Origin: a virus
Direction: 5' to 3' (one strand)
Virus record (IMG/VR): IMGVR_UViG_3300048997_000130
Coordinates: 64,001 to 128,000 of that record
DNA: 64,000 nucleotides
This document shows, piece after piece, positions 1 to 64,000 of the stretch. Positions within the stretch are counted from its first letter, which is position 1, and each line of letters starts with the position of its first letter. The notes beneath the pieces were generated by a model that was not told the origin of the DNA, ran no database searches, and saw only the letters and a program-made list of their open reading frames with translations. A program made the position numbers and the translations under genes.

Positions 1-111
1 TTAAATCGTTGGTTCTCCGGGATTTAGAAAATTAAATTGAATAAATTGCCTTAAACAACATCAAGCCATTAAGTGATTCTTCGTGAATATATGATTTCCG
101 ATATCAGGAAA

Positions 112-3100
112 TCAACTGCATCCCGTAGTATTTCCACAGCTACTACATAAATAGCAACTCCCGCATCTGCGAGTAATCGATCCACAATTGTTACAAGGTG
201 GAGCATCAATATTCATCTCATTATTAGGAGATGATGATAATTCAGAAGCCGGGATTGCCGTAGGAGTTATGGACTCCGGAGTAGTAGTTGTATTCCCGTA
301 AGCTTTATCCAAACCAGAATTTTTCCCAGAAAAATAAGTCAAATCGATATATTTAAATATATAGTCATATAGACTATCTGTAAATCGAATCTTAGGATTA
401 CCCGTATATCCAGATGGTTCAAATTTCGTATTTACGAAACAACGCACCAATTTTTCGAGTGGAACCCCGTGCTGAATAGAAATACTAAGAAGTTTAGTAA
501 AACTATCCACCAAACCACCCATGGTGGACCCAATTTTCCCTAATCGCACAAATACTTCGCCGGGAGATCCGTCATCATATTCACCAACAATAATATACCC
601 AGTATGTCCTGCTATATTAAATTTATGACGCCGACTATGTGAATCTATAGGCATTTTGCGTCTATCTGTCACACGGACTTCTCGTATGACTTCCCGAACA
701 GTTTCCTTAATGCCTGATCCGGATTCCTCTGAAAAACGATTTTTAGTCTTTAGAGGTTGTGATTTCTTGCATCCGTCTCTATATAAAGCTATACATTTGA
801 GACCGAGTTCCCAACCGATTTTATATAAATCTGCAATTTCTTCCGGAGAAGCTGTTGTTGGTAAATTTACAGTCTTGCTTTGAGCACATGTAATGAGCGG
901 CTGAATAGCCGCCATCATTTTTAAATGCCCAAGCGGAGGAACGCAACGACCTGATGGTCCGGAAGCCATAGCACAATCAAATATCGGTAAATGTTCTGAT
1001 AGAAGTCCTGGAGCACCTTCAATGAATGAATTTTCCTCTAGATATTCACAAATCCCTTGAATAACCGGCTCTGAATATCCAAGATTGACGAGTGCGGCCT
1101 TCACAGACCCATTCACAAGTTTCATAACACCGCCACCAACAAGCGATTTATATGAAACTAAAGCAAATGCTGGTTCAATCCCTGTCGTATTCATCCCCAT
1201 AAGGAATGAAATCGTATTATGCGACACGAATCCATTGGCAATATATGTAACATTCCCAGGGACTGATATATCATAAGTAAGTTGACGGCCTTGCGATTCC
1301 ACCGTAGTAATTTCATCGTAATAAAAAGAAAGCGCATGTTGCAATCGACCAGCAAAATCAGGAATAAACTTTTCAGCAATATGCCTTGGAATCCGACCAT
1401 CAATATATCTCATTGTAGCGATTTTGCGAAAATCATGACCTATCGGACACACTTCATTAAATAATTCTTCATCAAGATAAATATAATCTCGAGCCCATTC
1501 AGTTTTCCCAAGCACTTTATCAGCCTTACGCGAACATGTAAAACCAACACGTTCCATGAACACACTAGTGAAGTTCCGAGATGTTACCGTTAAACGATAA
1601 ACAGGTTTATCACTATAACCGCCCGTCTGTATATCAAATCTTGTTGGAATCCCAACAGCCAATAACATAGTTTGCACATCACGAATGAAAGCTTCTGATT
1701 TGTTCGTGAGAGATGGTAATCCGTTGGTTACCGAACCATCACAAGTGAATAAACCTCGCAAATAAGCCCCGTATGCTCGCTTATCATTTGTAGCAAGAAT
1801 CGCATCGGGAACATGAGCTTCGAGATGGTCTATTACTTCGATTTTTGCAAATCCAGAAATTGACCACCAAGTTTTGATTTGTGTAGAATTCAAACATAAT
1901 GATATACAGTTATCAGCTGACGTAATAGTTGGATCTTTTCCGAAAAGCTCACGAATGAATCCAGCGCAACGCTCGCGCGCGTCACAATCTTGAGCGTCGA
2001 ATGCAAATCGTAGGCCTTTATGATGCGTCGAACCGTTGGCCGCAAATAATCCACACAATTCCGCCAAACGAATATCGACAATGTTTGGAATTCTAACGCC
2101 TCTATCATAATTCGGGACTAGAGAAGCAGGTAATTTCGGTAACGAAATTTGACGACTCTCGCCGAACAGTTGATTCATACTCAACGGAACAACATCTCCT
2201 TCTTTCAAAGCATCAAAACGGCGCCATTCCCATTGTCCATTCACAATAACTTTGATTTGATGCTTTGGGGTCCCGCGAAGTTGGAATCCACGATCAGTAG
2301 TCACGCCAATAATATCATCTTCACCATTTACATAAAATTGTGTAGCTTGACGTGGTCCAGCATCTGTTTGAACCATGAATTCTACATCTTGCCATTTTTC
2401 ACCATCAGGATTCCCGAGATCTTCAATTCGAATAAGTCCAAGATCTGTTGCGATAAGCGAACCTGCGATAAGGCATCCGAGTGGGGCCTGCAGACTAGCT
2501 TGTGATATACTGAATCCATGGCGCTCACCGAGTTTAATTACTTCTTCCCAAACACTATCCGATAAAGCGCAAACATCATCACCCAATGGATCAAAAGTCC
2601 CTAAATTCCAGCGTTTAGAAATATTCCGGTTGGCTTCTCGATGCATATGCATAATATTCAACATTGCATCGCGATTTTTTTCAAATTCCGAAAATGCAGC
2701 CGTCCGAGCAGCTAATTTGGCTGACCATAAATAAGCATAACCAGTCATGAGACTTGCTAACCGAGCAGCAATAGCACGGCCTTCATCCGAATTATAAGCA
2801 TGACCAAGTTGCATGAGCAGCGATCCAAGATCGCCGTAATTGAGACCGATCGGTCTCAATGCCAACGAATTCTTAGTAATAGAGTCTGTCGGATAGTCGG
2901 CTTTGGCAATAATAGCATTTTGCGCGGTCACGAAAACGCGGACCGAATGCATGAATCGCTGCGTATTTAATTTGCCATCATCAAACATTCGAGTCAAATT
3001 GATAGCACATAAATTGCATGCAGTGTTATCGACATGAGCAAATTCAGCACAGGGATTCGTAGCTCGGATCCTCCCACTACTTGGTGTGGTGTGCCAACGA

Positions 3101-4212
3101 TTTATAGTGTCGGTAAATTGGACACCAGGATCACCGCACATCCATGCAGCCTGTGCTATTTCAGTCCACAGTTCGCGCGCTTTATATTCATGAACAACTT
3201 CTCCAGTTAATCGTTCACGCGTCTTCCACATCCCATCATCAACAACCGCCTGCATAAAAGCGTCGGGAATGCTCACTGAATGATTGGCATTTTGGAATGA
3301 TACCCATTTATATGCAGAATTAGGATCGTCGTAAGCTGCACTATATCCACATTCAATAAGATCATGCGCTCGTTTTTCTTCTATAGCTTTACATCGAATA
3401 AATCCAGGACGCCCATCCATGGTCTCTAAAATATCTGGATGATCCATATCCATAATAGCCATTTTAGCCGCATTCCGAGTGGAACCACCGCTCTTCATGG
3501 CCTTGGCGCCCTTATCAAGCTCCTCCATCCATCCAAGGGGGCCACATACATACGCCCCTGAAGAGAGTTTTTCATATGATGAGCGAATTTTAGATAAATT
3601 GGCTCCTGAACCAGAGCCACCAGCAAATATAATTTTTTCAGATTTGCTGAATTCCATGATTGAATCCAACGTATCATCAACCCCAGAAATAAAACAAGCC
3701 GATGCGGCTTGGCGTCTATCTGGAATACCTACATTAAACCAGACTGGAGAATTGAATGCACCATATTGATGAAGGAGCGCATAAATTAATTCGGCTTCAT
3801 AAATTTCAGCATCTTTAGGAGAATTAAAATATTGTTGCTCATCAGCCCATTGAGTTAGCGTACGAGCAACTCGGCTAAAAAGTTGTTTAGCCGAGGTTTC
3901 TTTCACTCCATTTACCATTCTAAAATATTTACTAACTACTACATTAATGGTTGTCTCGTTCCACCAGTCAGGGACTTCGACATCGAGTTGTTCGAATACC
4001 TTCGAACCATCAGCTCGAACCATCTTAGAATCAACTATTTTCCATTTAATACTGTCAAAAGGATGGACTCCTTCTTGTGTAAAGATACGAGTCCATTTAC
4101 CAGATTCCCTGCCTTCTTTAGAAACACCAATAATGGAATCAAATACTTTCCCTACAGGTGAATCTGATCCGGATTCGGTGTTTTTATTAAGAGCGGCGGA
4201 TCCGTTTGACAT
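112..4212 (-). CDS. nrdJ: Class II (B12-dependent) ribonucleotide reductase with intein, C-terminal TSCPD-like domain and Zn ribbon
   Basis: FNSPVWFN, SACF, TNPCAEF active-site loop, GLNYGDLG, QAPLG|TISFLMG..GIEP, ALYRDGCK, and C-terminal CxxC..CxxC..GCS. Confidence 0.95.
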   Translation of the reverse strand: MSNGSAALNKNTESGSDSPVGKVFDSIIGVSKEGRESGKWTRIFTQEGVHPFDSIKWKIVDSKMVRADGSKVFEQLDVEVPDWWNETTINVVVSKYFRMVNGVKETSAKQLFSRVARTLTQWADEQQYFNSPKDAEIYEAELIYALLHQYGAFNSPVWFNVGIPDRRQAASACFISGVDDTLDSIMEFSKSEKIIFAGGSGSGANLSKIRSSYEKLSSGAYVCGPLGWMEELDKGAKAMKSGGSTRNAAKMAIMDMDHPDILETMDGRPGFIRCKAIEEKRAHDLIECGYSAAYDDPNSAYKWVSFQNANHSVSIPDAFMQAVVDDGMWKTRERLTGEVVHEYKARELWTEIAQAAWMCGDPGVQFTDTINRWHTTPSSGRIRATNPCAEFAHVDNTACNLCAINLTRMFDDGKLNTQRFMHSVRVFVTAQNAIIAKADYPTDSITKNSLALRPIGLNYGDLGSLLMQLGHAYNSDEGRAIAARLASLMTGYAYLWSAKLAARTAAFSEFEKNRDAMLNIMHMHREANRNISKRWNLGTFDPLGDDVCALSDSVWEEVIKLGERHGFSISQASLQAPLGCLIAGSLIATDLGLIRIEDLGNPDGEKWQDVEFMVQTDAGPRQATQFYVNGEDDIIGVTTDRGFQLRGTPKHQIKVIVNGQWEWRRFDALKEGDVVPLSMNQLFGESRQISLPKLPASLVPNYDRGVRIPNIVDIRLAELCGLFAANGSTHHKGLRFAFDAQDCDARERCAGFIRELFGKDPTITSADNCISLCLNSTQIKTWWSISGFAKIEVIDHLEAHVPDAILATNDKRAYGAYLRGLFTCDGSVTNGLPSLTNKSEAFIRDVQTMLLAVGIPTRFDIQTGGYSDKPVYRLTVTSRNFTSVFMERVGFTCSRKADKVLGKTEWARDYIYLDEELFNEVCPIGHDFRKIATMRYIDGRIPRHIAEKFIPDFAGRLQHALSFYYDEITTVESQGRQLTYDISVPGNVTYIANGFVSHNTISFLMGMNTTGIEPAFALVSYKSLVGGGVMKLVNGSVKAALVNLGYSEPVIQGICEYLEENSFIEGAPGLLSEHLPIFDCAMASGPSGRCVPPLGHLKMMAAIQPLITCAQSKTVNLPTTASPEEIADLYKIGWELGLKCIALYRDGCKKSQPLKTKNRFSEESGSGIKETVREVIREVRVTDRRKMPIDSHSRRHKFNIAGHTGYIIVGEYDDGSPGEVFVRLGKIGSTMGGLVDSFTKLLSISIQHGVPLEKLVRCFVNTKFEPSGYTGNPKIRFTDSLYDYIFKYIDLTYFSGKNSGLDKAYGNTTTTPESITPTAIPASELSSSPNNEMNIDAPPCNNCGSITRRCGSCYLCSSCGNTTGCS
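1216..2475 (-). mobile_element. Intein (420 aa) with LAGLIDADG homing-endonuclease domain in nrdJ
   Basis: Starts CLIAGSLI and ends YIANGFVSHN, followed by Thr. It interrupts the APxG|TIS motif. LAGLIDADG-like blocks LCGLFAANGS and YLRGLFTCDGSV are present. Confidence 0.93.
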
Positions 4213-5113
4213 TTTTTGCCTCCTCGGACAAGCGAATTATTTCTATTTCTAGGCCAGTGCGTGCAGAGCCGTCGCCACGTTTATGGAGGATATCCAAATC
4301 ACATAGCATATTATAACTTGTAATTAAAGAGTCCATAGTCCATAAACCTAAACGCGACTCGAACATTTTCTTACACACAAAAGGATGAATGTTCAATAAC
4401 TTGGCAATCTCTGTTTGAGATATACCATGCGATGCAGCATATTCCATTCGTAACTGTTGAATGACATGACGCTGCAGATATGCTAATATCCATCCTGTCT
4501 CATCCATCCGCTCTTGGAGTGCGTCCAAGTAGGCTAATGCTTTGGCAGGATGTCCTTCGCATATCGAATCTATAACTTCCTTCGGAGTAAGATCTGCGGA
4601 AAAACACAATACGGATTTAGCATCTGCTGGTGTTATAACACCAGCAGATGCTATAACCGATAGTTTCATTATCTCAGACGAAATCTTCCGCAGACTCTTC
4701 CCTGAGCTCACAAAAAGCGCACTGGCAACGCAACTTAGATCGATATTAAGCCTTTCGCCTTCTTTTATGATCCAAGGTAGGTATTCATTCTTATCGTCAT
4801 ACGCTTTCAATTTTGAAAAATTATGAATGCGTTTGGCTCGAGAATCTGTTAATTTAATTTTCGGAGTCGAAATTATTATTAATATATCAGATTCCCCAGC
4901 TGGTAGTTGCACAGGGATTTCTTTAGCATTCCATAAAATGAAAACATGACTAGAATGATTGAAAGGTTTGATTGAAATATCATCTAAGTATTGATTTAAA
5001 TTTATCGATGCGTCATATTCAGAAGATTCAAGCAGACTACACGAGACTTCGTCCTTAACTGCTCGTTCTTTCAGGAAATCTTCATCACCATTAATAAGGA
5101 TTAATTGCGGCAC
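4187..5113 (-). CDS. holA: DNA polymerase III delta subunit-like clamp-loader protein
   Basis: N-terminal LILINGDEDFL, central WIIKE..L.ID, EIMKL, and C-terminal HPFVCKK..D..K.G..LE pattern typical of HolA. Confidence 0.78.
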   Translation of the reverse strand: MPQLILINGDEDFLKERAVKDEVSCSLLESSEYDASINLNQYLDDISIKPFNHSSHVFILWNAKEIPVQLPAGESDILIIISTPKIKLTDSRAKRIHNFSKLKAYDDKNEYLPWIIKEGERLNIDLSCVASALFVSSGKSLRKISSEIMKLSVIASAGVITPADAKSVLCFSADLTPKEVIDSICEGHPAKALAYLDALQERMDETGWILAYLQRHVIQQLRMEYAASHGISQTEIAKLLNIHPFVCKKMFESRLGLWTMDSLITSYNMLCDLDILHKRGDGSARTGLEIEIIRLSEEAKNVKRIRRS

Positions 5114-5916
5114 GGATCAAAACATCTCGATTGAAGATTAATACAAATCCTATGCCAATGTAATAAAATGTTTGCTGATGGAATCGATTCTAATAGAGCC
5201 GCAAATTTTAAAAACATAATAGCTCCAGGAATATGTTCCTTATTGATAGCAATAGCATGAACCGCCTGCTTGATAACTAATGAAATAGCATCACGTTCAG
5301 GACCATATTCATTTTTATGTTCACAAATAACTGTTGGAATAGGACACAATATTGAATCCATTCCGCCGGTTATCATCTTTTGAACAGTTATATTTAACTC
5401 TGCAAAATTTGAACAGTTAATGGTTCCAAATAATCCAGGGCGACCATAACAAAGATTAATTTTCAAGGCGTCCTCAGATTCAAAAAGGACTGCCATCTCT
5501 GCTGGGTTTAAAGTAGTCCAAGTAATGATTCTTTCGAATCGAGATCGTAATGGAGAAATTGTTGAATCAATATCTGAAGTAACAAAAATGATACGGGAAG
5601 CCGATGGTGTATCTTCACATAATTTTAAATATACATTCTGTGCAGGTTCATTTAATCGATGTAGATTATTGATAACAGCTATTCGAGTAGATCCGAATAT
5701 AGAACGATGAGAAAAAAATTCTCGAACTTCTCGAGCCCCTTCAATACCTTCAGGGACTAATAAATAATCAGTAGATTCAAAATGGTCTTTCAGATATTCC
5801 TGAATGAATGAGTGTTTTCCGATATAATCAGGTCCCGATAATACTAAACTCCGTATATTATTCGGAATTAGATTTTGGATAGTCTGTTGTTGCGAGCAGA
5901 GATTGCCGTGAATCAT
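5101..5916 (-). CDS. holB: DNA polymerase III delta-prime-like clamp-loader subunit
   Basis: LVLSGPDYIGK (Walker A-like), VINNLHRLNEPAQNVYLKLCEDTP, IIFVTS..TISPLRSR (SRC-like). Confidence 0.82.
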   Translation of the reverse strand: MIHGNLCSQQQTIQNLIPNNIRSLVLSGPDYIGKHSFIQEYLKDHFESTDYLLVPEGIEGAREVREFFSHRSIFGSTRIAVINNLHRLNEPAQNVYLKLCEDTPSASRIIFVTSDIDSTISPLRSRFERIITWTTLNPAEMAVLFESEDALKINLCYGRPGLFGTINCSNFAELNITVQKMITGGMDSILCPIPTVICEHKNEYGPERDAISLVIKQAVHAIAINKEHIPGAIMFLKFAALLESIPSANILLHWHRICINLQSRCFDPCRN

Positions 5917-6040
5917 AAGTATTAATTTCAGTTAGTTTTATTTCTATTTTATACAATCGACGACATTTCATACATTCAACAACATTAATCAGTCCAGTTG
6001 AATCCAGTCCAGTTGAATCACAAAATAAACAAAAAAACAT
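5858..6040 (-). CDS. Small Cys-rich protein (CxxC...CxxC)
   Basis: CLFC and CMKC; 15-bp in-frame tandem duplication at 5990-6019 (DSTGL x2). Confidence 0.4.
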   Translation of the reverse strand: MFFCLFCDSTGLDSTGLINVVECMKCRRLYKIEIKLTEINTYDSRQSLLATTDYPKSNSE

Positions 6041-6045
6041 AACAA

Positions 6046-6246
6046 TTAATAATTAAATGCACCACCAACGGGAACAGACCAAATAAAATTACAGGTCACA
6101 CATTTGAAAATAGATACTGATGAACCTTGTGGATTGATTGAATAACAAGATGTGCTTTTACAACTTTGACCAGAGGTCAATTGATCAGAACCACGCCGGC
6201 ATTTTGCCATTACGATTGGATAACTAGGTGTTTTAGGATCAGACAT
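6046..6246 (-). CDS. Small putative Zn-ribbon protein
   Basis: KC..C..FKCVTC; tightly packed in the operon. Confidence 0.55.
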   Translation of the reverse strand: MSDPKTPSYPIVMAKCRRGSDQLTSGQSCKSTSCYSINPQGSSVSIFKCVTCNFIWSVPVGGAFNY

Positions 6247-6249
6247 GGA

Positions 6250-6582
6250 TTATTTAGTAAACGTTACCGCTACGTAAGCTGCTATACGATTCAAGATATC
6301 TGATGGAGGTTCTGTAAAAAATTGCGATATAGAGATTTGTCCGGCTATTTTCTGGCAAAGTAAAAAATCCGATAATAATAAAGTCCAAGATTCGTGTGAT
6401 TGTTTAGTTTTCAAGAATATAATCTTCGGCATATCAGGCGATTCTTGAATAGACCACAGTAATTGATCTTGCTTATAACGATAAATTAATTTAGGTAATA
6501 ATCGTATAGCTTCCGTCTGAAGGAGCGGACGAAGCCGTCGCCCCTTCACAAATTGATCATTCAGACTCCCGTCAAAGGCCAT
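6250..6582 (-). CDS. Hypothetical protein
   Basis: 110-aa ORF tightly packed in the minus-strand operon. Confidence 0.6.
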   Translation of the reverse strand: MAFDGSLNDQFVKGRRLRPLLQTEAIRLLPKLIYRYKQDQLLWSIQESPDMPKIIFLKTKQSHESWTLLLSDFLLCQKIAGQISISQFFTEPPSDILNRIAAYVAVTFTK

Positions 6583-6588
6583 TTAATA

Positions 6589-7740
6589 TTATTGATCGAG
6601 TAAACGGCTGGCAATGCTAAATAAATCAAAACTATGTTTTGATTTAGCACCTTTAGGATCAGTCTTAGTGCCTGGATCTGCAAGGCGCTTAGTTAGACGC
6701 GCAAGATCGGCTTCTTCCTTGGGATTCAGTCCATCGGATTCTTGTTTTTCCTTCAAACGCGATAACTTCCGTTCATCCAAACCGCGTTGATAATCATCTT
6801 TCCCTTTGGATTTAGCTTTTTCTAATTCACGAACAACACTCGGATCAACATCTGAAAAAAATTGATCTCGAAGCCGAACATAATCATTATATGACATTTC
6901 GGTTTCAATATATTTCCAAATTTCATCAAGTAATTTTTTACGTAAATCACCAACGAAACCGGACCAACGTTTGGCATTCTTCTCAAACAATTCCGGATAC
7001 TTCTCTTTTAAGGCCGAAGCTTGACCCATATTCTCTTTAATATCAGAACCAAATGAACCAATATCGTCTTCAAAGATCAAATCAAATAATTTCAGAGAAT
7101 CAGGAGATAATGCAGCTCGCAAATCTGGTAAGTGTTCATCAATCAATCCGATAAATTCTTTTATTGCCGCCTTATCATCCAGCGCTTTCCCTAACGCAGT
7201 TTCTTCTCCAGTTGGAATTCGCCCTTCAGCATCTTCGAAATTCCCGTCATCAGTTCGCCGGCCGAATGATTCGTCAATACCTTTTTCGTATTTTTTCTTG
7301 GTTGTCTTGGATTGTGATTGTCCCATAGCTGTCGATTTGATATTGGAATACATCGCCTCAAGAGCTTCTTTCGGTGATTTGAAATCACGAGTGAAATCCC
7401 AAGATTTAGGGTCTTTCCTCGGAATAGGACCATTTTCATCGTGTTGAACAACACCATTCGCATCAGTTTCGTATTTAGATCCAGTCGTTATATAAGTTAG
7501 GAAGTCTTGGACCGAATCCATTGCATCAGAATCATTGCCTTGGAGTTGTCTCCGAGCAATATTCATCAAGTCTCGGCCGATTTGGCCGGGAGTCTTATCG
7601 ACCTTCTGACCCGGGAACTGTTTATTTAAAACATCAATAATTGCTTTCCCGAACTGCGTCTCAATATCCGCATATAATCGGAATAAAGCAAGAATCAACC
7701 GGACAGAATTTGCGATATGAACACGGGAGTAGGTAGCCAT
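6589..7740 (-). CDS. Highly diverged sigma70/ECF-like protein (tentative)
   Basis: DAMDSVQDFL resembles region 2.1-2.2, AMYSNIKSTAMG region 2.3, and LRAALSPDSLKLFDL..KRWSGFVGDLRKKL region 4. The ORF is real; the function is uncertain. Confidence 0.45.
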   Translation of the reverse strand: MATYSRVHIANSVRLILALFRLYADIETQFGKAIIDVLNKQFPGQKVDKTPGQIGRDLMNIARRQLQGNDSDAMDSVQDFLTYITTGSKYETDANGVVQHDENGPIPRKDPKSWDFTRDFKSPKEALEAMYSNIKSTAMGQSQSKTTKKKYEKGIDESFGRRTDDGNFEDAEGRIPTGEETALGKALDDKAAIKEFIGLIDEHLPDLRAALSPDSLKLFDLIFEDDIGSFGSDIKENMGQASALKEKYPELFEKNAKRWSGFVGDLRKKLLDEIWKYIETEMSYNDYVRLRDQFFSDVDPSVVRELEKAKSKGKDDYQRGLDERKLSRLKEKQESDGLNPKEEADLARLTKRLADPGTKTDPKGAKSKHSFDLFSIASRLLDQ

Positions 7741-7769
7741 CGAATTTAGCTACCTACTAAAGGTTTAGT

Positions 7770-9206
7770 TTAGATTGAAACTGGATTGATATTCAATCGA
7801 GTAGCACGCAATCGGGCTGCTACAATTTTATCTCGAGGATAATTGAAATAACTCGACATCATATCTTCAGATATTCCCATAAGATGCAGCCGAGAAAATA
7901 AATCAGTCCGTGCCAATACGCATGATCCAAAAGCACGAATGCCGAATAAATCGGCTCTAGAACAAGAATAACGCTGGCATACAGCGTCGACTACTGATTC
8001 AATCGTAATATCAATATGCGCTATTTTCAATTTCTCAAGTGCAATATTCCGAATCTTATTAATGACATGTGGTTCAATTCCAACAGTTTTGGCATATTGA
8101 CGAACCGTTACTTCCATCAAATCCACGGCTAACAATGCATCACGTTCTTCATTATTTAACTGCGCTGATGCGATGAGTGATGCAATATCTCGTTGGCATT
8201 CCACATTCATATATGAAGCCGCAGAATCTTTATCTCCGGGAATGTTAGATACATATTCATTATCATTGATCACATCATGGTTAGATACTTCTGAATTATC
8301 AGATATTGACTCGGAACCATATGATGTTCGAGACATATCATCAGTTCGACTCAATCGTTTGAAATCATTGATGGTTTCATTATTTATGATTCGACTAACA
8401 TATGCTAAAAGCCCGGCATCAATACCTGGAGGTTGCCCATTAATAGGAGCCAATCTCATAATATATTGAGGTGTCGAAAAAACCATATTGGTTTTGCGCC
8501 AACGTCTTAGGAATCCTTGCAATTGAGAATCGTTCCAGCGCATACGTTTCAATGTTGGAATCAAATCGGCGTTTTGCCAATCGGTGGCAAGCGTGATTCC
8601 ACGAGCTCGAAGCGAAGCCAAACCTCGTTTGCATTCATTACATTCTTTAGGTGACATACCAACATGATTGCGTCGATAGCATTCATGTTCAGTCAATTCT
8701 GCTGGCAAAATGCGCCCCTGTCGCCACAAAGATTGTAATTTATGATATTCATGTGGTTCATATGCCAATAACTGCAACATATGATCGCTATCTATCGTAT
8801 GATTCTGAATCGAATAAAAATAGCGTTCATGATTAAATCGAGCGAAATGAAGTAAATCCGAAACTCGCCAGAGCGAAGTGGATTCAGTCCGGTGACCAAC
8901 CACTGGTTTCAAAGTCCCAATGAAAGTTATTGGAGCTCCACCAAGAATGCGTTCGGCTTGAGTCTTATCAACAAGTTCTTCTTTCAAATGTTTGAAAAAC
9001 CAACGAGCTGTAAATTCTTTCTGCAGAAGTCGGCAACGAACTCGCTGCACAGAATCAGCTATTCTAGATTTATCTCGTTTAAATAAACGAGCCACGCGCA
9101 TATGTGTCCATTGATACCATTGTTTAAGGAAAAATTGTTCATCTGGAATAGGAACAGGTTTATAACAACATTCGGAATCAATAGAATCTATCGCATTCTT
9201 GTTCAT
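7770..9206 (-). CDS. Sigma70-like factor with large insertion in region 2 and C-terminal DnaA domain IV-like HTH
   Basis: RVARLF..IADSVQRV (2.1-2.2), LLAYVSRIINNETINDFKR (2.3-2.4), LNNEERDALL..TVRQYAKTVGIEPHVINKIRNIALEKLK (4.2), ITIESVVDAVCQRYSCSRADL..VLAR (DnaA-IV-like). Confidence 0.7.
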   Translation of the reverse strand: MNKNAIDSIDSECCYKPVPIPDEQFFLKQWYQWTHMRVARLFKRDKSRIADSVQRVRCRLLQKEFTARWFFKHLKEELVDKTQAERILGGAPITFIGTLKPVVGHRTESTSLWRVSDLLHFARFNHERYFYSIQNHTIDSDHMLQLLAYEPHEYHKLQSLWRQGRILPAELTEHECYRRNHVGMSPKECNECKRGLASLRARGITLATDWQNADLIPTLKRMRWNDSQLQGFLRRWRKTNMVFSTPQYIMRLAPINGQPPGIDAGLLAYVSRIINNETINDFKRLSRTDDMSRTSYGSESISDNSEVSNHDVINDNEYVSNIPGDKDSAASYMNVECQRDIASLIASAQLNNEERDALLAVDLMEVTVRQYAKTVGIEPHVINKIRNIALEKLKIAHIDITIESVVDAVCQRYSCSRADLFGIRAFGSCVLARTDLFSRLHLMGISEDMMSSYFNYPRDKIVAARLRATRLNINPVSI

Positions 9207-9302
9207 CTAAAATCTCCTTGCGGTGATCACTTCACCGGCTTAATGGAGTCAGTTAAAACTGGCTTGCCATATAATATCACATAGTAAGGAACATTGGCAA
9301 TA

Positions 9303-10115
9303 TTATAAGTCCAGTTCTGGGATTTCCGGACTGACGATGGGAGAAATATTTAGAATATTCAATACTTCAGAATCCGGAAGAGGAGGACGAGAACGCGCTA
9401 ACCAACTCTGAGCCAATCGGACTCGCGAACGAGATACTGCTTGACCATCAGGATTATTACATTTTCCAGAAGCAAAAGCCGATAATCGCTCTTCGAGCGG
9501 TAATCGAGAACAAGCTGAAAATGATTGACGAGCCATACGGAGCCCGACACGATAACACTTAGTTCTATCTTGGACTAAGTCTTCACCACCCCAACCACGG
9601 GAAAAAGTCGGATCGTAAATGAATTTATAACCTGAATTGGTCAACAAAATCCGAGTCTTGGTTTTCCCATCATGATTAGGTTTATCCAACTGAATTTGAA
9701 CTAAACACCACGATCTTCCGCTATCACCACGAGATTGTGAGCCAAGCCCTAAGTCAACATCTTTCCTGTAACCGCTTTCGAAGAATGAAATAGACATCAG
9801 AAGAGCTAATGTTTGAGCCCTTCCATATTTCCCTTGGAATATTGGTTTTTCGGCCGGATCGTACGCCACATGAATGGCAGAAGTAGCGATTTCTTCATAA
9901 CGAATCCGTCCAATATCGGATGATTCTTGAGCGACTTTTATAAAAGAACGACCCGGAGGAGACCAAGTAAGCATTCGATTCACTGCCCATTGATGAAGCG
10001 ATGTTACGTCTTGAGACGTTCTTCCAGAATCATCATTAGCATAACTGACATGAGGACATATAGAAATTAAGAGTATTGATATGATAACTGTTAATATAAT
10101 ATATACGATCCGCAT
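9303..10115 (-). CDS. Secreted lysozyme-like/transglycosylase-like protein
   Basis: Hydrophobic signal peptide; LALLMSISFFESGY (helix plus catalytic ES) and GDSGRSWCLVQI. Confidence 0.6.
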   Translation of the reverse strand: MRIVYIILTVIISILLISICPHVSYANDDSGRTSQDVTSLHQWAVNRMLTWSPPGRSFIKVAQESSDIGRIRYEEIATSAIHVAYDPAEKPIFQGKYGRAQTLALLMSISFFESGYRKDVDLGLGSQSRGDSGRSWCLVQIQLDKPNHDGKTKTRILLTNSGYKFIYDPTFSRGWGGEDLVQDRTKCYRVGLRMARQSFSACSRLPLEERLSAFASGKCNNPDGQAVSRSRVRLAQSWLARSRPPLPDSEVLNILNISPIVSPEIPELDL

Positions 10116-10188
10116 ATTGACACCTGCTTCAAGATTAGATGGAACGGAACTTACTGCGGAAATTTTAAAAAGTCAATGATTTGAGGAA

Positions 10189-10455
10189 TTATCTATTCGA
10201 ACAAGGTTCCCATTCCATATATTGGACAAGCCCTGAACGTTTAGAAGTCAATTTTTCATTAGATATGTACGTGAGTTTACAATTCTTTAAATAATATTTC
10301 CCTTTGATTTCTCGAATTTTCCTTGGATCTTTGGGATTCCTCAACACTAGATCGAATTCTATGATCGTTCCTACAGCCAAATGAGGCATAGGAATGACAC
10401 TATATTCCATATGAACAGGAAGATCCAAAAAAATAAAATAAGTCTTCATATTCAT
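10189..10455 (-). CDS. Hypothetical protein
   Basis: 88-aa ORF with a plausible beta-rich sequence. Confidence 0.6.
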   Translation of the reverse strand: MNMKTYFIFLDLPVHMEYSVIPMPHLAVGTIIEFDLVLRNPKDPRKIREIKGKYYLKNCKLTYISNEKLTSKRSGLVQYMEWEPCSNR

Positions 10456-10489
10456 ATGAATACCATCACATTCTATTTAATAACATATA

Positions 10490-10940
10490 TATTTTTTTAT
10501 TCTTTTTTCTTAACTTTCTTCCAACAACAACATTTCTTTTTCTATTGAATTTTCTACTGCTGTCACTTCTACTACTGCTGTTGCTTCTACTGTTCCTACT
10601 GCTACTACGTTCGTTTCCACTGAGTTATCATGCTTTGGAAAAGCATTTGTTGATTTCTTTGTTTATTAATAAACATAGAATGAGATCAAAAAAGAATAAA
10701 GAAAAATAAAAAGATCTAAAAAATAAAAAGATCTTTTTATTTGCTATAGAGGGGCGATGAACGCAAGATTCAGCTACTCTATAGGATCGCAGGTCCAGTG
10801 TCTTTGGATTGTCTGACGGATCTTCAGTTATTCTAGGTTTTCTGGGTAATCCCACCAAAGGATCATGGATGATGAAAGACTCGTTAACACTTCTAGCAGC
10901 ATCCATGGAGGATCCATGTATTGTCATTTGTAGATCCTCG
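10490..10940. other. AT-rich origin-like locus at the strand switch
   Basis: Three exact GATCTTTTTATTT 13-mers (10704-10716 and 10721-10733 on minus, 10730-10742 on plus), 22-bp palindrome 10721-10742, 8 GATC in 10684-10936, CTACT x6 in 10554-10606. Confidence 0.45.
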
Positions 10941-11008
10941 GCCCATTCCATGCGAATATACTCTACATTCAAAAGAATTCGAAGAAATTCATAGAATAAT
11001 TATAATAG

Positions 11009-11034
11009 TAATAGGCCGGTTAACCGGCCTATTA
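11009..11034. promoter_or_regulatory. Perfect 26-bp palindrome (operator or hairpin) just after a TATAAT
   Basis: TAATAGGCCGGTTAACCGGCCTATTA; TATAAT at 11001-11006; 15 bp upstream of ORF 11050. Confidence 0.6.
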
Positions 11035-11049
11035 GAATAGTTAATCAAA

Positions 11050-11835
11050 ATGATGAAAAAAAGCAGCAAGAAAACCAAGAAACCGAAAAAAGCTTCGGAT
11101 TTGAAACGAGAAAAAGATAATAAACAAAAATTGCTTGATAAAGCCATTGAAGACTGCGTCTACAGGGCTTCATCTTCCAAAGAACGTGAATATTTCCGAG
11201 CAATGATAGTGGAACTCGTTAAGAATAATGTTATCCCTAAAGAATTATTAGACGCAGTCCCCGCTCGTCCAGAAGATACTCAGAAGACTCGTTTTGAGCA
11301 GTTATATGATATGGCTTTGTTCCTAGCATTTCCTGGATATGATCATGAGACTCTAAGGAAATTATTAGGTCCAGAGTCAGAAGATCTCGAAGATTTGAAA
11401 ATCTGGAGGGTGATGTTGCCCCCTAAATTCAAAATAACTCATGTGCTCATTCGGGCAACTGATTTTCGACAAGCATTCGCTTTAGGGTGTGATTATGCCT
11501 GTCGAATGTCCCTGAGGCTTTATAGAAAGATTCCTGTTGACTTAACTATCCGTATTCAATTCGTGAGTCTAAGAAGTGTTCGAAGGATGCTCGAGCTCCG
11601 TTGGGCTAATCGAATGCAGTTGCGACGGAAATATAGACTCGTTGGCCGTGAATTCACCAGTAAAGAACTCACAGGGGCTCGAATGGTGGCTTTAGGGAGT
11701 CCGACCCATCCGGAATATAATATATTCAAATATGCGGAATGGAGAGATCTAATTAAGATTTTGAAGAGTGGGAATCAAATAAGAATTTCTTCGGTCGAAA
11801 CTGAAACCTTCCGACCAACCATCAATGATGATTAA
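11050..11835 (+). CDS. Hypothetical protein with Lys-rich N-terminus
   Basis: 261-aa ORF, first gene of the plus-strand block. Confidence 0.75.
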   Translation: MMKKSSKKTKKPKKASDLKREKDNKQKLLDKAIEDCVYRASSSKEREYFRAMIVELVKNNVIPKELLDAVPARPEDTQKTRFEQLYDMALFLAFPGYDHETLRKLLGPESEDLEDLKIWRVMLPPKFKITHVLIRATDFRQAFALGCDYACRMSLRLYRKIPVDLTIRIQFVSLRSVRRMLELRWANRMQLRRKYRLVGREFTSKELTGARMVALGSPTHPEYNIFKYAEWRDLIKILKSGNQIRISSVETETFRPTINDD

Positions 11836-12020
11836 TATGATAGTATCATCCGGGCTTCGGAAATACTTTCTTTTGAATTCATATATTATATATGGCTATT
11901 AGATTAGCTTCTAAAGATCACAGCGTCTCGGAAATATCTCTTCGAGATTCGAACCCTATTAATAGTTATTGATGGTATATTAATATATAATCCAAATATT
12001 GAAAGAAAAGATAACTAAAT

Positions 12021-13202
12021 ATGCAAGCTGGCAAATTCAATATAATAATCGACGGGTTTTGGGGTTCTTCAGGAAAAGGTAAGATATCTACATACCTCGC
12101 CGATCAATATAATTCTACATTCATATCATCGGCCAATTATCCGAATGCAGGTCATAGTGCTGTGTTTGAGAACGGCGTCAAATTCGTTGCCAAAGCCATT
12201 CCGACTTCAGCCATTCTCAAGAAGGTCAAAGGCACAGACATACAGTGTTTCCTTTCTCCTGGATCTGGATTCAATCCCATACAACTCTTAAAAGAATGGG
12301 AAGAATGCGACAGACCAAACATATTTATCCACGATCGAGCCTCAATAATGACTTCAGAACATGCACTTCGGGAGCGAGAAGGTTCGGATTCGACCAAACA
12401 CATTGCCTCCACCATGCAAGGTTCTGGAGTCGCTATAGCAGATAAAATAATGCGTAGACCGGATGTTCAATTAGCAAAGAATTGGGATCCGAAAGTGACC
12501 CTTCATGATAATGATCATCTTGAATCTGTGTTTGGGGATGATCTCGAGCGGATCCGAATTACGGATGGAATGGAATTCAGGAATTTAGTTCATTCTATGG
12601 TTAATAACGGGCAAACTTGGCTCCATGAAGGTTCCCAAGGTTATTCGTTGTCCATAGATCATGGGTCACAATATCCATATACTACGAGCAGGAACTGCGG
12701 AGTTCAAGCCGCCATGGATTATATGGCGATCCCACCTCAAATAGTTGGTGATGTATATTTGAATCTTCGTACTTATCCTATTCGAGTAGGGAATGTTGTT
12801 GAAAATGGACAACAACTCGGATACTCAGGTGATTTTTATCCGGATTGCACGGAACTCACTTGGAAAGAAGTTGCCCGGCGAGCTGGAATGCCTGATGAAG
12901 AAGCTCAAATGCTAGCTGAACGCGAGCGGACTACAGTGACAAAACGAATTAGAAGGGTTTGTAATTTTTCGTATCTTGGATTACAAGATGCCGTGAGAAC
13001 GAATGGTGCGACCAAACTTTCCATGAATTTTATTCAATATATTGATTGGTCTGACGCTGGTTTACGAGGAGGAAAAGAAGCTTTCAAGAAGCTTTCCAAG
13101 AAAAGCAGAACTTTCATTGATAAAGTCGAAGAAGTTGCTGGAGTCCCGGTTGTTCTTATTGGAACAGGCGCCAGTCATGAAGAAATCATTAATTTGCTGT
13201 AA
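12021..13202 (+). CDS. purZ: Adenylosuccinate-synthetase family protein with PurZ signature (probable diaminopurine-pathway synthetase)
   Basis: DGFWGSSGKGK (Ser replaces the PurA catalytic Asp of GDEGKG), PNAGHS, IAST..GSG, EGSQGYSLSIDHG.YPYTTSR, RTYPIRVGN, ERTTVTKRIRRV, and NFIQY instead of TKLD. Confidence 0.78.
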   Translation: MQAGKFNIIIDGFWGSSGKGKISTYLADQYNSTFISSANYPNAGHSAVFENGVKFVAKAIPTSAILKKVKGTDIQCFLSPGSGFNPIQLLKEWEECDRPNIFIHDRASIMTSEHALREREGSDSTKHIASTMQGSGVAIADKIMRRPDVQLAKNWDPKVTLHDNDHLESVFGDDLERIRITDGMEFRNLVHSMVNNGQTWLHEGSQGYSLSIDHGSQYPYTTSRNCGVQAAMDYMAIPPQIVGDVYLNLRTYPIRVGNVVENGQQLGYSGDFYPDCTELTWKEVARRAGMPDEEAQMLAERERTTVTKRIRRVCNFSYLGLQDAVRTNGATKLSMNFIQYIDWSDAGLRGGKEAFKKLSKKSRTFIDKVEEVAGVPVVLIGTGASHEEIINLL

Positions 13203-13865
13203 ATGGCAAAATCTAAGCATGGGCATTATGTTGGAAATAAACCAAGCCCAGAATATTATACGTGGCGTTCTATTAAAGCAAGATGTTTAAATCCAAAACA
13301 TCATAATTATGATGTTTATGGTGGAGCTGGAATAATTTTAGATGAAGTCTGGGCATCTAATTTTGAAATATTCTTACGTGATATCGGGCTTCGTCCTTCA
13401 CGGCATCATACTTTAGATAGAATCAAAAATGATTTAGGATATGTTCCAGGCAATGTTAGATGGGCAACTCGACACATTCAAAATCGGAATCGCAGTGATA
13501 ATCATTGGATTACGTTTAATAATGAGACATTATGTCTCAAAGATTGGGCTAATAAATTAGGTTGTACGCCCAATGCAATACGTACAAGGGTATTACGTGG
13601 TTGGTCTTGGGAAGCTGCGGTTAGTACTCTACCCAATCCAAAATTACAAACCAAAAAGAAAATATATAATCAATTAGAGACAATCGATAAAGATATTAAG
13701 GTACATATTACACAACAAGCAATAAAATTATATAATGGCGGACAATTGATTCGATCTATAACGAAACATGAATTAAATAATGATAAATCGTTGTCGAATT
13801 CGATATCCAATATTATTGATATAATTCGTGTTTTAGAATCAAATACTATAGCTACGCCGATTTGA
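13203..13865 (+). CDS. Free-standing HNH-type homing endonuclease
   Basis: EYYTWRSIKARCLNP..YGGAGI..HTLDRIKNDLGYVPGNVRWAT..QNRNR plus a C-terminal DNA-binding segment. Confidence 0.85.
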   Translation: MAKSKHGHYVGNKPSPEYYTWRSIKARCLNPKHHNYDVYGGAGIILDEVWASNFEIFLRDIGLRPSRHHTLDRIKNDLGYVPGNVRWATRHIQNRNRSDNHWITFNNETLCLKDWANKLGCTPNAIRTRVLRGWSWEAAVSTLPNPKLQTKKKIYNQLETIDKDIKVHITQQAIKLYNGGQLIRSITKHELNNDKSLSNSISNIIDIIRVLESNTIATPI

Positions 13866-13895
13866 AAGCCTCTAGTATAATTCTGATATTCAGTA

Positions 13896-14144
13896 ATGGA
13901 TATTCCTAAAGTTTTCCAAACCGGCGTAGCGACAACTGTTCTCAATAAATTTGGGAACCGAGTTTATATTGGTCAGCATGAATTGAAATTCATAAAAAGC
14001 ATTTCAATTCATGCTGACATCCCCTTAGATAAATACCAAGTCACTATTCAATTTCAAAGTCCAGAGACGCTTGACGTCCAAGACGAAATTGAAGAACAAA
14101 TTCGAATTGTTAAGACTTGCGCGTGGATTTCTGTCGTCGAGTAG
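13896..14144 (+). CDS. Hypothetical protein
   Basis: 82-aa ORF. Confidence 0.6.
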   Translation: MDIPKVFQTGVATTVLNKFGNRVYIGQHELKFIKSISIHADIPLDKYQVTIQFQSPETLDVQDEIEEQIRIVKTCAWISVVE

Positions 14145-14415
14145 AACGAACTTTTTTAGCGTTTCGCTTAGCAGTGAGTTCACGCATGATTTGAATTAAA
14201 TAGGCCGTACACCGATATCCATACATCTCGTCTTGATTTTTGAATTTGGTATCAGCTTCAAACAGTTTGATAGTTTGAAATTCAACTTCGAATTTTTCAG
14301 GATTTTTTATATAGCGGCGCATCCATTCATTGAATGCTTGCGCCATATAAATATTAATATTTGGATTTGAATTTTTGGATTGTAACCGGGACTTATTTAT
14401 TGTTTTAGATTTCAT
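14110..14415 (-). CDS. Hypothetical protein
   Basis: 101-aa ORF, coupled to the upstream ORF. Confidence 0.6.
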   Translation of the reverse strand: MKSKTINKSRLQSKNSNPNINIYMAQAFNEWMRRYIKNPEKFEVEFQTIKLFEADTKFKNQDEMYGYRCTAYLIQIMRELTAKRNAKKVRSTRRQKSTRKS

Positions 14416-14975
14416 TATGGTGACTTCTTTTTGCGTTTTAAATGAATACCAATTTGATCGGTATTCTCAATCATATATTTATGAACTGAATTGAAATATC
14501 CAGCTATCGGATGTGCTGCATCTTTTCGCATTAATCGTTCTAAAATCAACATATTTTCATAATCGGAAAACAACCAATTTTCAGTTATCGGGACTCCGGG
14601 ACTAATTTGACTCCAAACATTTCCAAATGGCAGCATTATTAATACGTATTCAGTCTTTTGGAAATGCGGAGGACTAGAAGTCGGTATGAATTCTTCACGG
14701 CGTTTAACCGAAAAAAAGACTCCAGGAGGTAAATCTATTCCGTTAGGAGTTTGAGTTACCCATCGTTTAATACTTACCCACTTAACTTCAGGGGTTTTTA
14801 TACCTGACAGTTTTCGACATTTTAAAGAACAACTATATAACGCTGATGGTGATAGTTCACATGTCCATGGTCGGAAGTCCGATGGTAAATCGGTATTTAC
14901 ATGTAGTTCATTAAACCAAAAAACTCCAAGCGATGTTATGCGTTGTTGTAATGTTGGTTTTTGTTCTTCATCCAT
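14415..14975 (-). CDS. Hypothetical protein
   Basis: Start moved to MDEEQK (14975) to avoid overlap with the divergent thyX. Confidence 0.65.
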   Translation of the reverse strand: MDEEQKPTLQQRITSLGVFWFNELHVNTDLPSDFRPWTCELSPSALYSCSLKCRKLSGIKTPEVKWVSIKRWVTQTPNGIDLPPGVFFSVKRREEFIPTSSPPHFQKTEYVLIMLPFGNVWSQISPGVPITENWLFSDYENMLILERLMRKDAAHPIAGYFNSVHKYMIENTDQIGIHLKRKKKSP

Positions 14976-14991
14976 AGAAAGACTCCATAAA

Positions 14992-16335
14992 ATGACGCAT
15001 AGATCAGCCAATATCTTCTGTCTTACCGATTCAGAAGGGAGATTATTATCTCCAGCTGTACAAGCTACTGTACTAGCAAAATATTCAAGATCCCCATTAT
15101 CAGCTCAAGAATTACTTGCGCAGTTAACTGAAGAAGAAGCTGATAAATTCCAAAGCAAATGGGTTGTTGGATATGGTCATGACTCCGTTGCAGAATTGGC
15201 AACAATACCAATATGTTTAGAAGGTGTATCTATCATAGCTTCCAAGATTCTAGAGTCTTGGCCGCGCGCGGCTTATTCTGAAAAAAGCACTCGATATCAA
15301 ATTTTTTCGAAGGATTCGTTTGTTACGCCTCCTGGCGCTCCTGATACAATGAAACAGTTCGCCGGACGATTTTACGAAGCTTATGCTGCATTAAATGTTC
15401 GAATGATTCGTAAAATCGCCGAACTTGTAGGTGATGATCCGGAAAATCCTAAAACAACTACTAAGGCACGAGCGTTCGATAACGTCCGTTATTTGCTGCC
15501 AGCCGGAACTGGCACTAACGTGGCTGCTGCAATGAACTTACGTGACGTGCGCGACATGATAACAACGTTGCGCGGTCATACCAATAGTGAATTCAAAGCC
15601 ATTGGTGAAGGAGTTTATACTGCTGCCATGAGGATGGCTCCGGCACTCATCAAATATACTGAACCCGATACTTTTTCATTACCAGTTAAAAGCTTAGGAG
15701 CAATAAACTCGGCATTCTCATATGAACATCCACAGCCGTGCGTCAATATTTATAATTCAGAATGCATATCTGATCCTCAAATGGAAATGTCCATTTTTAA
15801 AGCCGCTGTCCAAGATAGACATACTATGAATTGGGAAACATTTAATCAACACATGTTATCTCGACCTTCTCATGCTGGAGTCCCAGATATTTTTAAAACT
15901 ATCAAAATCTCGTTCGAAATTATTATGGATTATGGCGCATTCCGCGATTTACAAAGGCATCGGCGTTGTGATCAATTCACAGAACCCTTCCGATCCGATT
16001 ATGGATATGTGGTCCCTGAAGATATAGTGGGAACCGATTTGGAACCGGATTATCGGTCAGCCATGGAATCTCTATCGTCATATCAAGACGAACGCGTAGT
16101 CCACGATCCGGATTGGTTCCAATATATGATTCCGCTTGGATATTTACATAGATCAATCTTTCAAATGGATTTGAAAGAACTCTATTACATAACTGAACTT
16201 CGTACTAAACCACAGGGACATATTTCGTATAGAAGAATTGCTTATGAAATATATCTGTTAGCACAACAGCGATTCCCGGAGCTTATGCAATGGTGTCGTG
16301 TTGTTAAGCCCGAATCTGTAGGTTTACATACATGA
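14992..16335 (+). CDS. thyX: Flavin-dependent thymidylate synthase-like protein, tandem two-domain ThyX form
   Basis: AKYSRS, GYGHDSVAELA, EKSTRYQ, RYLLP, DYGAFRDLQRHR, ELRT..QGH.SYR; start moved to MTHRSA. Confidence 0.85.
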   Translation: MTHRSANIFCLTDSEGRLLSPAVQATVLAKYSRSPLSAQELLAQLTEEEADKFQSKWVVGYGHDSVAELATIPICLEGVSIIASKILESWPRAAYSEKSTRYQIFSKDSFVTPPGAPDTMKQFAGRFYEAYAALNVRMIRKIAELVGDDPENPKTTTKARAFDNVRYLLPAGTGTNVAAAMNLRDVRDMITTLRGHTNSEFKAIGEGVYTAAMRMAPALIKYTEPDTFSLPVKSLGAINSAFSYEHPQPCVNIYNSECISDPQMEMSIFKAAVQDRHTMNWETFNQHMLSRPSHAGVPDIFKTIKISFEIIMDYGAFRDLQRHRRCDQFTEPFRSDYGYVVPEDIVGTDLEPDYRSAMESLSSYQDERVVHDPDWFQYMIPLGYLHRSIFQMDLKELYYITELRTKPQGHISYRRIAYEIYLLAQQRFPELMQWCRVVKPESVGLHT

Positions 16336-16559
16336 AAGATATCAATACACCTGGATTTCTATCATTCGAACTCAGTGGACCAGTTTGTGGAATAAAGGAA
16401 TGTTCAGGTGTATTGATATATAATATCGATTTAAATACCAAAAAGTCTTTTTATCGTTGTTCTGAATGTAAAACCGAATTCGATAGACAATCTGAGTTGT
16501 ATAAAAAACAAAAAGAAACTTTGGAACTCTTAATAAGTTTATTAATAATTATTTTATGA
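16332..16559 (+). CDS. Small Zn-ribbon protein with hydrophobic tail
   Basis: PVCGIKEC..YRCSECK; ATGA overlap with thyX. Confidence 0.6.
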   Translation: MKDINTPGFLSFELSGPVCGIKECSGVLIYNIDLNTKKSFYRCSECKTEFDRQSELYKKQKETLELLISLLIIIL

Positions 16560-16777
16560 GAGTCCATATATTCGGAACGCACTTTGTAAATAGGTTCCCG
16601 AATATTCGATTTTCAGAAGAACAATTTGAAGCAATTTGGTTATGTAGTCGCTGTCATTATCGAGTGTCTCGATTTTATTTGATTGACTGTCGGGTCATCG
16701 ACAATCCGCAGCGACTTGTTCCAGAAGAATATAGAGATTGCGATGTTGAAATTGCCCGCCGTATCATGACGAGCTAA
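16556..16777 (+). CDS. Small H/CxxC/C protein with shared C-terminal tag
   Basis: WLCSRC..DCDVEIARRIMTS*. Confidence 0.7.
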   Translation: MRVHIFGTHFVNRFPNIRFSEEQFEAIWLCSRCHYRVSRFYLIDCRVIDNPQRLVPEEYRDCDVEIARRIMTS

Positions 16778-17701
16778 TCATATGCTAAAAAATTGATGAA
16801 CCCATCCTTTAATTGTTACCCAATGTTGAATTATCCATTGAGCAGCTGTTCCAACTGCTGCTAAAGTGGAAAGCGGGATAGTAATCTTACGTGAAATCCC
16901 TTTACTGGCTTTGTCCGTCTGATTTTGGATCGATTGAATAGCAATATCAGTCGAATTTTTAATATGGGTTTCAAAAGCGTCCATGCGCCGATCATGGATT
17001 ACATTAGTAGTAATTAATTTTAAAATTTCTTCAGTATGTCTGGCTTGAGAATCTTCATAATCGCTGAATGTTTTCTTGATTTGAGTTTGTACAGCCAATG
17101 AAGTATCTCTAGAAATACCAGCATGTTCTAATGCATTCTTTGCAGCAGTCTTAACATTTTCTACACTGTTTTCGATTTTAGTTAAATGATTTTGTAAACC
17201 TTGGACTTCACGACCAAGTCCCTGAATTTTTCCTTCTGTTGATTTAGTTAAATGTCCAAGCCTATTATTTAACTCCCATTGACGATTTAAAGCTTCCATT
17301 TGCATTTTCATAAATGCAAATGTATGGCCTCCATCTTCAGTATTATTGATGCATTCGACTTGCATCCAATATATTGGAGCTTCGAGCTTAAAGAATGTGT
17401 TATACCACCATATTATTGTATTATTTAATGATTTACTTGGCCAAATAAAATATTGTTGAGGATCCCCAGTTAATGTATTCTGAATCGCTATTCGTAATTG
17501 ATCATGGAACTGAGGTTGGATAAATTCAAATATAGATAGAGATTGCAGTTTAGATAAATCACATCCAAGTTTGGTTAATACGAAATCGTTTGCCCAAGTG
17601 AATCGTTCTTGATCCAGATTGACTTCGAACATACCTTTATCAGTTAGAGATCTCCCATGAGATCGCATGGTTAAGATAGTGCTATCCATCTTATGTTTCA
17701 T
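16778..17701 (-). CDS. PAS domain + coiled coil + C-terminal membrane anchor
   Basis: FTWANDFVLTKLGC..LSIFEFIQPQFH..IIWW (PAS pattern), heptad-rich middle, ITIPLSTLAAVGTAAQWIIQHW. Confidence 0.7.
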   Translation of the reverse strand: MKHKMDSTILTMRSHGRSLTDKGMFEVNLDQERFTWANDFVLTKLGCDLSKLQSLSIFEFIQPQFHDQLRIAIQNTLTGDPQQYFIWPSKSLNNTIIWWYNTFFKLEAPIYWMQVECINNTEDGGHTFAFMKMQMEALNRQWELNNRLGHLTKSTEGKIQGLGREVQGLQNHLTKIENSVENVKTAAKNALEHAGISRDTSLAVQTQIKKTFSDYEDSQARHTEEILKLITTNVIHDRRMDAFETHIKNSTDIAIQSIQNQTDKASKGISRKITIPLSTLAAVGTAAQWIIQHWVTIKGWVHQFFSI

Positions 17702-17779
17702 GGCTTTTATGTTTCATGTTGATAAAAGCCTCCGAAATCCATCCCAATAATACTCCAATACAGTTGGTATTGTCACGAC

Positions 17780-18133
17780 ATGGCGTCATCAATACCTAAC
17801 CGATTAATTATGCAATGTGATAAATGCAGAGTTGCTCAACATTGCCAAAAGCAAGGTTCAAGCCCGCTCTATAATAATACTACGATGTTGTTATGTAGAA
17901 TCGTAGGGGGATATGGGAAAGAGCCAGTTCCTCTTGCTATTTTATCTGAATCTAGTAAAAAGTTGGTTGAAGAACACGGTCCATGTCTTACGATTGCAGA
18001 GATCCCGATTCGAGATGAAGCTTCAGGAGACGTTTATTTCGAAACCATTAAGATTTTCCATGAACCAATATTACATGAAAGAGAAAAGACAAATTTCCAC
18101 TTGGATATGTTATATCCAAGAAGCCATAATTAA
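17780..18133 (+). CDS. Hypothetical Cys-containing protein
   Basis: CDKC..HC near the N-terminus. Confidence 0.65.
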   Translation: MASSIPNRLIMQCDKCRVAQHCQKQGSSPLYNNTTMLLCRIVGGYGKEPVPLAILSESSKKLVEEHGPCLTIAEIPIRDEASGDVYFETIKIFHEPILHEREKTNFHLDMLYPRSHN

Positions 18134-18138
18134 AGAAA

Positions 18139-18732
18139 TTAATCTATAATTAATTCTCGGAGTCTGGATTTTATGTATTCCATTCGTTTTTCATAATCCA
18201 AGTGATTTTTACGATATACTCGAATTATATTTTGCGATAAATTTGCTTGCTCGAAATCTTGATTCCAAGGTTGATCTAACATCAACACTAGACCACGAGG
18301 TCTCCATTCTAACCATCGAGTGATATATGGAGGCCAATCATCAAACAAAACTTTCCCATATTGACCACCTTTATCTTGTGTAATAGTTACACTAGCATCA
18401 GGGAGATGTTCCATACACCATTCATATTTTTCAGTCCACGCTGTACTACACCGCTTAGGTCCTTTAGTTAAGACAACCAAAATAAATTGCAATTCTCTGA
18501 ATAAATCAATTATTTTTATGCCTTCTTCAATGAGAGGAAGACTTTTCCAATATCCAGGATTATTTTTAATCAACTCCATTCGGCGCTCAATATAATCAGG
18601 AGCTCCTTCTATCTTGGTAACTGGTGATTCAAATGGAGAACGCAGTTCTTCCAATTTAGCTAACATAGTGGAATTATAATCCACCATGGTCCCATCCATA
18701 TCAATCAAAGCGATGAGTTCAGATTTTTTCAT
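18139..18732 (-). CDS. HAD-family 5'(3')-deoxyribonucleotidase (NT5C-like)
   Basis: ALIDMDGTMVD (motif I), LTK, WTEKYEWC, VLFDDWP (motif IV). Confidence 0.85.
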   Translation of the reverse strand: MKKSELIALIDMDGTMVDYNSTMLAKLEELRSPFESPVTKIEGAPDYIERRMELIKNNPGYWKSLPLIEEGIKIIDLFRELQFILVVLTKGPKRCSTAWTEKYEWCMEHLPDASVTITQDKGGQYGKVLFDDWPPYITRWLEWRPRGLVLMLDQPWNQDFEQANLSQNIIRVYRKNHLDYEKRMEYIKSRLRELIID

Positions 18733-18767
18733 TTTAATTTAATGAAAAAATACAATTTGGAATAAGC

Positions 18768-19115
18768 TTAATTACTAAATAACACTGGCAGATATTCAGG
18801 AATAGAATAATCTGGAGTTTCTCTCCATCCAGATTTTTTCCCATCAGGAACCATTTGCATCACTTGTAGACGAGATTGTAATCGAATATGATCTGTGACA
18901 ATTATAACACCTGCACAAGTTTCTCCACGTATTTCCGATGGACAAATATTCCCAGATAACGAATAGGTTATACCTATTATTCCTTCACGAGAAGATTCTG
19001 CAATTATCCAAGATCGAATATCATCATTCGGACTGGTGGCTTTTATCCAGCCAGTCCGAGTATATAAAAAACCTTCAGAAGCAATCTCTGTACATGGATG
19101 ACCTTCATCCAGCAA
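18768..19115 (-). CDS. Hypothetical protein
   Basis: 115-aa ORF. Confidence 0.55.
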   Translation of the reverse strand: MLDEGHPCTEIASEGFLYTRTGWIKATSPNDDIRSWIIAESSREGIIGITYSLSGNICPSEIRGETCAGVIIVTDHIRLQSRLQVMQMVPDGKKSGWRETPDYSIPEYLPVLFSN

Positions 19116-19165
19116 TTTATCGATTGCTGACTTTAAAAAGGAAATTCGGGCGTCAAACGTAGAAA

Positions 19166-19408
19166 TCAGTGATTTGATTTCTTGTGAGAATTATGTAGAT
19201 CGTCTAAAGCCGATCCAAAAGCTTCCGTATCGCCTTCGCCAAAAGCTTTATTCACTGCATCCAGTTTATGTTTCACCATGTTCAATCCGGGTTTTGACAT
19301 CGGAAGAGCTTGATGTTCTTGTGGAGCTGGAGCTGAATGCTCCGGCATATCGTCCTGAGCTTTGATGAATCGAGTAGCAACACGTGATGCGAGCTTAGAT
19401 AATTCCAT
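19166..19408 (-). CDS. Small protein with N-terminal LASRVATRF motif
   Basis: MELSKLASRVATRF. Confidence 0.65.
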   Translation of the reverse strand: MELSKLASRVATRFIKAQDDMPEHSAPAPQEHQALPMSKPGLNMVKHKLDAVNKAFGEGDTEAFGSALDDLHNSHKKSNH

Positions 19409-19583
19409 GTCATTCTTAAATTATCAAAAGTTTACTGAATTAAATAATACATTTCGAATCAATTCCATGCGCATATGTTGGTAATGTGAATGGCCAAGAA
19501 TATATTATTTATTTGATTATAGAAAATGTCTGTTTGATAAATAATCAACCTCTAGTAATTATTAGTAATTGGAGAACTCAACC

Positions 19584-20180
19584 ATGAAAAAGCCCAGTTG
19601 GTTTAGGCCTATTGATTTCCTATCTTTTGCATTACCTGGTGTTGTCCTAATTGGTCTCACCATTTATGCTATGATTGCCGGTGCCGATGCTCCCAAAGGT
19701 GGAATTTGGGGTTGCTGGTTAGTAGCATTTAGCTTCGTAGCGATTTGGGGCCGATTCTGCTGGCTTCGAAAGAAGTGGCTTGATGAATTTACATGGTATC
19801 CAACGTACGGCGTCATGATGCATCCAGGAGCTGGTTATAAATTACCGTCTCCAGAATATTTGGATTCGACAATACAAGCTATTGTGAAGAAATGGACAGT
19901 ATTTTTCCCAAATGCTGAGAGCGCTTTGTTATCTGATGTAAATTGGTGCTGGTTTAAGAAAAATCTTAACGAGACTCCGATGAATCCGGCTGGAAGGAAA
20001 GTTAACGGTTTTACGATTCCTGGTAGCCATGAATTTGAAGTGGATTATGATACGGATACGCAAAATTTAGTCCAGACTGCTTTTCCACATGAACTTGGAC
20101 ATGTAATAATGGGGAATTCGACTGGCAAATGGGATCAAGATACGCATCATAACTTCATGAAAGAACACGGATTGCAATAA
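19584..20180 (+). CDS. Membrane protein with zincin-type HExxH motif
   Basis: Two hydrophobic helices, then FPHELGH; GGAG RBS at 19571-19574. Confidence 0.65.
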   Translation: MKKPSWFRPIDFLSFALPGVVLIGLTIYAMIAGADAPKGGIWGCWLVAFSFVAIWGRFCWLRKKWLDEFTWYPTYGVMMHPGAGYKLPSPEYLDSTIQAIVKKWTVFFPNAESALLSDVNWCWFKKNLNETPMNPAGRKVNGFTIPGSHEFEVDYDTDTQNLVQTAFPHELGHVIMGNSTGKWDQDTHHNFMKEHGLQ

Positions 20181-20199
20181 TTTTGTAATTGTAAATTGT

Positions 20200-20246
20200 A
20201 TATGGAATTGCCCGATCATAATTTTCATGATCGGGCAATTCCATAT
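20200..20246 (+). terminator. 20-bp perfect hairpin (terminator/attenuator-like)
   Basis: ATATGGAATTGCCCGATCAT-7nt-ATGATCGGGCAATTCCATAT. Confidence 0.7.
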
Positions 20247-20269
20247 TTAACATAAGTATAGTAGCCAAT

Positions 20270-21181
20270 ATGGAATTGCCCAAACATTTTATGGTATGTA
20301 TATCAGGATATTCTGGAACTGGAAAAGACGAGGTTGCCAAAAGATTAATAGCGAAATTCGGAGCTTTCCAAACAGGACTCGCAGATCCAGCCAAGCGCCA
20401 TATGGCGGATTTATATGGATTTAGTGAAGACCAATTATTCGGTCCTTCGGCTTCTCGAAATGCCGGAGATCTTAGATATCCTAAAGATTCATTTTTTGAT
20501 AAGAATTTGACAGTATCTGAATTCTGTTCTGAGAATTATCCGAAAGATTTGATCGGAAACTTAGAACCAGGAGTTATTTATTGGCAAAGTTCTGGTCGCG
20601 GATTCCATCTTCCTAATAAACCGGCGCTTCCATATATACCACTACGTTTAGGAAGTGGTATAACACTAATTCCGGATAGGCATCCATATTTTTGGCTATC
20701 GCCTCGTGAAGCATTACAAAAATACTGTGAAATCATGAATTCAATGTATTTAGATACCTGGATTCGTAAAGGTATTGAAATCCATAAAAAATTAGCAGAG
20801 TTAGATACTAATAACAAAATATTTACTTATAAATATTCGCCTATGCTTGGGTTAGAATTCAATACTTTAGGTACACGACATCGAGCGGTTGGGAATAGTC
20901 CCATCATCACTTGTTTTGCTGATTTCCGGCATAAGCACGAAATTAATTTAACTCGCAAGACTACAGATTTGATTCCTGTCCTTGTTCGGATTAAAAGGCC
21001 TTCTGTTCCCGATCCACCATATGATCATAGATCAGAAGTTGAACAATCAACCATTCCAGATTCAGTATTCGATTTTATAATCAATAATGATAGCACATTG
21101 GAGAATCTATGGACCAATATCGATAATATGGTGGATGATTTCACAGCATCTCAATGGGAATCTTCAGGAGACACACTATGA
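20270..21181 (+). CDS. Deoxynucleoside monophosphate kinase (T4 gp1-like)
   Basis: CISGYSGTGKDEVA P-loop, LADPAK, SPREALQKYC, ADFRHKHE, DHRSE, IINND. Confidence 0.85.
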   Translation: MELPKHFMVCISGYSGTGKDEVAKRLIAKFGAFQTGLADPAKRHMADLYGFSEDQLFGPSASRNAGDLRYPKDSFFDKNLTVSEFCSENYPKDLIGNLEPGVIYWQSSGRGFHLPNKPALPYIPLRLGSGITLIPDRHPYFWLSPREALQKYCEIMNSMYLDTWIRKGIEIHKKLAELDTNNKIFTYKYSPMLGLEFNTLGTRHRAVGNSPIITCFADFRHKHEINLTRKTTDLIPVLVRIKRPSVPDPPYDHRSEVEQSTIPDSVFDFIINNDSTLENLWTNIDNMVDDFTASQWESSGDTL

Positions 21182-22164
21182 AACTTACCGCTGATAATTT
21201 AGTACCATTTACCCACCAAGCTCTTGAACAAATAGAAATAATTTATACGCACGCATCATGTCCGGATGGTACATCAGCTGCAATGATAGCAGCTGCAGCC
21301 TTTGCATCGATTGGGAAATATCCAGCGATTAAGACCATTCAATATGGGACGGAAGAACATTTTCAATTGCTTCCAACTCCCAATACTCTATTTATTGATA
21401 TTACGCCACATATTAATAACTGGAAATCATGGGAATCATATTCACCCATAATTCTCGATCACCATATAACTGCTCGAGATGTTACGTTAGGATTAAATGG
21501 GATTTATGGCGGGACTGATGATTCAGGAGCAACGTTAGCTTATAAATATGTTATGCTACAGTTATGTCCGTTTATTGCTGAAGAATGGAAAGAATTTGCA
21601 TATCTATCGATGGTCAGAGATACTTGGAAAAAGGACCTATCTGAATGGCCGAAGGCTCAAGCTCTGTCTCAAGCTCTGATATTTTATAATATCAATGAAT
21701 TGATTGAAAAAGTTCGTAATGGAACCATTGATTTTGATCCATTTTATTCATTAGGATATTTATTGATTAAGCGTGCACTAGATAAAGCTGAATTATTAGC
21801 CAAAGGCGCTTCATTGGCTTACTTAGTTGTCGATGATCATAAATACAAAATCGGATTTTTCAATTGCACTGAAAAATTGATATCTGAAACTGGAAATCAT
21901 TTGATAGAAGCGCACGATTGTGACATGGCTGTCGGTTATTTTTATTTACATGAAGATAATTGTGACAAAGTTGTCGTATCTTTGCGTTCTAAAGCTGGCG
22001 GAGACATTGCCGTAAATGTCATAACAGAACAGTTCGGGGGCGGTGGACATGCGGCTGCAGCAGGTTTTTCGTTGAAAGATTCAACTACTTTAAGTCTTAA
22101 AAATTTACAAGATTTGATTATTGGAAAGCTTTATAACCTCCTTGTTGAAAATCAAAGGAAATGA
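21178..22164 (+). CDS. DHH/DHHA1 phosphoesterase
   Basis: HASCPDG, FIDI, ILDHH, VSLRS, GGGGHAAAAGF; AGGAG RBS before MKLT. Confidence 0.88.
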   Translation: MKLTADNLVPFTHQALEQIEIIYTHASCPDGTSAAMIAAAAFASIGKYPAIKTIQYGTEEHFQLLPTPNTLFIDITPHINNWKSWESYSPIILDHHITARDVTLGLNGIYGGTDDSGATLAYKYVMLQLCPFIAEEWKEFAYLSMVRDTWKKDLSEWPKAQALSQALIFYNINELIEKVRNGTIDFDPFYSLGYLLIKRALDKAELLAKGASLAYLVVDDHKYKIGFFNCTEKLISETGNHLIEAHDCDMAVGYFYLHEDNCDKVVVSLRSKAGGDIAVNVITEQFGGGGHAAAAGFSLKDSTTLSLKNLQDLIIGKLYNLLVENQRK

Positions 22165-22961
22165 AATGTAGCATTTCTGTACTAACTTCTCCCCAAGAAC
22201 TTAAGAACTATTTTGGTAAAGGTGAGGTATGGAAAAAGGCATTATGGTCGGATGACGGAGCATTTGATGGAGAATCTGATTCATTTTTGGTTCAGTTTAA
22301 ACCTTCGCATATAGAATATAAAGTCGATATTTATGCGATAGATGATCCAACAGATTCTGAAGAAATCATAACTACTAATCCGACCAAAGAACTGGTCAAA
22401 TTCTTGAGTAATGGGGTTCCGGGCGGAGAACACCTTGAAAGAGCTGCAACGAGCCCTTCTGAATTTGCTCAATTGCTCAGATATTTATCCGAAGAAGAAC
22501 CTTCTTCGAACGTACTTAGACGGGTAGCGATACTTCCTGATCAAAGATTAACTCGACAAGTGTTAGCTAGAGTTGTAAGTTTAGCTACAGACACGCAAGA
22601 TGCTGAACTTGATAAAATCAAAGAAGAAATGAAACGGAAGGGGTGGAAAGTGTGGACAGATATTGAAAATAACCACACTCAATTACATGTAGATATATCA
22701 GGGATCTACGAAGCTACTATTGCTGTTGAACAATGTTTGTATGAATACAAATTTTCATTACGAGATAGATCTGATATTGAAGATAGTGGCACGACAGATG
22801 ATCCAATAAAATCCTTTAAGAAATTTTATCGTGACGAAAAAGTGGAAGAATCTAGAAAAGACGCACAACATGAGCGAAAAGAAAAAGCTCGCGAGCAAGA
22901 TGATGTTAAAACAGTTGCTCCTCCACCCAAACGCAAATATGTAGAGGAAATTCCAGCATGA
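22161..22961 (+). CDS. Hypothetical protein with internally duplicated module
   Basis: YKV..D..TTNPTK..KF repeated as YKF..D..TDDPIK..KF. Confidence 0.75.
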   Translation: MKCSISVLTSPQELKNYFGKGEVWKKALWSDDGAFDGESDSFLVQFKPSHIEYKVDIYAIDDPTDSEEIITTNPTKELVKFLSNGVPGGEHLERAATSPSEFAQLLRYLSEEEPSSNVLRRVAILPDQRLTRQVLARVVSLATDTQDAELDKIKEEMKRKGWKVWTDIENNHTQLHVDISGIYEATIAVEQCLYEYKFSLRDRSDIEDSGTTDDPIKSFKKFYRDEKVEESRKDAQHERKEKAREQDDVKTVAPPPKRKYVEEIPA

Positions 22962-23185
22962 GCTTATGGGATCCGCCAAAACAAGATAGTGAATTAACAG
23001 AAGAAGAAAAGAATTCGCGAGACCGAATGAATGCGGCTCTGGCTAAAGCTGGCAATACTTTGAAAAGTATGACTGAAGTTGAAATCATCCAACTAAAGAA
23101 AAATGTTGAAGAAAGAAATCAGGATCGTTTAAAAGCATATCGGACTAAAATATCCATGCAAACATGGTTCAAAAGATTAGATTAG
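22958..23185 (+). CDS. Hypothetical protein
   Basis: ATGA-coupled 75-aa ORF. Confidence 0.65.
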   Translation: MSLWDPPKQDSELTEEEKNSRDRMNAALAKAGNTLKSMTEVEIIQLKKNVEERNQDRLKAYRTKISMQTWFKRLD

Positions 23186-23221
23186 TAATTTCGAATATGC
23201 GTCGGATTCGAAATTACTGTT

Positions 23222-23590
23222 ATGCAGAAATACAAAAGACTGCGAACATGGGCTTTGAAAGAAGCCCGATTACCAGCATTTAGTATAATCTGGGCATTAA
23301 TTCCAGAACTCCGAAAATTTGTTACGGAATGTTGTATAGATATCGGAGTAGATCATATTCCACTAAATCACAAAGATTTCCAAAATTGTATAATTGTTCT
23401 CAATATAATTCCGGGTAGTCGTTCTAGATTATTTGAAATTCCTACTATTTTCCCGACTTGGAAAATAATAATCAATAATTGGGAAAAATTGGAAATCGTG
23501 TGTTCCAATAATAATGATATAGCACAGTTCAACGACATAATGACAAGATTGTTGTTAGAATCTCAATATGGAAAAATCCAAGTTCGTTAG
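23222..23590 (+). CDS. Hypothetical protein
   Basis: 122-aa ORF in operon. Confidence 0.65.
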   Translation: MQKYKRLRTWALKEARLPAFSIIWALIPELRKFVTECCIDIGVDHIPLNHKDFQNCIIVLNIIPGSRSRLFEIPTIFPTWKIIINNWEKLEIVCSNNNDIAQFNDIMTRLLLESQYGKIQVR

Positions 23591-23978
23591 ACCCGGAGAA
23601 TTCTCGGTAACTATTAATCAATATAAACGGGCCGATTTATTAATGAATTTGGTTGATTGGTACCAAATCATTAAATGTTTGACAGAAAAGATTCGGCGAT
23701 TGACTTGGGCATCAGATCCTACGCCATTAGTATTCGCAGAAATCCATCGAACAGCTCGTTTGGCTTTTGAAATTTCCAAAGCTGAACCTGATGATCAGTG
23801 TAAACTCACTGATTTATCTAAAGCGGACTGGGAATTAATAATTCGACTACCTTGTTTAAAAGCTCCAGTGTTTAAGAAACTGGACGTATATACCGAAGCA
23901 TTGCGCAACGATGATGATGTAGATCCGTCAACTGCTGATAAATTAGTAAAAGGATTAACAGAAGTCTTCGAATCTTGA
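23568..23978 (+). CDS. Hypothetical protein
   Basis: 136-aa ORF in operon. Confidence 0.65.
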   Translation: MEKSKFVRPGEFSVTINQYKRADLLMNLVDWYQIIKCLTEKIRRLTWASDPTPLVFAEIHRTARLAFEISKAEPDDQCKLTDLSKADWELIIRLPCLKAPVFKKLDVYTEALRNDDDVDPSTADKLVKGLTEVFES

Positions 23979-24668
23979 TCAACGAGCGCCTGATTCTCGT
24001 ATAGCTAGCGTTCCAAAATGGCTGGCTGAATACCAAAATATTAAATCTACTATGCCGAGTGGCATTCCTTCCGGACGTACGTTCCTACACATAGTTATTG
24101 GATCTGCTATATTCCAATATTTGGCTAATCTAACAAGATGTAAATCAGGTTTTACGAATTCAAGCAATCCGATATTCCTAGCCAAATGATAACAAGTTAT
24201 CTTCCCGATATATGGAAGTTTTTGCAGCAATTCCGGTTGGGATAAATAATCCGATTTATATTTATCCCAACCAAATACATCAATTCCATCTTGTAATAAT
24301 TTAGAATTCATCCAGATAGCTTTGGCTTTTTGAGGATTATTACATACTCTCAAAACGGGCTCCAGGGCTTCGTTGGATTCTTTCTTGGAAAGTACGCTCC
24401 AATGTCCATACGCTGGAATTAATCGGGCCATCATTTTTCCTACCTGTTTAGCAGAAAATCCAGTAGCATGGACTACCCATATATATTCCAAAAAATACCT
24501 ATCAGGATTGATTTCCTCGAATCGTATTTCAGAAAATTGTTGGAGTTCTTCCGAATAGAATTCGAGAACAAATTGATAAGCTTTATTGAAATAAAGCTGA
24601 GGGCCCGCCGTATGATCAGGCTTCCAATATTCTAGTTGATCGATATTTAATGTTTTATGTGGCTCCAA
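23979..24668 (-). CDS. HhH-GPD-like DNA glycosylase homolog
   Basis: LQKLPYIGKITCYHLARNIG (HhH), followed by KPDLHL (conserved Asp position). Confidence 0.65.
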   Translation of the reverse strand: MEPHKTLNIDQLEYWKPDHTAGPQLYFNKAYQFVLEFYSEELQQFSEIRFEEINPDRYFLEYIWVVHATGFSAKQVGKMMARLIPAYGHWSVLSKKESNEALEPVLRVCNNPQKAKAIWMNSKLLQDGIDVFGWDKYKSDYLSQPELLQKLPYIGKITCYHLARNIGLLEFVKPDLHLVRLAKYWNIADPITMCRNVRPEGMPLGIVDLIFWYSASHFGTLAIRESGAR

Positions 24669-24684
24669 TGTTCCTTAATATACA

Positions 24685-24933
24685 TTACGCGACTGACATC
24701 ATACCTGACGGTTGGACTGGCATGTTACTAACAATAAATATAATATTCTCGTCGTTATTCCAATCGAACGTTATGACATGATAATTGTCAGTATTGGCAT
24801 TCCAACATGCTTGACAAAAAATCCTATGCCAATATTGTGTCGTATATCGACGTACTAGACGAGATATTTGCCCGCACACAGAACATTGGCCGTGTTCAGG
24901 ACTCCATAAGATATACATACTAATGCATTCCAA
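24685..24933 (-). CDS. Small Zn-finger protein
   Basis: QCSVCG..FCQACW. Confidence 0.55.
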   Translation of the reverse strand: MECISMYILWSPEHGQCSVCGQISRLVRRYTTQYWHRIFCQACWNANTDNYHVITFDWNNDENIIFIVSNMPVQPSGMMSVA

Positions 24934-25008
24934 TAAGGTTATATGATAAATCAGAATTCATTTCTTAATATAATATCATAATAGATAGATTCCGATGTAG
25001 ATTATCAT

Positions 25009-25524
25009 ATGACTTCGAAACGAGTATCTATTCAAAATATTGGACAAGTTCGTACCATAAATATATTAAATAATCAAGTTCGCATCACTATCGAATGTCC
25101 TGACATTAAAACAGCTGTTTATTATGAATCCAATATAAATGCAGATTTACCTCAAGTTTGGGAATGGATTTATGTGGAAGCCTGGGGAGAAGTAAATTCT
25201 GGAAAATCGGATGATACACTCATATATAAACCATATTACCATGTGCCATTAGATGGGACTCACAAAGATCAATGGAAATTTATGGAACTGCGCGATTTCA
25301 AATTCATACGTATTCCACCACGGAATTTAATGAATATTTTGGAAAGCTTGTCAGAAAGAATAAAATTACATATTGACCACTGGACTAGTACTAATTCCGA
25401 AGAACAATTATCTAAAACTCTAGAGATTGTGAACCAATTGCAATCAACCATGGAACTGGCTACTCGAATAGCCAGTCGAATCAATATTATTGACTCTTCA
25501 CGCGAGAAAAAGCCATATCTATAA
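25009..25524 (+). CDS. Hypothetical protein
   Basis: 171-aa ORF. Confidence 0.65.
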   Translation: MTSKRVSIQNIGQVRTINILNNQVRITIECPDIKTAVYYESNINADLPQVWEWIYVEAWGEVNSGKSDDTLIYKPYYHVPLDGTHKDQWKFMELRDFKFIRIPPRNLMNILESLSERIKLHIDHWTSTNSEEQLSKTLEIVNQLQSTMELATRIASRINIIDSSREKKPYL

Positions 25525-25702
25525 TAGATCGTATCGGATCCGTATCAAGATTAGATGTTGATAATAACTGGTTCCGTCTTTTCAATTCCGAAGACACTTT
25601 ATCTAAATGAGAAAGTAATTCATTATCGGACAATTGTTCTAAATCAACCGAATCCAGTAATGTCTTAGATGCGGATTGTTCCATATCGATAATTATGTCC
25701 AA
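25487..25702 (-). CDS. Hypothetical helical protein
   Basis: 71-aa ORF (LEQLSDNELL..ELKRR). Confidence 0.5.
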   Translation of the reverse strand: MDIIIDMEQSASKTLLDSVDLEQLSDNELLSHLDKVSSELKRRNQLLSTSNLDTDPIRSIIDMAFSRVKSQ

Positions 25703-26162
25703 TCATACGATGAAATGGTTTTTAGATGAAATCCGGATCGAATTTTCTAATTTACCATACCTTAGGATATGTGTATCTCCACAACATAACATCATTAATT
25801 TAAATCCATTATATGATGATGGATTTGAACCCAAACTTATCATAATTGATTTAAGTAAACAACCAATGAAACAAACAATTTATGATGAATTATCCAAAAA
25901 TATAGGAATAATAACTAATCATCATATAATTCGTGATATTGTGGATTCATTATATTCAACATGTGGAATTGATAATATATTAAGTATTGATCCACAATCT
26001 GTCCATGGATTATCGAGTGTGGAATTATTTAATCAGAAATGGAATATGAAACGTTTTTATGAACTACTGCATCGATTTAATATTAAAGATAATATTAAAT
26101 ATGAAGATGCTCTAGCTATACTCGATAAATATTATATAATAGATCCGATCATGAAGTCATGA
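25695..26162 (+). CDS. Hypothetical protein with shared C-terminal tag
   Basis: Ends DNIKYEDALAILDKYYIIDPIMKS*. Confidence 0.7.
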   Translation: MSNHTMKWFLDEIRIEFSNLPYLRICVSPQHNIINLNPLYDDGFEPKLIIIDLSKQPMKQTIYDELSKNIGIITNHHIIRDIVDSLYSTCGIDNILSIDPQSVHGLSSVELFNQKWNMKRFYELLHRFNIKDNIKYEDALAILDKYYIIDPIMKS

Positions 26163-26758
26163 ATCATCAAGGGAAACATGCACCACCCAGTGCAATAATT
26201 TTGATTGATTGCAAAGAGTATGATATTAATTATTTGAAAATATCATTTATTGAATCTGAGCGCTGGGTACTTGATGCTATGTCCAATAAAGGCGAGCGAT
26301 TCGTAATTGATTTAGTCCAGGGAAAGATTCCGGATACGTCCGGAATCGATTTATCTCAGATAGTTGGAAGCCGACCATTTAAAGAATTGACTAGTTCGCT
26401 ATATCAACGTAAAATCGGGGAAATGCTTCGAATATGGATTGAAATGGTATTCGGATCGCCAGTCGATTTATATGATAGTGGGCTTTTTCCGATTTCTAAA
26501 TCAGAAGATACATATCAAGTCCCGTCTGATGATCATATTATATGCGCTTGGAACACCGTTGCATTTTGCGAATATATAACTCAAAAATCGTCCGACTGGA
26601 TAGCATTACTGGAAAGACCAGCTTTAATTGAAGCCCTTGATCATTATTATTCAGAACAAATCCCGAAATCTAGTTCCAATCCAGACGCTTGCGATGGAAG
26701 TTCTCCTCCCTTAGGTGCAAATACTTCTAATACTATAACATCGGAAGCCGATTCATAA
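26159..26758 (+). CDS. Hypothetical protein
   Basis: ATGA-coupled 199-aa ORF. Confidence 0.65.
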   Translation: MNHQGKHAPPSAIILIDCKEYDINYLKISFIESERWVLDAMSNKGERFVIDLVQGKIPDTSGIDLSQIVGSRPFKELTSSLYQRKIGEMLRIWIEMVFGSPVDLYDSGLFPISKSEDTYQVPSDDHIICAWNTVAFCEYITQKSSDWIALLERPALIEALDHYYSEQIPKSSSNPDACDGSSPPLGANTSNTITSEADS

Positions 26759-27084
26759 TATATTGAAGTGAGTTGAAGATATGTTGCGAATTCTGGTTGA
26801 CGAGCTTTTAAAGTAAATCTTAACTGCCTCTCTATTGGATTGCAAATTACTAATAGATCCGAAATTAATATTGGACCTAATGAATCCTCTGAATGTGCAT
26901 TATATAATGATAATTGCCAAGACTGGTTCCCAGTCTTGGAAGAAGTAAAACTCGTGGCCAATATCTCAACCGGAGTAGGATTGACTTCAATACTGACTGG
27001 ATTATCAGGAATATGATATGATTCCTCATTTGCACAACGACAAGATATGAACATCAAAGCCAACCATGTATATATAATCTTCAT
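26647..27084 (-). CDS. Putative exported/lipoprotein downstream of endolysin
   Basis: MKIIYTWLALMFISC signal-like start, 4 nt after the endolysin stop. Confidence 0.55.
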   Translation of the reverse strand: MKIIYTWLALMFISCRCANEESYHIPDNPVSIEVNPTPVEILATSFTSSKTGNQSWQLSLYNAHSEDSLGPILISDLLVICNPIERQLRFTLKARQPEFATYLQLTSIYYESASDVIVLEVFAPKGGELPSQASGLELDFGICSE

Positions 27085-27088
27085 AAGA

Positions 27089-28216
27089 TTAACATTGATG
27101 ATGAGCTTTCCAAGCTCCAATTAATTCAGTTCGTGTATTCAATCCAACAGAACCCCTGGAATCAATCGAAATTTGATTATCCTGTTGGAATTCTCCGATG
27201 GCCTTTTGGGTCAATTTTCCCATAACGTCGTCTGCACCAGCAGGACCTACGTCATATCCTAAATCAATAAGTAATTCTTGAATATCCTTAGTCGATGTGA
27301 ACGTCGGAGCATTACCAGCGTCGCAAATACTATTTAAATCTAAATGCCAATTTTGCAAATCCTGAAAAAAATCTGGGAGATCTATCCCATAATTTTTCTC
27401 AAGATATGGACGGATTTTATTATATCTATCAGGATAAATCGATATTTTGGGTCCGAATGTTAATTCGCGCAGCATCGTTATGCACCAGTCTTTGGACCAT
27501 TTCAAAGCAGTACTTGATGACGAAGCTACTAATAATGATTTGGAAGCTGCAGCTGGTAAGTTAGATGCAAACGATAAATATGCTGTTCGCATCGCACCCA
27601 CCCACCCTTCGTCAGGGAACGAGGCATCTCGACCCCATAAAATGGCTTGGGCTTCAGGTGTTGCGAATCCTCGTAACCTAGCAATAGTCATGTCCACTTG
27701 AACCGATTCAGCTTCGGGATGCAAGAGCACATCCGAAATACAAGCTGCCCATAACTTAGCGTGAGATTTGGAAACACCGTCCCACGATCCAAGCGATCCG
27801 TTAGAATTTAGAAAATATGTTTGGTGTTGTTCTGGCAATGAGTCTACAATATTGTTAGTACCGCGAACACGTAAACGCCACTTACCAGAACCAACATCTA
27901 CAAAATCTACGTTTGAAGCATCAAGCGCCGGTTTTAGAGGAGTGAGTAATGATAAATTTTTTTCAGCAATTTTCCCTAATAGATTTGAAGACGAAAAATA
28001 CGACGCTTCGCACCATTGAATATATCCAATGGATAATACGCATCTATCATACATATTGATGGCATCAGGAGCCCCGCCTTCAGTCCGTGTTATGACGTCA
28101 AATGCACGTTGACCGGGCGTAGGAGACACCGGGAGAATATATTTTTTGGATCCACCAAAGTATGGGCCTTCCCAGTTTTTATATTTCCCCCAACGTATGT
28201 TAGCAACGCTTGTCAT
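27089..28216 (-). CDS. Endolysin-like protein: lysozyme-like N-domain + peptidoglycan-binding domain
   Basis: TRTEGG.PDAINMYD..LSIGYIQW; C-terminal IQELLIDLGYDVG..DDVMGKLTQKAIGEFQ (PG_binding_1 pattern). Confidence 0.75.
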   Translation of the reverse strand: MTSVANIRWGKYKNWEGPYFGGSKKYILPVSPTPGQRAFDVITRTEGGAPDAINMYDRCVLSIGYIQWCEASYFSSSNLLGKIAEKNLSLLTPLKPALDASNVDFVDVGSGKWRLRVRGTNNIVDSLPEQHQTYFLNSNGSLGSWDGVSKSHAKLWAACISDVLLHPEAESVQVDMTIARLRGFATPEAQAILWGRDASFPDEGWVGAMRTAYLSFASNLPAAASKSLLVASSSSTALKWSKDWCITMLRELTFGPKISIYPDRYNKIRPYLEKNYGIDLPDFFQDLQNWHLDLNSICDAGNAPTFTSTKDIQELLIDLGYDVGPAGADDVMGKLTQKAIGEFQQDNQISIDSRGSVGLNTRTELIGAWKAHHQC

Positions 28217-28292
28217 GATTCAATTCCACCTTACTTAATCTATCGAATTAAAACCTTCGAAAATCAATTATATATTTTGGTATTGGTGACTG

Positions 28293-28787
28293 ATGTATAT
28301 AAATAGATATTATGAAGCGGTTTCCAAACTAGACAATGAACAACTATTAAGACTTACTGTTTTAGAATGGCTCTACGACAAGTCCCCAGCTGCGAGCAAA
28401 ACAGGTCGTACTTATTTAACTGCATTGGCTGTTTTAGGTTGCTCGCTTCGGAATCCAAATTATCCGATATTTATAACAGATCACGCTGGAAACGGCACGG
28501 TCGTTAAACAAAATTTGTTTAATGAAATTTCTAAATTAATAGGAATCGTGGATGAAAAAAATTTCATCCAATTTGGAACTCAAATTATGTTTAAATTGCC
28601 TGAAGAAGAACAACCCGACCAGCATATGATTCCGAATATCGCTCCATCTTTGCGCGGGGTTTTTAGACGACTGCTTGTTAAATTGCTTAAAGACGCAGTA
28701 ACATTAGTTATGCGCAACGGACTTTCTTACGAAGAAGTCTGTATTGCGACAAACGAAGTGATTATACTAGGAGTCCAAGACTCTTGA
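28293..28787 (+). CDS. Hypothetical protein with shared C-terminal tag
   Basis: Ends NGLSYEEVCIATNEVIILGVQDS*. Confidence 0.7.
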   Translation: MYINRYYEAVSKLDNEQLLRLTVLEWLYDKSPAASKTGRTYLTALAVLGCSLRNPNYPIFITDHAGNGTVVKQNLFNEISKLIGIVDEKNFIQFGTQIMFKLPEEEQPDQHMIPNIAPSLRGVFRRLLVKLLKDAVTLVMRNGLSYEEVCIATNEVIILGVQDS

Positions 28788-29335
28788 AGAAAAGAATTTT
28801 ACTTGACGTGGATGGAGTGCTTGCTGCATTCCATGAACGCGCTATTAAAGAAATACGAGAACTGTTTGATTTAGATATAACAATGCAAGATTTCCCGGAT
28901 TGGGACGTTACTCATGTTCTGGAAAATGAAGAAGACAGGAGTTTATTAAATTCTCGAATTCATGAACCCGGATGGGCAACGTCTCTCGAGCCTTATCCAC
29001 AAGCTATCCATGCGGTCCAAGAACTGCGTCGGAACAATATTGAAATAATGTTCGCGACCAGTCCCAATCAACATTCAGATACTTGGATGCGAGAGCGAGA
29101 CAAATGGCTAATTCGGCACTTTGGTATGAAATTTGACGAAATTGCGCATATTCATAAAAAATATTGGCTGGTTGCTGATATGTTGGTAGATGATAAAATA
29201 TCTAATGTTCTGATTTATTCTCAACATCATCCAGGAAAACATGCGTTGTTGTGGGATCAGACTTATAATAGGAAGGACATACAATGCAAGCGCGCTCTGT
29301 GTTGGGACAAAGATGTTCTAGCTGTATTTATCTGA
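28784..29335 (+). CDS. Second HAD-family 5'(3')-deoxyribonucleotidase (NT5C-like)
   Basis: ILLDVDGVLA, FATSP, RDKWLIRHF, MLVDDK. Confidence 0.85.
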   Translation: MKKRILLDVDGVLAAFHERAIKEIRELFDLDITMQDFPDWDVTHVLENEEDRSLLNSRIHEPGWATSLEPYPQAIHAVQELRRNNIEIMFATSPNQHSDTWMRERDKWLIRHFGMKFDEIAHIHKKYWLVADMLVDDKISNVLIYSQHHPGKHALLWDQTYNRKDIQCKRALCWDKDVLAVFI

Positions 29336-29365
29336 CACTCTAGGCTTTTCAAGCAAGGTGATGAT

Positions 29366-29590
29366 ATGGACAATTCATTCCAAATGACTCCAGACGAATT
29401 CAGACATTTGGTAAAGACTTGGGCTATGTGTTCCAATCAATCGCAACGTCCTCGTCAGCAAACTATTGCTGGATTCGATGCAGATATTGCTAAAGCATAT
29501 CAAAATGTTTTGGATGCAGAAGAAGAACTTTTTAAATTGTGCAGTTTCAAAGTGAATGCTAATCCGGATTTCTATAATATAACGGCTTAA
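29366..29590 (-). CDS. Hypothetical protein
   Basis: 74-aa ORF. Confidence 0.6.
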
Positions 29591-29904
29591 CTATTCATTA
29601 TATTGTGGAGTATTGCTAATTTTTGAGCTTCCGAACACGATTCAGGGATTTTAGATTTGAATCGTGTTAGCAGTCGTTCAAGAATGTGAGTGAATAATGA
29701 TTCATGTTTATGGCGATTGATGTTCAGGAATTTATCTGTGACTTTCAAAATGGCAATCCAATCACAATTTTGACAAGTCAGCATATAAGAAGGTAAATGG
29801 GAACTCAAGTCTTTATCTAAAGATTCATGGATGAACAAGATGTGATCACCATGATTGGAGTCGATGTTAAAAGATTTTGGAATGATTATTTGAGGCGAAT
29901 TCAT
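29587..29904 (-). CDS. Small H/CxxC/C protein with shared C-terminal tag
   Basis: LTCQNC..ESCSEAQKLAILHNIMNS*. Confidence 0.7.
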   Translation of the reverse strand: MNSPQIIIPKSFNIDSNHGDHILFIHESLDKDLSSHLPSYMLTCQNCDWIAILKVTDKFLNINRHKHESLFTHILERLLTRFKSKIPESCSEAQKLAILHNIMNS

Positions 29905-30242
29905 GTTCGCATGATTTGGCGAATTATTGAAGATTTTTCACAGTCTTTGCATTGTATTGGATGTAAAAATATTTCTTCAGGAGCGACGCCATGGAAGACA
30001 GCGTCAGTGAAGCGTTTATTGTCCTCCGAACATGCTTCGAAAGCGCATCGGAACAAATGGATGGAGTGGCGTTCTTTGTGCAAATCCACGTTCGACAATG
30101 TGAATGATTTTCCATCGCGTGATGTGAAACCTTGGAAACCTGCATGGAAATCTATTATGGGAAAGACATACAAGCCAGTTTGACGAATGTGTTGCGAGAC
30201 TGCGTCGAGGAGCGCTCGTATCATGACTGCATTATGTGCCAA
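29901..30242 (-). CDS. Small Cys protein with shared C-terminal tag
   Basis: IQCKDCEKSSIIRQIMRT*. Confidence 0.7.
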   Translation of the reverse strand: MAHNAVMIRALLDAVSQHIRQTGLYVFPIIDFHAGFQGFTSRDGKSFTLSNVDLHKERHSIHLFRCAFEACSEDNKRFTDAVFHGVAPEEIFLHPIQCKDCEKSSIIRQIMRT

Positions 30243-30493
30243 ACGGTTTGATACTTTTCAATGTCTTGCGGCGAACAACTTTGTCCAACGCGATGAATGA
30301 TTTGGCGAATGATGCCCGAAACTGGGACGTCAATGTTGGAATTCAAAATGGGAACGTGGTCTGATTTGTGCGAACCGCAAACGGAACAACTGACGTGAAT
30401 GGGGATGCCATGCCTGACATCTCGGATTTCGGAAAGTTCAAACTGGAAAACATGATTTCCAAATTCAGGACGATGGACGACTTCGGATTTCAT
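30221..30493 (-). CDS. Small H/CxxC/C protein with shared C-terminal tag
   Basis: NHVFQ..VSCSVC..QSCS..TVWHIMQS*; start moved to MKSEVV. Confidence 0.7.
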   Translation of the reverse strand: MKSEVVHRPEFGNHVFQFELSEIRDVRHGIPIHVSCSVCGSHKSDHVPILNSNIDVPVSGIIRQIIHRVGQSCSPQDIEKYQTVWHIMQS

Positions 30494-30540
30494 GTTAGGA
30501 CGTGGAAAATCCAAGATTTGGAACGGTACAATGACAAACC

Positions 30541-31347
30541 ATGACAAAAAAGGAAAAACCTCGAGCTTTGGGCCTGACCGCAAGAGACTGCGTCGAAGCG
30601 CTTCGAAAAGCGTTCCCGATGCCCGCTTACGCGCTGTTTGAACAAGTGGGAAATGCGACTGGAGCCCGAACCCAACGCTGGGCAGACGTGCTCATTTTGT
30701 CCATTTGGCCGAGCCGTGGTTTGAACCTTTCCGGATTTGAAATCAAAGTGTTTCGGTCGGACTGGAAAAAGGAACTTGCGGAGCCGGCCAAAAGCGAGGC
30801 TGTGCAAAAATTTTGCGACAACTGGTTCGTGGTGGCTCCGCAAGGTTTGATTGAAGCCTCGGAAATGCCTGAATGCTGGGGCTTGCTTGAAGTGACCGAA
30901 AAGCGAAAACTGGTGACTGCGAAACCAGGGCCGACGTTGCAAGCTTGCCCGATGACCAAAGATTTCTTGGCCGCTTTGTTGCGAAGGCAGGCGGAGAGCT
31001 TTGAAGCCGTTGTGGAAAGTCGATGCCGGGAAGCGCGCCAAGCTGGAGAAGAAACCGGGGCGCCCGAAATGGCTCGGAGACTGAACGTTGTGCAAGAAAA
31101 CTTTCAAGAGCTGTCGAACCAAATGACTGAATTTGAACGTGCCAGCGGCGTGGACGTGCGACATGCTTGGGACTGCGGAAAAATTGGGGAAGCCGTGCGC
31201 AAAGTGATGAATGCAGGCTTTCGACAAACGGCTTCGGAAGTGGCTCGAAATGCTATTGCCGAACACCGGCAAATGATTCAAGCGCTGGAATGCGAACTGT
31301 CATACTTGGAGAGCGTTGGCCAAGACAAGACGCCGAGCTTGACGTAA
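30541..31347 (+). CDS. PD-(D/E)XK nuclease-like protein (MmcB-like phage family)
   Basis: RWADVLILSIWPSRG..GFEIKVFRSDW..FCDNWFVVAP..WGLL. Confidence 0.75.
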   Translation: MTKKEKPRALGLTARDCVEALRKAFPMPAYALFEQVGNATGARTQRWADVLILSIWPSRGLNLSGFEIKVFRSDWKKELAEPAKSEAVQKFCDNWFVVAPQGLIEASEMPECWGLLEVTEKRKLVTAKPGPTLQACPMTKDFLAALLRRQAESFEAVVESRCREARQAGEETGAPEMARRLNVVQENFQELSNQMTEFERASGVDVRHAWDCGKIGEAVRKVMNAGFRQTASEVARNAIAEHRQMIQALECELSYLESVGQDKTPSLT

Positions 31348-32148
31348 AACTGCAAGCTGGATGGAATGGAAGCTTTCGACGCTGGAAATGGGGACGATTT
31401 CCGAAAGCCCATGTTTTCGGCAGAGACTGGCCACGAACTGGCTGGCCAGACTGGAAGAAGGCGGAGCAAAATGCAGAATGCTGTGAAAGCGCCGAAGCAA
31501 CGCTGTATCCAGCATGTCCGGCCGATTGGTGGTGGCAATGAGAATGCCGTTGGGAACGTTGTCCAGAAGCGCAAGAAGCGTGCAAACTATGCGAGACTCC
31601 TCACGCGACGCCTCGTTGGAATGCGCGGCTCGAACGGTGCCTAGAGCGTCGATTTCATCAAGAATGAGAATGTGGTTCGAACGCAGGACGTCAAAAAGCT
31701 GATTCAAATTTTGACCGGTGGAGCCCAGGAAAGATTCAACGACGCGCGGCAAACTGACCAAAAATGCTGGACGGCCAAGTTCAACCGAAAGCCATTGAGC
31801 GGCTGCGGTTTTGCCGTTGCCAGGTAAACCCTGGAACAAAATGCGAGACCGAGGAACGAGATTTCGAGCGGAAAGCAAATGGGAATGCGCTTGTTCTAAA
31901 ACGATGTCCCGAAGCTCGGACCAAATGTGCGATTCCAAGAACAAATGCGGCTGAACGCACGGAACTGGATGCGTGAGCTCAAGAACGCGCGCAGAAAGCT
32001 TGGCCGGCTTCATGGCCTGTTCGATTTTCTCTCGCTGTTCAAGACTTGGATGCGTGGCCACGACTTGCTCGGACAAAGATTGGAACCGGACAGCGTCACT
32101 GTTGAAATGCGCCAGAATGAGTTCACTTAGCAAATCAGGCTTTTTCAT
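31300..32148 (-). CDS. AAA+ ATPase
   Basis: GLPGNGKT (Walker A), LILDEID (Walker B), ATTNRPDMLDTALLRRF (second region of homology). Confidence 0.92.
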   Translation of the reverse strand: MKKPDLLSELILAHFNSDAVRFQSLSEQVVATHPSLEQREKIEQAMKPAKLSARVLELTHPVPCVQPHLFLESHIWSELRDIVLEQAHSHLLSARNLVPRSRILFQGLPGNGKTAAAQWLSVELGRPAFLVSLPRVVESFLGSTGQNLNQLFDVLRSNHILILDEIDALGTVRAAHSNEASREESRIVCTLLALLDNVPNGILIATTNRPDMLDTALLRRFHSILHFAPPSSSLASQFVASLCRKHGLSEIVPISSVESFHSIQLAVLRQARRLVLANALQV

Positions 32149-32207
32149 TTATGATGTTACCTTCGAATGAAATTTCAACCTTCATGGTTCGAAACCCCCA
32201 AACCAAA

Positions 32208-32435
32208 TCATTCAGATTGAGTGAATTCAATGACGGTCAGATCAAAAATGTCTTGAAGTTCGTCCACGGAAATGTCTGCCGCAAGACAAGTGCGAATGAG
32301 ATGTTGTAAAGACTGCCTGAGGGGAGGAGGACTTGGCGAACCAGAAATGTGATTGTTGACGCTGGATTTCAAATCCGTTAGCATTCGAACCATGTCCGAC
32401 AATGATGGAGGAGCTGGCGGATTTCCTTGAGACAT
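32208..32435 (-). CDS. Small helical protein with variant C-terminal tag
   Basis: Ends CLAADISVDELQDIFDLTVIEFTQSE*. Confidence 0.65.
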   Translation of the reverse strand: MSQGNPPAPPSLSDMVRMLTDLKSSVNNHISGSPSPPPLRQSLQHLIRTCLAADISVDELQDIFDLTVIEFTQSE

Positions 32436-32738
32436 TTATTCTTCTTGCGTGACTTCGATGGCTTCCAGCCTGAAAATTTCTATGATGCGTTCAATGGGAA
32501 CGTTGTTTTGGAAACAACGCCTGAGCGCCTGCCTTAAATCAACTTCCGGAGCGCTTTCTGCGGGAAATGATTTAATGTTTTCCAAATCATGAATGACGGT
32601 GGATAAATCTTCGGTGTAGAACTTGGAGGGAAGATGACCGGGATTGGAAAATGTGCCGTTATGTGCATTCAAATCAACTGGCGATATGGATTGGTTGGAC
32701 GTCGCCAGCAAACGGGCAATGTGTGATTTGATGTCCAT
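32436..32738 (-). CDS. Small helical protein with variant C-terminal tag (paralog of preceding)
   Basis: Ends CFQNNVPIERIIEIFRLEAIEVTQEE*. Confidence 0.65.
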   Translation of the reverse strand: MDIKSHIARLLATSNQSISPVDLNAHNGTFSNPGHLPSKFYTEDLSTVIHDLENIKSFPAESAPEVDLRQALRRCFQNNVPIERIIEIFRLEAIEVTQEE

Positions 32739-32757
32739 TTCACAAAATTATACAGAA

Positions 32758-33117
32758 TTACTCAACCACAGTCAAATGTTCTGGGAGATAAGAATATCGA
32801 AGATTTTCAGGCTCCCAACGCACATCGACCTCTGGACCGATGTTTTCCAAGTTAAATCTGGACGTGCCAGGTTTATGATTGTTGAAATCAGTGAGTCCAA
32901 GAACGACTCCTGTCGAATTTCCAAATTCGGCAACGTGCCTGGACGAACAAGCTAGACAATCGTCATCTAAGAACGGACCCGTATGTGCCTGAATGCAGTT
33001 CCCGATGAGCAAAGCTTTAAAGGAATCCGAAAGTCGAACCCGAGTGCCCTTTTCCATTTCTAAGTTTACATTTGGAACAAGAAATCCTAATGGCCTTATA
33101 TTGGACAGAGGACCCAA
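32758..33117 (-). CDS. Hypothetical protein (SH3-like beta pattern)
   Basis: GTRVRLS..TGVVLG..VDVRWE. Confidence 0.6.
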   Translation of the reverse strand: MGPLSNIRPLGFLVPNVNLEMEKGTRVRLSDSFKALLIGNCIQAHTGPFLDDDCLACSSRHVAEFGNSTGVVLGLTDFNNHKPGTSRFNLENIGPEVDVRWEPENLRYSYLPEHLTVVE

Positions 33118-33164
33118 AGCCGCGGGGAAATTTAGATTCTTGTTCCAAAAAGGTTATTTAAAAA

Positions 33165-33554
33165 TTACGTTTTAAGGACGATGTTTCCCCATTTGGTGGT
33201 CTGAGGTCTTCTGTGGGCTCGCACCATAATGCCAGTTTTTACTGCGTCGGATGGAGGATCTTTACCACGGAAATGGCAAGCTTCTAGGAGAATCGGGAAA
33301 TAGAAAGTTTCGTTTCCCGATTCTATTCGAATCATATTACATTGATGTTTAGTGCTTTTAGCAATTTGGAGAATTCCTGAAAGGAGGTCCCAAAGATTGC
33401 GGCGAGTCCTGACGCCTCGTTGTTTCCATGATGTTAGAAGTAAATTCCATTGTTCTAGTGCATAACGAGCGAGAGATCGAGCTTCAGGTGAGGATGATGA
33501 AATGGATACGCGTTTCAACCATTCTGGAGCGGTTTCATGACCATTACGTGGCAT
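33165..33554 (-). CDS. Hypothetical protein
   Basis: 129-aa ORF. Confidence 0.55.
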   Translation of the reverse strand: MPRNGHETAPEWLKRVSISSSSPEARSLARYALEQWNLLLTSWKQRGVRTRRNLWDLLSGILQIAKSTKHQCNMIRIESGNETFYFPILLEACHFRGKDPPSDAVKTGIMVRAHRRPQTTKWGNIVLKT

Positions 33555-33611
33555 GAATTAAAAATACAATTGAACTCCTCTATGCAAAATTAATATACTC
33601 CAAAATCGAAC

Positions 33612-33866
33612 CTAATCATTTTGGAAAGGCCCCACCACGTACAACTCATTTCCGGAATTTTTTAAAGTAATATGCATCTTTTCCAGAAGGGCTCCGTCAC
33701 ATACAAAATATATTTTTGAAGTAATATATATTTTTCTTTTCGGGCCCCACCACGTACAACCCGGACTACCCATTTGAATAGGGGGACCCGCCCGGATTTC
33801 TCGTGCATCCGGTTCCCCTCCAAAAAGACTTCCCCCGGTGATTCCTATACTATCTATGTATGGCAT
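33612..33866 (-). CDS. Hypothetical protein
   Basis: 84-aa ORF. Confidence 0.55.
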   Translation of the reverse strand: MPYIDSIGITGGSLFGGEPDAREIRAGPPIQMGSPGCTWWGPKRKIYITSKIYFVCDGALLEKMHITLKNSGNELYVVGPFQND

Positions 33867-33954
33867 ATACTAATTATTAGGGGGTGGATATTTATATACT
33901 AGTATCTGGATAGATATTCCCTCCGGGGAGGATGGGACTGTTATCTCCGGGTCC

Positions 33955-33981
33955 CCTCCTCCCCGCGTCGCGGGGAGGAGG
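33955..33981. terminator. GC-rich hairpin downstream of ORF 33999-34295
   Basis: CCTCCTCCCCGCG-T-CGCGGGGAGGAGG. Confidence 0.55.
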
Positions 33982-33998
33982 TTAGATTTCTGCGCGGT

Positions 33999-34295
33999 TT
34001 AGCGCTGGCGGCATTTGCCTTCCATGAGTGACCGGGCTTGCTCGGCGAACAAGATGGCTCGCGAACCTTTCGGCCAGGCTCGGTGGATTTGCGGGTCCGG
34101 ATGGTCCTCATCGATTGTGACAACGATGGCTTCGGACTTGGGGTCGTACATGAACGGGCTGCCTGCTTGTCCGGTGTCGTAGAACCGGACTTGGACAAGT
34201 TTGTTATGGAGCAAGCCACGAACGTAATGGACGCCCGACTTAGCAGCTTCGATTTGTTCCTCGGAATACACTGGCTGGGTCTGCGATTTCTTCAT
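33999..34295 (-). CDS. Hypothetical early-type protein
   Basis: Preceded by a full promoter-RBS cassette. Confidence 0.75.
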   Translation of the reverse strand: MKKSQTQPVYSEEQIEAAKSGVHYVRGLLHNKLVQVRFYDTGQAGSPFMYDPKSEAIVVTIDEDHPDPQIHRAWPKGSRAILFAEQARSLMEGKCRQR

Positions 34296-34301
34296 TTGTC
34301 C

Positions 34302-34343
34302 GAACCTCCAGTCCTGACTATAGAGGAACCCGGGAGATTTACG
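34302..34343 (-). promoter_or_regulatory. Promoter+RBS cassette (type copy)
   Basis: CGTAAA-TCTCCCGGGTTCCTC-TATAGT-CAGGAC-TGGAGGTTC on minus. Confidence 0.8.
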
Positions 34344-34536
34344 AGATTTTCTGCCAGGTCAGCCCGCCCATGTTTTGCCAGACGCCGACCGTGATTTGCG
34401 AATTTGGGGATGCTGTCTGGAATTCCCGCTTCTTCTTGTTAACGCCCGACCGTGATTTGTACAGGCCTGCCGCCGGCTGAGGTTGACCGTTTACTTCCAC
34501 CACCCACCACTGATTTTCTGGAAGAGCTTTAGGCAC
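34339..34536 (-). CDS. Hypothetical early-type protein
   Basis: GTG start behind a cassette copy. Confidence 0.7.
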   Translation of the reverse strand: MPKALPENQWWVVEVNGQPQPAAGLYKSRSGVNKKKREFQTASPNSQITVGVWQNMGGLTWQKIS

Positions 34537-34538
34537 TA

Positions 34539-34594
34539 GAACCTCCAGTCCTGACTATAAAGGAACCCGGGAGATTTGCGGCTCCCGGGTTCCT
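34539..34594 (-). promoter_or_regulatory. Promoter+RBS cassette, near-identical to 34302-34343; -35-like box in the loop of a 13-bp hairpin
   Basis: Two mismatches over 42 bp; stem AGGAACCCGGGAG/CTCCCGGGTTCCT at 34561-34594. Confidence 0.8.
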
Positions 34595-34599
34595 GATTT

Positions 34600-34791
34600 T
34601 CAGCGGAAAAGGGCGTTTTCGAGGTTGGCGTCGTCGAACTTGGCACCCGAGAGATTCGCGTCACGGAAGTCCGCATTGCGGAGGTCGGCCCCACGGAAGT
34701 CCGCATTGCGGAGATTAGCGCCTTGGAAATTAGCACACTGGAGGTTGGAACCTGCAAAATTGCCATTCTCGAGATTTTGAACGTTGGTCAT
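34600..34791 (-). CDS. Small pentapeptide-repeat protein
   Basis: ANFQG ANLRN ADFRG ADLRN ADFRD ANLSG AKFDD ANLEN; 30-bp DNA periodicity. Confidence 0.85.
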   Translation of the reverse strand: MTNVQNLENGNFAGSNLQCANFQGANLRNADFRGADLRNADFRDANLSGAKFDDANLENALFR

Positions 34792-34872
34792 TTTCTGGAA
34801 TCTCCCAATTTCTGCTAAAGCGCCCGGGACCAAATTTCCGCTTTCTGGTCCCCGGGCGCTTGGTTCGAGCTG

Positions 34873-35199
34873 TTAGCGACCGGCGAGCAGGATCTCACTG
34901 GTTCCGGCCTGGCTTGTGAAGCCCGAGCCGCCGTGCGTGCGTGAAGATCCCGGCCCGAACCAGCGGTCATTGGACGAAGTGGTGAAACCTCGGGTGCGCT
35001 TGAGCGCCAGGCGAGTCTCCAGGGCAAGCCCGAAGCTCTCGAGCGCCTGGCGAATGCTGGCGACCGGCGTGCGCAGCCGAAAGTTCAGGGCGGTCAGGTC
35101 TTCGTGGGAAAAAGTCTCTTTGTCGTCGTCCATGCAAAACTGCACGAACGCTTCGATGCTTGCGAACTCAGGTGCCGACTTGAACGTGATATTTGCCAT
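34873..35199 (-). CDS. Hypothetical early-type protein
   Basis: Start MANITF behind cassette 35210-35248. Confidence 0.75.
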   Translation of the reverse strand: MANITFKSAPEFASIEAFVQFCMDDDKETFSHEDLTALNFRLRTPVASIRQALESFGLALETRLALKRTRGFTTSSNDRWFGPGSSRTHGGSGFTSQAGTSEILLAGR

Positions 35200-35351
35200 T
35201 TTGCCAGTGCCTCCATTCCCTTCTATGCTCGGAGGCACTGGATTTACGAAGACCGGGAAACGGCCTTTTGGAGACACTGGACGCCCTGATATAGCTAGGG
35301 GATTAATTCAAGCGCAAGGAAAACCCCACGGAACGTCAGGACTACCCATTC

Positions 35352-35666
35352 CTACATACGAATCTTGGCTTTGCCGTCTTGGACCGACAGCACGTCCAGG
35401 TGTTTCTCTTCTTTCAGATACCTGTAGAATCTGAAATCTTCCTCGTCCGCATCCCGGCAGTCTTCACGTGAGATGAAACCCAGGTCGGGATGTCCAAACG
35501 TGAGATCCGAAAAAGTCAGTTCGAAGGTGACGATTTTGGACGATTTCTTGGCCATAGGCTTTACGCAATCTCCGTTTTGATGTCCGGCCAGGGAAACTTT
35601 CCCGTGCTCTCGAATCCAACTATAACGATAGCCGCAAAATTTGCAGAATTCGGCAGGGACGGTCAT
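35352..35666 (-). CDS. Hypothetical protein with CxxC
   Basis: FCKFCGY..HQNGDC. Confidence 0.6.
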   Translation of the reverse strand: MTVPAEFCKFCGYRYSWIREHGKVSLAGHQNGDCVKPMAKKSSKIVTFELTFSDLTFGHPDLGFISREDCRDADEEDFRFYRYLKEEKHLDVLSVQDGKAKIRM

Positions 35667-35667
35667 C

Positions 35668-35952
35668 TTAGCCTCGAATCAATTTTTGCTCGGGTTCGAA
35701 AAGAGCAATACGAATTATTGAAGTCAGTTTATCTGCTTGGACTTCTAGGCCGGTTATCGAATTCCAAATCTCTCTATGCTTTGAAGTCCCGAATTTACGC
35801 TTGGACAGGGCCACGTTGAGCTTGCCAATCGTTTGGTAAATGCTCGGGAGTTCATTCAAAGCTGCCCAAGCCTCGTGTTTTAGATTGGAAATCATCGGGT
35901 TTTTCTCGCGTGCGCGCGTCATGCACGTCGCGATTCGCGCGCACAAGGGCAT
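35668..35952 (-). CDS. Hypothetical protein (start uncertain)
   Basis: Helical ORF; likely start MISNLK. Confidence 0.5.
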   Translation of the reverse strand: MPLCARIATCMTRAREKNPMISNLKHEAWAALNELPSIYQTIGKLNVALSKRKFGTSKHREIWNSITGLEVQADKLTSIIRIALFEPEQKLIRG

Positions 35953-36088
35953 TCAAATTGGGATAATTTCAGGAAAATCGGAAGCTCGTCTCTCCGAGCT
36001 GTCACGCCGAACCACAGGTGGCGTTCCCCGCCCGATCCTTTAGAATCGATCAGGTTAACATTTGCTGCTACGAAAGATGGAGGGAAAT

Positions 36089-36253
36089 TTACGAGACCGT
36101 CATGACTTCGTAGCGAACGTTTTTGCGTTCGAGAATGACGGCGTTGGGCCGGACGCCCACGACAACGTAGCCCAGATCCGTGAAATGCGCCAGGCCAATG
36201 GCCCGGTCGAGCACATGCTGGAAAGAACAACTTTTGAGAACTTGAATTTCCAT
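36089..36253 (-). CDS. Unlisted 54-aa protein MEIQVLKSCSF...
   Basis: Own cassette (CGTAAG-N15-TATAGT-..GGAGA) upstream; stop TAA lies inside the next CGTAAA. Confidence 0.65.
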   Translation of the reverse strand: MEIQVLKSCSFQHVLDRAIGLAHFTDLGYVVVGVRPNAVILERKNVRYEVMTVS

Positions 36254-36292
36254 GGGAATCTCCACCCCTCACTATAGGAAGAATCTCGGGAC

Positions 36293-36547
36293 TTACGCCA
36301 GCCATTCCACGCGGGTTAGACACCACATATACTGGCCATGCGTGGCATTATATACCGATTGCTCTCGGGCAATTCCGAGCTCGGCCAGGTGGTTGAGGCT
36401 GAACACCACGCTGGTCAACGTGAAACCGGCTTCGCGGGCGATTTCGACAGGGTCGGCATGGCCGGCGCGCGACAAATGACGCGCGACAGCACGAGTTTCC
36501 AAGGCCAAGTCATGCGATTTGAGCGTGGCGTTCAGTTCTTGGTTCAT
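36293..36547 (-). CDS. Winged HTH DNA-binding protein
   Basis: VARHLSRAG..PVEIAREAGFTLTSVVFSLNHLAELGIA..YMWCL. Confidence 0.7.
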   Translation of the reverse strand: MNQELNATLKSHDLALETRAVARHLSRAGHADPVEIAREAGFTLTSVVFSLNHLAELGIAREQSVYNATHGQYMWCLTRVEWLA

Positions 36548-36591
36548 TTGGTCCGAGCCTCCACCCTACGCTAAGTTCAAGAAACCCAGAT

Positions 36592-37032
36592 TTACACTGT
36601 CCGGATTTGAGGCCGACAATACTGCGCTTTCCCGCCAATGTGCTCAACGAGCCGCACCTGGATTTCCGACCGGCCGTTCAGAATCTGAGCTGCCACACGC
36701 GTATGATTTTGCACATAATAAACGCCATCTTTCACAACCACCAGAGGCAGTTCTTGAGGCGCGTTTTCCGTGTACTTTCTGAGGCCGTCTCGGTATACGT
36801 AGTCTTGCACGGGAACCAGGACGGAAGCTGGAAGCTCGGTTTTAACTGCCAGCTTCAGAAATGCCTTCCTGGAGAACCCGAAAATCACCGGCGTGGAAGC
36901 GTTCTTGAAAATGCTTCCAATATCCACGATGTTCTCGCGTTGGGCGTTGGGTCCAAAGCCTCGCGACACGGTCTCCTCGGGCAAGCTCGGAAGCGCATCA
37001 ATGATGTCCAAAATGTTTTGTCGTGAGTTCAT
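36592..37032 (-). CDS. ParB/Srx-like fold protein (degenerate)
   Basis: LVPVQDYV..LPLVVVKDGVYYVQNHTRVAAQILNG..IQVRLV (DGHHR position reads QNHTR); start behind cassette 37040-37081. Confidence 0.55.
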   Translation of the reverse strand: MNSRQNILDIIDALPSLPEETVSRGFGPNAQRENIVDIGSIFKNASTPVIFGFSRKAFLKLAVKTELPASVLVPVQDYVYRDGLRKYTENAPQELPLVVVKDGVYYVQNHTRVAAQILNGRSEIQVRLVEHIGGKAQYCRPQIRTV

Positions 37033-37083
37033 TTCCCGGGTGCCTCCAGTCCGTTCTAAACCTTGGAGACTCGGATTTACGCG

Positions 37084-37184
37084 TGGACACGACGGGATTC
37101 GAACCCGCGATGACTTGGGAATGTTCATGGACTTGCTCCGGGGAACGCCATGCCCGACCTTTGCCAGTCTGAGGTATCGTGCCC
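37084..37184 (-). ncRNA. tRNA-like module with canonical acceptor, D and T arms but a non-canonical 48-nt middle
   Basis: GGGCACG/CGTGTCC+A, D-stem ACCT/AGGT with TGG in the loop, GCGGG-TTCGAAT-CCCGT; no standard anticodon arm; no encoded CCA. Confidence 0.7.
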
Positions 37185-37192
37185 CCGGCAGC

Positions 37193-37296
37193 CATCACTT
37201 CTCGAAGGACAAGGTCAAATCCGGTGCAAATTAGACAGTTGGGGGTCCATCTAATCGGCTGGTTTTGGATTTGACCTTATCTCTCGAGAAGTGATG
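37193..37296 (-). ncRNA. Long imperfect hairpin 5' of the tRNA-like module
   Basis: 13-bp + 12-bp + 6-bp perfect stems; begins right after an SD-less copy of the promoter (37308-37334). Confidence 0.7.
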
Positions 37297-37340
37297 TCCT
37301 GTCCAATTTTACACTTGGAACCCGGGAATTTACGGAATTT

Positions 37341-37544
37341 TCAATCTTCCAGCGGGCGATTGACGTAGATGAGCGATTCCAAGTGTCGGCTTCCCCGCGC
37401 AAATTCGGCTTTAGCATCCGGCCGACTGATAACAAACGGATCGAATCGCAGCAAGCCCTGAATCAGAATGGCGTTGCCATGGACTTCACTTGTGCAAAGC
37501 GTCTTCCTGACCGACCCACCAATGTTCCAAGTTGCGTCTTTCAT
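37341..37544 (-). CDS. Hypothetical early-type protein
   Basis: Behind cassette 37551-37592. Confidence 0.7.
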   Translation of the reverse strand: MKDATWNIGGSVRKTLCTSEVHGNAILIQGLLRFDPFVISRPDAKAEFARGSRHLESLIYVNRPLED

Positions 37545-37596
37545 TTAGGTGAACCTCCAGTTGGGAACTACGGGAAGAATCTAGAAATTTACACAC

Positions 37597-38076
37597 TCAG
37601 TTGTGTTGGATTTCGTAGACTTGGACAGCTTTTTGAAGAAATGGGATTTGTTTTAGCAACTGCTGGTCTCGGACCGAAATAAAAGGTTGCACGAGTTGTT
37701 CGAAAGAAACCCTATCCAAAAGTTCTTGCTCACTGAACGAGCCCGGGAACGCTACCCAGAAATCCATGAGAGCCGTCGTTTCCCATCGGGGAGTTCCTTT
37801 TTGAGCGGCCGGCTTCGGAGCCCCTTCCAGAAGCCGGGAGAGCACTTGGTCTTTCGACAACACTCCAGCTTTGGCAAATTCCACCAACCGCCGGAAGTCC
37901 GTGTCCGACATATTGGAATGAAAGAACGCCGACAGTACATCATCTTCAGAAATGTCCCAACGGACTAAAGCATCTCGATTGATCTTTTTCAACAAGAACT
38001 TGCTAAGGACGTTGGTATTCCGATTTTCCATATGACGCAAAAATTGGTCTTTGGAAAGATTTCCTGGAATCGCCAT
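37597..38076 (-). CDS. Hypothetical protein with variant C-terminal tag
   Basis: Start MAIPGN behind cassette; ends AVQVYEIQHN*. Confidence 0.7.
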   Translation of the reverse strand: MAIPGNLSKDQFLRHMENRNTNVLSKFLLKKINRDALVRWDISEDDVLSAFFHSNMSDTDFRRLVEFAKAGVLSKDQVLSRLLEGAPKPAAQKGTPRWETTALMDFWVAFPGSFSEQELLDRVSFEQLVQPFISVRDQQLLKQIPFLQKAVQVYEIQHN

Positions 38077-38120
38077 TCGGTTGGAATCTCCATCCCCTAC
38101 TATGGGTGGAGTCCGGGAAT

Positions 38121-38360
38121 TTACGAAGCTTGAGACTGATCGAACGCTCCAAGCGGGCAAATTTCGACCCAAACTTCCTGAACGGGGGTGTTAAGCCCCA
38201 AATTCGGATCTGCAGGAACCCAGACCTCGCCTTGCAGTTGGGCAGACACGAAGTTCCCATATGCGCCGGCTTCCTCGGCGGCCGCGACGAGTTCAGGCGA
38301 GGGCTTTCCCAAAACCCGGCACGTATCTACACTCATCACTCTTGGGAAATCTGAATTCAT
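38121..38360 (-). CDS. Hypothetical protein
   Basis: Stop embedded in the next CGTAAA. Confidence 0.65.
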   Translation of the reverse strand: MNSDFPRVMSVDTCRVLGKPSPELVAAAEEAGAYGNFVSAQLQGEVWVPADPNLGLNTPVQEVWVEICPLGAFDQSQAS

Positions 38361-38416
38361 TTGTTAATTTCTTTCATGAAACTCTCTATCTTGGAGTACA
38401 TAAAGCCCGTTCAGAC

Positions 38417-38743
38417 TTACGACGAACTGGCCTCAAACATCAACCAGGTGTCTTGTGCCGGACCGTTCGGACCGCGCCAAGCCAACTCCAGGGTCCCGTC
38501 ACAGTCAAACATTTTAGCCAAGTCCGATTCGCCTGGCAAAGTCTCGTGAGGGGCCCAAACCCTGAGGCCGAGACCCCCAGCTGAGCTCGGAAAAAATTGT
38601 GCCAATTTTTGGCCAGTCATCGGGAATGGCAAAACACTGAAAAATCCGGTTTCGCCATGGACCGTCCACAATTTATCCGCTCCCGGGCCTTGCAGGAACT
38701 CCAGCAAAGCTGGCATCTCAACATCAACGATTACGTCTTCCAT
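38417..38743 (-). CDS. Hypothetical protein
   Basis: Stop embedded in the next CGTAAG. Confidence 0.65.
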   Translation of the reverse strand: MEDVIVDVEMPALLEFLQGPGADKLWTVHGETGFFSVLPFPMTGQKLAQFFPSSAGGLGLRVWAPHETLPGESDLAKMFDCDGTLELAWRGPNGPAQDTWLMFEASSS

Positions 38744-38761
38744 GGTTTTTCCGGAGCCTTT

Positions 38762-39259
38762 TCAGGCTTTCTCGTAAGCTTCCTTCACTTGCGCCATGGT
38801 CAGTGTGCCCTCGGCAACCAGAACGTCCAGAATGCCAGGAGCAGCGTGGATTCTGCCGTGTTCGCGCTTGAGCCACAGCGACGGCGTGTCCTCGACCGGT
38901 TCCAACGCGCGCACCAAATCCGGGACATCTTTGAGGAGTACAGCCTCGTGTTCATAGCCCCCGTCCGGGAAAATGTGCCAACGCTTATAGACGTCGCAAT
39001 AGCGAACTGCGAGCAGTTCGCCTTTTTTGATTGGCATGGCCCGCCAATCGCGCGTCTTGCGCTTGTCCGGGCGGACCGCAGGCAGGTCTTGGGTGACGCG
39101 GAAAGTCCCGGATTCCGGACTCCAATGCGATTCAATGGCCACGCAACATCGCCCGCAACAAAGCGTTCCAAGATGTTTGTCACCACGCCCGGACCAATCC
39201 CCGAGGCATCCAATGCTTCCTTTTTGAATTTCCGACATTTGCATCATCTCCAATTTCAA
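38762..39259 (-). CDS. Hypothetical protein
   Basis: 165-aa ORF; start uncertain. Confidence 0.65.
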   Translation of the reverse strand: MKLEMMQMSEIQKGSIGCLGDWSGRGDKHLGTLCCGRCCVAIESHWSPESGTFRVTQDLPAVRPDKRKTRDWRAMPIKKGELLAVRYCDVYKRWHIFPDGGYEHEAVLLKDVPDLVRALEPVEDTPSLWLKREHGRIHAAPGILDVLVAEGTLTMAQVKEAYEKA

Positions 39260-39263
39260 ATAC

Positions 39264-39301
39264 GGTGACGGGGGCCCGATTTACGCCGGGTCCCCGTCAC
39301 C
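39264..39301. terminator. 14-bp hairpin with the promoter -35-like box in its loop
   Basis: GGTGACGGGGGCCC-GATTTACGCC-GGGTCCCCGTCACC. Confidence 0.65.
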
Positions 39302-39308
39302 AAAGCTG

Positions 39309-39668
39309 TCAGACCGGGAAGAACTGGATGCGGTCGGCACCCGAACCGCGCGACCAGCGGCCGCTTGACAGGTAGTACCAGGCGCCCTCGTCGCCTCCAG
39401 GAATCTCCCGGGCCACCAGGTACAGGCCGTGCCCGTACTCGCCCGCGTCCTGCTTCGCCTGGGCCGCTCTCAGGCTCGAAACGCCCTCAGCGCGCAGGGC
39501 TTCCCGGACGCTGCCGTAGCGGACGCCGCTTTCGCCGTATTTCTGGCTAGTGTCTGTGACCCCCAAGATTTCGACGGTTTCTTCCTTGATGAAACCGGCG
39601 TTGCGGTAGACCACGCGAACCTTCATGCCCCGAGCGATGTCCGAACCCTTGATTGCTGACGTTTCCAT
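39309..39668 (-). CDS. Hypothetical early-type protein (high GC)
   Basis: Start METSAI behind cassette 39675-39716. Confidence 0.75.
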   Translation of the reverse strand: METSAIKGSDIARGMKVRVVYRNAGFIKEETVEILGVTDTSQKYGESGVRYGSVREALRAEGVSSLRAAQAKQDAGEYGHGLYLVAREIPGGDEGAWYYLSSGRWSRGSGADRIQFFPV

Positions 39669-39711
39669 TTTCCTGAACCTCCATCTCTTTCTACGTGGGA
39701 ACCCGGGAGAC

Positions 39712-39993
39712 TTACGAACCGGACTCCAGCCGGGTCCGTCTGAACGCAAATTCGGCATCTGTGGATGTAAATGCGAACACGTCCACCAAATAGAAGTAGA
39801 TGGTCGGAGCAGACGTGGACAGGACTCGACCTTTAAAAGTCTCGCAGATTTTTTCCAGGCTGAACGAATGATCGTAGGCGTTTAGTATCGCCAGTTCCGC
39901 ATCTTTGAAGCTATGGTACGTGCTCCCAACTTCATTACATGGAACCCAAGTGTCATTCTGTCGAACCAACACCACGATCATTGCATTCACCAT
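39712..39993 (-). CDS. Hypothetical early-type protein
   Basis: Behind cassette; stop inside CGTAAG. Confidence 0.7.
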   Translation of the reverse strand: MVNAMIVVLVRQNDTWVPCNEVGSTYHSFKDAELAILNAYDHSFSLEKICETFKGRVLSTSAPTIYFYLVDVFAFTSTDAEFAFRRTRLESGS

Positions 39994-40035
39994 TGCCTCA
40001 ACCTCCAATCTTGACTACGAAAGGAGTCTGGGAAT

Positions 40036-40293
40036 CTACAGATTATCCCAGACGAACCGAGCCAAATCGCCGCGCCAGGTGCAAGACCTCTGGCCAGTTT
40101 TGGGCACCGGGAAATCATGGAAGGCGTGTTTGATGTGCTCGAGTTCGTCGCCATCCGCATAGCATTCGAGCACTTGAATGTCTTCACTGTTTCTGTTTTT
40201 GTGCTCACCCATCCGAGTCCTCGGAGGTTTTTCTCCGACATGCCATTCCAGTTCTCGATTTTTCCCTGCGTTCTGAATCATAAAGTATAGCAT
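40036..40293 (-). CDS. Hypothetical protein
   Basis: Start moved to MLYFMI behind the promoter copy ending at 40330. Confidence 0.6.
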   Translation of the reverse strand: MLYFMIQNAGKNRELEWHVGEKPPRTRMGEHKNRNSEDIQVLECYADGDELEHIKHAFHDFPVPKTGQRSCTWRGDLARFVWDNL

Positions 40294-40325
40294 CTTGTCT
40301 TTCTGTATCGATGAAGTGTTGAAAT

Positions 40326-40562
40326 TTACGAACCGGACAGCGAACCGGGCCAGACGGCCCGAAAGGAACTTCGAATCCAAAATGATAACTTCGAAAACCA
40401 AATGATTCCCTTGGGAATCATTTGGACTGTGGATGGGTTCCGGAGCTTTTCGTATCCCGACAATGCGAGCTCGACGGTTCCACGTCCATATTGTTGTTCA
40501 AAATGCAACAAATCTCGCCAAAGATTTGTTGCAAAACCTTGTTGGAATTTGGCGTCGTACAT
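40326..40562 (-). CDS. Hypothetical protein
   Basis: Stop inside CGTAAA. Confidence 0.65.
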   Translation of the reverse strand: MYDAKFQQGFATNLWRDLLHFEQQYGRGTVELALSGYEKLRNPSTVQMIPKGIIWFSKLSFWIRSSFRAVWPGSLSGS

Positions 40563-40564
40563 GA

Positions 40565-40735
40565 CTAATTGGAAACCAATCGAACTTGCGAATCTTCAGA
40601 GACGCGGATGAGACCGGCTTCCTCGAGAACTTCCAAACCAGTGCTGGTTTCCTCGATGCCGAAATCATCCACGAGCTCTGCCAAAGGCGCTTGTCCGTAT
40701 TTCTCGAGCAGCCCCAGAATCTGTGCGCTGAACAT
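40565..40735 (-). CDS. Unlisted 56-aa winged-HTH-like protein MFSAQILGLLEKYG...
   Basis: Behind cassette 40743-40784; ILGLLEKYGQAPLAEL..LEVLEEAGLIRV. Confidence 0.65.
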   Translation of the reverse strand: MFSAQILGLLEKYGQAPLAELVDDFGIEETSTGLEVLEEAGLIRVSEDSQVRLVSN

Positions 40736-40852
40736 CTTGCTTGAACCTCCAGCTCTGCATACGGAAAGGGCTGGGAGATTTACTTAAACATGAATTTTGT
40801 TCTGAAAAAGGCCGGGAGATTTCCGCCTTCCCAGCCTTCGGATTCCGCTATA

Positions 40853-41092
40853 TCAAGCCCAAAATTTATATGCTCTAGTAGGGAGTTCCGTTCCTTCCAC
40901 ATTGTGGGCTCCCGGATCCTGGCATTCTTCGTCCTCATCATCGCCACCATAGGCTCCAGGAGCTTGACATTCCTCGCCATCCTCGCAGCCGGCTTTCTCG
41001 CACTCATTGCAGAAGTCCGGATGCTCCACGTCATCCGAAATGGCGATTTCGAAGCAGTCCCGACATTTGCAGCTCGTGTATCCACTTGACAT
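40853..41092 (-). CDS. Cys-rich acidic small protein
   Basis: CKCRDC..FCNECEKAGC; behind cassette. Confidence 0.7.
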   Translation of the reverse strand: MSSGYTSCKCRDCFEIAISDDVEHPDFCNECEKAGCEDGEECQAPGAYGGDDEDEECQDPGAHNVEGTELPTRAYKFWA

Positions 41093-41135
41093 TTGACCGA
41101 ACCTCCAATCCTGGATATGGAAGAACCCAGGAGAT

Positions 41136-41447
41136 TTACTGGTTCCTTAGCCTATCCAAATATGGTTGATATTCATCAAAAAAGCTTCCTACTTGGCGAG
41201 CGCAATTCGGAGATTCGCAACCCTCAGACAGATAAACATCGAAATTCTTGGTCTGCACGAATTCACAAACGCGTCTAGCATACTGCTCGGTAGCAAAATA
41301 TCTTCCAGGCGCACGCCTGCGAATTTCTTCCAGTGTGGTTGAAGCTTCTAAAAGGACTTCAATCGGAAATCCGGAAGCCCATGAACTTTCTCCCAACTCG
41401 AATGACTCTTCATTCGAGTTGGTGACGATGTAAACCGACGAACTCAT
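41136..41447 (-). CDS. Hypothetical protein
   Basis: Stop inside AGTAAA. Confidence 0.65.
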   Translation of the reverse strand: MSSSVYIVTNSNEESFELGESSWASGFPIEVLLEASTTLEEIRRRAPGRYFATEQYARRVCEFVQTKNFDVYLSEGCESPNCARQVGSFFDEYQPYLDRLRNQ

Positions 41448-41480
41448 TTCAGTTTCTAGATACGGGTTCCCCCGGGAGAT

Positions 41481-41702
41481 TTACGAGTCTCCCGGTTTGC
41501 CCCAAGGGCCGGAATCGGTCATGATGGGAGGGTCCCAATTCCGAGCTTCTACGCACAGTTGGAACTGTTCGGTAAGGAGTTTCTGGACATCTTCTTCACG
41601 ATTGGGATTCCTATCATGGAAGACGATCCTGATTTGCCCATTCAAATCTTGAAGCCTTCCAATAATAATGAGAAGATCTCTTCTTGTAGGTTTCCTTTTC
41701 AT
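41481..41702 (-). CDS. Hypothetical protein
   Basis: Stop inside CGTAAA. Confidence 0.7.
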   Translation of the reverse strand: MKRKPTRRDLLIIIGRLQDLNGQIRIVFHDRNPNREEDVQKLLTEQFQLCVEARNWDPPIMTDSGPWGKPGDS

Positions 41703-41914
41703 TAGTTCCTGCGGATAGTCTGCACGAACTCGACGATTTTGGCTTGAAGCGCTGCATCATCGAGGCCTTCCGCAATGCCAACGCGGCCAATTTGGAAAAT
41801 CTTGGGAATGGACATCATTGGAATCTGCACGCCGTTGCAACTCGCCGTATATAGGCGGCTGATGCGGTCGTCTTCTTGTTTTGCCCGAGCTTTTGCCGAA
41901 AGTTGCTTGGCCAT
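41702..41914 (-). CDS. Hypothetical early-type protein
   Basis: Behind cassette 41921-41962. Confidence 0.75.
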   Translation of the reverse strand: MAKQLSAKARAKQEDDRISRLYTASCNGVQIPMMSIPKIFQIGRVGIAEGLDDAALQAKIVEFVQTIRRN

Positions 41915-41932
41915 TTTTCCAGAACCTCCACC

Positions 41933-42214
41933 TCAAGGTACAGAATTAGAGGACGGATTTACCTTCACGTCCGAGACTCCGAGGAAATCGTAGTCCAGTC
42001 TATGTCCGCAATACTTAAGCATGAAGACTTCCGCCCTTTGTTCGGCCTGGGCATATGTTTCGGCCTCCACTTGGATTTCGAAAGCCAGCGGTTGATTGAT
42101 TTCGAACCATGGAGGGCTTGAAATTTCCACAGATTTGATCGAAGACGGAACAAAGTTATTCAGCTTAACTTGCAGATCGAGACGCGCCGTAACTTTCACT
42201 GTGAATTTTGCCAT
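41933..42214 (-). CDS. Hypothetical protein (F.VKV...VEAE..A.A module)
   Basis: Module shared with 43064-43489 and 48526-48708. Confidence 0.7.
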   Translation of the reverse strand: MAKFTVKVTARLDLQVKLNNFVPSSIKSVEISSPPWFEINQPLAFEIQVEAETYAQAEQRAEVFMLKYCGHRLDYDFLGVSDVKVNPSSNSVP

Positions 42215-42309
42215 GTTCCAGAACCTCCAAATTTAGATATGGAAGAATCCAGGAGACTTCCGAAGTTGGCGTAAATTGTCTTGTAGTCCTTTTATACTAA
42301 TTATGACTT

Positions 42310-42657
42310 ATGGGACCTCGAGAAGCCGCTGAACAGATTCGTGCTATTGCAAATTACATCGAGCGCGAGGCCAACCCGAAGAAATTAGTGGTCTCCAACG
42401 GCATCTCCAACGTTCTTGCGACTTTGACCGGAGCTCCTGTTCGAACTTCTGGATCCTTGAAGCGGTTCATGGACAAGGACATCGATGGAGCGCTTTCTGG
42501 CATCACGAACTTGGTCGAAAAGCTCCATAAAGTGGTCAGGACTCTCAATCCGCAAAGTCCTTCGAAAGCTTATTTGGAGGGCGTCCAAAAGGAATGGGAC
42601 GCCTTGCGAGATCAAGTTGAAACTCAAATTGAAGATTTCGAGAACGTTGAAATCTAG
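42310..42657 (+). CDS. Hypothetical helical protein
   Basis: Isolated plus-strand gene behind a plus-strand CGTAAA promoter at 42270. Confidence 0.7.
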   Translation: MGPREAAEQIRAIANYIEREANPKKLVVSNGISNVLATLTGAPVRTSGSLKRFMDKDIDGALSGITNLVEKLHKVVRTLNPQSPSKAYLEGVQKEWDALRDQVETQIEDFENVEI

Positions 42658-42848
42658 CTTTCCTGCACTTGCTTGATTATTTCGATATTGCAATCCACGG
42701 AAATTCCGGCTTTCTTCGCGTAGCGGGTGATGTTCCGTTTGTGCGTGAACCCGGGCAGGTAAACGGGTCCGGCCCCACATTTGGAACAAACATATATTTT
42801 CATATCTCCAGCAAATGTTTTCCGTTCATATTTCCAAGTGTGATTCAT
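42654..42848 (-). CDS. Small H/CxxC/C protein with shared C-terminal tag
   Basis: MNHTW..YVCSKCG..DCNIEIIKQVQES*. Confidence 0.75.
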   Translation of the reverse strand: MNHTWKYERKTFAGDMKIYVCSKCGAGPVYLPGFTHKRNITRYAKKAGISVDCNIEIIKQVQES

Positions 42849-43057
42849 TAGCTCTCTTGAATCTTCTTAATCATTTCCACTTTGCAATCCGAAGAAATGC
42901 CTTTTTTCTTCGCGTAACGGGTTATGTTCCGTTTATTTAAGGTTTTCATTATGTGAATTGGGCCGACTCCGCATCTAGAGCAAATGTAAGAGTGGATGAA
43001 AGAGTGGATGATTGAAAACTGATGTTTATTGGTTCGAAGCTTCCATTTATGATTCAT
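42848..43057 (-). CDS. Tandem paralog of 42654-42848
   Basis: MNHKW..YICSRCG..DCKVEMIKKIQES*. Confidence 0.75.
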   Translation of the reverse strand: MNHKWKLRTNKHQFSIIHSFIHSYICSRCGVGPIHIMKTLNKRNITRYAKKKGISSDCKVEMIKKIQES

Positions 43058-43063
43058 GTTCTA

Positions 43064-43489
43064 CTATTGATCGGGAACCCAGATTTTCGGCAGGGAGTCA
43101 TTGGATTCGAGCATGCCGCCACCCTCATGTTGTGGCGAGTTGAACGTCCTTTGACAGTACTTACAAACCCGTTGATTGCTGGTGTTGGGCGGGCAACCCC
43201 TGTTTAGAAGGATCGTGTGCTTGCAGGCAAGTTTCTCCTCTAGAGATCTGTCAATCTTAGTCTCTGCCACTTTAACATTCCAACATTGGACGTTGAAGCC
43301 AGTTCCCTGGATTATGAGTCGCGCTTGGGCTTCAGCCTCTTCTTGATTGGAAGCTTGGACTGTGACTGTCAGCATTATTTCTGGTGTGAACTTCAATCCG
43401 AGTTGTATACCAGTAACTTGCCCAGACATCGGGTAAACATCCATCCCCATTTCAAGCCGACAAAGGACTTTAATTTCAAATTCTTGCAT
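43064..43489 (-). CDS. Hypothetical protein with C-terminal Cys cluster
   Basis: MQEFEIKV..ACKH..VCKYC. Confidence 0.65.
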   Translation of the reverse strand: MQEFEIKVLCRLEMGMDVYPMSGQVTGIQLGLKFTPEIMLTVTVQASNQEEAEAQARLIIQGTGFNVQCWNVKVAETKIDRSLEEKLACKHTILLNRGCPPNTSNQRVCKYCQRTFNSPQHEGGGMLESNDSLPKIWVPDQ

Positions 43490-43521
43490 CGTATTTCTTC
43501 CTAACCAGAAACCTCTTTGAT

Positions 43522-43752
43522 TTACCGGGTCCAAGTGCCGGCCGGACCATTGCCCCAGGCTTTGCGCTCCAGGGCTTCCCGGTCCTCCCAGCTCGAATTA
43601 TCAGTTGCAGGCTCGCCAGCTGGCTTTTGGAACTTTATGACTGCAACGGCTCGCAAGATCAAAATGGCTCCAAAGAAAAACACGAACGTGGAGAGCAAGT
43701 AAATCTTGATGAACTTCCCGGTGGTCATAATTCCTTTTACCGGGAAATTCAT
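43522..43752 (-). CDS. Small membrane protein
   Basis: One long hydrophobic helix. Confidence 0.6.
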   Translation of the reverse strand: MNFPVKGIMTTGKFIKIYLLSTFVFFFGAILILRAVAVIKFQKPAGEPATDNSSWEDREALERKAWGNGPAGTWTR

Positions 43753-43757
43753 TCAAT

Positions 43758-44066
43758 TTACAAGGGTCGGTTGGGAACTCGGACCGACAGGCTCTTCCCA
43801 TTCTCCCATTGCGCAAGACCCATTCGAGATGCACAAGGTGTGTTGGTCCAAACTGCAATGCCTCGTTGCACGAGACCAGCCACAAGTTCGGCCGGTTCGG
43901 AAAGCAAGATGCCGCCAAGGGCTCGCGTGAAGATGGTCGGAACGTACCCATCCGACATTGATGCTTGCAGGTCAGTGAGCGTCCGGAACGCGGTATATCG
44001 CTTGAGGAGAACTTCGAGCCGCGACATGAGGACCAAATCAAACTCGGCAATGATTGACGTTTCCAT
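43758..44066 (-). CDS. Hypothetical protein
   Basis: Behind promoter copy at about 44070-44100. Confidence 0.65.
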   Translation of the reverse strand: METSIIAEFDLVLMSRLEVLLKRYTAFRTLTDLQASMSDGYVPTIFTRALGGILLSEPAELVAGLVQRGIAVWTNTPCASRMGLAQWENGKSLSVRVPNRPL

Positions 44067-44281
44067 GTTTCCTTCTACTGGGAACCCTGGAAGACTTACA
44101 GCCCTTCCAGGGTCACATAATCCGAACTCTTGGATATTTCTTCATCTCCCAAGCGCAAAGTCACCGTGGCTTTGACGCTGGCTTTATTGTCATTGTAAAT
44201 TTCTGTCCTCTGGCTGAGTTCGACGAAAACCGAAAGGTTCTCTCGAAGGAACGAGATGAGGTCTTCCTTTTCCATGGATGT

Positions 44282-44875
44282 CTACAGATAGCCGAGTTTC
44301 TGGGCGTGAGTCTTGGCTTCGGGCGTGATGATGTACATCTGGGCTTTATGATCCCACTCGGCAATCCGGAACTTCTTTACGAGCTTCTTGTGGCTCGCGT
44401 CAACCACAGACTCCGTGATGAACTTCTTGAGTGCTCGAAGTTTGGCGCTGTCTGGGTGTAGGTCCTCGGCGAGGTAGACGGGCTTGAGCTTCTTGGCACC
44501 ATTGACCAGCTTCTCGACCGGGCCTTCCAAGGTCTTGAGGAGCTTGAACATGCCTTCAGCTTGCTTGTTCAAGTCGTCCAGAAGTTCTTGCTTCATGTCC
44601 GGGAAATAATCGTCCTTCTTGAAGTCTTCTTCGTTCTCGTAGGAACAACAACCGAGACTGGTAGAAGCTGTCAGGCAACCTTCCCAATTGGCGGTCATGG
44701 TCACACAAGCCCAGGCCCAAACTTCCCCATTTCGGAGGCGCTCCTTGATGTCAGCCACCATCTTTGCATCGGCTTCAGCATCGTCCGTTGCGAAGTGCCC
44801 GTCCACTTCGGCATCATCCACTTCGGCAGAAAGGGTGAAAAGGACGTCTTTTTCGGTGATCTTACGCAGGGTCAT
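44282..44875 (-). CDS. Hypothetical protein
   Basis: Start MTLRKI behind cassette 44882-44921. Confidence 0.75.
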   Translation of the reverse strand: MTLRKITEKDVLFTLSAEVDDAEVDGHFATDDAEADAKMVADIKERLRNGEVWAWACVTMTANWEGCLTASTSLGCCSYENEEDFKKDDYFPDMKQELLDDLNKQAEGMFKLLKTLEGPVEKLVNGAKKLKPVYLAEDLHPDSAKLRALKKFITESVVDASHKKLVKKFRIAEWDHKAQMYIITPEAKTHAQKLGYL

Positions 44876-44916
44876 TTGAAAATCTCCAACCGGAACTATG
44901 AAGGGATGGCCCAGAT

Positions 44917-45174
44917 TTACAAGACTGCAGCGAACCGGGACTCGTCGCGCTCGGCTCGATTCGGCCGGTTGGCCTTGAGCCGACCGTGCTTGATGAGCCA
45001 TTTGGCTTCGTCGCCCGAACAAATCGAACACTTCACCACGAACGGCACGTTGCCGTTGCGTTCGACATGTTGCTTCCAACGCCTGATGGCTCGACGTTGG
45101 GCTCGCGGCGTGTCCGTATGGGCTTTCAGAAACGATTCAAGCGTTGTGTAGACCTGCGAGCAGTGTTTTGCCAT
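44917..45174 (-). CDS. Hypothetical protein with CxxC
   Basis: KCSICS; stop inside TGTAAA. Confidence 0.65.
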   Translation of the reverse strand: MAKHCSQVYTTLESFLKAHTDTPRAQRRAIRRWKQHVERNGNVPFVVKCSICSGDEAKWLIKHGRLKANRPNRAERDESRFAAVL

Positions 45175-45218
45175 TGGGTTCCTTTTCCTACTGAGAAATT
45201 ATTCGAATTTCCAGACTT

Positions 45219-45401
45219 CTATTCCGGGAAGGAGCCGGCAAATTCAGCTTCTTTTTTGAGGAGTTCTTCCTCAAGCAGCCGTTCAAGCACAGACTCGAGT
45301 GCCTCTTGGACCAAGCCTTGAGTCGCCCATTTGGGGGCATTAACCACCAATCTGAGATCATTGGACCCATGAGTCACTACATTGATTACGAATTTTGCCA
45401 T
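45219..45401 (-). CDS. Hypothetical protein
   Basis: MAKFVINV start overlaps the upstream stop. Confidence 0.6.
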   Translation of the reverse strand: MAKFVINVVTHGSNDLRLVVNAPKWATQGLVQEALESVLERLLEEELLKKEAEFAGSFPE

Positions 45402-45607
45402 CAAGCGGCCTTGGAAACTTTCACAACGCTGGATTCGATGCTGGTTGCTGCGGCTTGCCATTCGGCCTTTTCGAAACCGCGAGCGAACGCCGCGGCGTCT
45501 TGCGCCAGCTGCCATAGGCGCCTCAAACTTTCGATGTCCTGATCTGCCGCTGCCCGAATTGCACTGATAAGAACCGCTTCGCTCGTCACCTTGATTGAAA
45601 TCGCCAT
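45401..45607 (-). CDS. Hypothetical early-type protein
   Basis: Behind cassette 45613-45654. Confidence 0.75.
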   Translation of the reverse strand: MAISIKVTSEAVLISAIRAAADQDIESLRRLWQLAQDAAAFARGFEKAEWQAAATSIESSVVKVSKAA

Positions 45608-45816
45608 TTCCCTAACCTCCAGTTTTTGATATGAAGGTTAGGGCAGGATTTACGCGTTTTGCAGGAACTGCAAGTGATCCCGGTCATAACGCCAGATTTT
45701 TCCGTCCGACCATTTGACCGACACTGAAGACTTTCCATGGCGAACGACTCGGCCAAGACGCCATGGCCACCACGTGTCGCACACCGGCCGGCGCAATGAG
45801 AATTGCTCGAACTTCC

Positions 45817-45999
45817 TCACGCGCCAGGCACCTTCGGGTCACGACGGAGGTCGCGTTCCCAAAGCTTGAGTTCCGGGCCGCATTCCTTCGGAATCCCTCG
45901 GGAAAGCGTCTGGCCCCATGGCTTATTCACTGCCGCACAATAGGGATCCAAGTCCATATCCATGCAACGATTCAAACAAGTGTGACAACTTCTTTCCAT
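45817..45999 (-). CDS. Small Cys-rich protein
   Basis: SCHTCLNRC..YC..EC. Confidence 0.6.
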   Translation of the reverse strand: MERSCHTCLNRCMDMDLDPYCAAVNKPWGQTLSRGIPKECGPELKLWERDLRRDPKVPGA

Positions 46000-46018
46000 T
46001 GTTTATTTTACATCCATA

Positions 46019-46237
46019 TCAGGCGGACTTACAAGCGATTCCTAGATCCGGCCGAACAACCGCCAATTCGAGCTTGTTGATGGTGTCGTTGGCTTCAGCC
46101 GCTTTCAGATAGTGAAGCGCCATTGAGAACTGGCCCCGGCTCACGCAGTCCTGGATGAGCTTCGCGTATTTGCCGACTGTCATATCATAGCCGCGAATTT
46201 CGCATGGCAATTCAGCCCAAACTTTGGAATTATCCAT
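46019..46237 (-). CDS. Hypothetical protein
   Basis: 72-aa ORF. Confidence 0.55.
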   Translation of the reverse strand: MDNSKVWAELPCEIRGYDMTVGKYAKLIQDCVSRGQFSMALHYLKAAEANDTINKLELAVVRPDLGIACKSA

Positions 46238-46451
46238 ATTCTTCAGTATGTTCAGACATATCCGACTTACCGGATATTTGTTTCTCGAGCACAGCCTTTT
46301 ATCGAGATCGAGGTCTCAGCGAGAGAATCGTAATCAAAATAATCACGCACCCTAAGATTCCCCAAACGAAAAAGACCTCTCTCACAGCGTCCCCGACAAT
46401 GATATGAATTCCTTATTCATATTCCTTCCTATATATGGGATGGGTGAATTT

Positions 46452-54963: not shown

Positions 54964-55173
54964 TTAATACTGAAAAAACAGGAGAGTTTCCGGATTTTTA
55001 GTGTCCAGCGTGGTTTGGATTTCGGAATCTTCCCAGATTTTGCGATTGAATACGTAAATCAACCGGTGAGGCTTAAACCCTTTCACCAGCAAATTCCCGT
55101 AGGCATAGAATCGAACTTCCTGCTTCGATTCTTGGAGATAATGGCCGTTAGGCGCTCTGAACTTCTCGTTCAT
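54964..55173 (-). CDS. Hypothetical protein
   Basis: Start MNEKFR. Confidence 0.5.
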   Translation of the reverse strand: MNEKFRAPNGHYLQESKQEVRFYAYGNLLVKGFKPHRLIYVFNRKIWEDSEIQTTLDTKNPETLLFFQY

Positions 55174-55371
55174 TTTCCGTCTCGAGTTCTTCGTCAAGCT
55201 CGGCCAGCAAATCGCGCTGGTCATTGCGCTGACCGCCACGTGGCGCACGCCGGTCGCGATGGACCGAATTGGTTTGACCGTAACGCTTGCGCATCGCAAC
55301 TGCCGTGGGACTGGTTAATCGGTTCATTGGAATCGAGCCTCCACACAGTGTTATGTCTGGAATGTTAGAAT

Positions 55372-55929
55372 TTACACTTCATTTGGCGCCAGTTCTTCGC
55401 CTTCAATTTTAATGTGTTCAGTGGGCTTAATAACCACTTGTTCATCTCCGAATATGACCACGTCGTATCCGGTTTCAATAACAAACCTATCTACCGCATG
55501 AATCCATTGCACGGGATTCTCAGCCATTATAGCCCGGAATTCAACGGTCCGGGCTTCGTCATTTTTAGTGTTGGTTTGGGCATCAAATTCCGCAACGGTG
55601 TCGAAAAGTCCTGACGGAGCTTGCGCCGGATCGGTGGACGCCACTAGGATTCGAGCTCCCGGCAAAATTCGAATCCTGCTAATTACCGGTCCATACCAGC
55701 GCCGGACATAATCCGGATCGAACGCCACATAGAATCCCCAGCCATACCAACCATCGAATATACTGTCGTCAATGTTCGACACAAGAGCTTTCCCAGCATG
55801 ATAGAGCATGGGGACTGCTGAAGCATCAATTTCGTACTTTTCGGTCGGCACCTGGGTGGGCTTCAAAGCAGCTATCCGATAATCCATAGGACCGGCAGCC
55901 AGTTTGAAAGCAATGCTAGGCAGATTCAT
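55372..55929 (-). CDS. ADP-ribosyltransferase-fold-like protein
   Basis: LYHAG..DGWYGWGFYVA..VRRWYG.VISRIRI..ARIL..GYDVVI..VVI resembles the H-Y-type ART core. Confidence 0.5.
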   Translation of the reverse strand: MNLPSIAFKLAAGPMDYRIAALKPTQVPTEKYEIDASAVPMLYHAGKALVSNIDDSIFDGWYGWGFYVAFDPDYVRRWYGPVISRIRILPGARILVASTDPAQAPSGLFDTVAEFDAQTNTKNDEARTVEFRAIMAENPVQWIHAVDRFVIETGYDVVIFGDEQVVIKPTEHIKIEGEELAPNEV

Positions 55930-55952
55930 ACGAATCCCAAAAACATAAAGGA

Positions 55953-56261
55953 CTAAGCAACGTCCTCGATGTGTCCGGCGTCTTGAAGACCGGTGGAATG
56001 AGCTTCCTGGAACATGTCGAATATCGACCCGTCATCAATCTCGAGCAAGAACTCGAGCTTCTGGATAAGTCCGCCCGTGCCGTACACGAAGTCCGCATCG
56101 CTCGAGAATTCTTGGTCCGGCCAGTAGCCTTGGATACCAAAACTGTAACCGGATTCGCACACGTCCATGATTTCGCACGCCGTCTCGTTGTTGCACGAGA
56201 ACTTGGTCTTGATACTGTCCACCGTCACGTCATTTTTACCACAATAAACTGGATTTGCCAT
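55953..56261 (-). CDS. Hypothetical acidic protein
   Basis: Start MANPVY. Confidence 0.65.
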   Translation of the reverse strand: MANPVYCGKNDVTVDSIKTKFSCNNETACEIMDVCESGYSFGIQGYWPDQEFSSDADFVYGTGGLIQKLEFLLEIDDGSIFDMFQEAHSTGLQDAGHIEDVA

Positions 56262-56333
56262 TTTTAAATCTTGCCTCCACATCTAATTATTTTAAAAGAT
56301 ATTGGATTTCCGGAATTTTCAAGTTTTTGATTA

Positions 56334-56789
56334 ATGGAATTTTACGAAGGAGTTACCCCGATGCATAAATTCGTAAATGGACTTTTGTTATTGATATTTG
56401 CGTTGTTTGTTACTATATCCGCTTGCAGTGGTGATGGTTGCGGAACCGTGACCTGTATGAGTCCTGGAACTGGATCATACACTATTGCAGAAGTTGTAGT
56501 TTCTGGCAGCCCATCGAGCTGCCAGCAGCTAATTACTAATTCTACGTCAGTCTGGGCGTCTTATACTTGGACACAAGTTTCGCAGGCTCCGACTTGCGAA
56601 TATGATACGACATTCACCATTACTTCCCCTATCACCGGGAATCATTCCACTTCAACATTGAAGATGTATATGGGGATGAGCCAGGTAGATGTACCTGGTT
56701 ACGGAACTAAGACTTGCAGTCAAGCGCAGCCCGGTGCGCCTGTGGTCGTTAATGGTTGTAGTTATAACGTATATGTTTGTCAGAACTGA
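56334..56789 (+). CDS. Cys/Thr-rich lipoprotein
   Basis: Hydrophobic leader and lipobox ISA|C. Confidence 0.65.
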   Translation: MEFYEGVTPMHKFVNGLLLLIFALFVTISACSGDGCGTVTCMSPGTGSYTIAEVVVSGSPSSCQQLITNSTSVWASYTWTQVSQAPTCEYDTTFTITSPITGNHSTSTLKMYMGMSQVDVPGYGTKTCSQAQPGAPVVVNGCSYNVYVCQN

Positions 56790-57038
56790 TTATTGAAGTT
56801 GACTGTGGGGATCCGATCCGGGCCGCTGAATAATGCACGACAAGAATTGATTTCCACGAATGAATTCGACATGGATGTCGCCAAATTCCGTGTAACTATC
56901 AATATAATCTTGGACAGTCCGGATCGGACTCCCGTTACTTGATATGATTTTATCACCCACAAGGAGTCCAGCTTTTTCAGCTGGACTATCCGGCTGGATG
57001 TGCCAAATCCGGAATCCGTCGATTTGAGTGTCAGTCAT
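56790..57038 (-). CDS. Stand-alone 82-aa PDZ domain
   Basis: GFRIWHIQPDSPAEKAGLLVGDKIISSNG..IHVEFIRG; start 1 nt after the stop of 57040-57255. Confidence 0.8.
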   Translation of the reverse strand: MTDTQIDGFRIWHIQPDSPAEKAGLLVGDKIISSNGSPIRTVQDYIDSYTEFGDIHVEFIRGNQFLSCIIQRPGSDPHSQLQ

Positions 57039-57039
57039 C

Positions 57040-57255
57040 TTATTTGATTGTAAAAGATTCCGGGTCTGATCTACTGGCCCGAATATTATCGTTCCTGTTG
57101 CAACCCGGACAAGGCTTTCGAGTCCAAAGTTGGAAAGCCCCGTCCACCATGACGGCTTTGGAATGCGATCGAAATGACTTTCCACAATGACATTCAATAC
57201 TGGATTCCGGAAATCCATCCAGGACTAACCAATTAATTTCCGTAGGGGATTCCAT
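57040..57255 (-). CDS. Small Zn-binding protein
   Basis: ECHCG..PCPGC. Confidence 0.65.
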   Translation of the reverse strand: MESPTEINWLVLDGFPESSIECHCGKSFRSHSKAVMVDGAFQLWTRKPCPGCNRNDNIRASRSDPESFTIK

Positions 57256-57277
57256 GTGAGCTTATGTGGTGGAGTGT

Positions 57278-57299
57278 ACGTGTTGCACGTGCAACACGT
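57278..57299. repeat. Perfect 22-bp palindrome in intergenic spacer
   Basis: ACGTGTTGCACGTGCAACACGT. Confidence 0.75.
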
Positions 57300-57306
57300 T
57301 GCGTTA

Positions 57307-57597
57307 TCAGATAGATTCCCGAACATTCTTCATGAAACGCAAAACGGCTGCCTGGATCCCGCCTCCCGTAAGATCTGCGAACCCAAGAATCCCACGAAGC
57401 CGGCCTAGTTGAGGGGAGATGGAATCTCTGGATAGATTACGATTTCTCATCTCTTCATGCACAACCATTACCATTTCCTGGCAGATTTTCTGTTGTCGAT
57501 TGACACGCATGGTTGGAGGTTTCTTAACTCCATATAGTTCTTCGAGCGTCGCCAAGTCCCATTCAGTGGCTTTGCAGTATTCTTGAAAAATGTCCAT
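57307..57597 (-). CDS. Hypothetical protein
   Basis: 96-aa ORF. Confidence 0.7.
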   Translation of the reverse strand: MDIFQEYCKATEWDLATLEELYGVKKPPTMRVNRQQKICQEMVMVVHEEMRNRNLSRDSISPQLGRLRGILGFADLTGGGIQAAVLRFMKNVRESI

Positions 57598-57653
57598 GGA
57601 AATTCAACCTCAACCGGAACTAAGCCATGAATGATTGTATTTACGGAGCTGGA

Positions 57654-57950
57654 TTATCCACCATCCACAAATTTATACTCATATTTCGGGACTTCGACGA
57701 GCTCGTAATCTTTACGATCGAAACCAAGCTTAGAAAGCCATTCTTCGGCCTTTCCAGATTGAGTTTCCACGCTGAAAGCGGCCGGATATTTTCCGGGGTC
57801 TTTAGCCTCCATATCCGGGAATGGTGATGGACAATCTTCGACGACAAAATCGATTTTGTCGGTTCCACCACGACGCAGGACTTGAATTTTATGTATTTGG
57901 AGTTGTAGCAACATTTTAATCCAATCGGACTGATAGATACCAAAAAGCAA
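57654..57950 (-). CDS. Hypothetical protein
   Basis: 98-aa ORF; start uncertain. Confidence 0.6.
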   Translation of the reverse strand: MLFGIYQSDWIKMLLQLQIHKIQVLRRGGTDKIDFVVEDCPSPFPDMEAKDPGKYPAAFSVETQSGKAEEWLSKLGFDRKDYELVEVPKYEYKFVDGG

Positions 57951-58233
57951 AAAAACTCAGGACGGCTTTATAGGTTACTGCCCCGAATGAGCCAAGGAGC
58001 GTAATGATTATCGCAGCGTGGTTGGTGAACCCCACCATTTGACCAAGTGCCATATATATGAGAATTGCCATGCCGGCTGCGATGAAAAATTTCATTTTAA
58101 CTTGGCTCCAGCTCCAAATACGGAAACGGGACTTGGATTTGCGAACTGGCCTCGACTTTGGAGGTTTGGCCAAAGCCTGCGCAAGTCGGTCTCGTGATTC
58201 CTTATTGGCTTGACCGGACAAGTTTCCATCCAA
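57916..58233 (-). CDS. Two-TM membrane protein
   Basis: Hydrophobic C-terminal half. Confidence 0.55.
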   Translation of the reverse strand: MDGNLSGQANKESRDRLAQALAKPPKSRPVRKSKSRFRIWSWSQVKMKFFIAAGMAILIYMALGQMVGFTNHAAIIITLLGSFGAVTYKAVLSFFAFWYLSVRLD

Positions 58234-58486
58234 CCGTTGCCATTTTTCGTATGGGCAACGCTGCGAATTTGGTTTGATTCTCGGCGTTCAGAACGTCATG
58301 CACCTGCACAAGCATGCTGGCCGTGGTGGCGTCAACAAACAGACCATCCACGCGATTGGCTTGATGGCCGGCCACAATTTCTCGGAGTTTCTCAATGCGA
58401 GTCTTCTTGACGGACTTAGGAATGCTTTTTACGGCTCTCGCCAAATCGTCCCTGTGTAGTTGCTCTTCAGGATTCCGGAGTCTCAT
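58202..58486 (-). CDS. Hypothetical phage protein (VDATTA motif)
   Basis: LREIVAGHQ..DGLFVDATTASMLVQV. Confidence 0.7.
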   Translation of the reverse strand: MRLRNPEEQLHRDDLARAVKSIPKSVKKTRIEKLREIVAGHQANRVDGLFVDATTASMLVQVHDVLNAENQTKFAALPIRKMATVGWKLVRSSQ

Positions 58487-59033
58487 GTTCTTGCATATGT
58501 TCAGGCGCTTCAAATTTCCGAAACGGCAAGACTTCTCGAGCTTTTAAATCGAGAGCTCGAGCTCGAAGCAGAGATTTAGAACGGCCGGCCTTATAAAGAG
58601 ACCCGGGTTCATAGAGCAAAAGTTCATAACTGCGCACTTGCAGGAGCTCATTTATCAAATGCTCATGTGACAGGAGTTTTTGAGGTTCATCGAGAATCCA
58701 AATTTTGGTGGTGAGCGTGGAGCGCCATAAACGCTCAAGTTCTTCTTGCCGTTTTTCGAACGGCACTGTCGTAAAACTTGGCAAATCCACCAAACACAAT
58801 TTAATGATTGGTTGCGAATCATCATAAAACCCATCGAGTGGAATGTTCGGGAAACCGTCCAAGAATTCGTCCGGAGTGGACAAAACGTTGCCATGCCGGT
58901 CAAGAAGCATCTTCCCATCCCAATATACATGTTGCCCTTCGGGTTGAATGGTTATCCACCAACCGACGGGATTCACGTCCGGAAAATCTTCTAGATTTCG
59001 GGCACGCATGAGAGGTGGACTATTGGGTTTCAT
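58467..59033 (-). CDS. Catalytically degenerate ATP-dependent DNA ligase adenylation-domain homolog
   Basis: GWWITIQPEG.HVYWDGK..RHGN..PLDG..DLP..FEKR..EPGSLYKAGRSKSLL; the motif I Lys is absent. Confidence 0.7.
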   Translation of the reverse strand: MKPNSPPLMRARNLEDFPDVNPVGWWITIQPEGQHVYWDGKMLLDRHGNVLSTPDEFLDGFPNIPLDGFYDDSQPIIKLCLVDLPSFTTVPFEKRQEELERLWRSTLTTKIWILDEPQKLLSHEHLINELLQVRSYELLLYEPGSLYKAGRSKSLLRARALDLKAREVLPFRKFEAPEHMQEHETPES

Positions 59034-59074
59034 GCAGTATCATACATCTTTGAACGCTCTTGCTGCGAGAAACA

Positions 59075-59317
59075 CTAACCGAGCAATGTCGGAAGTCGCT
59101 TCTTCCTTCGATTTTGAACTTCTCGCAGAATTGGTTTGAAGCCTTGAATTTGATTGAACACTGAACTCAAGAAACCAAATTTATCTCCGGTGAAATTCAA
59201 AAATTTTTTCACGAGAATGTGTTCGCAGCGATGACGATAACTGAGCAAAATTTTCTCAGCAACTTCAGGTGAATCGCTGGACAGAATGTCATAAACGACG
59301 TCAGCTTCCATGGACAT
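59075..59317 (-). CDS. Hypothetical protein
   Basis: 80-aa ORF. Confidence 0.55.
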   Translation of the reverse strand: MSMEADVVYDILSSDSPEVAEKILLSYRHRCEHILVKKFLNFTGDKFGFLSSVFNQIQGFKPILREVQNRRKKRLPTLLG

Positions 59318-59332
59318 TATTTTGCCTTAGAT

Positions 59333-59367
59333 TATCTGCCATATATTTTTAGATTATATGGCAGATA
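59333..59367. promoter_or_regulatory. 13-bp inverted repeat of two TGCCATATA sites
   Basis: TATCTGCCATATA-9nt-TATATGGCAGATA. Confidence 0.6.
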
Positions 59368-59622
59368 CTACGCAACTCGAACTGACGGCATGTCCTGACG
59401 GGTGGTCCGGTTCTGGCGAGCCGCCTGTTCAGCCGCCCGAATGAATTTGGTGTCTGCATGATTGCGCACTGCAGCATCGAGTTGCCGGACTGTCCATCCC
59501 GAAGTTCGGGCAACATAGCAAAAAACTTGGCATTTGGTTTCGATGTCCATGCCTGCAAGAGCCGCTTTCATGGCCACCAGACGATGCATGACTGATTTGA
59601 ACTCGAGACGATTTCGTTCCAT
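59368..59622 (-). CDS. Hypothetical protein
   Basis: Start MERNRL. Confidence 0.6.
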   Translation of the reverse strand: MERNRLEFKSVMHRLVAMKAALAGMDIETKCQVFCYVARTSGWTVRQLDAAVRNHADTKFIRAAEQAARQNRTTRQDMPSVRVA

Positions 59623-59641
59623 GTTTGCTCCTAAATCGAAA

Positions 59642-59995
59642 TCAGTCAGATTTCCGCAATTGCTCGAGAAGCGACTTGCGCCAAGGATTCCCGCCGTCGT
59701 CAACAAACCGAATGTTTTGGATTTGATCTGGCAAAGCTACGCCATAATAACCATGGCAATGGCTTTCCAGATTATCGTCTCGGATTCCGACATGTCCAAA
59801 ACGTGAGTAGCAAGTTATGAAGACTTTGGTGCCGGCCGTGGCCGTGTGGACTTCGGTGTTGGCGTCCGACGGATGCGTGCCGTTCCAAACGCGCATTTCA
59901 ATGGGTTCGAGGAGTTCCGCATGTGCGAAAACTTCCCGACCTTCATGTTTGCGGAGATAGATTTCTTCCCAGGCTGCTGCGTCTTCAGGATTCAT
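59642..59995 (-). CDS. Hypothetical protein
   Basis: 117-aa ORF. Confidence 0.7.
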   Translation of the reverse strand: MNPEDAAAWEEIYLRKHEGREVFAHAELLEPIEMRVWNGTHPSDANTEVHTATAGTKVFITCYSRFGHVGIRDDNLESHCHGYYGVALPDQIQNIRFVDDGGNPWRKSLLEQLRKSD

Positions 59996-59999
59996 ATTC

Positions 60000-60155
60000 T
60001 TAACTATTCCAAGAGATTTTGAATTTCCGTTTGAAAAGTGCCCCGGTCACGCAGCCGAATGCAAAAATCGCAGCGTGCAGCGCCCCATAAAGCCCGAACC
60101 AAAAGCCGGCAAAAGCTACGGCGAACATGATGAGCGCAAGATCACGATTTTGCAT
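60000..60155 (-). CDS. Small membrane protein
   Basis: Two short hydrophobic helices. Confidence 0.55.
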   Translation of the reverse strand: MQNRDLALIMFAVAFAGFWFGLYGALHAAIFAFGCVTGALFKRKFKISWNS

Positions 60156-60441
60156 GATTGTCCAGATAAACTTGGAAACCCCGCAAGGCTCCCGCAATGG
60201 ATTCAAAATCATTACAAATGGCAGACATGGGCCGGTTGCCAACTTTTGGGAACCGGGGTCTCAAGAAATCTGAATAATCACCCAAGAAATTTTGCATGTT
60301 CCGCACGCGCTGAAGCCGTAAACTGTGTCGAATTTCAAGCAGGAGCAAAACTTGGAGTTCGAACGCTTCGGGCCCGCCCCAGTTGCGAGGATGCTCAAGC
60401 ATCATTTCTATGCGCGTCTCAATGAACGATTCGATGTCCAT
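60142..60441 (-). CDS. Hypothetical protein
   Basis: Start MDIESF. Confidence 0.65.
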   Translation of the reverse strand: MDIESFIETRIEMMLEHPRNWGGPEAFELQVLLLLEIRHSLRLQRVRNMQNFLGDYSDFLRPRFPKVGNRPMSAICNDFESIAGALRGFQVYLDNHAKS

Positions 60442-60895
60442 GGCTTTTTCAAAAACAAAAACGGGCAACGCACCCCGAGGACTAAAATGTCCTCTTTCCC
60501 CCGGCAAGAGGCGATCGATTCGTACCTTTGGACATTTTTGCCGAATGCCACGTCTTATCGATCCTTACTTTGGGGTGCGTTGCCCGCGAATTTAATTTTC
60601 CTTTTATAACTGTGCTTTATTTTACATTTAAACCGACAAGACTGTCCAAGACTGCTTAAATCAAAACTTTACTGAAATTTTTTGGTGTTCGATTTCTGAA
60701 AATTCTTACAACATCACTCCGGAGATTTACAAATTTGGTTCACGTATTTTTCGAAAACCAAATTACGACGCCGTCAACGGTTGATTGAGACTTCAAACCG
60801 TAAACTTCAACGGTTGAATGCAATGGAAACTTGGCTTCCAACGCCGTGACTGGACCTCTCGAAACCGCCGACAATTTCAATGGGACTGGGCATTT

Positions 60896-61096
60896 TTAAT
60901 TTATTTGACCTTTGCAACACGGGCACGAGATTTTTCGCATTTGACTCGAACAATAAATGCGAGTGGAACATTCAGGACAACACACGGAACGCAGTGTCTT
61001 TTGAACGGGAGATTTCCTGCGAGCCAGCCAGGTTTGAGAAACCACGAAGCTGAACAACGCAAGAGTTATGAGGAGGAGGACCACTGAAAAATTCAT
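60896..61096 (-). CDS. Membrane-anchored Zn-ribbon protein
   Basis: N-terminal TM; CPEC..CPCC. Confidence 0.65.
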   Translation of the reverse strand: MNFSVVLLLITLALFSFVVSQTWLARRKSPVQKTLRSVCCPECSTRIYCSSQMRKISCPCCKGQIN

Positions 61097-61434
61097 TTTT
61101 TCAAAATAAGAGTGGGGGATTCCAATTTGCGAAGACCTTCACGCTCGAGCTCCCACAACATTGCATAGACAATGATGGGAGGTTTGCGTGCGTCCTGGAA
61201 ATGGATCCACCAAGACAAAACTGATTGTGCAGGTTCGAAACGAATGGCCCCTAAAAGCTTGCCCGTTTTCCGGGCGATTTCAATTTTGCCCTTCCAAATT
61301 TGCCGAACCGGCTTTGTGATTTCTGCCATTTTTCCCGCTCCAAATTCTATAAATTCGCCCATTGGATTTACGGTTGGCGGAGTTTGTAAATTAATGGGCG
61401 GGCCGGTTAGGAGGGAACATGGAAAAGAATTCAA
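61093..61434 (-). CDS. Hypothetical protein (start uncertain)
   Basis: Coupled to the downstream ORF. Confidence 0.5.
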   Translation of the reverse strand: MNSFPCSLLTGPPINLQTPPTVNPMGEFIEFGAGKMAEITKPVRQIWKGKIEIARKTGKLLGAIRFEPAQSVLSWWIHFQDARKPPIIVYAMLWELEREGLRKLESPTLILKK

Positions 61435-61652
61435 CTCAAATCGTTTGGTCCGGCGTGGTTTTCAGTGCACACAGCGGGAAGGAATTCCCTGTTCAAATTC
61501 GACAGGTGAACGCCGACCCGGACGATGGACTGGTCGAAATTCAAGTGGACGAGAAATGGGTGGCCGCTGACGACACTTTGGCCATGAATGCCTACATGCA
61601 AGCTTTCTTCGACGCTCGCAAGCAATTGCTTCTTCAAGAAGATAATCTGTAG
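61419..61652 (+). CDS. Hypothetical protein
   Basis: GAGG RBS upstream. Confidence 0.7.
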   Translation: MEKNSTQIVWSGVVFSAHSGKEFPVQIRQVNADPDDGLVEIQVDEKWVAADDTLAMNAYMQAFFDARKQLLLQEDNL

Positions 61653-61684
61653 GAAACCGAGACATAACTAAGCTTTTCATGTAG

Positions 61685-62608
61685 GTGACAAAGTGCGTTA
61701 CCTACATGATAAAGCAAATTTTTTCGCCGCACCACGGAACTCATGTCAAATTGGGTCGGAAACATCCGACCTCCCGGCCGAAGCTGCATCTCAAAAATTA
61801 TTTGAGTCAGCTTCCTCTCCCGCCGGCTTCCTGTGATTTCAGCGCCAAAGCTCTCCCCGTTTTGTCCGATATTATGGGCAACGATAATTTGGGCGACTGC
61901 GTTATTGCTGGCGGTTACCATATTGTGGGCGTTGAAACTGGCAACGCTTCTACTTTATATCATGCAAATCCCGCTCAAATTATTCATGATTACTCGGCCA
62001 TTGGTGGATACGTACCGGGCGACGTCAACACTGATAATGGTTGCGAACTGCCGGTGGCTTTAGCCTATTGGCAAAAGCATGGCTTTAGCAACGGCACTAA
62101 ATTGCTCGGCCATTTGGCTGTTGATGCCACTGACAAGCAAGAAGTTGCGTTGGCCTGCTATTTGTTTGAAAATCTGTACTTTGGAATGGCGCTTCCGGAC
62201 AAATGGATAAACCCGTTCCCGACAGGCAACGGTTTCATTTGGGACGTGGCTGGCGCTCCAGACATGAACAATGGACACTGCATCATGGGCATGGGTTTTG
62301 ATTCTCACGGTGTCAAAGTGGACTCATGGGGGCTCGTTGGCACTTTGACCTGGGAAGCCGTGGCCAAATATGCAAGCGCTACAGCTTCCGGCGAACTGCA
62401 TGTGATGCTTTCTCCGGATCAACTGGCTAGGGGCCAATCTAAAGCCCCTAATGGCGTCAATTGGGCGGATTTGCTCGACGATTTCAATCAACTTGGTGGA
62501 AATGTTCCAATTCCCCCGGTTCCTGTTCCAATTCCTCCTACGCCAGTTGTTAAATCACTTTCGCTCACGCAAGTCCAAGCGTTGCTTGCCACGACTTGGC
62601 CGAAATGA
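61685..62608 (+). CDS. Papain-like (C1-type) cysteine peptidase homolog with Pro-rich tail
   Basis: GNDNLGDCVIAG (Cys), GHCIMGMG (His), VDSWG. Confidence 0.7.
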   Translation: MTKCVTYMIKQIFSPHHGTHVKLGRKHPTSRPKLHLKNYLSQLPLPPASCDFSAKALPVLSDIMGNDNLGDCVIAGGYHIVGVETGNASTLYHANPAQIIHDYSAIGGYVPGDVNTDNGCELPVALAYWQKHGFSNGTKLLGHLAVDATDKQEVALACYLFENLYFGMALPDKWINPFPTGNGFIWDVAGAPDMNNGHCIMGMGFDSHGVKVDSWGLVGTLTWEAVAKYASATASGELHVMLSPDQLARGQSKAPNGVNWADLLDDFNQLGGNVPIPPVPVPIPPTPVVKSLSLTQVQALLATTWPK

Positions 62609-62609
62609 T

Positions 62610-62801
62610 TCAAGCGGCAAGCTCATAATCTATCACAATCGCATATACATAACCAGCGTCGTCTTGGAAAATTTCGCCAGTCATTTTCAATATTTCCAAA
62701 CCAAGTAGAGTCCCTACTCGGCCGATGTTATCCGACAGGAAATCTTCATGGGCCATTCCCCCGAAATTCAAAAGCAAATCCATGATATTTTGTGAAAACA
62801 T
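62610..62801 (-). CDS. Hypothetical acidic protein
   Basis: 63-aa ORF. Confidence 0.5.
   Translation of the reverse strand: MFSQNIMDLLLNFGGMAHEDFLSDNIGRVGTLLGLEILKMTGEIFQDDAGYVYAIVIDYELAA

Positions 62802-64000: not shown

Follow-up and report, generated by a model that had tools for sequence, protein, structure and literature searches.

The window analyzed here, a 64,000-base stretch (bases 64001-128000) of the 196,676-bp contig of IMG/VR record IMGVR_UViG_3300048997_000130, carries a gene which, assigned by its residues and its phylogeny, is a real PurZ-type gene on a deep branch. The purZ gene is a core gene of a huge-phage lineage, and by analogy with characterized phages this lineage probably runs the known Z-DNA pathway, with a PurZ-type enzyme and with virion DNA largely substituted by 2-aminoadenine (Z). 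In small phages, PurZ serves the replacement of adenine by Z in DNA. The contig is rated about 44% complete and is a fragment of an uncultured phage genome of about 400 kb. The open reading frame is intact, starts with ATG and encodes a protein of 393 amino acids (coordinates here and below are those of the window unless stated otherwise):

12021..13202, plus strand: PurZ-type (Ser-type adenylosuccinate-synthetase-like) gene, 393 aa, with Ser16, Thr304 and Phe337/Gln339/Tyr340

In the family searches, the protein matched Pfam PF00709 (Adenylsucc_synt) with an E value of 1e-35 and PHROG 1211 with an E value of 5e-58, both well past chance. The NCBIfam PurZ model NF038379, which was made from the classic small-phage PurZ clade, gave the protein 195 bits and did not reach its cut-off of 300, and the archaeal PurA model NF003295 gave it 190 bits and did not reach its cut-off of 368. 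The two models scored the protein almost alike, and every NCBIfam PurA model stayed far under its cut-off. The sequence scores against PDB entries were also tied, with 111 bits for the Pyrococcus PurA and 109 bits for the PurZ of S-2L and phiVC8, and in a fold search with an AF2 model of the enzyme (pLDDT 69) PurZ and the Pyrococcus PurA ranked about equally. More than 100 metagenomic proteins were 62-69% identical to the window protein, and many of them were encoded on phage contigs of 200-445 kb.

For the analysis of the active site, the window protein was aligned with the PurZ of phiVC8, S-2L, Bm1, PMBT28 and an Acinetobacter phage, the PurZ0 of Archimedes and Glenn, archaeal PurA and E. 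coli PurA. The three motifs named in the preliminary description are all present: GSSGKG at residues 15-20 (nt 12063-12080), TTVTKRIRR at residues 304-312 (nt 12930-12956) and NFIQY at residues 336-340 (nt 13026-13040). As it had also stated, Ser16 aligns with Asp13 of E. coli PurA, and NFIQY aligns with K331-D333 of the E. coli TKLD. Ser at the PurA Asp13 position has been found in 100% of phage PurZ (PMC12884076). Among 20 sampled homologues that are 63-70% identical to the window protein, WGSSGKG, TTVTKRxRR and NFxQY were all invariant. The catalytic residues of the superfamily are all kept (the equivalents of E. coli K16, N38, H41, T129, R143, Q224, T239, V273, T301 and R305).

On this alignment, the window protein has the PurZ state at Ser16, Thr304, Phe337, Tyr340, Gln339, Tyr273, Trp281 and Pro253. 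Thr304 corresponds to phiVC8 T262 and S-2L T273, a site at which PurAs have Gly. Gln339 corresponds to S-2L Q308, with loss of the guanine-reading Asp, and Phe337 and Tyr340 correspond to phiVC8 F295 and Y298; the Phe and Tyr of the ATP-type nucleotide site stack on adenine. S23, T273 and Q308 of S-2L PurZ have been described as PurZ-specific substrate contacts (PMC8342488), and all three are identical in the window protein. S14, T262, F295 and Y298 of phiVC8 PurZ have been named PurZ-specific (metaGPA preprint), and all of these are matched as well. As far as can be read from the aligned positions, every functionally characterized PurZ-specific residue is present in the window protein.

In the phylogenetic analysis, a search of 1.8 billion cluster representatives returned 264 clusters at an E value of 1e-30 or lower. 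Among the nearest 150 (50%-identity cluster representatives), all members that bear the N terminus had Ser at the Asp13 position. Species-representative genomes were scanned with a DNA pattern, which provided Asp-type short PurA outgroups from archaea and the candidate phyla radiation (CPR) and also returned many Ser-type genes in bacterial genomes. We then built a quick IQ-TREE phylogeny of 93 rows (LG+C20 PMSF), rooted on bacterial PurA, with SH-aLRT supports. In this tree the archaeal Asp-type PurA was sister (99) to a single clade of all Ser-type enzymes (99), in which PurZ0 and cellular GSEGKG forms were the first branches. A 61-row NFxxY clade (99), with PurZ0 outside it, contained the classic PurZ (S-2L, phiVC8, Bm1 and PMBT28), the BpsS-140 and MaF61 groups and a huge-phage clade (98), and the 29 rows of this last clade included the window protein. 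When the huge-phage clade was moved beside the Asp-type PurAs, the AU test gave a delta lnL of 52 and a p value of 0.0496 for a group that was named after the tree had been seen, and the rejection of the Asp-type placement is only borderline. The preliminary description had called the product a PurZ-signature synthetase and had proposed a phylogeny with PurA, PurZ and PurZ0 as a check. The residues and the phylogeny agree on a PurZ-type synthetase rather than a PurA: as placed by the tree, the window protein is inside the Ser-type clade, on the ATP-type side in the NFxxY clade with classic PurZ, and apart from PurA and PurZ0.

Two other features of the family were seen in these searches. Short Ser-type PurA-like genes (GSEGKG, and in a few cases GGEGKG) occur in many bacterial genomes and metagenome-assembled genomes and group with PurZ0; their carriers include L128, L130, L136, L139, L143 (Novosphingobium flavum) and L157 (Devosia). 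In several purZ homologues, extra in-frame segments, each about 1.2 kb long, interrupt the gene around residues 47-54 and around residue 221; they are apparently inteins at conserved sites, and the products are 750-1200 aa long (L045, L014, L046 and L048; P0121-P0123, P0132 and P0136-P0137).

A second huge-phage group (L004, L025, L032, L035-L040 and L052) has enzymes that are 40-46% identical to the window protein, and no DatZ-like gene. In this group an NDT-family (nucleoside 2-deoxyribosyltransferase) gene is located two genes upstream of purZ, a TIM-barrel (AP_endonuc_2-like) gene is located downstream of purZ, and each genome has one or two dUTPase-like genes. Judged by these gene assignments, the helper set of the second group resembles that of PurZ0 phages.

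We analyzed the genes around purZ by synteny and profile searches. In 19 related loci, a conserved block comprises the ribonucleotide reductase (RNR), two clamp-loader genes, several uncharacterized genes, a 261-aa gene, purZ and ThyX. The following features of the window, besides purZ, were assigned in this region:

112..4212, minus strand: class II ribonucleotide reductase with a LAGLIDADG intein (Pfam), in the same conserved block by synteny
4187..5916, minus strand: genes for two clamp-loader subunits that resemble Pol III delta and delta' (PF21694 and PF13177)
11050..11835, plus strand: conserved 261-aa gene, immediately before purZ and in the same orientation, as in the 19 related loci
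13203..13865, plus strand: free-standing HNH homing-endonuclease gene (PHROG 3377, E=2e-43) that abuts the purZ stop
14938..16335, plus strand: ThyX, flavin-dependent thymidylate synthase (Pfam Thy1, E=3e-33), a neighbor in 17 loci and part of the same nucleotide-metabolism block
18139..18732, minus strand: NT5C-like 5'-deoxynucleotidase of the HAD family (PF06941, 30 bits, over the cut-off)
20270..21181, plus strand: weakly dNMP-kinase-like protein (PF21448, 25 bits for a cut-off of 27.1, N-terminal P-loop only)

The 261-aa protein had no match in Pfam, PHROG or NCBIfam, and its AF2 model (pLDDT 71) had no fold match in the PDB; it may be an unrecognized partner of the pathway. The HNH gene is missing from the position after purZ in most relatives. 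The NT5C-like deoxynucleotidase has a possible role in the purine pool. The dNMP-kinase-like gene is conserved in 13 related loci, and we infer only tentatively that its product is a candidate kinase of dZMP. The replication genes had earlier been read as Pol III-type. Of such a system only the clamp-loader subunits were found, and Pol III alpha had no match on the contig or in four complete relatives, which carry a family A polymerase instead.

A DHH/DHHA1 phosphoesterase gene (21154-22164, plus strand) was also seen a few kilobases downstream of purZ; like the NT5C-like and dNMP-kinase-like proteins, its product would add to the nucleotide-pool enzymes. From position 30000 to 64000 of the window (about 92-152 kb of the contig), the G+C content rises from 36-40% to 45-55%, and there are no open reading frames longer than 300 aa. 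Stop-codon recoding was considered for this half of the window and rejected: reading TGA as Trp lengthens some of the reading frames, and no single recoding gives long open reading frames throughout.

We searched the window and the rest of the 196,676-bp contig for helper genes of the Z-DNA pathway. No DatZ, MazZ or DpoZ was found in either, so that the earlier statement that none was recognizable in the window also holds for the full contig. Searches of the contig for YfbR-like, MazG, DUF550, dUTPase, NDT and PolA gave no match. The only HD protein on the contig (contig positions 161077-161364) resembles the tail of a CCA-adding enzyme and was rejected as a DatZ.

In the complete relatives, the result was different. 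All five relatives whose genomes are complete with terminal repeats (363-436 kb) encode a DatZ-family HD protein of about 220 aa. This protein scored 68-80 bits on PHROG 7076 (dATP triphosphohydrolase), on which the characterized S-2L DatZ scored 79 bits and the Bm1 DatZ 75 bits, and 65 bits on the Pfam YfbR-like domain, by which DatZ is defined in the metaGPA study. Its R-Y-S-S motif is the Tyr20/Ser22 variant, which is prevalent on dZ-enriched contigs (metaGPA preprint). In the four loci scanned with Pfam, the gene next to the datZ-like gene encodes a MazG-like protein with an intact ExxE...ExxD; its match to MazZ of S-2L, a (d)GTP pyrophosphohydrolase, was weak, with an hhalign probability of 46%. 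A family A polymerase gene is located about 10 kb from the datZ-like gene. This polymerase was considered as a DpoZ and rejected, as it scored 57 and 35 bits for cut-offs of 500 and 350 and was 21-24% identical to phiVC8 DpoZ.

The distances between these genes account for their absence here. In the complete relatives, purZ and the pair of datZ-like and mazG-like genes are 160-235 kb apart, with no compact cluster, and the present contig ends 76 kb from purZ on one side and 121 kb from it on the other. In four relatives, about 120 open reading frames lie no more than 10 kb from datZ; three of them matched one short open reading frame on the contig, which is probably a mobile domain, and the others had no homologue here. 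We infer that the helper genes are missing because the datZ block lies beyond the ends of the 44%-complete contig, in the part of the genome that was not sampled. Four other fragments are the mirror image, with a DatZ-like gene and no purZ. In G007, a relative that is rated complete, purZ was found with no DatZ-like match. The co-occurrence of purZ and the DatZ-like gene is drawn from one clade only. The preliminary description had supposed non-canonical accessory enzymes; the complete relatives argue against this, as they have a DatZ-family HD hydrolase with an adjacent MazG-like gene in a region that is missing here.

Other purine genes were found in some of the relatives. PurB passed its cut-off of 326 in G001 (474 bits; 81000-84200, L219) and in G005 (418 bits; 350300-353300, L220), and in G006 an IMPDH/GMP-reductase-family gene (L083:2660-3646) adjoins the MazG-like gene. 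These PurB and IMPDH-like genes suggest a wider control of the purine pool. In two complete relatives, a Peptidase_C15 (pyroglutamyl peptidase) gene is located just upstream of the DatZ-like gene (L081:682-1329 and L084:691-1338).

By analogy with the PurZ of phiVC8 and S-2L, the PurZ-type enzyme would use dGMP and L-aspartate, with ATP or dATP, to produce N6-succino-2-amino-2'-deoxyadenylate. An adenylosuccinate lyase, the host's or in some relatives the phage's own, would then convert this product to dZMP, and kinases would convert dZMP to dZTP. The predicted products of the lineage of 360-440 kb phages would also include a DatZ-family dATP hydrolase, a MazG-like pyrophosphohydrolase and a family A polymerase. 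Since the complete relatives encode these last three proteins, the virion DNA of the lineage is most likely largely Z-substituted.

On the other hand, the enzyme may have PurZ chemistry in a genome that is only partly or not Z-substituted, with dZ perturbing the nucleotide pool or giving a low-level modification, a possible reason being that the phage does not remove dATP efficiently or has no Z-selective polymerase. The contig without DatZ, the purZ of G007 without a DatZ-like match and the relatives' PolA, which is not DpoZ, are in line with this reading. However, the pair of DatZ-like and MazG-like genes is present in all five complete terminal-repeat relatives (the MazG-like gene by Pfam in four loci), S-2L makes full Z-DNA without DpoZ, and the triad alone brings Z into E. 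coli DNA (PMC8342488). We consider a partly substituted or unsubstituted genome unlikely.

The choice of substrate was weighed by the residue that corresponds to E. coli R303, which contacts O2' of IMP (PMC8342488). The equivalent residue of the window protein is Arg309, with the Arg retained. This position has Leu in S-2L, PMBT28 and the Acinetobacter phage, Lys in phiVC8 and PurZ0, and Arg in Bm1, whose purZ has an annotated dATP triphosphohydrolase gene (datZ) one gene away. The earlier claim that classic PurZ has Leu here is correct for the first three phages and not for phiVC8 or Bm1. From the same residue, the enzyme had been read as a mosaic of PurZ, PurZ0 and PurA features. That reading is weak because Arg is the commonest state of Ser-type enzymes and is also found in Bm1: of 269 Ser-type proteins, the majority carry TKR[IVL]RR as their aspartate-loop motif, and TKLPRR (S-2L type) is rare. 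A loop insertion after the conserved Val has been reported to crowd C2' (PMC8342488), which would select for deoxyribose, and the alignment has a PurZ-type insertion after Val256 in the window protein. The AF2 model, with a pLDDT below 50 across residues 205-272, is too poor for a reading of the geometry of Arg309 and the loop.

It is quite unlikely that the enzyme uses another purine substrate, either GMP followed by the class II RNR or dIMP or dXMP, to make another product or to reach Z by another route. The retained Arg309, the deep branch that scores under the cut-off of the PurZ model and the RNR and ThyX genes that adjoin purZ would fit such a substrate. Against it, most Ser-type enzymes have Arg at this position, as does the Bm1 PurZ encoded beside datZ; the alignment contains the loop insertion; room for the 2-amino group is made by Ser16 and Thr304, both of which the window protein has; and the dATP-directed helper enzyme of the relatives fits a deoxy pathway. 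We found no evidence favoring a different purine modification. We regard as highly doubtful the particular form of this idea in which the Arg-retaining huge-phage branch accepts GMP, or some other purine monophosphate, and its product enters the deoxy pool through the adjacent class II RNR. If this is true, phages with genomes of about 400 kb would either make a different purine or have a second route to 2-aminoadenine, one that works at the ribonucleotide level.

Although the protein is a member of the PurA superfamily, PurB and IMPDH-like genes occur in some relatives and true PurA genes occur in phage records, an ordinary PurA-like auxiliary metabolic gene that raises AMP synthesis (from IMP, Asp and GTP) during infection is extremely improbable, as an invariant Ser replaces the catalytic Asp13, NFxQY takes the place of the guanine-reading TKLD, no NCBIfam PurA model reaches its cut-off and the protein is inside the Ser-type clade, away from all Asp-type PurAs.

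Z-DNA phages have been described only as siphoviruses and podoviruses (PMC8342488), and the reference genomes compared here are 39-68 kb. No report found in the open literature searched connected jumbo or huge phages with PurZ or 2-aminoadenine. If the lineage is Z-substituted, its genomes of 360-440 kb would far exceed all other natural Z-DNA genomes in size. They would be copied by a clamp loader and a family A polymerase that is not a DpoZ, their pathway genes are dispersed instead of clustered, and the host and ecological range of Z-DNA would be widened. Studies of soil and freshwater viromes that use restriction enzymes or nanopore reads may then make systematic errors with these giant phages. 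The lineage also offers new PurZ variants and DatZ variants of the Tyr20/Ser22 type for synthetic biology.

Compared with the PurZ of phiVC8 and S-2L (DgsS; PDB 6FM1/6FKO/6TNH and 7ODX), the window protein shares the Ser in place of the catalytic Asp, the Thr at the site of contact with the 2-amino group, the NFxxY motif that stacks on adenine, the replacement of the guanine-reading Asp by Gln or Asn and, in the alignment, a loop insertion after Val. It is in the same NFxxY clade of the tree, and these PurZ are among its best fold matches. However, the window protein is only 30-32% identical to them, scores under the NF038379 cut-off and retains Arg309 and a C-terminal GTG segment like that of archaeal PurA. 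The genomes also differ, at about 400 kb compared with about 40-45 kb, and in the relatives 160-235 kb separate purZ from the datZ- and mazZ-type genes, without clustering.

The PurZ of Burkholderia phage Bm1 (PP183292) is among the best phage hits (34% identity) and has the same TKR-V/I-RR loop with Arg and the same RVGN...GYSGD insertion. Bm1 differs in that its enzyme belongs to the classic PurZ subclade and its purZ is in a compact cluster, beside the annotated datZ and a DNA polymerase gene. We know of no enzyme assay of the Bm1 PurZ.

PurZ0 and the window protein are both Ser-type enzymes of the same superclade. PurZ0, however, has GSEAKG and an S/T-M-x-D motif in which the counterpart of E. 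coli D333 is still Asp, whereas the window protein has NFIQY and GSSGKG, and PurZ0 branches outside the NFxxY clade. DutZ/DmtZ helper genes of the PurZ0 type were not found on the contig or in most of the close relatives. PurZ0 reportedly uses GTP. PurZ uses ATP according to the introduction of PMC12884076; in the dutZ/dmtZ section of the same paper, the ATP/GTP preferences of PurZ0 and PurZ seem swapped relative to its own introduction and to the residue pattern described here.

The short archaeal PurA (Pyrococcus horikoshii, PDB 5K7X/2D7U; NF003295) is similar to the window protein in length, architecture and C-terminal segment, scores 111 bits and has Arg at the R303 position. It differs at three sites, with Asp13 present, Gly where the window protein has Thr304 and an Asp that reads guanine, and it belongs to a separate clade that is sister to the Ser-type enzymes. 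The PurA-like protein of the cultured Flavobacterium phage MaF61 (168 kb) is 28% identical to the window protein, has a large extra insertion and TKLPRR, and lies outside the huge-phage subclade, but like the window protein it belongs to the NFxxY clade, with a GSSGKGK P-loop and the motif NFVNY.

Follow-up and report, generated by a model that had tools for sequence, protein, structure and literature searches.

What does a phage gene array encode at a position where a promoter-like signal is present but no gene follows it? The question was raised by a spacer of 308 nt, which is bounded by the stop codon of a 67-aa gene at 37341 and by the start codon of a 146-aa gene at 37032. The spacer lies in the window, that is, the whole 64,000-nt stretch of DNA analysed here, which corresponded to bases 64001-128000 of a 196,676-bp IMG/VR viral record (G000) judged to be 44% complete. 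This record codes for a PurZ-like synthetase, a ribonucleotide reductase, and a ThyX-like protein. According to ARAGORN, it had six ordinary tRNAs, all located outside the window.

Promoter-like cassettes and the spacer without a gene

Positions 30000-62000 of the window formed a GC-rich island (GC content of about 50% versus about 38% elsewhere) with dense small genes on the minus strand. The minus strand of the island contained 21 CGTAAAT cassettes with a common spacing. Their consensus was CGTAAAT, 14 nt, aTAg, about 10 nt, tGGAGG, and then ATG, and in most of the cassettes an ORF started 32-49 nt downstream of the first motif. We infer that the cassettes act as promoters; when their likeness to sigma-70 promoters was checked, they were not sigma-70-like.

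In many of the cassettes (window 30000-62500, minus strand; e.g., 35248, 45654, and 48502), the spacer was complementary to the downstream Shine-Dalgarno (SD) region. Therefore, a read-through RNA would mask the ribosome site in a hairpin, while an RNA started at the cassette would not. In two cassettes (35952-36093 and 35666-35799, minus strand), the first plausible start codon came only after a leader of about 100-140 nt. The folds of these leaders (36093 and 35799) and of a further long one (51746) were not notably structured.

Within the 308-nt spacer, the following elements were located in the direction of transcription:

37306-37334, minus strand: promoter-like cassette, one of the 21 copies (CGTAAA at 37334-37329, 15 nt, TGTAAAAT at 37313-37306)
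37193-37296, minus strand: hairpin of 104 nt with 41 predicted pairs and an 8-nt C-rich apical loop
37185-37192, minus strand: linker of 8 nt between the hairpin and the module, read from the sequence
37084-37184, minus strand: tRNA-derived module of 101 nt, with a homologue at L014:6485-6588(-)
37053-37081, minus strand: promoter-like cassette of the following gene, a 146-aa orphan (37032-36592)

A sequence-only reading of this DNA had placed a cassette, a hairpin, and a tRNA-shaped module at these coordinates on the minus strand, and all three were indeed present. It had also proposed that the payload of the cassette was non-coding. In agreement with this, the cassette at 37334-37306 was followed by a degenerate SD-like TGGACAGG without a start codon, and no ORF started within 130 nt of it, where most other cassettes had one; the next start, at 136 nt, was spurious. 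The cassette of the 146-aa gene began at 37081, only 3 nt past the discriminator base of the module (37084). The product of that gene had no relatives among 5.8 billion proteins, the flanking proteins of the locus were orphans, and the only other contigs stopped short of the locus. The DNA is present in sequencing run SRR27584573. The best explanation of the 308-nt spacer was an RNA-gene cassette within a phage array of single-gene promoter cassettes.

A stable and oriented hairpin

The predicted fold of the 104-nt hairpin had an energy of -55.6 kcal/mol, compared with a mean of -18.7 kcal/mol for shuffled sequences (z of -11.1), and none of the 200 shuffles was as stable. Read from the plus strand, the same DNA folded 4.4 kcal/mol more weakly (-51.2 kcal/mol), which bore out the earlier claim that the structure favoured the minus orientation. 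The hairpin was the second of 16 inverted repeats in the window (I2), and the repeats ranked near it were located outside the island. No second copy was found in the genome or in the record that carried the homologue of the module (L014, see below), and there was no homologue elsewhere. Neither an intrinsic terminator nor a U-tract was found after the hairpin.

Since a long inverted repeat that folds on both strands might also act as DNA, we considered a cruciform, a recombination site, or an origin-like site accompanied by a chance tRNA fragment. We regard such an element as highly improbable: the minus-strand fold was the better one, the orientation was that of all island genes, and what followed the hairpin was a complete tRNA frame, whose homologue lies within a tRNA array.

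The hairpin and the module had been proposed to form a single RNA of 215 nt. This part of the proposal needs revision because RNase P should cleave at G1 of the module. The hairpin was therefore probably a separate 5' product or leader, and two products of one transcript were more likely than one long RNA. With its long stem and small C-rich loop, the hairpin resembled the YrlB-type partner RNAs, a likeness that was one of resemblance only. The titration of a dsRNA-binding protein, the binding of RNA polymerase, and decoy roles, all proposed for the hairpin or module RNA, are speculative.

A tRNA frame with a remodelled anticodon arm

The 101-nt module contained the following parts:

37184-37178 paired with 37091-37085, minus strand: acceptor stem of 7 bp with G3:U70; discriminator A73 at 37084
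37157-37175, minus strand: D arm with a 4-bp stem and an 11-nt loop containing GG
37117-37155, minus strand: remodelled anticodon arm with a 3-bp GGG/CCC base and CAUGG/CCAUG and GUUC/GAGC helices
37109-37116, minus strand: variable loop of 8 nt
37092-37108, minus strand: T arm with a 5-bp stem and the loop UUCGAAU

All 16 pairs of the acceptor, D, and T stems formed, and the T arm was identical to that of the phage's own tRNA-Asp. The module did not encode CCA. Its fold with the cloverleaf imposed had an energy of -29.9 kcal/mol, versus -32.7 kcal/mol for the free minimum. Between the D and T arms there were 48 nt instead of the usual 23 or so. Under the cloverleaf constraint, the minimum-energy fold of this middle region was an irregular arm of about 13 bp with a CCCG apical tetraloop and a 6-nt internal loop on its 3' side. 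Thus, the module had the 7-bp acceptor stem with a discriminator, the D arm with GG, and the T arm with a UUCRANY loop of canonical tRNAs. On the other hand, it had neither a contiguous 5-bp anticodon stem, nor a 7-nt loop with U33 and a purine at position 37, nor a variable region that was 4-5 nt or a long arm. The tRNA shape with a non-canonical anticodon region described in the sequence-only reading was accordingly confirmed.

Standard detectors did not call the module, as had been expected of an unusual RNA. ARAGORN with default settings reported no tRNA or tmRNA gene in the window, and no Rfam 15 family matched the module at gathering scores. In the E-value mode of Rfam, the best model of the clan was tmRNA with 23.4 bits against a threshold of 47 bits, and this alignment covered the two ends only. 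No Rfam match to 6S RNA was obtained on 36900-37500 even at E-values up to 10.

When introns were allowed, ARAGORN called a tRNA-Phe(GAA) on the module, i(36,22), with a 22-nt insert at 37149-37128 and the loop UUGAACA. The earlier statement that no tRNA could be recovered by removing an insert was thus only partly right. The call was weak: 256 of 1000 shuffles of the 48-nt middle, with the top half kept, also received one. In the restored arm, the 5-bp stem contained a C-U mismatch and position 37 was occupied by C, and the GAA anticodon conflicted with the alanine-type acceptor. Two other readings of the middle region were rejected. A class-II-like tRNA-Ala with the 8-nt loop AUGGCGUU required an 8-9-nt deletion in ARAGORN and was not common to L014. 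A tandem-duplication origin of the insert rested on an internal repeat that was not significant (27 of 300 shuffles scored as well). Moreover, no deletion within the middle of the module restored an alanine anticodon arm.

The call nevertheless raised the prospect that the module decodes, namely, that a protein-based cut-and-rejoin reaction removes about 22 nt (37149-37128) and leaves a GAA tRNA for Phe codons, charged by PheRS and/or, through G3:U70, by AlaRS. No other call was added across the 197 kb at the default threshold when introns were allowed, and the insert was located at the same place as in L014, where the flanks rebuild an Ala(GGC) arm. In both genes, by our own reading, the first base of the insert and that of the 3' part form a pair. 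However, the call was unspecific (25.6% of shuffled middles), the stem mismatch and the C at position 37 were unfavorable, and the anticodon was at odds with the acceptor identity. No genes for RtcB, RNase III, the CCA-adding enzyme, or a TROVE protein were found in the 44%-complete record, and we know of no mechanism in bacteria or phages for the excision of such short hairpin inserts. Overall, we consider decoding by the module rather improbable.

A homologue within the tRNA array of another huge phage

Many tRNA genes of huge phages contain short hairpin inserts. When the D-arm sequence of the module was used as a query, one relevant match was obtained, at L014:6482-6588 (minus strand; record IMGVR_UViG_3300020576_006957). 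It was located on a 37.5-kb fragment of another huge phage with 42 tRNA or tRNA-like genes, inside the tRNA array and 3 nt after a tRNA-Thr. Default ARAGORN missed this gene. With introns allowed, it was called as tRNA-Ala(GGC), with five pairs in the anticodon stem (one being G-U) and CU-GGC-AA as the loop; its insert was a 25-nt hairpin that began where the 5' strand of the stem ended. When the middle region of this gene was shuffled 1000 times, an alanine anticodon was obtained in only 41 cases.

The two genes shared 26 identical nucleotides across the D arm and its flanks, 16 of the 17 positions of the T arm (the single change kept the pair), and a variable loop of the same 8-nt length with six letters in common. 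The GGG/CCC base of the anticodon stem, G3:U70, and A73 were common to both as well. Acceptor pairs 4, 5, and 6 differed on both sides with pairing kept. In the alignment of the two, 97.6% of cells were paired, versus 26-52% when the partners were slid. The inserts themselves were barely alignable. By this homology, the module is a descendant of an insert-bearing tRNA-Ala(GGC) lineage of huge phages. The notion of a wholly new RNA class was thereby abandoned, since the module was a diverged member of this lineage, while the expected covariation in homologues was borne out by the three compensatory acceptor changes in the sole homologue.

The comparison also revealed where the two genes parted. 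In both of them, the anticodon stem's 5' strand was directly followed by a hairpin-forming insert of 22-25 nt. After its removal, L014 had an Ala(GGC) arm with five standard pairs, whereas the window module was left with GAA, C37, and a mismatch. L014 encoded CCA and was part of a tRNA array, whereas the module had no CCA and stood alone behind its own cassette. The module was preceded by the 104-nt hairpin and differed in acceptor pairs 4-6, and L014 had no such hairpin. Like other insert-bearing tRNA genes of huge phages (the Lak type and L014), the module thus had a tRNA frame whose anticodon arm carries a short insert; removal of the insert yielded a canonical arm matching the identity elements in L014 but not in the module. 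The tRNA introns of Lak megaphages have been called 'enigmatic' (Devoto et al. 2019, PMC6784885).

The changes were unevenly distributed. The anticodon arm had changed at 7 of 17 positions, versus 3 of 46 elsewhere outside the acceptor (Fisher p=0.0025), and the anticodon loop alone at 4 of 7 versus the same 3 of 46 (p=0.0036). The phages gave only three weak protein matches to each other (30-57% identity), and the 57% match was the module region read as protein. Judged from these matches, the two phages are only distantly related. A letter-perfect top half in such distant phages points to purifying selection. Given an upper half that was held unchanged and a decoding end that either drifted or was remodelled, a function of the top half only would fit better than neutral decay. 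With two sequences, the lineage under constraint and the lineage under change are not separable, and the covariation rests on three pairs.

These data bear directly on another alternative, in which the module is a decaying relic: an insert-bearing tRNA-Ala(GGC) gene that lost its anticodon arm and went out of use, with the hairpin as an unrelated element that serves the downstream mRNA, for example as a 5' stabiliser or as an RNase III site. The anticodon loop with four of seven positions different from L014, the C-U stem mismatch, and the pyrimidine at position 37 would be expected of such a relic. Another disrupted tRNA gene was present in the genome (G000 194045-194270), and no relative of the window phage showed that the locus was kept. 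However, the top half was intact with all 16 acceptor, D-stem, and T-stem pairs, it had significantly fewer changes than the anticodon arm, and the unit had its own cassette and occupied a gene slot. A relic thus seemed unlikely to us, though it is the alternative that deserves the most weight.

Further homologues were not found. Searches of viral contigs with three patterns (the 5' half; the D arm plus T arm; the variable loop plus T arm) gave none, and the pattern search of genome contigs returned one chance tRNA-Arg only. BLASTN against 50,697 phage records gave either nothing or matches to the T arm only, and a covariance model built from the two sequences detected no third member in five phage records.

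Other tRNA genes of the two phages were also unusual. The array in the L014 record (G001) contained a tRNA-His with a 48-nt insert (30629-30749, minus strand), a 93-nt tRNA-Ile(UAU) (30448-30540, minus strand), and a doubtful 95-nt tRNA-Cys (15605-15699, minus strand), all of which were called only, or oddly, with introns allowed. Outside the window, the tRNA-Lys(CUU) of the window phage (G000:C1:194274-194347, plus strand) also had G3:U70 and A73, the alanine identity pair, whereas the tRNA-Lys(CUU) of the L014 phage did not. The disrupted gene mentioned above (G000:C1:194045-194270, plus strand, also outside the window) was a tRNA frame with an acceptor strand and a D arm at one end and a T arm and acceptor strand at the far end, broken by about 190 nt. 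Within the interruption was a weak tRNA-Lys(UUU), whose T loop was odd, and default ARAGORN made no call there.

Relation to tmRNA, Y RNAs, and RNA-repair operons

The tRNA-like domain of tmRNA (RF00023) shared G3:U70, A73, and the T arm with the module. Unlike tmRNA, the module had a true D stem and lacked a tag reading frame and pseudoknots.

Y RNAs offered another comparison. YrlA is circularly permuted, has a closed acceptor stem and a GNCGAA(N)G motif near its 5' end, and is located within about 4 kb of rsr on the same strand (Chen et al. 2014, PMC4201824; bioRxiv 10.1101/312249). Similar to the module, YrlA and related Y RNAs are tRNA mimics with a D arm, a T arm, and an acceptor-like stem but no anticodon loop, and Y-RNA loci encode a long-hairpin RNA along with the tRNA-like one, an arrangement similar to that of the hairpin and the module. 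In contrast to YrlA, the order of the module was acceptor, D arm, anticodon arm, T arm, and acceptor, and the GNCGAA motif was absent from both the hairpin and the module. No TROVE (Ro60) gene matched in the 196.7-kb record, which, at 44% completeness, leaves room for a distant gene.

The viral collection contained a single copy of a 23-mer covering the T arm and the 3' strand of the acceptor, and 241 million metagenome records contained nine more. Each of the ten loci was in an RNA-repair operon controlled by RtcR, beside rtcR, rsr/Ro60, rtcB, or rtcA. Eight of them (L001-L005 and L008-L010) belonged to one family of RNAs of about 230 nt with normal tRNA order and the 5' strand GGGCA(C/U)G, and L007 was cut off at the contig end. 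The L006 locus (673-698, minus strand) had only the T arm, the 3' acceptor strand, and CCA, with no 5' partner within 260 nt; an rtcA-like gene was located directly downstream of it. Members of the family were located as follows:

L001:2984-3215, minus strand: RNA of about 230 nt
L002:2144-2376: the same family
L003:1785-2008: the same family
L004:1768-1991, minus strand: the same family
L005:1790-2010: the same family
L008:2644-2876: the same family
L009:11252-11483: the same family

These RNAs consisted of a D-like hairpin, a multi-helix insert of about 170 nt, a T arm, an encoded CCA, and an acceptor with G3:U70 and A73. RNAalifold gave 69 pairs, 31 of which had compensatory changes. Several copies were preceded by a sigma-54 promoter, and the neighbours were rsr/Ro60, rtcB, or an SPFH gene. 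The family had no match in Rfam 15, and no description of it was found in the literature searched. It may be an undescribed class of Y RNA that, unlike YrlA, is not permuted. The module was identical to it in the acceptor, the discriminator, and the T arm (33 nt); on the other hand, the insert of about 170 nt, the encoded CCA, and the sigma-54 promoter set the family apart, and the D arms were unrelated.

Viral contigs were also searched for the same acceptor with any T arm. The matches were mostly non-canonical tRNA-like RNAs of 72-106 nt, together with one normal tRNA-Ala(UGC). The phage tRNA-like RNAs shared the acceptor GGGCACG/CGUGUCC-A, and most had no normal anticodon arm. One type had an 8-nt loop (CCUU), and one was similar to the tRNA-like domain of tmRNA. 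The following loci were recorded:

L018:1878-1983, minus strand: phage tRNA-like RNA
L019:2180-2283, minus strand: phage tRNA-like RNA
L020:12932-13019: phage tRNA-like RNA
L022:4323-4418: phage tRNA-like RNA
L026:1576-1656: phage tRNA-like RNA
L028:4327-4404, minus strand: phage tRNA-like RNA
L030:5143-5217, minus strand: phage tRNA-like RNA
L031:324-398, minus strand: phage tRNA-like RNA
L035:2355-2429, minus strand: phage tRNA-like RNA
L039:5426-5503: phage tRNA-like RNA, with a phage Ro60 gene about 700 nt away

The identity of the module to the acceptor and T arm of the Rtc/Rsr-operon RNA was suggestive. It could mean that the module mimics this RNA and, together with the YrlB-like hairpin, binds, diverts, or silences the Ro60/Rtc response of the host to RNA damage, a proposal to which we give a small chance. 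In its more specific form, that of a Y-RNA-like pair aimed at Ro60/Rtc repair, in which the YrlB-like hairpin acts with a module that binds or diverts host Ro60, RtcB, or RtcR, the chance is smaller still. In its favour, the 23-mer was found only in Rtc/Rsr operons across the viral collection and the 241 million metagenome records, a phage RNA with the same acceptor was located near a phage Ro60 gene (L039), and in Salmonella the hairpin-type Y RNA adjoins the tRNA-like one (PMC4201824). However, neither a TROVE gene in the record nor the GNCGAA motif in the hairpin was found, and the same acceptor was used by the normal tRNA-Ala(UGC). As the L014 acceptor was different, what remained of the identity was a common T arm and three base pairs, and the probability of a chance coincidence was estimated at about 1 in 100 to 1 in 400. 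Since the L014 acceptor differed and complete phages with this acceptor type lacked Ro60, we did not adopt the Ro60/Rtc system as the main explanation.

A putative non-decoding RNA of the alanine type

The reading we prefer, with a confidence that stops somewhat short of even, is that the module is a processed, non-decoding, alanine-type tRNA-like RNA. As read from the sequence, the upper half of the tRNA is kept (the acceptor with G3:U70 and A73, the D arm, and the T arm), and the anticodon arm is without an alanine anticodon. A stable, oriented structure in a gene slot without an ORF spoke for such an RNA. On the other hand, L014 looked like a usable tRNA-Ala after removal of its insert, so that the whole family may be spliced tRNAs, and a recently inactivated gene could look alike if the L014 lineage carries most of the constraint.

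Under the preferred reading of a non-decoding RNA, transcription would start a few bases upstream of the 104-nt hairpin. RNase P would then cut at G1 of the module and free the hairpin as a separate 5' product. The 3' end of the module would be trimmed just before the next cassette, and CCA would be added. The resulting product of about 104 nt would work via the top half of the tRNA rather than as a decoder. Its possible partners, for which it could serve as a substrate or a sink, include AlaRS, EF-Tu, modification or repair enzymes, and tRNA-sensing defences.

The two huge phages provided a contrasting pair: L014 still looks like a usable tRNA-Ala after insert removal, whereas the window copy keeps the upper half only and has its own promoter cassette of the early type. 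If the window RNA is made and stable, then the phage would maintain the top half of an alanine-type tRNA for a non-decoding job. This would, if true, bear on tRNA-targeting defences, on the biology of AlaRS, and on the Ro60/Rtc RNA-repair system. The conserved, tRNA-ordered RNA of the Rtc/Rsr operons and the non-canonical phage RNAs that carry its acceptor may be the more valuable lead.
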